From: Nostoc sp. PCC 7120 = FACHB-418
GTDB taxonomy: Bacteria > Cyanobacteriota > Cyanobacteriia > Cyanobacteriales > Nostocaceae
Reading direction: 5' to 3'
Assembly: GCF_000009705.1 (NCBI RefSeq)
Contig: NC_003272.1
Location: forward strand, 3,420,001 to 3,452,000
Length of the DNA stretch: 32,000 bases
Below the pieces are notes generated by a model that saw only the letters and a program-made list of their open reading frames with translations, was not told the DNA's origin and did no database searches. This document shows positions 1 to 32,000 of the stretch, one piece after another. How positions within the stretch are numbered: the stretch's first letter is position 1; each line of letters opens with the position of its first letter. The translations under genes were made by a program, and so were the position numbers.

Positions 1-393
1 CATCTGCCCATTGATACTAAAACGACTAGTCCCATCGGGCATCACACCACGTCCTTGAGTACCACGAATAGCTTGACACAGATTAGTCTTAAAGCTTAAA
101 CAATAGGCACATTGGCGACATTCTGGGGTGTAGAGAGGAATCACATGATCCCCTGGTTTGACACTGGTAACACCAGCGCCCACATCTACTACTACCCCCG
201 CACCCTCATGTCCTAAAATGGCGGGGAACAAACCTTCGGGATCATTTCCTGAAAGGGTGTAAGCATCGGTATGGCAAACGCCACTGGCTTTAACTTCAAC
301 CAATACTTCCCCAGCTTTTGGCCCCTCTAGTTGAACGGTTTCAATTGTCAACGGCTTACCCGCGCCGTAAGCTATTGCTGCTTTCACTTCCAC
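1..393 (-). CDS. frmA: S-(hydroxymethyl)glutathione dehydrogenase / class III Zn-dependent alcohol dehydrogenase, N-terminal 131 codons (gene continues past the left edge)
   Basis: Absent from the ORF track because it is open at the window edge. Reverse-strand translation from GTG (393..391) gives [98 protein letters not shown].... It carries the GVCHTD and GHEGAG zinc-ADH signatures and is nearly colinear with E. coli FrmA as I remember it. A GAGGAGGG Shine-Dalgarno lies on the same strand at 408..401. Confidence 0.85.
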
Positions 394-413
394 GAGTTAG
401 CCCTCCTCATCAA

Positions 414-441
414 TTCAAAATTCAAAATTCAAAATTCAAAA
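414..441. repeat. Tandem heptamer array (TTCAAAA)x4, STRR-like
   Basis: Four perfect head-to-tail copies read directly, in the divergent spacer between the ADH gene and the aminotransferase gene. Confidence 0.9.
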
Positions 442-685
442 AAAGCCCTTACCTGGGAGTATCTTACCTGCAACACTGAAAAATTAAAAATGATGGGGTG
501 AGCAAGATTCTATCGAATGGTAGTTGCAGAAAATTTACATAACTTTTTTGTAAACTAACTAAAATTGCATTTTTTGCTGAGATTGGTACATTAGTTACAG
601 GCGGCAAGCCTAGAAAATGATATTGGTCTGCTGCACTAGACTCATATTTTTGTCAACCCTTCAATTATCTTTACTGTTAAAGCTT

Positions 686-1969
686 ATGAACCCTGCCCTA
701 ACTAAAATTGGCGATCAAATGTCCAACCTGACTGGTGTACGAGCGATTATGAAGGACATTATCGAAACGTTGAAGTCTGGTGGAGGGCAGGATTTAATTA
801 ATTTGAGTGCGGGGAACCCGTTGATTTTGCCAGAGGTAGAACAGTTATGGCGGGACTGCACAGCAGAACTCTTAGCAAGTCAAGAATATGGTGAAGTAGT
901 TTGTCGCTATGGTTCTAGTCAAGGCTATGCGCCATTAATTGAAGCGGTTGTGAAAGATTTTAACCGTCGCTATGGTCTGAATTTAACCGATCGCAACATC
1001 TTAATCACTCCGGGTAGTCAAACTCTGTACTTTTATGCTGCTAATGTTTTCGGCGGTTACACCAGTAGCGGCGACCTCAAGCAAATTGTTTTACCCCTGA
1101 GTCCCGATTACACTGGCTACGGTGGTATTTGTCTAGTTCCCGAAGCTTTAGTTGCTTACAAACCTTCTCTAGATATTGATGCAGCAGCACACAGCTTTAA
1201 ATATCGCCCCGATTTTAGCCAAGTGTCTATTTCCGAAAGCACCGGCTGCGTCATTTTCTCCCGCCCCTGTAACCCTACAGGCAACGTCCTCACAGATGAC
1301 GAAGTGAGAAAAATTGCCGCCCTTGCCGCACCTTATAATGTGCCAGTGCTGATTGATTCGGCTTACGCTCCCCCATTCCCGGCGTTGAACTTCACGGATA
1401 TGTCGCTGATTTTTGGGGAAAATATTCTTCATTGCACCAGCTTATCGAAAGCGGGTTTACCAGGGGAGAGAATTGGTATTGCTATCGGTAATGAAAGATT
1501 AATTCAAGTCCTAGAATCTTTCCAGACTAATGCTAGTTTACATTCCTCACGCTATGGGCAGGCGATCGCCGCTCGTGCCATTAACTCTGGTGCGTTGGCA
1601 CAAATCGCGGAACAAGTTATCCGTCCCTTCTACAAAAACAAATTCGCCATCGTCGAGAATGCCTTAGAAGCAGCCATGCCCAAAGAATTACCTTGGTTCC
1701 TCCATCGTGGTGAAGGTGCTATCTTTAGTTGGCTATGGTTACAAGATTTGCCCATCACAGATTGGGAATTATACCAAGAACTCAAAAAAGTTGGGGTAAT
1801 TGTCGTCCCTGGTAGTACATTCTTCCCTGGCTTAAAAGAAGAATGGGCGCACAAACACCAATGTGTCCGCATCAGCTTGACTGGTAGCGATACTGAAATC
1901 GCCCTTGGTATGCAGCGTCTAGCAAAAGCAGTCGAACAAATTTACCAGCGTACACCCATTAGTGCTTAA
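686..1969 (+). CDS. avtA: Valine-pyruvate (class I/II) aminotransferase, AvtA-like
   Basis: ORF 617..1969. I trimmed it to ATG 686 (MNPALTKIGDQMSNLTGVRAIMKDI...) because the 23 preceding codons are Leu/Cys-rich junk. Blocks such as SAGNPLILPE, SRPCNPTGNV, SLSKAGLPGERIG, HRGEGAIFSWLWLQDLPIT and FFPGLKEEWAHKHQCVRIS parallel E. coli AvtA as I recall it. Confidence 0.85.
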   Translation: MNPALTKIGDQMSNLTGVRAIMKDIIETLKSGGGQDLINLSAGNPLILPEVEQLWRDCTAELLASQEYGEVVCRYGSSQGYAPLIEAVVKDFNRRYGLNLTDRNILITPGSQTLYFYAANVFGGYTSSGDLKQIVLPLSPDYTGYGGICLVPEALVAYKPSLDIDAAAHSFKYRPDFSQVSISESTGCVIFSRPCNPTGNVLTDDEVRKIAALAAPYNVPVLIDSAYAPPFPALNFTDMSLIFGENILHCTSLSKAGLPGERIGIAIGNERLIQVLESFQTNASLHSSRYGQAIAARAINSGALAQIAEQVIRPFYKNKFAIVENALEAAMPKELPWFLHRGEGAIFSWLWLQDLPITDWELYQELKKVGVIVVPGSTFFPGLKEEWAHKHQCVRISLTGSDTEIALGMQRLAKAVEQIYQRTPISA

Positions 1970-1972
1970 GTA

Positions 1973-2713
1973 ATGAAGCGTAAACAAGAAAGTAAAGGGG
2001 CAGGGGAGAAGAGGCAGGGAGCAGGGGGCAGGGGGCAGGGGGAGAAGAAGCAGGGGAAGCAGGGGAGGCAGGGGAGGCAGGGGAGACAGGGAGAGAAGTC
2101 CCCAGTCCCCAGTCCCCAATCCCCAATCCCCAATCCCCAATTCACAACTCCCAATCCTGACGAATGGCTACAAATTGGTAAAATCGTTTCCGCCCAAGGC
2201 TTATCTGGGGAAGTGCGAGTCTATCCTGATTCTGACTTTCCCGAACGCTTTGAAGTGCCGGGAACCCGATGGTTATTACGTCCGGGGCAAACGGAACCAC
2301 AACCTATAGAATTGCTGCATGGTCGTTACCTGGAGAACAAAAACTTATATGTCCTCCAGTTAGCTGGCGTAGAAAATCGCAGCCAGTCGGAAGAATTACG
2401 GGGTTGTATGTTGTTTGTGCCAGCCAGCGATCGCCCAGAACTAGGCGAAGATGAATATCATGTGGTCGATTTAATCGGCATGGAAGTCTTCTTACAAGCC
2501 TCCGGGGATTTAGTAGGGGCTGTAGTTGATGTCATCCCGGCTGGTAATGATTTACTGGAAGTGAGCCTACATGAGCCAGTTACTAGCGACAAAAAACCAA
2601 AGACTGTGCTGATTCCTTTTGTCAAGGCGATCGCACCAGTAGTAGATTTACAAACCCGCCGCATCGAAATCACCCCCCCACCTGGGTTGTTGGAGTTAGG
2701 AAGCGGAGTGTGA
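1973..2713 (+). CDS. rimM: 16S rRNA processing protein RimM with a repeat-encoded low-complexity N-terminal extension
   Basis: The RimM core starts at W65 (2165): [29 protein letters not shown] ... followed by a PRC-barrel-like C-terminus. The only in-frame ATG/GTG/TTG upstream of the core is ATG 1973, 4 nt after the avtA stop. Confidence 0.8.
1997..2140 (+). repeat. Composite STRR module, copy 1: G-rich RGCAGGGGA-type 9-mers, junction GAGAAGTCCCC, then six CCCCAGT/CCCCAAT heptamers (2099..2140)
   Basis: Read directly. The heptamers match the classical cyanobacterial STRR1 unit CCCCA(A/G)T. The module lies inside the 5' part of the rimM ORF. Confidence 0.9.
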
Positions 2714-2828
2714 GAAGAGGCAGAGGGGCAGGGAGCAGGGGAGGCAGGGGAGGCAGGGGGAGAAGTCCCCAATCCCCAATCCCCAATCCCCAGTCCCCAA
2801 TCCCCAATCCCCAGTCCCTAGTCCCTTA
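2714..2828 (+). repeat. Composite STRR module, copy 2, same orientation: G-rich units, GAGAAGTCCCC junction, about nine CCCCAAT/CCCCAGT-type heptamers (2766..2828)
   Basis: Read directly. It begins 1 nt after the rimM stop and overlaps the last codons and the stop (2818..2820) of the convergent TetR gene. Confidence 0.9.
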
Positions 2829-3471
2829 TCTGATTACCTAAATAATTATTGAGATAACCCAACATCAATATTTTCGTTTCTGCTAACAGCAATTGCCGCT
2901 TTGCTGGAGTCTGACTGGTAGCCAGCCATAGAAGATCACTTACTACCTTCACTACTACTAAGGCGATCGCTTGGCATTTTTCTGCTTCTAGTTTGGGGTT
3001 GAGTTTAGCAAAGAAAGCAGCCAGTTCATCCACAATTCGATACTCATAGTTATCCATTGCTTCAATTGCTGAATATGTCATCAAGTTCAGTAATTGCTCA
3101 TACACAGCACGATACCCCGGATGGCTGTTCATAAAGTGATCGAACGCATCGATTACCCGATCAACATACACTGCAACAGGTAATGTCTCTGCTTCTTTGG
3201 TGTGCAGTTGGGCAAACAACTGATATTCCTGTTGAAAATATCGCACAGCTAAGGCTTTGAGAATGGATTCTTTATCCGGGAAGAACTGATACAAGGAACC
3301 AACAGGAACTTTAGCACGAGATGCGATCGCTCTTGTTGTTGTCTGCTCATATCCCATCTCAATAAATAATTCCTCGGCTGCACTCAGAATGTAATTAACT
3401 CGCTCCTGACTCCTCGCCTGCTGGGGTTGGCGGCGCATCTTGGAATTACTGGGAGAATTATTCGCTGTCAT
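2818..3471 (-). CDS. TetR/AcrR-family transcriptional regulator
   Basis: ORF 2818..3525 trimmed to ATG at 3471 (MTANNSPSNSKMRRQPQQARSQERVNYILSAAEELFIEMGYEQTTTRAIASRAKVPVGSLYQFFPDKESIL). This is a typical TetR N-terminal HTH followed by an all-helical ligand domain. Confidence 0.85.
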   Translation of the reverse strand: MTANNSPSNSKMRRQPQQARSQERVNYILSAAEELFIEMGYEQTTTRAIASRAKVPVGSLYQFFPDKESILKALAVRYFQQEYQLFAQLHTKEAETLPVAVYVDRVIDAFDHFMNSHPGYRAVYEQLLNLMTYSAIEAMDNYEYRIVDELAAFFAKLNPKLEAEKCQAIALVVVKVVSDLLWLATSQTPAKRQLLLAETKILMLGYLNNYLGNQIRD

Positions 3472-3487
3472 CAATCTAATTTCGCTC

Positions 3488-3541
3488 TTGACAAAACATG
3501 AACATTGTTCGTATATTTTAAACATGAATAATGTTCATGTT
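3488..3541. promoter_or_regulatory. Divergent control region with two related palindromic operator candidates overlapping a sigma70-like promoter
   Basis: Site 1 at 3495..3512 is AACATGAACATTGTTCGT, with the perfect core GAACA-T-TGTTC at 3500..3510. Site 2 at 3521..3541 is AACATGAATAATGTTCATGTT, a 19-bp palindrome with one mismatch. They share the unit AACATGAA-N3-TGTTC. On the + strand TTGACA (3488..3493) and TATATT (3512..3517) are spaced 18 nt apart, ahead of the Coq4-like gene. Confidence 0.5.
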
Positions 3542-3571
3542 TAATTGATTTTATTACTAGTAGCTCTTGCC

Positions 3572-4270
3572 ATGCAAACGATAAATACTCACCCAGTTCA
3601 GCCGTTAAAACTTGACTCGGAAGTGCAACGGCAGATGAATTTCCAGTTTTTGACGGCGATGAAAGCTTTTTTCACGTTACTAACAACAGAAGACAACATA
3701 GATGCGGTGGATGAACTTAGTAGCATCTTAATTCACAGCCGGGCCTTTGAATTGGCGGCGGAAAGTATGCAGACTGATCCTGAGGTAGCGCATTTGATCA
3801 AAGAGCGATATTATGCGCCAGTCCACGACGTAGAGCAGCTATTGCAATATCCGGCTGATTCTTTGGGTTATCTCTATGCCTCGACTCTCAAAGAATCTGG
3901 CTTTGAACGCATAGATCCTGAAATTATTGTCAATTCAGATACAGCTTACATTGAGCATCGCTGGCAGCAAACCCATGATATTTGGCATCTTGTTACGGGA
4001 TTCAGCGCCAGTGGTATTGACGAAATAGGATTACAAGCCTTTTATCTAGCACAATTTCGTCTACCCTTAGCCAGTATGCTAATTGCCAATGCCTTGATGA
4101 GTGCCACTTTACTCGCTCCAGAAGACTTACCGCAACTTCTCCAGACTATTGAACGAGGTTGGACAATGGGTTTGCAAGCCAAACCGTTATTCGCACAAAA
4201 GTGGGAAGAAGCTTGGGAAAAACCTTTATCCCAGTGGCGGGATGAATTAAATATTCAAGCTTTTAGTTAG
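3572..4270 (+). CDS. Coq4-family protein (ubiquinone biosynthesis protein COQ4 homolog)
   Basis: ORF 3545..4270 trimmed to ATG 3572 (MQTINTHPVQ...). It contains the Coq4 zinc-ligand signature HDxxH-x11-E as HDIWHLVTGFSASGIDE. Confidence 0.75.
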   Translation: MQTINTHPVQPLKLDSEVQRQMNFQFLTAMKAFFTLLTTEDNIDAVDELSSILIHSRAFELAAESMQTDPEVAHLIKERYYAPVHDVEQLLQYPADSLGYLYASTLKESGFERIDPEIIVNSDTAYIEHRWQQTHDIWHLVTGFSASGIDEIGLQAFYLAQFRLPLASMLIANALMSATLLAPEDLPQLLQTIERGWTMGLQAKPLFAQKWEEAWEKPLSQWRDELNIQAFS

Positions 4271-4719
4271 ATGGTAGAGCTAGTCCCGATGAAGCGAGTT
4301 TCACAGCCAAACAGGAAAGATGTCTTTTTCCTACACCCTTATACCCTTAAACCCCTACATCCCTTTCAAATCAGGAGGAAAGAAGTTTAGGATATGAGCC
4401 ATGAAAATAAGTATTCTTCCTGTATTTGGTTTCGTCTCATCCGCAATACCTATCCTTGGTTATCATTACTCATACAAACTAGGCGAGTAATATTTTCCTA
4501 CGGTAATCATCAGATACGGGAACAAGTTCGTTTTTGGCAGCTTTTTTATCGGTTGGACTTTGCCAGTCTCCTAGCGATCGCTATAGAATTAACCCAGCCA
4601 GAATATTGGGCGTAAAAACATCACGTAAACCTTTGAGTTCCCAATCCCCAAACACTTGAGAAAAATTACACATCGAGTTAAGCTTCCTTAGCGTAACTGC
4701 ATACTTGTAACACCAGTTA

Positions 4720-7134
4720 ATGACAAATCAATTCTCCCCGCAAATTCCCTCCTCTACTTGGAATCGTCCTATTGGCTTAGGTTGGGATAAACCTTATACT
4801 GTCCGCTATGCGAGTAATATTGATGATGGGCCTTGGCATGGTATGCCATTGGGCGGCTTTGGTGCTGGTTGTATTGGTCGTTCTTCGCGGGGAGACTTTA
4901 ACCTATGGCACATTGACGGTGGTGAGCATATTTTCCAAAATTTTCCCGCCTGTCAATTTAGTGTATTTGAAGCAAATGGCACTTCTTCCCAAGCTTATGC
5001 TTTGTCTACACAACCAACAGACGATGAAAGCTTGAAAAGTTGGCAATGGTATCCAGCATCTAGCGAAACACAGACAACAGGGACATATCACGCCTTGTAT
5101 CCCCGTAGTTGGTTTGTGTATGAGAATGTGTTTCAGGCAGAGTTAACTTGTGAGCAGTTTTCCCCTATCTGGGCAAATAATTATCAAGAGACTAGTTACC
5201 CTGTAGCGGTATTTGCTTGGCAAGCGCATAACCCCACGAATGCGCCCATAACACTCAGTATCATGCTGACCTGGCAAAATATGGTGGGTTGGTTTACTAA
5301 TGCCCTCAAATCTCCTGATGTGCGGGTGCGGGATGATGGTAGCCCGGTTTATGAGTATCAGCCGCGCTTAGGGGAAAGTGGGGGAAATTATAACTATTTA
5401 GATGAAAGTCCCCAACATCTGGGTTGCTTTTTGGGGCGGGTGGGGATGACTGAACCTTTACAGGAAGGTGAGGGGAGTTGGTGCATTGCAACTCTGAAAC
5501 ATTCCCAAGTTGAAGTTTTTTACCATACACGATGGAATCCTGTCGGTACGGGTGAGGAGGTATGGCAGAGTTTTGCGGCGGATGGTTCCTTAGCTAATCA
5601 TATAGATACCTCGTCAGTCACAGAAAATGAACAGTTAGGAGCTGCTATTGCTGTACGTTTCACCCTGCAACCAGGGGAAACCTTAGAAATCCCCTTTGTG
5701 GTGAGTTGGGATTTACCTGTGACAGAATTTGCTGCTGGAGTGAATTACTATCGCAGATATACAGACTTTTTTGGTAAAACTGGTGATCATGCTTGGGCGA
5801 TCGCAACTACTGCTCTAGAACAGTATAAAACTTGGCAACAACAAATCGAAAGTTGGCAAGACCCCATACTGAATCGTCCCGATTTGCCCGACTGGTTCAA
5901 AATGGCATTGTTTAATGAGCTTTATGACCTCACTAGCGGGGGGACTCTCTGGAGTGCGGCGACACCATGCGATCCCATCGGTCAATTTGCGGTGCTGGAA
6001 TGCCTAGATTACCGATGGTATGAAAGCTTAGATGTGCGCCTGTATGGTTCCTTTGGGTTGTTGCAACTGTTCCCAGAACTGGAAAAAGCAGTTATGCGGG
6101 CTTTTGCGCGGGCAATTCCCCAAGGGGATGATACCCCCCGTGTGATTGGTTATTACTACACCATTGGGGCAGAAAGTCCCATTGCTGTGCGTAAAACTCC
6201 AGGCGCAACACCCCACGATTTAGGCGCACCCAATGAACACGTCTGGGAAAAAACTAATTACACCAGCTATCAAGATTGCAATTTGTGGAAGGATTTAGGC
6301 TGTGATTTTGTCTTGCAAGTGTATCGGGATTTTCTCCTAACTGGTGCGGATGATGTGCAGTTCTTAAGGGATTGCTGGGATGCAATTGTGGAAACCCTTG
6401 ATTATGTAAAAACATTCGATTTAGATGGCGATGGGATTCCGGAAAATTCCGGTGCGCCAGACCAAACCTTTGATGATTGGCGTTTGCAAGGAGTTAGCGC
6501 CTATTGTGGTGGCTTGTGGTTGGCTGCATTGGCAGCAGCGATCGCTATCAGTGACATCTTATTACAAAATCACCAAGATTCAGCAACCAAAGAACATCTA
6601 CTTTACCAAAAATCCACCTATGAAACTTGGTTAACAAAATCCCTACCTATCTATCAAGAAAAACTCTGGAATGGTAAATATTATCGGCTAGATAGTGAAA
6701 GTGGTTCTGATGTTGTTATGGCAGATCAATTGTGTGGACAATTCTACGCCAACTTACTGGAATTACCGGACATTGTACCAAGCGATCGCGCAATTTCTGC
6801 ACTCCAAACTGTTTATGATGCTTGCTTCCTCAAGTTTTATGACGGTCAATTTGGTGCAGCCAATGGAGTACGTCCCGATGGTTCACCAGAGAACCCGAAA
6901 GCTACCCACCCCTTAGAAGTGTGGACAGGAATTAACTTTGGGTTGGCAGCATTTTTAGTACAAATGGGAATGAAAGACGAAGGTTTCAGGTTGACACAAG
7001 CAGTAGTAGAGCAAATCTATAATAATGGCTTACAATTCCGCACACCCGAAGCCATCACCGCCGCCGGTACTTTCCGCGCCAGTACCTATCTCCGCCCTAT
7101 GGCGATTTGGGCAATATATTTGATGATTGGTTAG
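4720..7134 (+). CDS. GH116 / GBA2-type non-lysosomal glucosylceramidase-like beta-glucosidase (804 aa)
   Basis: Long clean ORF. The N-terminal block MPLGGFGAGCIGRSSRGDFNLWH and C-terminal (alpha/alpha)6-type blocks (DWFKMALFNELYDL, ADQLCGQFY, EVWTGINFGLAAFL) resemble GBA2/GH116 proteins as I remember them. Confidence 0.85.
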   Translation: MTNQFSPQIPSSTWNRPIGLGWDKPYTVRYASNIDDGPWHGMPLGGFGAGCIGRSSRGDFNLWHIDGGEHIFQNFPACQFSVFEANGTSSQAYALSTQPTDDESLKSWQWYPASSETQTTGTYHALYPRSWFVYENVFQAELTCEQFSPIWANNYQETSYPVAVFAWQAHNPTNAPITLSIMLTWQNMVGWFTNALKSPDVRVRDDGSPVYEYQPRLGESGGNYNYLDESPQHLGCFLGRVGMTEPLQEGEGSWCIATLKHSQVEVFYHTRWNPVGTGEEVWQSFAADGSLANHIDTSSVTENEQLGAAIAVRFTLQPGETLEIPFVVSWDLPVTEFAAGVNYYRRYTDFFGKTGDHAWAIATTALEQYKTWQQQIESWQDPILNRPDLPDWFKMALFNELYDLTSGGTLWSAATPCDPIGQFAVLECLDYRWYESLDVRLYGSFGLLQLFPELEKAVMRAFARAIPQGDDTPRVIGYYYTIGAESPIAVRKTPGATPHDLGAPNEHVWEKTNYTSYQDCNLWKDLGCDFVLQVYRDFLLTGADDVQFLRDCWDAIVETLDYVKTFDLDGDGIPENSGAPDQTFDDWRLQGVSAYCGGLWLAALAAAIAISDILLQNHQDSATKEHLLYQKSTYETWLTKSLPIYQEKLWNGKYYRLDSESGSDVVMADQLCGQFYANLLELPDIVPSDRAISALQTVYDACFLKFYDGQFGAANGVRPDGSPENPKATHPLEVWTGINFGLAAFLVQMGMKDEGFRLTQAVVEQIYNNGLQFRTPEAITAAGTFRASTYLRPMAIWAIYLMIG

Positions 7135-7148
7135 TTGTCAGTTGTCAG
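7135..7148 (+). repeat. (TTGTCAG)x2 heptamer pair immediately after the stop codon
   Basis: Read directly. The same unit recurs after the stops of hetC, the PP2C gene and the kinase gene. Confidence 0.8.
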
Positions 7149-7280
7149 ACGTAGTAGCGCGTCTAGTCTAATGTGTTGTTATATTATTTGCTACTAGAAA
7201 TGAGGAGAGGGTTATTTTTCTCACTGCTTCCCAATTCTATGAGAATATAAAATTTTCCTTAAGTTTCTCATGGCAATAAT

Positions 7281-7322
7281 GGAAAAAACCGACCATTCTG
7301 ATGAATAAGTCCGGTTTTTTCC
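7281..7322. terminator. Bidirectional intrinsic-terminator-like hairpin
   Basis: GGAAAAAACCGAC - 15 nt loop - GTCCGGTTTTTTCC. The arms are complementary apart from one bulged G. An A-run lies on the left and a T-run on the right. It sits ~150 nt downstream of the GH116 stop. Confidence 0.6.
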
Positions 7323-7444
7323 AAAAAATATTTTTGCTTTTTCGCTTTATTTATCTATATTTCCAAGTTTTAGTACATCGGTGAGGGGTGACAACTATCT
7401 TGCCAATATTGTCGTTATTGTTAGGTTGCTATCGGAAAAAATCT

Positions 7445-7458
7445 GTAACATGAGATAC
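7445..7458 (+). promoter_or_regulatory. NtcA-binding box GTA-N8-TAC of an NtcA-activated (class II) promoter for hetC
   Basis: GTAACATGAGATAC is followed after exactly 22 nt by the -10 box TAGTAT (7481..7486). That geometry predicts a start near 7493, about 571 nt upstream of the hetC ATG. This agrees with the published NtcA-dependent hetC start as I remember it. Confidence 0.8.
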
Positions 7459-8063
7459 ACAATAGCATTTATATTTGCTTTAGTATCTCTCTCTTGGGTG
7501 GGATTCTGCCTGCAATTTAAAAACCAGTGTTAACAATTTTCGGCTTTATTTTCCGGGAGTTAAATCAACCAAGGGAAAATGTAACTAATGTTTAAATATC
7601 TTCGGATACACACAAAGTAAAACCAATTTTTACAGATGTCGATGTTGCTCACATTTTTTAGAAATATTACTAAATTAAAAATGTTATTAAATTTATGTTC
7701 ATAGAGAACCTTTTCCAAATAAAAAAATAATTTTCCTGATGTTTTAAGAAAATTACTGTTGTTATAAATTAAAGGTGATTCAACAAAATATAGATAGTTC
7801 TTTCAATAACTATCTACTTTTACCATTAAGTGAACTTACTCATGAATAATCAACAGGAATTAAAAATAAAGTTCATGAATACTGGTTAAAGATTCAGTAA
7901 AGTTTGAGGAAATACCGGAATAAATTTCCACCCAAATATGATTTTTTAAAAGATACATTGGCAGTACATTAAAATGCCGATGTTAGATAAATTTGCCTTC
8001 ATAGCTGTTATCTATTTGCTCAGAACTAAGCCAAGAGTTTACACACCAAACAGAAATTAAACT

Positions 8064-11000
8064 ATGAATCCCTCTTCGTCGTTAAGAGTTCAGGGAGGGC
8101 TGCAAAAAGATCCCAGTGATCAGCCATCTCCCACTCCAGAAGTGGCTATCCTCAATCTTGTGAGGTTAGTGGCAGGGGATACGAGTCTAGTTTCAGAGTT
8201 GAGCCAAAACTGGGTAGTTCGGCAGTTTCAACTAGGTGATGAACTGGCAAATTATGTTGTAGATGCAGCAGCTACAGATAGTAGTAATGTTATTTACTTA
8301 GTTTGTCAAGGTAGAGTCCGCTTATTAGGGTTTAATCAAACTCTGGGGCGGGAAGTTTCTACTCAATTGGTATCGGCTGAACAAACTTTCGGGGCAGATC
8401 ATTTCTTTTGTCATCAAACATTACCATATCGAGCGATCGCCGCTAGTGATGGCTTTGTCATCTCTACGACAACTGCTGAATTAAAACCTTGGTTACAGGC
8501 TATCCCCCAACTCAAAAGTTACTTGCAGCGCTTAACCAGTGAACGCCAAGCACTGATATTTTTTAAAACTTATACTAAATTACATTCTCTCAAGACCAAA
8601 AAACTCCAAGAATTACTACCATATTTAATCGCTAAACATATCCCAAACGGCACATCCTTATTAGAAGCAACTCCATCAGAAAAAGGTCGTTTTTGGCTAG
8701 CAAGTGGTCAAGTACAATCAATATCAATAGCAAGTTTTTTGCCGATGGTAGGGGATAGTTGGGGATACCCTGAATCCACATTACCAGACGGCACAGCGCA
8801 AACAGATTTGCTAATTTACCAACTGTCTGCGGAAAATTGGGATTTGGCAAGAGCGATCGCTCCTGATTACTTTACTGAAAGCTATCAACCAATAGAAGCG
8901 CCCGTTGAGGTGGTTAATGTTGTCCCGGCTGATAGTAAACCCCAGATAGCCCTACCCAAGTTACAGAATTTACGATCGCTTACAGCACCAGCCATAGCCA
9001 CATCCGACATCGAAGATATCGACTTTCCCCAAGGAGTCAAACAACACAAATCACGGTCGTCCTACTCCTACCCATTTATTCAACAACAGAGTTCATCAGA
9101 CTGTGGTGCAGCTTGTTTGGCGATGATTAGTCAATATTGGGGTAAACGCTTAAGTCTGTATAGTTTGAGGAATTTAGCCCAGGTAGACCGCAATGGCGCA
9201 TCCCTTGAAGGTTTGACCGTAGCAGCTCAAACCTTAGGTTATGATGTGCTACCAGTGCGGGGAAGTTTGCCCAAATTAGAGTGGCACTATAACCCTTGGG
9301 TTGCTCACTGGCAAGGAAATCACTATGTAGTAGTGTGGCAGATTAAAGGCGATCGCGTCTTAATTTCTGATCCGGCTGTAGGTAGGAAATGGCTGTCACG
9401 TCCGCAATTTGAAACGAGTTGGACAGGCTACGCCCTATTATTAGACCCCACAGAAAGTTTTCAAGCCCTCAAGAGTGAAAAATTTTCTCTTGGTCGCTAT
9501 GGGCAAACATTGTGGAATTATCGGACAGTGCTTAGGCAAATAATTCTTGCCTCCTTACTGGTACAAGTTTTTGGGTTGGCAACTCCCCTGTTTACTCAGG
9601 TGATTCTCGACCAAGTAATGCCTATCAAAAACTTGCCGAATTTGCATATATTTGCGTTCAGCTTTTTATGTTTGGGTATCTGGCGGACTGTGTTAACGGC
9701 GCAGCACCAAAACTTACTAGATTATTTTGCTAACCGCATAGATTTAAGCTTGATTGGCGGTTTTATTAACTATACGTTGCAGTTACCCTTACAATTTTTC
9801 GCCTCCCGCCAGGTAGATGATATTATTAGCCGCGTTCAAGAAAACCGCAAAATTCAACTGTTTATTAGCCGTAGGGCAATTGGGGCGGCGGTAGATATCT
9901 TGATGGTAATGACTTATCTGGGGTTGATGACCTATTACAGTTGGCAACTCACTCTTTTAGTTTTGAGTTGGATTATCCCCGTAGTGATTTTAACTGTAGT
10001 TGCCAGTCCCTACCTCAAGCAAGCATCAAGAGAAATTTTTCAGGAATCCGCCAGACAACACTCTTCAATGGTAGAGATTATGACTGGGGTGGCGACAGTC
10101 AAAACCGCCACCGCCGAACGCCCTTTGCAGAAGTATTGGGAAGAGCGGTTTTTAAAAATGCTGAAGGTGCGGTTGCGGGGACAAAAGTTAGCCCATCGTT
10201 TACAAGTGACGCGGACGTTAATTAATCATGTTGGTAGTACCCTGGTTTTATGGTTTGGGGCTACTTTGGTGATGGGTGGGAAAATGTCCTTGGGACAGTT
10301 TGTGGCTTTCAATATGCTAACTGGGAATGTGACTCATCCAGTTTTGTCATTAGTTGGGTTATGGGATGAGTTTCAAGAAATATTGATTTCCGTGGAACGA
10401 CTCAATGATGTTTATGCGGCCGTCCCAGAAGCCAGTTCCCAAACAACTTTACTTGTGATGCCGCCAATTCGAGGCGAGGTAAGATTTGAGAATGTTTCGT
10501 TTCGTTATAACTCGTTTCAAGAACGCAACGCCTTACAAAATATCTCTTTTGGTATCAAACCCCAACAAACTATCGGCATCATTGGTCAAAGTGGTTCGGG
10601 TAAAAGTACTTTAGCTAATTTATTAGCTGGTTTATATCGCCCTGATACAGGCAGGATTTTGATTGATGGACATGATATGGCTGGGGTATCTCCCCAATCC
10701 TTGCGGAGTCAAGTCGGATTAGTAGCACAAGACAGTTTTCTATTTTCGGGAACGATTTTAGAAAACATTACTTTGCACGATCAAGAACTGAGCTTAATCC
10801 AAGCGATCGCCGCCGCCAAGTTAACCGGCGCACACGATTTTATCCAAGCCTTACCTCTGGGTTACGACACCCAAGTGGGAGAACGAGGTTTCATGCTTTC
10901 TGGGGGACAAAGGCAAAAAATTGCGATCGCCCGTGCTTTGGTAAGAAATCCCAAAATTTTGATTTTAGATGAAGCCACTAGCGGTTTAGATGCAGAATCA

Positions 11001-11198
11001 GAACGCCGCTTTCAACAGAATTTAGCCCAAATTAGTCAGGAACGGACTACTTTTATCGTTTCTCACCGTCTTTCTACTGTGCGCTATGCTGACCATATTT
11101 TTGTCATAGACCAAGGAATGGTGATTGAACATGGCACTCATCAGGAACTAATGGCGATCGCTGGTCTTTATCACCACTTAGCTCAACTGCAACTATAG
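8064..11198 (+). CDS. hetC: HetC: ABC exporter with an N-terminal cNMP-binding-like region, a C39 (double-glycine) peptidase domain, a 6-TM domain and an ABC ATPase (1044 aa)
   Basis: C39 catalytic block QQQSSSDCGAACLAMISQYWG (Cys347, TGT 9102..9104), with a downstream His (AHWQGNHYVVV) and Asp (ISDPAVG). Walker A is GQSGSGKST, the signature is LSGGQRQKIAIARAL and Walker B is ILILDEATS. The length and the position next to hetP match Anabaena HetC. Confidence 0.95.
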   Translation: MNPSSSLRVQGGLQKDPSDQPSPTPEVAILNLVRLVAGDTSLVSELSQNWVVRQFQLGDELANYVVDAAATDSSNVIYLVCQGRVRLLGFNQTLGREVSTQLVSAEQTFGADHFFCHQTLPYRAIAASDGFVISTTTAELKPWLQAIPQLKSYLQRLTSERQALIFFKTYTKLHSLKTKKLQELLPYLIAKHIPNGTSLLEATPSEKGRFWLASGQVQSISIASFLPMVGDSWGYPESTLPDGTAQTDLLIYQLSAENWDLARAIAPDYFTESYQPIEAPVEVVNVVPADSKPQIALPKLQNLRSLTAPAIATSDIEDIDFPQGVKQHKSRSSYSYPFIQQQSSSDCGAACLAMISQYWGKRLSLYSLRNLAQVDRNGASLEGLTVAAQTLGYDVLPVRGSLPKLEWHYNPWVAHWQGNHYVVVWQIKGDRVLISDPAVGRKWLSRPQFETSWTGYALLLDPTESFQALKSEKFSLGRYGQTLWNYRTVLRQIILASLLVQVFGLATPLFTQVILDQVMPIKNLPNLHIFAFSFLCLGIWRTVLTAQHQNLLDYFANRIDLSLIGGFINYTLQLPLQFFASRQVDDIISRVQENRKIQLFISRRAIGAAVDILMVMTYLGLMTYYSWQLTLLVLSWIIPVVILTVVASPYLKQASREIFQESARQHSSMVEIMTGVATVKTATAERPLQKYWEERFLKMLKVRLRGQKLAHRLQVTRTLINHVGSTLVLWFGATLVMGGKMSLGQFVAFNMLTGNVTHPVLSLVGLWDEFQEILISVERLNDVYAAVPEASSQTTLLVMPPIRGEVRFENVSFRYNSFQERNALQNISFGIKPQQTIGIIGQSGSGKSTLANLLAGLYRPDTGRILIDGHDMAGVSPQSLRSQVGLVAQDSFLFSGTILENITLHDQELSLIQAIAAAKLTGAHDFIQALPLGYDTQVGERGFMLSGGQRQKIAIARALVRNPKILILDEATSGLDAESERRFQQNLAQISQERTTFIVSHRLSTVRYADHIFVIDQGMVIEHGTHQELMAIAGLYHHLAQLQL

Positions 11199-11205
11199 TT
11201 GTCTA

Positions 11206-11245
11206 GTCAGTTGTCAGTCGTCAATAGTTTTATTCTCCCCCTGCC
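11206..11245 (+). repeat. 40-bp dispersed element GTCAGTTGTCAGTCGTCAATAGTTTTATTCTCCCCCTGCC (copy A)
   Basis: It starts 8 nt after the hetC stop. It matches 18331..18370 at 38 of 40 positions by eye. Its 3' part is the reverse complement of the G-rich STRR unit seen at rimM. Confidence 0.8.
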
Positions 11246-11661
11246 TTATTCCAACAATAATTATTTACGCCAACCTACTTACATTTGTAAGCCCCTATCA
11301 AGGTATCTGTTCTATTCTTTTTTCCAATCGATACAACTCATATAAAGAATACTAGCTTTTATTGCTATAGCATAAAATCGCAAAACTGACAGAAGTCCTA
11401 GTGACGGTTTGCTAGCTTTGTAAAAAAATCTTGACACTTTTATAGAAAATTTTCCGGATTTATGGTTGCAACAATATTATCTACATCATAAATCTAGTGC
11501 AAATTTATATCCATATACTATTGGTAAGCAACCATTAGCATTTATATATGAATGTGAAAAATTCACTGAAATTTGATCAGCTAATTTTTCACGTTAAATA
11601 ATTGCTTATCAACCTATTTAGTGGTAAATTCTCTTAGTAGGTTTAAAGTCTCAAATGCACA

Positions 11662-11690
11662 GTAGGCGAGGGGTCTAACCCCTCATTACC
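11662..11690 (+). promoter_or_regulatory. HetR-binding site of the hetP promoter region
   Basis: GTAGGCGAGGGGTCTAACCCCTCATTACC, with the perfect 17-bp palindrome GAGGGGTCTAACCCCTC at 11668..11684. As far as I recall, this is identical to the 29-bp hetP upstream site used in HetR-DNA binding and structural studies. Confidence 0.85.
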
Positions 11691-12363
11691 TAGTAGAAAA
11701 TGCTCAAAATCCCCATTGATATAGCGTATAACTCAACATTAAAAATATTCAGTAAAATTGAGTAATAAAATTCTGATAACGGGTGACATTCATGAAAAAA
11801 GATAGTATAAATACTAATATGACTCTGAATAGAGTATGGAGAAGCAATGATGATGTTAAAGATTAAAATACATACAGAAAGTCTAGTGCTTCGCCTATAC
11901 TTAAGTAAGTGAAAATTTAATAACTCAATCAGGGATAAGAATTACAAAATTTGCTAGATGAATAACAGTAATTCGTATTTACGTAAGGGTATAAACAGAT
12001 ATTTATCTGTCATAACACTAAATAACAAGGGGCAGTTAATAGATGAAGCTAAAACGTAATTATACTGATATAAATTTAGCTTTAAAAATCCGATTAATTA
12101 ATAGTAATGATGTCGCTTTATTATCTAATAACTCAGCAAGGATATTTACAAGTATCAAAACGCCCTAGTAATAATTACCAAGTTTGTAATTCAACATAAC
12201 TACAGGGGATTATAGCCTGAAGTATCCCCCTAGAGCGGGACACAACAAGGACAAAGTAATTTTCACAAGCCAAGCATGAAAGTGGTTTTTCCCCACTCCC
12301 CACTTTCAAGGTTTATTGATTCACGTAATAGCTGAGATATTTTCATCCAAAACAATAACAACC

Positions 12364-12843
12364 ATGAACCAAAACACTACAGGCATAACCAACTACAACA
12401 AAGCTATCAATCCTCAACAATTTGACAAAGTGGTTGAAGCAATTCTGGCTGGTAAATACTCTTGGGCTTGTGTTCTCATGCTGCGCTTTGCTGGGTACAA
12501 TCCTATGCACTACATTCCCTACCGCACATATAACCGCTTACTCAAAGAAAACTCCGAAGCTAGCAAAGTACAGCAACAACAACACGATAATCTAAAAAAC
12601 AGTCAAGTAGCTGCTGTTTCTAGGTCTAATACTAATATGCCGTCCAGTTGCTTAAGTAAAATCAAAGACTTAGCCTATCTGGAAGTAGTAGGTAAACAAA
12701 CAACAGAAATTCATGGTGGTAATTTAGATCAATGGTTAACAGAACAAGTTCATGAGTTTCAAGATATGTACTTGGAACCACAAGCAATATCCAATCAAGA
12801 CATTACCTTCAAACTGTCAGACCTAGATTTTATTCATAATTGA
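12364..12843 (+). CDS. hetP: HetP, heterocyst commitment protein (159 aa)
   Basis: ORF 12316..12843 trimmed to ATG 12364. MNQNTTGITNYNKAINPQQFDKVVEAILAGKYSWACVLMLRFAGYNPMHYIPYRTYNRLL... matches the HetP sequence and the 159-aa length I remember. It lies directly downstream of hetC, as in PCC 7120. Confidence 0.95.
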   Translation: MNQNTTGITNYNKAINPQQFDKVVEAILAGKYSWACVLMLRFAGYNPMHYIPYRTYNRLLKENSEASKVQQQQHDNLKNSQVAAVSRSNTNMPSSCLSKIKDLAYLEVVGKQTTEIHGGNLDQWLTEQVHEFQDMYLEPQAISNQDITFKLSDLDFIHN

Positions 12844-12895
12844 TGATGTGACTTCGGGGTTGTGTATCCTACCTTGAAACCAGACGTGTTCGTAT

Positions 12896-13066
12896 AGTGT
12901 TAGTGCGTAGACGCGTTGGCCTAGCCTCTCGTTCGCGTAGCGTCTCCGACAGGAGAAGGAGAAGCGGCTTGTCCTTGGACATTGCTACATAAGTAGTTGG
13001 GTGCGGAAATTTGTAACTATGTCATTGCGAACGGAGTGAAGCAATCGCAAGCGTTTTGAGAGATTT
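12896..13066. repeat. Cluster of GC-rich dispersed-repeat fragments in an AT-rich spacer
   Basis: Motifs such as GCGTAGACGCG..CGCGTAGCGTCTC, GAGAAGCGGCTTG and CATTGCGAACGGAGTGAAGCAATCGC look like small hairpin-forming repeat families common in Nostoc genomes. The family assignment is from memory only. Confidence 0.4.
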
Positions 13067-13144
13067 ACATTTTGTTACATAGTTAGGTTTATTCATGCCT
13101 ATTTACTTACCCCTTTTTGGGTAATTCTCTGCAACTTCTCGAAT

Positions 13145-13399
13145 GTGAGTCTTGACACCAAATATTTCCTGAATCATCATCATCGCCACGCCACATATCT
13201 TGTCTGTCTTGTCGATGAAATAGAAATTATTCCCGTCACTTACCACCATCTGAATACAGGCGCTTTTTCCTCCACAACTGCTGGCAATCGGATAGCAATT
13301 GAAGAGTTTGTGGTGCTTGAGTTAGAAAACGCACAATTAAACCAATTCGCAATACCGCAAAACGCAATTCGCTTTTTCTGTGTTGTAAAGGGGATTTAG
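13145..13399 (+). CDS. Hypothetical small protein (84 aa, GTG start); doubtful
   Basis: It is the only ORF of 60 aa or more in the 1.1 kb hetP-downstream spacer. I saw no in-frame ATG start, no SD and no recognisable motif. The composition is not obviously junk (His-rich N-terminus, mixed beta-like core). Confidence 0.25.
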   Translation: MSLDTKYFLNHHHRHATYLVCLVDEIEIIPVTYHHLNTGAFSSTTAGNRIAIEEFVVLELENAQLNQFAIPQNAIRFFCVVKGI

Positions 13400-13492
13400 C
13401 GCAAAGTCAGAGCGCCGGCTTCCGGCGTAGAGGTGCAAGCGGCTTGCCACAAGCATCTGAACTTTGGAAGACACAAAGAGCCACAACACTTG

Positions 13493-13533
13493 CGGCTTGA
13501 TAGAAGCCGGGGATTTAAACCCCTACATTTTTT
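13493..13533 (+). terminator. Possible intrinsic terminator: two short hairpins followed by T6
   Basis: CGGCTT-gatag-AAGCCG (13493..13509), then GGGG-atttaaa-CCCC (13509..13523), then tacaTTTTTT (T-run 13528..13533). Confidence 0.35.
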
Positions 13534-14002
13534 CAAAGCGTGTGATAAAGCGATTAATTGTCTCATCCACGCAGCTATAGCTAAGAGATAAAGTAGGCGG
13601 CTTCTCAAGGAAACTCCGCCTATCACAACAAACAACAACACTATGAACTAATCCATCATGGCAGTGATTGGGCGTGTTTTAAAAGACATTTTTGTATAAA
13701 AAGCATTGAAGTTATGAATTAATTGCATAAGTAATAGAATAGGTAAGGAATTATACCTTAGTAGTACGCGCTCTGCTCAAGTCTTTAATTTAGCGGAAAT
13801 ATTCTTTTGGAGATTGGATCTATCTATAGGAATCTGATTTGATTATTGTTGGTGTAGTCTGCGCTTGTGCATAAATATCTAAGTATCTGTAGGGTGAGCA
13901 ATGCCCACCGTATCATGATTGTAGTAGGCGATGCTACGCATATTTCAGAAATCAAATACTAGACCTATATGTAACCAAAACTAAAAACTGGAGTTCACAA
14001 AA

Positions 14003-14641
14003 ATGCAAGTAGCATATAAACCAGTATTAAATTCCATCATGATGGGTTTGGTCATAGTAGGAGCAATATCTGACAAACCTGGACTGGCTTCTCCTGTAAC
14101 CCTGGAAGAAGCTGCGAAATCAGAAGTATCTACACCGACAATTGTGTCACAAAGTCAAGGAGTTTATCGGAGCGATCGCTTTCTGTTTCGGTTTACCTAT
14201 TCCTCCAAAGACTTTGTCATAGATAATGATATCTCTACACCTTCAAATGGTATTGATGCTCCATTCGCTACTATTGATGTTTGGACTAAACAGCACGCTC
14301 AGAAAATTCGCGCCGGAGCCTATGAAGGTGGTACTGAATACCCTGCTAATGTCAGCATTAGAGTTTACAACAATCCAAAAAAATTGCCTTTGCAGCAATG
14401 GGTTAAGCAGAGTAATCAATTTACTATGAGCCGCGATTTCAAAATTGCCAGAATTGCTGGCAAAACTGGAATCAAATTTCAGTCTAGCGGCTTATATGAA
14501 AACGAAAGTGTTGTCTTTATCAACCCTAAGGATGCTCGAATTATAGTTGTATCATTATCGAAAAATAGTACTAATGATGATGCAATTTATCGCAGAGCTT
14601 ACCAACAAATTGTCAACTCTTTCATTTTTGTCAACAGATAG
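14003..14641 (+). CDS. Hypothetical secreted protein (212 aa)
   Basis: GGAG lies 10 nt upstream of ATG 14003. The N-terminal hydrophobic stretch IMMGLVIVGAISDKPGLA looks like a signal peptide. I recognised no family motif. Confidence 0.7.
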   Translation: MQVAYKPVLNSIMMGLVIVGAISDKPGLASPVTLEEAAKSEVSTPTIVSQSQGVYRSDRFLFRFTYSSKDFVIDNDISTPSNGIDAPFATIDVWTKQHAQKIRAGAYEGGTEYPANVSIRVYNNPKKLPLQQWVKQSNQFTMSRDFKIARIAGKTGIKFQSSGLYENESVVFINPKDARIIVVSLSKNSTNDDAIYRRAYQQIVNSFIFVNR

Positions 14642-14679
14642 AAAACCTGACTAATTAACAATTCCTATATATAAACTCA

Positions 14680-16053
14680 TTAAGCTAAGTGCATAAACAC
14701 AATCTTTAATAACTCTGCACGGGTGAAAGGTTTAGTTAGATATCCAGATGCACCAGCTAATCTGGCTCTGACTTTGTCAACTAATCCCTTATAACTTGTA
14801 ACGAATATAATCGGCGTATTTTTAAACATGGAATTATTGCGAATAATCCTACACAATTCATAGCCATCAATACCAGCCATATTCAGATCCAGTAAAATCA
14901 AGTCTGGTTTATGTCTGATAATTGACATAGCAGCCTTGAGCGGATCATTGATAGCAATTACTGTGAAATTCTCACTTTCTAAGAAATAGCTAATTTCTTT
15001 GAGAATTGTCGGACTATCATCTACAGAAACGATTTTATAAACTTGTCGAGTAGTTCCGGTAGCAGGCATTACTCTTTCCGGAATAGAATTTGTGGTATTT
15101 GATAATGTTAGTTCCTGATGGCTTGCTTTGGCAGGAGTATAAGGTTGTGGTAATCGCACCACAGGAGCTAAATTATCTACTGCAAGAATTGGGGTGATTG
15201 GCGTAGCATTACTACTGAGTTCTACGACTGTATCTACTAATTTTCTACTCAGTAATGCAGTTGTGTATTTAGGAGTTAATGTTGATTCTGCTAGAATTTT
15301 GGGTAATTGATCAAATGGTGGATCTGGTTCATGTAATATAATCTCTCCGGTGAGGATGTAAGGATATAAATTTTGAGCTAACTGGATTTCATCTTGATTC
15401 ATAATTATAGCCAGATGACGCAGGCTGAAACCCTTCATCCAGTAAGTCAATTTTGGCTGGAGTTCTGGAGAATTTTTACCGTTAATCAACAGATATGGAC
15501 GTTGATAGGGTGATGTGATGTTTGGTAAGTAAGATTGCCAATTTTGTAGTCTAATTTGACAACGTTCCATTACCTTGACTGTATCAAGTCGGCAAATTGC
15601 AGGTAATTTCACCTGTGAATTACTTAATTCATAAGTGCCATTTTTAATTAACAGAAATGATTCAATTACATCCTTAACTAATTCTTGAATCAGCATCGTG
15701 GCTTGTGCAGTATCTAAATATTCTTGCTCGACAAGCCAATTAACAGCTTGGTAATCAGGCAGATGAATAGTATCGCTGGAATTTTGCGCTTCGATTTCAA
15801 ACAGCAAGCGTAACTGCACCCGAATTTCATTTGTCACTTGAGAAAAGTGTTGGCTGAGGCGGCGCAAATGGCGTTCTAATCTATCGAATGGTTCTACAGA
15901 ATGAGTTGCATAGGTTATTGTTCCATCTTCTAAGTAAATTGACCAAGTGACTGAGTTGCTAAAAGCTTGTAAACAAGTGGTGTCAAAACAACTAGATAAA
16001 TGTCTTAACAAACCCTGAGGACTTAGTGCTGTAAATGTGCCGTGATATTTCAT
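14680..16053 (-). CDS. PatA-subfamily response regulator: N-terminal PATAN-like domain plus C-terminal CheY-like receiver (457 aa)
   Basis: The C-terminal ~120 aa form a canonical receiver: VSVDDSP acidic pair, phospho-acceptor in DLILLDLNMAGIDG, IFVTS, and YLTKPF Lys. The long N-terminal region resembles the PATAN domain architecture of PatA/PixG-type regulators; that call is by architecture, not alignment. Confidence 0.8.
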   Translation of the reverse strand: MKYHGTFTALSPQGLLRHLSSCFDTTCLQAFSNSVTWSIYLEDGTITYATHSVEPFDRLERHLRRLSQHFSQVTNEIRVQLRLLFEIEAQNSSDTIHLPDYQAVNWLVEQEYLDTAQATMLIQELVKDVIESFLLIKNGTYELSNSQVKLPAICRLDTVKVMERCQIRLQNWQSYLPNITSPYQRPYLLINGKNSPELQPKLTYWMKGFSLRHLAIIMNQDEIQLAQNLYPYILTGEIILHEPDPPFDQLPKILAESTLTPKYTTALLSRKLVDTVVELSSNATPITPILAVDNLAPVVRLPQPYTPAKASHQELTLSNTTNSIPERVMPATGTTRQVYKIVSVDDSPTILKEISYFLESENFTVIAINDPLKAAMSIIRHKPDLILLDLNMAGIDGYELCRIIRNNSMFKNTPIIFVTSYKGLVDKVRARLAGASGYLTKPFTRAELLKIVFMHLA

Positions 16054-16656
16054 ATTGTTAATTACTTTGTCAAAAGATACAAGATTTATGTCCGGATTTG
16101 GAGCTTTTACTATGAGATATTCATCATGTTTGGATATTTTTTTGGTTCTTCTGGAATAAAGACAGATACATTTTTTACTAACTAGAAGCTTTAGACACTC
16201 AAGAGGATGTTAACTTGCAAACCATGTACTGAAATCTTATTCTTTTAGCAATTTTCACATTCAAGTTCTCTTGGTTACATTAGGTATTTTGTTCATAGTG
16301 ATTAATTGAATTATCAATTTATTTTCTATATAGAAAAACAAAAACTCCACACAAAATCTTTAAAAATTTATGTAGGCAAAATCAAACTATTTATTATATT
16401 CTGTGGTTGCTCTATATAAATTTTGATAGATGGATTAATGTCTCGAATGGAAACCTACGATTTATTATTGACTCTACATTTTGATTAAGATTTTCTTAAA
16501 TGTGTAGAGCTTTCGGTGAGAAGGATCTTTATTAATGAAGATTAAACCAGCTACCGCCAAACATCTACCTGTGGTCTTGTCGGCTTCGGCTGTGGAAACT
16601 ATATACTTTGAAAAAAGGAAAATAGAGCTTTGGACTATAACATAACACAAAACGTT

Positions 16657-17331
16657 ATGAATGATACTTTGACCCTAGATGAAGTAGTAGAGTTTGCTGA
16701 GAACCCAGAACCACGCTGTCCTTGCGTGTTGTTGCTCGATACATCTGGCTCGATGCAAGGTGCTGCTATAGAAGCTCTAAATCAGGGCTTGCTCAGTTTG
16801 AAAGATGAGCTGATGAAAAATTCCATAGCAGCCAGACGGGTAGAAATTGCGATCGTTACTTTTGATAGTCATATCAATGTAATACAAGACTTTGTGACTG
16901 CCGATCAATTTAACCCACCAATTCTGACAGCGCAAGGATTAACTAGTATGGGGGCTGGTATTCACAAAGCCTTGGACATGGTACAAGAGCGCAAATCTTT
17001 GTATCGTGCCAATGGTGTTGCTTACTATCGTCCTTGGGTGTTTATGATTACTGATGGTGAACCACAAGGTGAACTAGATCATTTAGTAGAACAAGCAGCG
17101 TTGCGTTTACAAGGTGATGAAGTTAATAAACGTGTGGCATTTTTCAGCGTAGGTGTGGAAAATGCGAACATGACACGGCTTAACCAAATAGCTGTCAGAA
17201 CGCCACTTAAACTCAAAGGACTAAACTTTATTGAAATGTTTGTTTGGCTATCGGCTAGTATGTCGGCAGTTTCTCATTCGCAAATTGATGAGCAGGTAGC
17301 GCTACCGCCGATTGGCTGGGGATCTATCTAA
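16657..17331 (+). CDS. von Willebrand factor A (vWA) protein, TerY/YegL-like, with an intact MIDAS motif
   Basis: The ORF opens at TTG 16630 (AGGA 9 nt upstream); the first ATG is 16657 (MNDTLTLDEVVEFAENPEPRCPCVLLLDTSGSMQG). The MIDAS motif is DxSxS (DTSGS) plus a downstream Thr (LTSMG) and Asp (MITDGEP). Confidence 0.9.
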   Translation: MNDTLTLDEVVEFAENPEPRCPCVLLLDTSGSMQGAAIEALNQGLLSLKDELMKNSIAARRVEIAIVTFDSHINVIQDFVTADQFNPPILTAQGLTSMGAGIHKALDMVQERKSLYRANGVAYYRPWVFMITDGEPQGELDHLVEQAALRLQGDEVNKRVAFFSVGVENANMTRLNQIAVRTPLKLKGLNFIEMFVWLSASMSAVSHSQIDEQVALPPIGWGSI

Positions 17332-17368
17332 ATAGGAGTTACGCATGAAGACGAAGAATCGAGAGTAT

Positions 17369-17485
17369 GGGGGGGTAGGGGTACAGGGGTATAGGGGTAT
17401 AGGGGTGCGGGGGTATAGGGGTAACTAAAATACTCACACCCTTACACCCTCACACCCTTACACCCCTCACACCCTTACACCCTCA
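17369..17485 (+). repeat. Inverted G-rich / C-rich octamer arrays able to form a long imperfect hairpin
   Basis: The left arm (17369..17424) holds about 6 units of GGGGTATA/GGGGTACA. The loop is ACTAAAATACT. The right arm (17436..17485) holds about 6 units of CACCCTTA/CACCCTCA. As RNA each unit can pair at 7 of 8 positions, counting one G:U. The array fills the vWA-PP2C spacer. Confidence 0.8.
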
Positions 17486-17541
17486 TTGCGTAGTTCCATT
17501 GCGGCTTGACACTTACACAGCTAGCTGACACAACAAACTAT

Positions 17542-18324
17542 ATGAAAACATCAAAACAGAACCCTCATTGGCAGGTAGTCGCCGCTTCTGTCTGTGGAAC
17601 AAGCCACATGAAAACTAAGCAGTTGTGTCAGGATGCTCACCACTGGCAATTATTGCCGGGGAATGTTTTGGTGGCGGCGGCCGCAGATGGCGCGGGTTCT
17701 GCAAGTCAAGGGAAAGTTGGAGCGATGGTGGCGGTAGAAACAGCGATTGAGAGTTTATCGCTGAGAGATATTACCAGAGATTCCCTGGCTGATGATGAAA
17801 CTGTGCGATCGCTTTTAACTGAGGCTTTGCTGGCTGCCAAAAAAGCTGTGGAAGATGAAGCAGTAGCTTGTCAAAAACAGCCCCAGGATTTAGCGACTAC
17901 CTTAATTATTGCGATCGCCTCACCAGAAATGGTAGCAGCTGCACAAATCGGTGATGGGATGGCAGTAGCTAAGGATCATTTGGGCAACTTACTGGCATTA
18001 ACCATCCCAGACAACGGCGAATACATTAACGAGACAACTTTTTTAACGTCACCAGGTGCGTTAGAAACGGCGCAGATGCGATTATGGCGCGAAACCATCG
18101 TCAACATTGGACTCCTCACCGATGGGCTGCAAATGCTGGCTTTAAATATGGTTGTTAGTGAACCTCACAAACCCTTCTTTTTTCCGTTATTCGACTTTGT
18201 AAAAAACGCCGAAGATCAAGCAGAAGCAAAAGAGCAGCTAGTAAAGTTTCTAGGCTCTGAGAGGATTACACAACGTACTGACGATGATTTAACGCTGATT
18301 ATAGGTGCCTTTAATCATTTGTAA
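17542..18324 (+). CDS. PP2C-family Ser/Thr protein phosphatase (PP2C_2-like)
   Basis: ORF 17506..18324 trimmed to ATG 17542 (MKTSKQNPHWQVVAASVCGTSHMKTKQLCQDA). The metal-ligand blocks AADGAGSA, IGDGMA and LLTDGL are typical of the bacterial PP2C_2 group found beside vWA and kinase genes. Confidence 0.85.
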   Translation: MKTSKQNPHWQVVAASVCGTSHMKTKQLCQDAHHWQLLPGNVLVAAAADGAGSASQGKVGAMVAVETAIESLSLRDITRDSLADDETVRSLLTEALLAAKKAVEDEAVACQKQPQDLATTLIIAIASPEMVAAAQIGDGMAVAKDHLGNLLALTIPDNGEYINETTFLTSPGALETAQMRLWRETIVNIGLLTDGLQMLALNMVVSEPHKPFFFPLFDFVKNAEDQAEAKEQLVKFLGSERITQRTDDDLTLIIGAFNHL

Positions 18325-18330
18325 AGGTGT

Positions 18331-18384
18331 GTCAGTGGTCAGTCGTCAATAGTTTTCTTCTCCCCCTGCCCCCTGCCCCCTGCC
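18331..18384 (+). repeat. 40-bp dispersed element (copy B) extended by a (CCCCTGC)n tail
   Basis: GTCAGTGGTCAGTCGTCAATAGTTTTCTTCTCCCCCTGCC followed by CCCTGCCCCCTGCC. It starts 7 nt after the PP2C stop and fills most of the 89-nt spacer before the kinase ATG. Confidence 0.8.
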
Positions 18385-18413
18385 TTTCTTATACCCTTAA
18401 CCGTAATTTAATC

Positions 18414-20612
18414 ATGAAGGTACTACGTTATCTTCCTCAGGAAGAGATTATCAGCCTCAGCGTGAGTTTGGGGCGTGGCGGTGAAGCGTGTATTTATGCT
18501 GTGCCGTCGGCCGGTGATTGTGTGGCAAAGATTTATCACAAGCCGACAGTTGCCCACGCCAGCAAACTCCGGGCTATGCTTGCTAACCCACCGGAAAATC
18601 CTACGGCTAGTTTGGGTCATATTTCCATTGCTTGGCCGCAAGAATTATTGTGGGGAGCAGATGAAAGCGAACGCGTTATTGGCTTTTTGATGCCGCGTAT
18701 TCGGGGGATGCGTCCCATCATCGACTTTTACAACCCCCGGACTCGCCGTCAACACTGTCCTTTATTTAATTATCAGTACCTCCTGCGGACAGCGCGGAAT
18801 TTGGCGGCGGCTTTTGCGGCTTTACATAATAGTGGCTATTCTGTAGGCGATGTCAACGAATCTAACATTTTGGTAAGTGACACAGCCCTGGTTACCTTGG
18901 TAGATACGGATTCTTTCCAGGTATGTGACCCGGATAATGATATTGTTTATCGTTGCCCGGTAGGGAAACCAGAGTTTACCCCACCAGAACTACAGAATAA
19001 AATCTTTGCTCATCACGATCGCCAACCTACTCATGATTTATTTGGTTTAGGGGTGCTAATCTTCCAACTGCTGATGGAAGGTACCCATCCCTTTTCTGGT
19101 ATTTATCAAGGCATTCCTGAACCACCACCTTATGAAGCCAGAATTGCGTCGGGACATTTCACCTATAGTAAAAAACGGCAAGTACCTTACATACCTACTC
19201 CCATCGCCCCGCCTTGGGAAATTCTCCATCCCAGTTTACAAGCGCTGTTTATTCGTTGTTTTGAGGATGGTCACAATGAACCCCAACTGCGCCCTAATGC
19301 CCAAGCTTGGCTGTCGGCTATAGCTGAGGCTGAAGATTCCCTGACTACCTGTACAGTTAATTCTCAACATCACTACAGTAATCACCTGCACAGTTGTCCT
19401 TGGTGCGAACGTGCTTTACGTTTGGGTGGTCGTGACCCATTTCCTTCGGTGCAAGCAATTGAAAATAGAGAACATCTCCGCCCCCGCATCCCCACCAAGA
19501 GACGCTACGGCCACAGCCATCAGCCTGCTAACTTGCCGCAGCCAGTGATGCCGATGTATCAAAGCAATTGGCATTCACCCACCCCCAGTTTTTCACCTTA
19601 CCGCAATCGCTGGAAAGGAAAGTTTTATCCGGTAGTTTTTTGTTTGTTGGGTTTTGGGGTTTTGGGGTACTTGGATGTGGTGACAAAATTCACCAGTCCT
19701 TTAGTATCGCGCAATAATTATGCTCAACAAGCGCTGATGCCTCAGCAAGCCAGTGGTAATATCGCCCTGAGTTTTGCAGAGTACTACAAACAGGGTCATG
19801 CTGCTTACCAAGTGCGTGATTATAAACAGGCAGTGGATAACTTCACCCATGCCATTCAGCAGGAATCAGCAAATGCCAGAGTCTTGGTTAATCGAGGTAA
19901 TGCGCGTTATAACCTGAAAGACTATGAAGGTGCTTTAGCTGATTACACGGCAGCTTTGCAAATTAATCCCAGAGAAATCAAAGCTTTTGTGAATCGGGGT
20001 AACTCCCGCTTAATGCTGGCTGAATATAGCAATGACCCTGACCAACAGTATAGATTAGCGATCACCGACTTTAATCACGCCCTGAAACTCAACGAGAAGG
20101 AAGCCGAAGCCTATATCCGCCGAGGGATTGTGCGAACGCAAATGGCTAAATATAGCAGCGACACCATTAAAGATTACCAAGAAGCGATCACCGATTTTGA
20201 CCAAGCCCTGAAACTTAATCCCGCGAAAACCGAAGCTTACTTTCAGCGTGCTTCCGTCCGCTATCTCATTGCCCAATATACAGGTGATTCGACAAAGGAA
20301 TATGATCAGGCGATCGCCGATTTTGATCAAGCATTAAAAATTAACGACAAACTAGCCAAAGTGTATCTTAAACGCGGCATGGTGCGTTACGAATTAGCAC
20401 AAATTACTAGTAATAAATCTGATGTCAATAACGCCAAAGCTCTTGCAGATTTACAGCTAGCCGCCAAACTTTCTTTAGAACAAGAAGATACAGAAAGTTA
20501 TCAACAAGCACTCAGCAGTATCTGTATCATTGAGGAAAGCAAATGTAATGCTTTATTCCAAAGCTCTACAATGCGAGGATATGCCAGCACAGACTTGATA
20601 GCAAAACAGTAA
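18414..20612 (+). CDS. Ser/Thr protein kinase (YegI/TerY-P type) fused to a CxxC segment, one TM helix and a C-terminal TPR-like repeat array (732 aa)
   Basis: ORF 18327..20612 trimmed to ATG 18414 because the upstream codons are repeat-encoded. Kinase motifs: VAKIY (catalytic Lys), GDVNESNIL (catalytic loop), DTDSF (DFG equivalent) and FTPPE (APE equivalent). SCPWC is near 19395, the TM segment FYPVVFCLLGFGVLGYLDVV is at 19623..19682, and the TPR-like repeats run from about 19767 to 20520. Confidence 0.9.
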   Translation: MKVLRYLPQEEIISLSVSLGRGGEACIYAVPSAGDCVAKIYHKPTVAHASKLRAMLANPPENPTASLGHISIAWPQELLWGADESERVIGFLMPRIRGMRPIIDFYNPRTRRQHCPLFNYQYLLRTARNLAAAFAALHNSGYSVGDVNESNILVSDTALVTLVDTDSFQVCDPDNDIVYRCPVGKPEFTPPELQNKIFAHHDRQPTHDLFGLGVLIFQLLMEGTHPFSGIYQGIPEPPPYEARIASGHFTYSKKRQVPYIPTPIAPPWEILHPSLQALFIRCFEDGHNEPQLRPNAQAWLSAIAEAEDSLTTCTVNSQHHYSNHLHSCPWCERALRLGGRDPFPSVQAIENREHLRPRIPTKRRYGHSHQPANLPQPVMPMYQSNWHSPTPSFSPYRNRWKGKFYPVVFCLLGFGVLGYLDVVTKFTSPLVSRNNYAQQALMPQQASGNIALSFAEYYKQGHAAYQVRDYKQAVDNFTHAIQQESANARVLVNRGNARYNLKDYEGALADYTAALQINPREIKAFVNRGNSRLMLAEYSNDPDQQYRLAITDFNHALKLNEKEAEAYIRRGIVRTQMAKYSSDTIKDYQEAITDFDQALKLNPAKTEAYFQRASVRYLIAQYTGDSTKEYDQAIADFDQALKINDKLAKVYLKRGMVRYELAQITSNKSDVNNAKALADLQLAAKLSLEQEDTESYQQALSSICIIEESKCNALFQSSTMRGYASTDLIAKQ

Positions 20613-20616
20613 TTAA

Positions 20617-20630
20617 TTGTCAGTTGTCAG
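20617..20630 (+). repeat. (TTGTCAG)x2 heptamer pair 4 nt after the kinase stop codon
   Basis: Read directly. It is identical to the pair at 7135..7148. Confidence 0.8.
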
Positions 20631-20666
20631 GTGTTAATAATCAATCATTTACATCGTCATTCGAGT

Positions 20667-20773
20667 TATACCAATTGGAAAAAAGAATGGGACAAATGAA
20701 CCATCTGTAGAGACGCGATTCATCGCGTCTTCTTCACCCAAGGATGTGTTGCAATCATTAATTGAATTGGTAT
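20667..20773. mobile_element. MITE-like small element (~107 bp) with terminal inverted repeats and a central perfect palindrome
   Basis: The terminal inverted repeats are TATACCAATT (20667..20676) and AATTGGTAT (20765..20773). The central palindrome is AGACGCGAT-TC-ATCGCGTCT (20711..20730). The GTAGAGACGCGATTCATCGCGTCT motif is one I recognise as a multi-copy Nostoc repeat. There is no coding capacity. Confidence 0.45.
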
Positions 20774-20823
20774 TAATTTCTGTTGCCTTAGTTTGTGCCT
20801 ACACTGAAAAATTCAAGTGTATC

Positions 20824-20858
20824 TAGGGTGTGTTATCACTTAGGGTAACGCACCCTAC
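20824..20858. repeat. Hairpin repeat of the GTAGGGTGCG family
   Basis: TAGGGTG (20824..20830) pairs with CACCCTA (20851..20857). The reverse complement of the 3' part reads GTAGGGTGCGTTACCCTAA, which relates it to the inverted repeat at 28339..28402. Confidence 0.6.
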
Positions 20859-20929
20859 TTGTATTGCAAAATTCCAAATAATGTTCAATATTTCATCGTT
20901 CATAATTTAGGACTAGACTCTTTATTTTT

Positions 20930-20957
20930 GACAACGGACAACGGACAACTAACAATT
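20930..20957. repeat. Heptamer array GACAACG GACAACG GACAACT AACAATT
   Basis: Read directly. It is related to the reverse complement of the TTGTCAG-type units. Confidence 0.8.
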
Positions 20958-21146
20958 AATTCATTCACTAAGCTTTCATATCTAAAAGATTTATATTTAC
21001 TCATTCTTTATACAAAAGCTCAGAAAAACAGTTAGATTATGTACGGAGAAAAATAAAAGAGAAGTGAATTTTTCTCCCATCCATGTGCATCCTCTTCATC
21101 CCGATATTCAAAAATTAATCTAACTGCAAATCCCCAAGGTAATTGT

Positions 21147-21920
21147 ATGAAAGCGGTGATTTTGGCTGGAGGGCTTGGTACACGCCTCAGTGAAGAAACC
21201 AGTATCAAGCCTAAGCCGATGGTAGAAATTGGTGGTAAACCAATTCTTTGGCACATCATGAAAACTTATTCTAGCCACGGCATTAATGATTTTATTATTT
21301 GTTGTGGTTACAAAGGTTACGTGATTAAGGAGTATTTTGCTAACTACTTCTTACATATGTCTGATGTAACTTTTGATATGCGTTTTAACCAGATGAATAT
21401 CCATTCTGGTTACGCTGAACCTTGGCGAGTAACTTTGGTCAACACAGGCGATAATACTATGACTGGTGGACGCTTAAAACGTGTCCGCGAACATCTTGGG
21501 AATGATACTTTTTGTTTTACTTATGGTGACGGTGTATGTGATATTAATATCACCGAATTAATTAAGTTTCATCGAGAACAAAAGAGTTTAGCAACCCTGA
21601 CAGCAGTCCAACCAGCAGGACGTTTCGGGGCAATTTCCCTGGGATACGAACAAACTAAAATAACCAGTTTCCGGGAAAAGCCCGAAGGTGATGGTGCTTG
21701 GATTAACGGTGGTTATTTTATCTTAGAACCAGAAGTCATAGATTTAATTGCTGATGATGCTACCGTTTGGGAAAAAGAACCACTAGAAAAGCTAGCAGAT
21801 ATGGAGGAATTATCTGCTTTTAAACACAATGGTTTTTGGCAACCAATGGATACATTGCGTGATAAAAACTATCTAGAGGAGTTATGGAAAAATAACCAAG
21901 CTCCTTGGAAAGTGTGGTAA
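21147..21920 (+). CDS. rfbF: Glucose-1-phosphate cytidylyltransferase (CDP-glucose pyrophosphorylase)
   Basis: MKAVILAGGLGTRLSEETSIKPKPMVEIGGKPILWHIMKTYSSHGINDFIICCGYKGYVIKEYFANYFLHMSDVTFDM is nearly identical in its blocks to Salmonella RfbF as I remember it. It would be the first gene of the HEP island. Confidence 0.9.
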   Translation: MKAVILAGGLGTRLSEETSIKPKPMVEIGGKPILWHIMKTYSSHGINDFIICCGYKGYVIKEYFANYFLHMSDVTFDMRFNQMNIHSGYAEPWRVTLVNTGDNTMTGGRLKRVREHLGNDTFCFTYGDGVCDINITELIKFHREQKSLATLTAVQPAGRFGAISLGYEQTKITSFREKPEGDGAWINGGYFILEPEVIDLIADDATVWEKEPLEKLADMEELSAFKHNGFWQPMDTLRDKNYLEELWKNNQAPWKVW

Positions 21921-22030
21921 TTAACAGTACACGGAATTCAAAAAACATTTTGGCATTTTGTCCTATCTTATTTTGACTTCCGTTGTAAGGTATTCTTTAC
22001 TGATTTAGTGTAATTTTTGCAGTAATAACA

Positions 22031-23245
22031 ATGTACGATTTTACCATTGTTGGCGGGGGCATAGTTGGGCTATCTACAGGGATGGCTTTAGGTAAGCGTT
22101 ATCCTCAAGCAAGAATTTTAGTATTAGAAAAAGAAAGCCAGTGGGCATTTCACCAAACTGGTAATAATAGTGGTGTAATTCACTCTGGAATTTATTACAA
22201 GCCAGGTAGTTTTAAAGCTAAATTTTGCCGTGATGGTAGAGACTCAATGGTAAAATTTTGCCAGGATTATGGCATCGACCATGAGGTTTGTGGCAAGGTA
22301 ATTGTAGCGACAAATGAGCAGGAGTTACCACGCCTAGAAAACCTTTACCAACGTGGCTTGGAAAATGGTACACAAGTTCAGAAAATTAGCGCCGAAGAAG
22401 TCAAGGAAATTGAACCTTACGTTAAATGTGTAGCGGGGATTCGGGTATTTTCTACTGGTATTGTTAATTATAAGCAAGTTTGCTTAAAATACGTCGAATT
22501 AATTCAACAACAAGGCGGAGATTTAAGGCTTAACACCAAAGTTTTAAAAATTTCCCCCAGTGGTAACAATCACGTACTGGAAACTAATAACGGTAACTTT
22601 GAAACCAGATTTGTGATCAATTGTGCCGGATTGCACAGCGATCGCATCGCTAAGTTAGGTGGAGTCAAACCAAGCGCCAAAATCGTACCCTTCCGGGGAG
22701 AATATTACGAACTAACCCCCGAAAAACGGTATTTGGTCAAAACACTCATTTACCCGGTTCCCAACCCTGAATTTCCCTTCCTGGGTGTCCATTTCACCCG
22801 CATGATTGACGGAAGTGTCCACGCGGGGCCGAATGCAGTTTTGAGTCTGAAGCGCGAAGGTTACAAAAAAACCGACTTTGACCTGAGAGACTTTGCCGAA
22901 GTGATGACCTACCCTGGCTTTTGGAAACTTGCAGGCAAACACGCCGACGAAGGTATCCAAGAAATCATTCGTTCCTTCAGCAAAGCCGCCTTCACCAGAA
23001 GTTTGCAAAACCTCATTCCCGAAGTCCAAGCCGAGGATTTAGTTCCCACCCATGCAGGGGTACGCGCCCAAGCCTTAATGGATGATGGCAAACTTGTAGA
23101 CGACTTCTACATTGTTCCTGGTGAAAACTCCATTCATGTTTGCAATGCACCTTCACCAGCCGCGACTTCTTCCCTAGAAATTGGCAAAGCGATCGCTGCA
23201 CAAATCCCCCAGCAATCACACCTTGAGAATGTAGTGATTGCATAG
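22031..23245 (+). CDS. FAD-dependent oxidoreductase, L-2-hydroxyglutarate oxidase (LhgO/YgaF)-like
   Basis: MYDFTIVGGGIVGLSTG (GxGxxG) followed by HQTGNNSGVIHSGIYYKPGSFKAKFC closely parallels the E. coli LhgO N-terminus as I recall it. The length is 404 aa. Confidence 0.8.
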   Translation: MYDFTIVGGGIVGLSTGMALGKRYPQARILVLEKESQWAFHQTGNNSGVIHSGIYYKPGSFKAKFCRDGRDSMVKFCQDYGIDHEVCGKVIVATNEQELPRLENLYQRGLENGTQVQKISAEEVKEIEPYVKCVAGIRVFSTGIVNYKQVCLKYVELIQQQGGDLRLNTKVLKISPSGNNHVLETNNGNFETRFVINCAGLHSDRIAKLGGVKPSAKIVPFRGEYYELTPEKRYLVKTLIYPVPNPEFPFLGVHFTRMIDGSVHAGPNAVLSLKREGYKKTDFDLRDFAEVMTYPGFWKLAGKHADEGIQEIIRSFSKAAFTRSLQNLIPEVQAEDLVPTHAGVRAQALMDDGKLVDDFYIVPGENSIHVCNAPSPAATSSLEIGKAIAAQIPQQSHLENVVIA

Positions 23246-23321
23246 ATAGTTAAGCAAGGGGCAGGGTTTATTACTCAGCCCTCCTCACTCCCCATTAACA
23301 AATATAGAGAATTTGACACAA

Positions 23322-24350
23322 ATGAAAATTTTAGTAACCGGAACCGAAGGATATTTAGGTTGTTTATTGCCTTCTTTGTTAATTGGTAAAGGACATGAAG
23401 TAATTGGCGTAGATACTGGTTACTACAAAGTAGGCTGGCTATACAACGGTACTCCAGTAACCGCCAAAACCCTCAACAAAGATATCCGCCATATTACCCC
23501 TGAAGACTTAGAAGGTGTAGAAGCGATCGTTCACATGGCGGAACTTTCCAACGACCCCACCGGACAACTATCACCAAATATTACCTACGACATTAATCAT
23601 ATAGGTTCAGTCCGTCTCGCTAACTTAGCCAAAACAATGGGTGTGCGGCGCTTCGTCTATATGTCTTCTTGTAGTGTGTATGGTGTTGCTACTGAGGGTG
23701 ATGTTACAGAAGCCTCTCCAGTTAACCCCCAAACAGCCTACGCAGAATGCAAAACCCTTGTAGAACGAGATGTCACACTCCTCGCTGATGATGACTTCTC
23801 GCCTACGTTCATGCGTAACGCCACTGCTTTTGGTGCTTCTCCCAGAATGCGTTTTGATATTGTGTTGAACAACTTAGCAGGTTTAGCTTGGACTACCAAA
23901 GAAATCAAAATGATTAGTGATGGTACACCTTGGCGGCCATTAGTCCATGCACTAGATATCTGCAAAGCCATAGTTTGTGCTTTAGAAGCACCCCGTGATA
24001 TTGTTCACAACCAAGTCTTTAACGTTGGCGATACTACCAACAACTACCGCGTGAAAGAAATCGCCCAAATCATCGCCGATACTTTCCCCGGCTGTAAATT
24101 ATCCTTCGGTGATAATGGTGCAGATAATCGCAGTTACCGCGTATCTTTTGAGAAAATCAACAGCATTTTACCAGGATTTAAGTGTGATTGGGATGCTCAA
24201 AAAGGCGCTAGACAATTATTTGATTTATTCAGTCAAATAGATATGACAGAAGATACATTCTTGTTTAGAGGTTTTACACGCTTAAAGCAATTAGAGTATC
24301 TCATTCGTACTGAACAAATTGACCAAGATTTCTTTTGGAATGTTAAGTAA
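23322..24350 (+). CDS. NAD-dependent sugar-nucleotide epimerase/dehydratase (extended SDR)
   Basis: ORF 23313 trimmed to ATG 23322. It has MKILVTGTEGYLG (Rossmann GxxGxxG), MSSCSVYG and the YAECK catalytic YxxxK. Confidence 0.85.
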   Translation: MKILVTGTEGYLGCLLPSLLIGKGHEVIGVDTGYYKVGWLYNGTPVTAKTLNKDIRHITPEDLEGVEAIVHMAELSNDPTGQLSPNITYDINHIGSVRLANLAKTMGVRRFVYMSSCSVYGVATEGDVTEASPVNPQTAYAECKTLVERDVTLLADDDFSPTFMRNATAFGASPRMRFDIVLNNLAGLAWTTKEIKMISDGTPWRPLVHALDICKAIVCALEAPRDIVHNQVFNVGDTTNNYRVKEIAQIIADTFPGCKLSFGDNGADNRSYRVSFEKINSILPGFKCDWDAQKGARQLFDLFSQIDMTEDTFLFRGFTRLKQLEYLIRTEQIDQDFFWNVK

Positions 24351-24361
24351 CATCTGAATAA

Positions 24362-24390
24362 ATACCCGACTTATTGAAGAAGTCGGGTAT
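24362..24390. terminator. Perfect 11-bp hairpin (dispersed Nostoc repeat), possible terminator or RNA-stability element
   Basis: ATACCCGACTT - attgaag - AAGTCGGGTAT, 12 nt after the SDR stop. No T-run follows it. I recognise the AAGAAGTCGGGTAT motif as a multi-copy Nostoc sequence. Confidence 0.45.
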
Positions 24391-24427
24391 CTAACCGCCT
24401 GAAAATATCAGATTTTTATTCTTGATC

Positions 24428-25441
24428 ATGAATAAATTACTCACAATTGCTCTCCCCACATATAATCGAGCTAAGTTACTGGATCAACAATTAGCATGGC
24501 TAGCTAAATCCATCAAAGGTTTTGAATCTGAATGTGAAATCATTATTTCTGATAACTGTTCAGAAGATAACACACAAGAAATTGTGAAAAAATGGCAGAT
24601 GGCTTTGCCAGAAACAACTTTTCACTCCCACAGAAACAGTCAAAATCTGGGAGTGATGAGAAATATTGCTTATTGTCTTAATGCTGCAACTAGCCAATAT
24701 GTTTGGACAATCAGCGATGATGATAAAATCGAAGATGCAACGATTTCTTACCTCATCAACACATTAAAGACATCAGTTAATTTAGGTTTGCTGATTTTAA
24801 ATTTTTCTTGTCGCCATGAAGTGACGGGTGAGTTATTGTACCAAAGCTGCTACCAAATTGAAGATGAAGTTGTTGAGTCTGATGGGAGAGCAGTTTTTGA
24901 ACATTGTATCCAAGAAAATCGCTCTGGCGTACAACTAATGTCAGCCCAAGTATATAGAACAGATTTGGCACAACGTGCATTAAAAACCTGGTCTGATGGG
25001 GTGAATAATTTAGATTACCAAGTATATTTAACTGGGTTCTGTGCTTTTCATGGAAGTGTCAGAATCAGCAAAGATGTGTATCTAGAAAATGCTTTTGGTG
25101 CTAGCCATTGGATGGTTAAACCAAAAATGTTGCTAAAAATGCAATATACATATTCCCCAGAAGTAAATATCAAGCTGAAAGAAATAGGCTATTCAGATAG
25201 TTTTTGCAGAAACCTGGTTATCAATCATTTCAATAATAATAATTGGCGAGTTTTATTAGGGGCTTTAAGAAGATGGCCTGTTCTAGCATTGACCACAGTT
25301 ATTCCATACTTTGGGCTAGTTAGTTTATCAGTTTTAGAAACTATTATTCTTACTAAAGAAGGGGTTTCACAAGAAGTCATCAGCAGGAGTAATAGCAACA
25401 ACAGACGTGACTTCATAAAATCTAATAGCAAGACAAAGTGA
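24428..25441 (+). CDS. Family 2 glycosyltransferase (GT-A fold)
   Basis: ORF 24422 trimmed to ATG 24428. It has LTIALPTYNRAKLL, ISDNCSEDNT and the ISDDDK DxD motif. The C-terminal hydrophobic segment is VLALTTVIPYFGLVSLSVLETII. Confidence 0.85.
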   Translation: MNKLLTIALPTYNRAKLLDQQLAWLAKSIKGFESECEIIISDNCSEDNTQEIVKKWQMALPETTFHSHRNSQNLGVMRNIAYCLNAATSQYVWTISDDDKIEDATISYLINTLKTSVNLGLLILNFSCRHEVTGELLYQSCYQIEDEVVESDGRAVFEHCIQENRSGVQLMSAQVYRTDLAQRALKTWSDGVNNLDYQVYLTGFCAFHGSVRISKDVYLENAFGASHWMVKPKMLLKMQYTYSPEVNIKLKEIGYSDSFCRNLVINHFNNNNWRVLLGALRRWPVLALTTVIPYFGLVSLSVLETIILTKEGVSQEVISRSNSNNRRDFIKSNSKTK

Positions 25442-25448
25442 GCATTCT

Positions 25449-26261
25449 ATGTTAACTACGGTCAAAGAGAAAATTGAAGCGCTAAATTCAGAAGTTTCTT
25501 ATAGAGTCAAACTCTGGCAATATGCTCCCAAGCTACCTACAATAGAATCACGCGATCGCCAGATTGTTGATACTCTTAAAAGTGAGGGAATTTACGTCAC
25601 TACACTACAAGAGTTAGGACTTCCATCCACAGCACAATTACTTAAAGCTTCTCATGCTTTATTACCCAGCATGGGACAAGGTAACTATCAAGATTCATCC
25701 CAAAATCCCCCAGAAATCTACACAGTTACCCACATACCAGATTTTCATAATTGGGGAAGTGAATCAAGATTATTGAATATTCTAGAAAATTATATTGGTC
25801 TTCCCGTCGCCTATCATGGTGTACAAATTCGCAAAGATTTTGTAAACGCCAATCAATTCAGTACAATGTTATGGCATAGAGATTCAGAAGATCGCCGCAT
25901 TGTCAAAATCATCATTTACTTAAATGATGTAGAAGAAAAACACGGGCCTTTTGAATATGTACCAGTATCTTTTACTTCTGTAGATAGTTTGAATTTTTAT
26001 CGACTGTACCAAAAGATTCATAAGTCGGGTATCAACGATGAGGCATTAAATAAAATTGTTCCTAAATCAGCTTGGAAGTCATGTATTGGCCCAGCAGGAA
26101 CTGTAATTATTGCTGATACCCAAAGACTTTTACATCATGGCACAGTCCGCACAGAAGAACGTTCAACGCTGTTCTATGCCTACACTGCTAACCCCGCCAA
26201 AAGACCAGGGCTTTGTACTCAATATTGGGATGATACTTTTCCTAAACCAAATTATAGCTAA
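25449..26261 (+). CDS. Hypothetical protein, possibly a 2OG-Fe(II)/PhyH-like oxygenase
   Basis: Clean 270-aa ORF beginning 7 nt after the GT2 stop. The candidate facial triad is WHRDSED (HxD) plus LLHHGT (distal His), with a downstream Arg (RSTLFY). The assignment rests on motifs only. Confidence 0.6.
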   Translation: MLTTVKEKIEALNSEVSYRVKLWQYAPKLPTIESRDRQIVDTLKSEGIYVTTLQELGLPSTAQLLKASHALLPSMGQGNYQDSSQNPPEIYTVTHIPDFHNWGSESRLLNILENYIGLPVAYHGVQIRKDFVNANQFSTMLWHRDSEDRRIVKIIIYLNDVEEKHGPFEYVPVSFTSVDSLNFYRLYQKIHKSGINDEALNKIVPKSAWKSCIGPAGTVIIADTQRLLHHGTVRTEERSTLFYAYTANPAKRPGLCTQYWDDTFPKPNYS

Positions 26262-26345
26262 AGTTCCTGTTTAGCTTATTCATCTTTGTAAAGACTAAGT
26301 GATTAGTCATTATTCTCCCATCATTAATTCATAGTTGAGAAACCC

Positions 26346-26915
26346 ATGATTTTTACCGCTACATCACTCAAAGACGCATTTATTATTGATTTAGAAGAAA
26401 AACCAGATCATCGTGGTTTTTTTGCCAGAACTTTTTGTGCTAATGAATTTGCCAATCATGGTTTAAAACCAGTAGTTGCTCAGTGTAACTTATCTTATAA
26501 CTATAAAAAAGGTACACTGCGGGGGATGCACTATCAACTCAGACCAGCCGCCGAAACAAAATTAATTCGTTGTATTAAAGGCGCTATCTACGATGTAATT
26601 ATTGATATGCGTCCCGAATCACCGACATTTTTATCACATATTGGTGTAGAACTCACGGCTGATAATCGTCGCGCTTTGTATGTACCAGAGATGTTTGCTC
26701 ATGGTTATCAAGCCCTCACCGATGATGCAGAAGTGGTTTATCAAGTAGGTGAATTTTATACCCCAGGATATGAAAAAGGCCTGCGTTACAATGACCCATT
26801 CTTTAATATTGAATGGCCTTTAGATGTCACTGTAATTTCTGACAAGGATGCCAGTTGGCCTTTGTTAGAAACTATCCCTATCGGTAGCCCAGACCCAGTA
26901 GAAGCAGTTTGTTAA
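26346..26915 (+). CDS. dTDP-4-dehydrorhamnose 3,5-epimerase family (RmlC-like cupin) sugar-nucleotide epimerase
   Basis: DHRGFFARTF, GTLRGMHYQ, KLIRCIKGAIYDVIIDMR and FAHGYQAL are the canonical RmlC blocks. Confidence 0.9.
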   Translation: MIFTATSLKDAFIIDLEEKPDHRGFFARTFCANEFANHGLKPVVAQCNLSYNYKKGTLRGMHYQLRPAAETKLIRCIKGAIYDVIIDMRPESPTFLSHIGVELTADNRRALYVPEMFAHGYQALTDDAEVVYQVGEFYTPGYEKGLRYNDPFFNIEWPLDVTVISDKDASWPLLETIPIGSPDPVEAVC

Positions 26916-26984
26916 AAAATACTGAGTTGTGAGTAAGATATTCTGCTTCTGTTGCTTGTTTTAGAAAATAAAGGATTAAGCAAA

Positions 26985-28298
26985 ATGATTATTATTGATA
27001 ACGCCTTAAAAGCTCGTGCTGCTGCTGGTAATCCCGTGAAAGTGGGAATGATTGGCGCTGGTTTTATGGGTCGGGGTATTGCCAACCAAATTATTAATTC
27101 CGTTCCAGGGATGGAATTAGTTGCTATTTCTAACCGCAGTATTGATGGTGCGAAACGAGCTTATAGCGAAGCTGGTATCGAAGATATTGAAATTGTGGAT
27201 TCTGTCGGTGAGTTAGAAAGTGCGATCGCTCAAGGTAAGTATACTATTACCGAAGATGCCACAATCATCTGCCAAGCCGACGGTATCGACGCAATTATCG
27301 AAGTCACCGGTGCAGTAGAATTTGGCGCTCATGTGGTCATGGAAGCGATCGCCCACCGCAAACACGTTATCATGATGAATGCGGAACTTGACGGTACAAT
27401 CGGCCCCATTCTCAAAGTATATGCAGACAAAGCTGGCGTGATTCTCAGTGCTTGTGATGGCGACCAACCAGGGGTACAGATGAACCTTTACCGATTTGTC
27501 CAAAGCATTGGTCTGACTCCCTTGCTTTGCGGTAACATCAAAGGCTTGCAAGACCCCTACCGCAACCCCACCACCCAAGAAGGATTCGCCAAGCGTTGGG
27601 GACAAAAAGCCCACATGGTAACCAGCTTTGCTGATGGTAGCAAAATTTCCTTTGAACAGGCGATCGTGGCTAACGCTACAGGTATGAAAGTAGCCAAGCG
27701 GGGAATGTTGGGATATGACTTCACCGGTCATGTTGATGAGATGACCAATATGTACGATGTGGAACAACTCAAGCAACTAGGCGGTATTGTTGATTATGTA
27801 GTCGGCGCAAAACCCGGCCCTGGTGTATATGTGTTTGCAACTCACGACGACCCCAAACAACGCCATTACCTCAACCTCTACAAATTAGGCGAAGGCCCCC
27901 TCTATAGCTTCTATACCCCCTACCACCTGTGCCATTTTGAAGTTCCTTTATCTGTAGCCCGTGCAGTCCTCTTCTCTGATGCTGTCATGGCTCCTCTAGC
28001 AGGCCCCTCGGTAGATGTTATCACCACTGCCAAAATAGACCTCAAAGCAGGGGAAACCTTAGATGGCATTGGTTACTACATGACCTATGGACAATGTGAA
28101 AATTCCGATATCGTCCAACAGCAAAACCTCTTACCAATGGGTCTAGCAGAAGGATGTCGTCTCAAACGTGATGTTCCTAAAGATCAAGTCCTCACCTACG
28201 ATGATGTAGAACTACCAGAAGGCAGACTTTGTGACCAACTACGAGCCGAGCAAGACAAATATTTTGCCCCAGAAAAAGTTCTGGTAACTGTTGGTTAA
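26985..28298 (+). CDS. NAD(P)-dependent oxidoreductase with a C-terminal SAF-like domain (COG4091 / homoserine-dehydrogenase-like)
   Basis: ORF 26952 trimmed to ATG 26985 (AAGGA 9 nt upstream). It has the Rossmann block VKVGMIGAGFMGRGI. The overall size and the C-terminal block DLKAGETLDGIG fit the SAF-domain oxidoreductases found in sugar clusters. Confidence 0.8.
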   Translation: MIIIDNALKARAAAGNPVKVGMIGAGFMGRGIANQIINSVPGMELVAISNRSIDGAKRAYSEAGIEDIEIVDSVGELESAIAQGKYTITEDATIICQADGIDAIIEVTGAVEFGAHVVMEAIAHRKHVIMMNAELDGTIGPILKVYADKAGVILSACDGDQPGVQMNLYRFVQSIGLTPLLCGNIKGLQDPYRNPTTQEGFAKRWGQKAHMVTSFADGSKISFEQAIVANATGMKVAKRGMLGYDFTGHVDEMTNMYDVEQLKQLGGIVDYVVGAKPGPGVYVFATHDDPKQRHYLNLYKLGEGPLYSFYTPYHLCHFEVPLSVARAVLFSDAVMAPLAGPSVDVITTAKIDLKAGETLDGIGYYMTYGQCENSDIVQQQNLLPMGLAEGCRLKRDVPKDQVLTYDDVELPEGRLCDQLRAEQDKYFAPEKVLVTVG

Positions 28299-28338
28299 GG
28301 GAACACCAAAAAATGAATTAGCCACAATTGATTGTTTG

Positions 28339-28402
28339 GTAGGGTGCGTCAGTATGAAGATTTCTGAGTATAGTTAGGTTCTATCGCACTGACGCACCCT
28401 AC
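28339..28402. repeat. Perfect 15-bp inverted repeat GTAGGGTGCGTCAGT ... ACTGACGCACCCTAC with a 34-nt loop (dispersed Nostoc hairpin repeat)
   Basis: Read directly. It lies 41 nt after the oxidoreductase stop and belongs to the same family as 20824..20858. Confidence 0.85.
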
Positions 28403-28413
28403 TGGATAGTCTA

Positions 28414-28434
28414 TTACCAATTACCAATTACCCA
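28414..28434. repeat. Heptamer array TTACCAA TTACCAA TTACCCA
   Basis: Read directly. Confidence 0.8.
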
Positions 28435-28437
28435 TCT

Positions 28438-28469
28438 CAAAAACGCCCCCCTTCCATCAAAAGGGGGGC
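28438..28469 (-). terminator. Intrinsic terminator oriented for minus-strand transcription
   Basis: The 9-bp GC-rich stem GCCCCCCTT / AAGGGGGGC (28445..28453 and 28461..28469) has a 7-nt loop. On the minus strand it is followed by GTTTTTG. On the plus strand no T-run follows. Confidence 0.6.
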
Positions 28470-28704
28470 TGAAGCTATCTGACAACAATTAATTTCATAA
28501 TTAAATAGCAAAATAATTCAAAAGATAGAATCAATTTTGAGTTTATTTGTAAATACTATTATTTACTAGCGCGCATCACTTCTGATTCTACAAAATTCGA
28601 TAAATGTATCAAAAAATAGTTAAAAAATATCATCCAAAATACCAAAATAATGACTGATATCTGCTGAAATATTTTAAGGGAAATACTTACAAACTTAGAC
28701 TGAT

Positions 28705-29793
28705 ATGAAAGTTGCTCTAGTCCATGATTATTTGACCCAGCGCGGTGGGGCAGAACGGGTATTTGAATTACTTTGTAAACGCTATCCTGAAGCTGATATT
28801 TTTACATCATTGTATGACCCGCAAAAAACTATTGATATGGGTGAGCGGATAGTTAACACAACATTCTTGCAAAAAATCCCTGGTGCAGCCAAATACTTTA
28901 GATTGATGGCTCCTTTATATTTTCCTGCCTTTCGGGCATTAGATTTGCAAGATTATGACTTAATTATTAGCAGTAGCACCAGCTTCGCCAAAGCAGTTAG
29001 GAAAAAACCAGGTGCTAAACATATTTGCTTTTGTCATAATGTCACCCGTTTTCTATGGGATACAGAAACTTATTTAAGAGAGTATAGTGATTATAGATAT
29101 TTGTCAGTTTTAATCGAAAAAGTATTTCAGTTAATGCGAGATGTAGACCTGAAATATGCTCAGGAACCTGATATTTATATTGCTAACTCCAGCACTGTTG
29201 CCCGTCGTATTCAACAGATTTATGGCAAACAAGCAATAATGATTAACTATCCAATTGATACCAGTAACTTTGTTTTCTCTGATACAAAAGACGAATATTA
29301 CTTGGCATCAGCACGGATGATTAGTTATAAACGTCTGGATATTATAGTCGAGGCTTTTAATTGGCTAGGATGGCCATTAATCATCTCCGGGGATGGGCCA
29401 GAAAGAGAAAGATTACAAGCCAAAGCTTTGGATAATATTAAATTTTTAGGTCATGTTAGTGACAACCAACGCAAAGAATTATTTTCTAAAGCTAAATCTA
29501 TTATCGTAGCCGCTTTAGAAGACTATGGTTTAGTCCCTGTAGAGGCTAATGCTAGTGGTACACCAGTGATTGCTTTTGGTGCAGGTGGAGTCTTAGACAC
29601 TCAAATAAACGGTCAGACTGGCGTATTTTTCAAACGACAAACACCAGAATCTTTACAAAAAGCATTATTAGAGTCCGGAGAAATCACTTGGGATTATGAA
29701 AATATTCGTAATCATGCTGTGAATAATTTTTCTGAGCCAGTTTTCTTTAGTAAAGTTGAGCGAGTTATTACTCAAACTTGTAGCCTCAATTAA
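28705..29793 (+). CDS. Family 4 (group 1) glycosyltransferase
   Basis: MKVALVHDYLTQRGGAERV N-terminus and the GT4 E-x7-E block EDYGLVPVEANASGTPVIAFGAGG. Confidence 0.9.
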   Translation: MKVALVHDYLTQRGGAERVFELLCKRYPEADIFTSLYDPQKTIDMGERIVNTTFLQKIPGAAKYFRLMAPLYFPAFRALDLQDYDLIISSSTSFAKAVRKKPGAKHICFCHNVTRFLWDTETYLREYSDYRYLSVLIEKVFQLMRDVDLKYAQEPDIYIANSSTVARRIQQIYGKQAIMINYPIDTSNFVFSDTKDEYYLASARMISYKRLDIIVEAFNWLGWPLIISGDGPERERLQAKALDNIKFLGHVSDNQRKELFSKAKSIIVAALEDYGLVPVEANASGTPVIAFGAGGVLDTQINGQTGVFFKRQTPESLQKALLESGEITWDYENIRNHAVNNFSEPVFFSKVERVITQTCSLN

Positions 29794-29909
29794 ATCAGTA
29801 ACTAGCTAAAAAGTGCTGAGTGGAAAATATCACTTATCGCTCAACCCTCATTACTGATTACTCAACATTCATTTATTTTATTAGCGTCTCGAATACAAGG
29901 ATCATCAAA

Positions 29910-32000
29910 GTGGTTCAAACTAATCTAAGTACAAATATAAACAGCGCTGATTCAGAACCCAGTTACGGCAAAATCTTTTCAGTTTTTCTGCGTAGGTCTC
30001 CTTGGTTCTTAACGGCATTTTTAACAACAATTGCCCTAGCAGCCCTGATGACTGCAAGAACCAAGCCTACTTACAAAAGCACAATGCAACTGTTAGTAGA
30101 ACCTAACTATCAAGGTAAGAGAGAGGGTGGTACTCCAGAGACTCAGTTTCTCGAACCCGATATACAAATAGATACTGCTACACAACTGAACTTGATGCAA
30201 AGTTCAGGACTAATTCACAAAGCAGTTGACAAATTGAAATCAGAATATCCAAATATTACTGTAGCTGATATTAAAAATGCCTTAGTCTTAAATCAAGTTA
30301 GGACAAAAGAGGATAATGTCGCTACGAAAATTTTTCAAGTAGATTATACTTCTGGCGACCCTGAAGAGACTCAAAAAGTTCTCAGTGCTATCAGGCAAGT
30401 CTATGTGGAATATAACAAACAGCAGCAAGACAACCGACTCAAAAAAGGTCTGCAAGTTATTAGAGAACAGTTGAGCAAAGCCAGTGAAGAAGTGAATGCG
30501 GCTGAAGCCAACTTGCAAAGATTTCGCAGAAACCAAAATCTAATTAACCCAGAAGAGCAAGCAAAAGCTCTAGAAGTTGCTTTAAATACTATTGAGCAAG
30601 AACGTCGTACTACTCGTTCTACATACGAAGAGGCTTTAGCAAAACAAAAATCTTTAGAGGAGCAATTAAATCGTTCTCCCAAAAATGCTTTAGTTACTTC
30701 TCGTTTGAGTCAGTCCGTCCGCTATCAAGGCTTACTCAATGAAATTCAAAAAACAGAACTGTTATTAGCTCAAGAGCGTTTACGCTTCACCGATGAAACC
30801 CCCAGTGTCCAGAAGCTGAAAGAACAGTTGCAGAGCCAAAAAGAATTATTGCAACAGGAAGTAGGTAGGACTCTAGGTGTTAAATCTGCTAATGCCTTCC
30901 GTGGAGCAGAACCGCTTTTAGAACAGGGACAGTTTGGTGAAATTGATCTAACTCTGGCTAGTCAGTTAGTAGAAACCCAGACAACGATAGTTTCATTGAC
31001 TGCCCGTGATCAAACTCTGGCACAGAAAGAAAATCAATTACGCCTGGAAATTAAACGTTTCCCGCCCCTGTTAGCTTATTACAATCGGATACAACCACAG
31101 TTGCAATTCAGTCGTGAGCGACTAGAGCAGTTATTACGGGCAGAACAACAACTACGGCAAGAACTGGCTAAAGGCGGATTTAACTGGGAAGTGGTGGAAG
31201 AACCCCAGTTAGGGATGAAACTAGGCCCAAATCTCCAACAGAATTTGATGTTGGGTGCAGTTGTTGGGTTAATGCTGGGAGGTATTGCTGCCTTTATTCG
31301 AGAAGCTGCTGATGATTCTGTTCACACCACAGCTGAGTTGGAAAAACAAGTAGCTTTACCTTTATTAGGAAGCACCCCGAAATTGCCCCCGGCGAAGAGC
31401 AGAGAATCAGTGATCAAGTTGCCTTTTGGCAAGCCTGAGGTTTTAGGGCCTTGGACTGTAGAGGTGCTACAATCTTCCATCCGTTGGGAATCGTTGGATC
31501 TGATTTACAAAAATATCGAGTTGTTAAACTCGGTATCTAGCTTGAAGTCATTGATGATTACCTCACCTCTGCTGGATAGAGGTAAATCTGGTTTGGCGTT
31601 GGGTTTGGCAATGAGTGCAGCCCGGTTACACAAACGGGTGCTACTGATTGATGCAAATTTGCGAGATCCTAGCCTCCATGAACATCTCAATCTTCCCAAC
31701 GACCAAGGGCTATCAACGTTGTTAGCCAGTGAAATTACTTTACCCGAACAGATTGGTATTCATAACGTAGGTTCAGCCTACATCGATATTTTGACGGCTG
31801 GCCCCTCGCCTAGTGACTCAGCAAATCTCTTGAGTTCTCCACGGATGAAACAGTTAATGGCAGCATTTGAAGAGAACTACGATTTGGTGATTATTGATGC
31901 GCCACCAGTGATAGGTCTAGTAGATGCTTTGTTGACAGCATCATCTTGTAGAAGTGTGGTGATGGTAGCTAGTCTGGGAAAAGTGACTCGCAATCAAATC
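29910..32000 (+). CDS. Wzc/GumC-like polysaccharide co-polymerase fused to a BY-kinase-type P-loop domain; partial, continues past the right edge
   Basis: Absent from the ORF track because no stop falls in the window. GTG 29910 has AAGGA 8 nt upstream. The open frame runs 697 codons to the edge. It contains TM1 (WFLTAFLTTIALAALM), a Wzz block (PTYKSTMQLLVEP), a long coiled-coil periplasmic region, TM2 (LMLGAVVGLMLGGIAAFI), and then Walker-like motifs DRGKSG, LLIDANLRDP and VIIDAPPV. Confidence 0.85.
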   Translation, partial: MVQTNLSTNINSADSEPSYGKIFSVFLRRSPWFLTAFLTTIALAALMTARTKPTYKSTMQLLVEPNYQGKREGGTPETQFLEPDIQIDTATQLNLMQSSGLIHKAVDKLKSEYPNITVADIKNALVLNQVRTKEDNVATKIFQVDYTSGDPEETQKVLSAIRQVYVEYNKQQQDNRLKKGLQVIREQLSKASEEVNAAEANLQRFRRNQNLINPEEQAKALEVALNTIEQERRTTRSTYEEALAKQKSLEEQLNRSPKNALVTSRLSQSVRYQGLLNEIQKTELLLAQERLRFTDETPSVQKLKEQLQSQKELLQQEVGRTLGVKSANAFRGAEPLLEQGQFGEIDLTLASQLVETQTTIVSLTARDQTLAQKENQLRLEIKRFPPLLAYYNRIQPQLQFSRERLEQLLRAEQQLRQELAKGGFNWEVVEEPQLGMKLGPNLQQNLMLGAVVGLMLGGIAAFIREAADDSVHTTAELEKQVALPLLGSTPKLPPAKSRESVIKLPFGKPEVLGPWTVEVLQSSIRWESLDLIYKNIELLNSVSSLKSLMITSPLLDRGKSGLALGLAMSAARLHKRVLLIDANLRDPSLHEHLNLPNDQGLSTLLASEITLPEQIGIHNVGSAYIDILTAGPSPSDSANLLSSPRMKQLMAAFEENYDLVIIDAPPVIGLVDALLTASSCRSVVMVASLGKVTRNQI

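Follow-up and report, generated by a model that had tools for sequence, protein, structure and literature searches.

A conserved vWA-phosphatase-kinase triad beside the heterocyst envelope polysaccharide genes of Nostocales, and its possible role in envelope formation

The window, a 32,000-nucleotide stretch of the Nostoc sp. PCC 7120 chromosome, carries three co-oriented open reading frames, alr2822-alr2824, which encode a vWA protein, a PP2C_2-type phosphatase and a kinase. These genes, the predicted domains of the kinase and the flanking features are given below in window positions.

8064-11198, C39-peptidase ABC exporter, hetC
14680-16053, minus strand, PatA-like response regulator, probably all2821, divergent from the triad (Pfam)
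16330-16656, plus strand, conserved, putatively regulatory region and leader 5' of the triad (12 aligned intergenic regions, promoter scan)
16657-17331, plus strand, alr2822, cytoplasmic YegL/TerY-like vWA protein, 224 aa (Pfam VWA, YegL identity, invariant columns)
17332-17541, plus strand, spacer 1, two inverted 8-mer arrays predicted to form a long hairpin (TRF, RNA fold)
17542-18324, plus strand, alr2823, PP2C_2-type Ser/Thr phosphatase, 260 aa, PphC homologue (Pfam, PphC alignment)
18325-18413, plus strand, spacer 2, with 3.3 copies of CCCCCTG at 18362-18384 (TRF, RNA fold)
18414-20612, plus strand, alr2824, membrane kinase with zinc ribbon and TPR (Pfam, YegI alignment)
18414-19349, plus strand, alr2824 residues 1-312, atypical Hanks-type kinase domain of the YegI family (YegI homology, invariant columns)
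19350-19406, plus strand, alr2824 residues 313-331, zinc ribbon C-x5-H-x-Y-x6-C-P-W-C (alignments)
19623-19685, plus strand, alr2824 residues 404-424, single predicted transmembrane helix (hydropathy, model)
19761-20561, plus strand, alr2824 residues ~450-716, TPR solenoid (Pfam TPR families, AF2 model)
20824-20857, plus strand, terminator-like hairpin 3' of the kinase gene, 14 pairs with a weak T tail

The open reading frames and Pfam profiles bore out the three genes proposed in the first-pass annotation, whose outer limits for the triad, 16657 and 20612, were right. The preferred start codons are ATG at 16657, 17542 and 18414; the mechanically called frames start slightly 5' of these, at TTG or GTG. 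VWA, VWA_2, PP2C_2 and Pkinase profiles all matched, Pkinase barely above its cut-off, and every motif quoted earlier is present and lines up with residues that are functional in homologues. Alr2822 is 55% identical to E. coli YegL over its full length (E 3e-75), Alr2823 is 39% identical to PphC (E 5e-39) and Alr2824 is 37% identical to YegI over 323 aa (E 1e-61), with the gene order alike. The same order is present in Cupriavidus and in a Christensenellaceae MAG, and full-length orthologues at at least 64% identity are spread across Nostocales. Judged by sequence comparison, alr2822-alr2824 belongs to the TerY-phosphorylation (TerY-P) family, as an operon-like triad within its YegL-PphC-YegI branch; the earlier assignment to that type was genuine, with yegL-pphC-yegI as the nearest relative. 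No functional study of the three genes was found in the literature searched, coverage of which was partial, and a 2026 paper on Hep regulation does not mention them (PMC13555669).

Alr2822 matched VWA at 1.9e-11 and VWA_2 at 2e-8, and alignment with homologues showed a complete MIDAS (D28, S30, S32, T96 and D133). Its invariant columns are common to YegL, to Cupriavidus and Firmicute homologues and to three plasmid TerY proteins, all three of which hold the TerY signature in common with it; the C-terminal TerY motif is W197..S201..S206. A hydropathy scan found no hydrophobic segment. Alr2823 matched PP2C_2 at 7.9e-57, and its aligned PP2C residues are D31, D49, D137, D194 and D247-249, of which D49 corresponds to the essential D46 of PphC (bioRxiv 10.1101/303594).

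The Pkinase match of Alr2824 (1e-7; 32.1 bits, cut-off 31.7) covers profile positions 98-199 only, and a canonical alpha-C glutamate was not evident in the alignment with YegI-type homologues. Key kinase residues are VAK39, VGD146xxxxN151, D164-T-D166-S167, T189-P-P-E192, D208 and R293. In YegI, which like PphC is biochemically active, K39, D141 and the DSD loop are essential (bioRxiv 10.1101/819920), and the motifs proven essential in YegI and PphC are all retained in Alr2824 and Alr2823. Alr2824 appears catalytically competent, as had been predicted, a view supported by these conserved residues together with the YegI mutagenesis; the catalytic residues of the triad proteins listed here hold up on alignment. 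The CxxC segment, once thought peculiar to this kinase, belongs to a zinc ribbon found throughout the family. Residues C313, H319, Y321, C328, P329 and C331 are invariant between Alr2824, YegI and a Firmicute homologue, C313, H319, C328, P329, W330 and C331 are invariant across 80 cluster representatives, and the TerY-P kinase is described in print as having a zinc ribbon fused at its C-terminus (PMC11090510).

Residues 404-424 mark the sole 19-residue window of Alr2824 with a Kyte-Doolittle value above 1.6. Four K/R lie before this segment and two after it, the predicted structure has a helix at 405-426, and the segment is kept in orthologues. YegI makes two membrane passes whereas Alr2824 has one hydrophobic segment, as do 90 of the 150 nearest cluster representatives after the ribbon; a membrane anchor is thus typical of the family, and the helix by itself does not distinguish this copy as had been suggested. 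The TPR array does. It matched TPR_11 at 2.3e-23, is modelled as a solenoid of 13 helices (AF2 pLDDT ~88-97), contains a C704/C711 pair invariant in orthologues and was matched at full length by only one of the 150 representatives (P0121). The real departure from the family, as far as such comparisons tell, is the single helix together with a Nostocales-specific TPR domain. Since one transmembrane helix precedes the TPR domain, a receptor-type kinase is predicted, with the TPR domain probably on the non-cytoplasmic side of the membrane. This putative periplasmic placement derives from hydropathy alone, and insertion into the thylakoid membrane would fit equally well.

The arrangement of a PatA_N-REC gene on the minus strand, the vWA-PP2C-kinase triad and then NTP_transferase, DAO, epimerase and glycosyltransferase genes was fixed in the 14 Nostocales loci examined, namely the window, 10 Nostocaceae-type loci, Fischerella PCC 9605, Nostocales HT-58-2 and locus L019. 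One Nostocaceae-type locus (L006) is truncated and stops short of the vWA gene and regulator; in all 13 loci that extend that far the PatA-like gene is divergent beside the triad. In the window this gene matched DUF4388 (PatA_N) at 6.8e-16 and Response_reg at 6.2e-26, which confirmed the divergent PatA-type regulator as a conserved neighbour, and sugar-nucleotide and glycosyltransferase genes run from 21147 onward. Beyond the regulator, gene content differs between loci. The first-pass annotation had placed the triad between hetC/hetP and the island of genes for heterocyst envelope polysaccharide (HEP). Of the two sides of that position, only the HEP one is constant across the loci examined; hetC and hetP lie upstream in PCC 7120, but beyond its closest relatives they no longer adjoin the triad. 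A synteny check across Nostocales found the triad, the PATAN-REC gene and the HEP genes kept together, and by this measure the triad would be a vertically inherited, fixed part of the HEP locus in heterocyst-forming cyanobacteria. Some papers count alr2822-24 within the HEP island (PMC7065334, PMC10406281), while the strict island is alr2825-alr2841, with the triad left out (PMC13555669, PMC4390870).

Within the triad, a conserved upstream region precedes only the vWA gene. It contains a quasi-palindrome, AAATCTTTAAAAATTT, at 16354-16369 and a promoter-like TAGGCA-16-TATATT at 16373-16400 (promoter scan), and the leader at 16596-16656 is nearly invariant among 12 intergenic regions, Fischerella and HT-58-2 included. 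No Rfam match was found in this region, to which we ascribe a probable regulatory role. A separate conserved block lies upstream of alr2825 at 20963-21052. Both internal spacers had been described as filled with structured repeats, which holds for spacer 1 but not for spacer 2. The arrays of spacer 1 (17365-17423, GTATAGGG-type; 17433-17485, ACACCCTT-type; TRF) fold into a very stable RNA (-84.7 kcal/mol, z = -5.75) that a terminator scan did not find terminator-like; the structure of spacer 2 was not significant (z = -0.39). Repeat units and copy numbers vary among species, and in Fischerella, HT-58-2 and L019 the repeats are absent and the spacers are 30-58 bp, an operon-like layout in deep-branching lineages. 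The repeats, earlier listed as a trait of this copy, look on this comparison like incidental, non-conserved, species-specific filler of the STRR type.

Published expression data also place the triad with the HEP genes. In microarrays of sigC and sigE mutants, alr2822-24 fall in step with alr2825-41, hepB and all4160, a co-regulation seen at 8 h of nitrogen step-down (PMC4390870), and in a cse mutant the HEP island, triad included, drops 2- to 3.5-fold (PMC7065334). The link drawn from synteny and co-expression is correlative. The reading that we prefer, with a probability of about one half, is that the triad is a developmental phospho-switch tied to HEP formation. Of the two roles first suggested, envelope regulation and phage or stress sensing, the developmental one is better supported by HEP synteny and co-regulation; because the triad adjoins HEP genes in every heterocyst-forming cyanobacterium examined, it is more likely to regulate envelope building than to act in phage defence.

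It is doubtful, to our mind, that the triad is instead a general envelope-stress, metal or Mn2+-dependent module parked by the HEP genes and co-induced with them without controlling HEP. The E. coli yegL-pphC-yegI genes are core chromosomal (5415 of 5426 genomes) and lie beside mdtABC and yegD; since these neighbours are unrelated to polysaccharide, the family would have no intrinsic link to it. The MIDAS of Alr2822 is intact, Mn2+ is the preferred metal of both YegI and PphC (bioRxiv 10.1101/819920, 10.1101/303594), and TerY-P was first proposed as a metal-sensing phosphorylation switch, as PMC11090510 states with reference to Anantharaman 2012. Such a module does not readily account for the persistence of the HEP genes beside the triad from Nostocaceae to Fischerella, when the other flank is not conserved, or for expression that moves with that of the HEP genes in mutants of two sigma factors although the triad has its own conserved upstream region. 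The constant PatA_N-REC neighbour, the hetC and hetP genes upstream in PCC 7120 and a DIF1-type TCCGGA at 16091-16096 could mean that the triad and the PatA-like regulator act not on the envelope but on the commitment or patterning of heterocysts, and kinase control of differentiation has a precedent in the phosphorylation of HetR by Pkn22 (PMC6985446). Such a role seems very improbable. The hetC and hetP genes are gone from that position beyond the nearest relatives of PCC 7120, the TCCGGA is confined, among 12 intergenic regions, to those of PCC 7120 and a relative 97% identical to it, and at 8 h the expression of the triad follows that of the HEP (morphogenesis) genes.

We consider it highly unlikely that the triad is a TerY-P-type anti-phage system that senses infection and sets off a phosphorylation-dependent response. 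The composition and order of its three domains are those of TerY-P, and the defence screen of Gao et al. 2020 did register a TerY-P cassette as antiphage, in line with the first-pass annotation (PMC11090510, PMC7699616). Cassettes that resemble TerY-P give protection against T7-like phages and occur embedded within CoCoNuT and McrBC-type systems (PMC11090510, PMC7699616, PMC4978471). The kinase of the validated systems, however, is fused to an OB fold (PMC11090510), where Alr2824 has a transmembrane helix and TPR. Alr2822 gave no match to the PADLOC TerY model PDLC02224, and YegL, at E = 0.032, did not match it either; Alr2823 matched no PADLOC model even at E <= 10, and the weak kinase-domain matches to mad6, MkoA and PD-T4-6 reflect the generic kinase core. 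A full triad was found on one IMG/VR contig, but this was the only match among 2.9 million viral contigs. In 14 of 14 Nostocales loci the triad is fixed, vertically inherited and not patchy, no restriction or nuclease genes lie near it, and its expression is co-regulated with that of the HEP genes during development (PMC4390870). The phage hypothesis thus found no specific support.

If the triad is a phospho-switch for HEP formation, Alr2824 would be a single-pass receptor-type Ser/Thr kinase with its kinase domain and zinc ribbon in the cytoplasm and its TPR domain in the periplasm, where the latter might sense the state of the envelope or the polysaccharide export and assembly machinery in the differentiating cell. 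The kinase would be switched on by autophosphorylation within the D-T-D-S loop and reset by Alr2823, as PphC dephosphorylates YegI (bioRxiv 10.1101/819920, 10.1101/303594). Cytoplasmic Alr2822, with its intact MIDAS, may serve as a phosphorylation-controlled adaptor or substrate that, perhaps jointly with the divergent PatA-like response regulator, relays the signal to proteins of HEP synthesis or export, and we infer that the switch would act on envelope deposition by this route. The invariant S201 and S206 of Alr2822 are candidate phosphorylation sites.

Open reading frames and Pfam matches bore out the three co-oriented vWA, PP2C and kinase genes described in the first-pass annotation. The names alr2822, alr2823 and alr2824 were assigned from gene order and the literature. 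The genes and their setting are as follows, with the triad coordinates based on the best-supported start codons.

16657-17331, plus strand: alr2822, vWA gene, 224 aa (Pfam VWA/VWA_2)
17542-18324, plus strand: alr2823, PP2C_2 gene, 260 aa (Pfam PP2C_2, 7.9e-57)
18414-20612, plus strand: alr2824, kinase gene, 732 aa (marginal Pfam Pkinase match and strong TPR matches)
14680-16053, minus strand: PatA_N/DUF4388 plus receiver protein (Pfam), the PatA-like regulator, divergent and 5' of the triad
Farther upstream than the PatA-like regulator: hetC, a C39-peptidase ABC exporter
Farther upstream than the PatA-like regulator: a 175-aa ORF at the hetP position
From 21147, 3' of the triad: nucleotidyl transferase, DAO oxidoreductase, epimerase and glycosyltransferases

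The Pkinase match of Alr2824 scored 32.1 bits against a cut-off of 31.7 and covered the catalytic half of the profile only. A TTG codon at 16630 was considered as the start of the vWA gene and was rejected because the frame is broken by indels in Fischerella and the YegL alignment begins at the ATG. Searches of NCBIfam with the triad proteins returned generic sub-threshold matches only, and sequence searches of the PDB found no solved structure of a relative.

In pairwise comparisons, Alr2822 was 55% identical to E. coli YegL over its full length (3e-75), Alr2823 was 39% identical to PphC (5e-39) and residues 11-331 of Alr2824 were 37% identical to YegI (1e-61). These three matching proteins are encoded in the identical order in E. 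coli (YegL-PphC(YegK)-YegI), so the earlier assignment to a TerY-P-type triad with the yegL-pphC-yegI architecture was upheld. YegI shares with Alr2824 the VAK motif, a VGD catalytic loop instead of HRD, D-S/T-D-S instead of DFG, a C-x5-H...CPWC zinc ribbon and a membrane anchor, and PphC has metal-binding PP2C_2 aspartates that match those of Alr2823. Orthologues are labelled 'uncharacterized protein YegL' and 'DNA-binding helix-hairpin-helix protein with protein kinase domain' by JGI. Like the triad, the E. coli trio is a core chromosomal locus that is not mobile, although its genomic neighbours are wholly different. For the E. coli trio no inducer is on record (PMC13232886); the triad of Anabaena responds to nitrogen step-down alongside the heterocyst envelope polysaccharide (HEP) genes. 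A Cupriavidus megaplasmid, a Christensenellaceae MAG and one IMG/VR contig also carry the compact order vWA, PP2C, kinase. At locus L020 (2286-5897 of the 214-kb IMG/VR contig UViG_3300008408_000055) the whole triad was present with its order unchanged, and identities to the Anabaena proteins were 36% for the vWA protein, 28% for the PP2C and 32% for the kinase; no other contig of the viral collection had a relative of the kinase.

The canonical TerY-P triad of tellurite-resistance (ter) clusters was reportedly defined by Anantharaman, Iyer and Aravind in 2012. The TerY proteins of an IncHI2 plasmid were just 24-30% identical to Alr2822, and a ter-plasmid PP2C was 29% identical to Alr2823. When Alr2822 was aligned with YegL, three TerY proteins from the plasmid and further homologues, the invariant columns were D28, S30, S32, T96, D133, W197, S201, S206 and P218; the MIDAS residues and the C-terminal W..S..S motif are thereby common to Alr2822 and plasmid TerY. 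Canonical ter clusters (e.g. IncHI2) thus share with the triad a MIDAS vWA protein with W..S..S and a PP2C_2-type phosphatase, and the canonical kinase, like Alr2824, carries a zinc ribbon according to its published description (PMC11090510). From the identities, the gene order and the TerY motif, we conclude that the triad is a true member of the broad TerY-P architecture and belongs to its YegL-PphC-YegI branch. The ter clusters differ: TerY is present in multiple copies, of which one bears a TerY-C metal-binding domain, and these sit amid terW, terD and terZABCDE on conjugative plasmids. In contrast, no ter genes and no DNA-processing or restriction modules were found near the triad, whose neighbours are the PatA-like regulator and sugar-nucleotide and glycosyltransferase genes. 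In the third TerY of an IncHI2 plasmid (locus L016, 6995-8035), the TerY-C extension holds CPHC...CSC...CPWC, which resembles the CPWC zinc ribbon after the YegI/Alr2824 kinase domain. One small metal-binding module may sit on different triad partners in different branches.

The catalytic residues were compared in an alignment of Nostocales orthologues, one cyanobacterial paralogue, YegI and a Firmicute kinase. Invariant positions of the kinase domain were G22-G23-E24, V37-A38-K39, G145-D146, N148, D164, D166-S167, P191-E192-L193, D208, R293-P294 and W299, and those of the zinc ribbon were C313, H319, Y321, C328, P329 and C331. The Hanks-type set K39, D146, N151, D164, D208 and R293 is present in Alr2824, where two motifs are atypical (VGD146VNESN151 and D164-T-D-S167). 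The catalytic-loop Asn is retained in Alr2824 (N151) whereas YegI has Ser. No acidic residue of Alr2824 aligned at the YegI Asp position in alpha-C (subdomain III), so that a counterpart of the alpha-C glutamate is not evident, and DTD replaces DFG. YegI is active despite similar deviations from the canonical kinase motifs; K39 and D141 are essential, as is the DSD loop that replaces DFG and is autophosphorylated (bioRxiv 10.1101/819920). YegI prefers Mn2+ and is dephosphorylated by PphC, whose D46 is essential (bioRxiv 10.1101/819920, 10.1101/303594) and aligns with D49 of Alr2823. Judged from the alignments, Alr2824 and Alr2823 carry the residues essential in YegI and PphC and are predicted to be catalytically competent. 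The AF2 model of the Alr2824 kinase domain was of low quality, as its input alignment was shallow and limited to closely related sequences.

Two features of the kinase that had been thought peculiar to this triad, the CxxC segment and the TM helix, turned out to be typical of the family. The CxxC is part of a family-wide zinc ribbon in which C313, H319, C328 and C331 are invariant, and the TerY-P kinase has been described as 'fused at the C-terminus to a zinc ribbon' (PMC11090510). An exhaustive search with the kinase-plus-ribbon module yielded 3834 clusters (50% identity) at E <= 1e-30. The 150 nearest clusters were 379 to 1484 aa long and 90 of them had one hydrophobic segment past the ribbon, indicating that a membrane anchor is the family habit. 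WD40 propellers were present in 24 of the 60 scanned among the nearest clusters, while the TPR domain of Alr2824 was matched over its full length in just one of the 150 (P0121). The variety of C-termini shows that the family is modular, with a constant kinase module and swappable C-terminal domains.

The real departure of Alr2824 from its family is its topology and sensor domain. Alr2824 has one hydrophobic segment (residues 404-424, flanked by four K/R on its N-terminal and two on its C-terminal side), whereas YegI has two and was found experimentally to be a two-pass protein with both ends, including the helix-hairpin-helix C-terminus, in the cytoplasm. Past the TM segment of Alr2824, AF2 modelled a TPR solenoid of about 300 aa and 13 helices (pLDDT ~88-97), in which the C704/C711 pair is invariant. 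Because the kinase domain must face ATP, we infer that the TPR domain is periplasmic or lumenal and, if this topology holds, that Alr2824 is a receptor-type kinase. The named members with the TPR form, among the matches listed, were all from heterocyst-forming genera, and the matches listed in a protein search with the vWA protein were saturated by Nostocales. The kinase module of Alr2824 has numerous near relatives (cluster representatives P0121-P0270), which were 53-65% identical to it and in many cases equipped with WD40 propellers. A paralogous kinase from an uncultured cyanobacterium MAG (locus L012, 9968-12127), 55% identical over the kinase-plus-ribbon module, had a TM segment and WD40-like repeats after the ribbon and no adjoining vWA or PP2C gene; the kinase module therefore also occurs outside triads in cyanobacteria.

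A scan of genome contigs gave 12 loci. The ten loci of the Nostocaceae type (L006 is cut short) had the PatA-like gene on the opposite strand, 506-605 bp of intergenic DNA, the vWA-PP2C-kinase genes, orthologues of alr2825 and alr2826 and more HEP genes. The unit of PatA-like gene, triad and HEP genes was also present in Fischerella PCC 9605, in Nostocales HT-58-2 and on a 2.7-Mb metagenomic Nostocales contig (L019), and clustering with orthologues of the HEP genes (alr2825-alr2841) was fixed in 14/14 Nostocales loci examined. Beyond the PatA-like gene the order was variable, with hetC/hetP in the nearest relatives only; the remaining loci had pheT, a transposase or different genes there. Of the position first described, between hetC/hetP and the HEP island, the HEP side is thus conserved and the hetC/hetP side is confined to the nearest relatives. 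The vWA protein was 94-100% identical within the Nostocaceae-type loci. Among the proteins of Fischerella and HT-58-2, the vWA protein was the most similar to that of PCC 7120 (82-85% identity), followed by the PP2C (72-75%), the kinase (67%) and the PatA-like regulator (58-60%); the high conservation of the vWA sequence suggests many constrained interaction surfaces. An insertion of about 7 kb lay between the kinase gene and the alr2825 orthologue in Nostoc sp. CMAA1605 (L008, 12182-19230) and in Aliinostoc sp. HNIBRCY26 (L009, 12185-19031). A contig labelled as a Leptolyngbyaceae MAG (L011, DATNQO010000179.1) carried a Nostocaceae-type locus with the whole HEP arrangement and 84-98% identity to the PCC 7120 proteins; it is probably mis-binned and not a sign that a non-heterocystous lineage has the triad.

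Nucleotide conservation covers approximately 330 bp 5' of the alr2822 start and extends across Nostocaceae, Fischerella and HT-58-2. This conserved region (16330-16656) contains the following features.

16354-16369: quasi-palindrome AAATCTTTAAAAATTT
16373-16400: promoter-like TAGGCA-16-TATATT
16596-16656: leader of 60 bp, nearly invariant

The quasi-palindrome is the FurC site predicted in PMC10406281, where no FurC binding was seen in EMSA. No Rfam family or riboswitch was found in the conserved alr2822 leader. Region 16330-16656 is a candidate binding site for a regulator or a candidate leader RNA element. As alr2825 has a separate conserved upstream block (20963-21052), the triad appears to form a transcription unit separate from the neighbouring HEP genes. 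The hep cluster is reported to be a direct target of sigma-HetZ, which recognises TCCGGA as a DIF1-type -35 element (PMC13342950). A TCCGGA at 16091-16096 was rejected as a conserved DIF1/sigma-HetZ promoter of the triad because it occurs in PCC 7120 and L002 only and its count was not above chance; its distance from the PatA-like gene start is 38 bp, and L002 is the locus of a 97%-identical relative. There was no TCCGGA between the kinase gene and alr2825. The motif ATCT..AAAA.ATTTAT, shared by the alr2822 and alr2825 upstream regions (16356-16371 and 20980-20994), was found post hoc, and its alr2825 copy is unconserved elsewhere; we treat it as a lead only.

Published data tie expression of the triad to that of the HEP genes. 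In sigC and sigE mutants 8 h after nitrogen step-down, alr2822-24 were down together with every gene of alr2825-41, hepB and all4160 (PMC4390870), and the alr2822-2841 cluster has been reported as one unit (PMC7065334). Some papers take the HEP island to be alr2822-alr2841 or alr2823-alr2841 (PMC7065334, PMC10406281, PMC7797909), and the strict definition is alr2825-alr2841 (PMC13555669, PMC4390870, PMC13342950). A 2026 study of Hep regulation covers HepK, HepN, HepS, HenR, All4160 and Alr3423, describes the regulation as poorly understood and leaves the triad unmentioned (PMC13555669). Full-text searching for vWA and PP2C together with heterocyst returned nothing specific, and we found no mutant phenotype of the triad genes reported in the literature; in both cases an older negative result may exist. 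The gene all0438, annotated 'Ser/Thr kinase with WD-40 repeat', was also down in the sigC and sigE microarrays and may be a paralogue of the Alr2824 kinase family.

Three points argue for a developmental or envelope role: the triad keeps its place next to the HEP genes, it is co-regulated with those genes, and the presumably extracytoplasmic TPR domain is, among the matches listed, confined to the orthologues of heterocyst formers. We put the probability that the triad is a HEP-linked developmental phospho-switch at roughly one half. A narrower and tentative version of this reading is a receptor-type checkpoint, in which the Nostocales-specific periplasmic TPR domain would sense the state of the growing envelope and the signal would pass to the HEP synthesis and export machinery via phosphorylation of the TerY-like vWA protein. 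Such an arrangement would be analogous to the PpkA-PppA-Fha1 threonine phosphorylation pathway of the Pseudomonas T6SS, where a single-pass receptor Hanks kinase with a periplasmic sensor, a PP2C and a phospho-dependent adaptor switch on an envelope-spanning machine. In that pathway a vWA domain makes up the periplasmic portion of the kinase and an FHA protein serves as adaptor; beyond the kinase and PP2C folds, its proteins are not known to be related in sequence to those of the triad. Closer to hand, HepK/DevR, HepN, HepS (a Ser/Thr kinase) and HenR-All4160-Alr3423 resemble what is proposed for the triad in using reversible phosphorylation and post-transcriptional control of the polysaccharide (PMC13555669). 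These known regulators differ from the triad in lying outside the HEP locus and in having mutant phenotypes, and their families (histidine kinases, a SpoIIE-type phosphatase, a STAS domain and an anti-sigma-type kinase) are not those of the triad.

If the HEP genes were mere neighbours, the triad might be a general stress or metal switch, which we consider unlikely, and an action on patterning or commitment is quite improbable. Least probable of all is anti-phage defence of the TerY-P type. The antiphage TerY-P system (Gao et al. 2020; 'TerY-P'/'Gao_TerY') has the same composition of vWA, PP2C and Ser/Thr kinase, but its distribution is of the defence-island type, whereas the Anabaena locus is fixed and developmental. 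PADLOC searches at E <= 10 placed neither the Anabaena nor the E. coli proteins in TerY-P; Alr2822 had no TerY match, Alr2823 had no match of any kind at this threshold and the kinase matched generic kinase models only. The kinase of the validated TerY-P system is fused to an OB fold (PMC11090510), whereas the C-terminus of Alr2824 consists of ribbon, linker, TM helix and TPR domain. The distribution of the genes also argues against defence. The locus is fixed and vertically inherited in the 14/14 Nostocales loci, not patchy or island-like. Of the complete E. coli genomes, 5415/5426 (99.8%) carry the counterpart once, on the chromosome, and only one related locus was found among 2.9 million viral contigs. 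The first-pass annotation had left the choice between defence and development undecided; the lack of a TerY-P model match and the fixed synteny weaken the former, and the developmental or envelope side is the better supported. Its placing of the triad in a family short of characterisation held up as well, unlike its view of which features are unusual. The domain composition called 'TerY-P' does not by itself make a defence system, and evidence at the level of the subfamily is needed.

What is new here is a YegL-PphC-YegI/TerY-P triad with a putative receptor-type TPR kinase inside a developmental polysaccharide locus; the domain content itself is unsurprising. The YegI-type kinase family is very large and the trio is near-universal in E. 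coli, yet the literature surveyed holds no inducer, substrate or phenotype for the E. coli genes. The Anabaena copy offers a tractable setting, with a timing of about 8 h after step-down, probably a defined cell type and a defined pathway adjoining it. Every heterocyst-former examined keeps a kinase, a phosphatase, a putative adaptor and a response regulator next to its HEP genes, and these four are obvious candidates for Hep control. If the checkpoint reading is true, the triad would be the first YegL-PphC-YegI/TerY-P member to be given a physiological role, a signal and a target, and heterocyst morphogenesis would gain a new layer of post-translational control.

The spacers within the triad contain repeats that had been proposed as a distinctive feature of the system. 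Spacer 1 (17332-17541) contains two inverted 8-mer arrays that pair into a hairpin (-84.7 kcal/mol, z = -5.75); a T-tract is absent, and no terminator was called there. In spacer 2 (18325-18413) CCCCCTG is repeated 3.3 times, and the structure is not significant. A search of 15900-21300 against Rfam hit the spacer hairpin only, with chance microRNA-precursor matches far below gathering scores. The repeats were not conserved. Repeat unit and copy number varied by species among the loci L002-L011, where the same two spacers of other Nostocaceae held CCCCAGT, CCCCAAT, GCCCCAT, CAGTTAT, TTGGTAA and AAAGGCA types, among others, and the arrays of a 400-bp spacer in L006 folded at -154 kcal/mol. In the deep-branching Fischerella PCC 9605, Nostocales HT-58-2 and L019, the spacers were 30-58 bp long and free of repeats. 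Since the units vary and the deep branches lack them, the repeats are fast-evolving filler of the STRR type in an ancestrally compact operon, and the spacers are a clear case of STRR-type repeat turnover at fixed intergenic sites.
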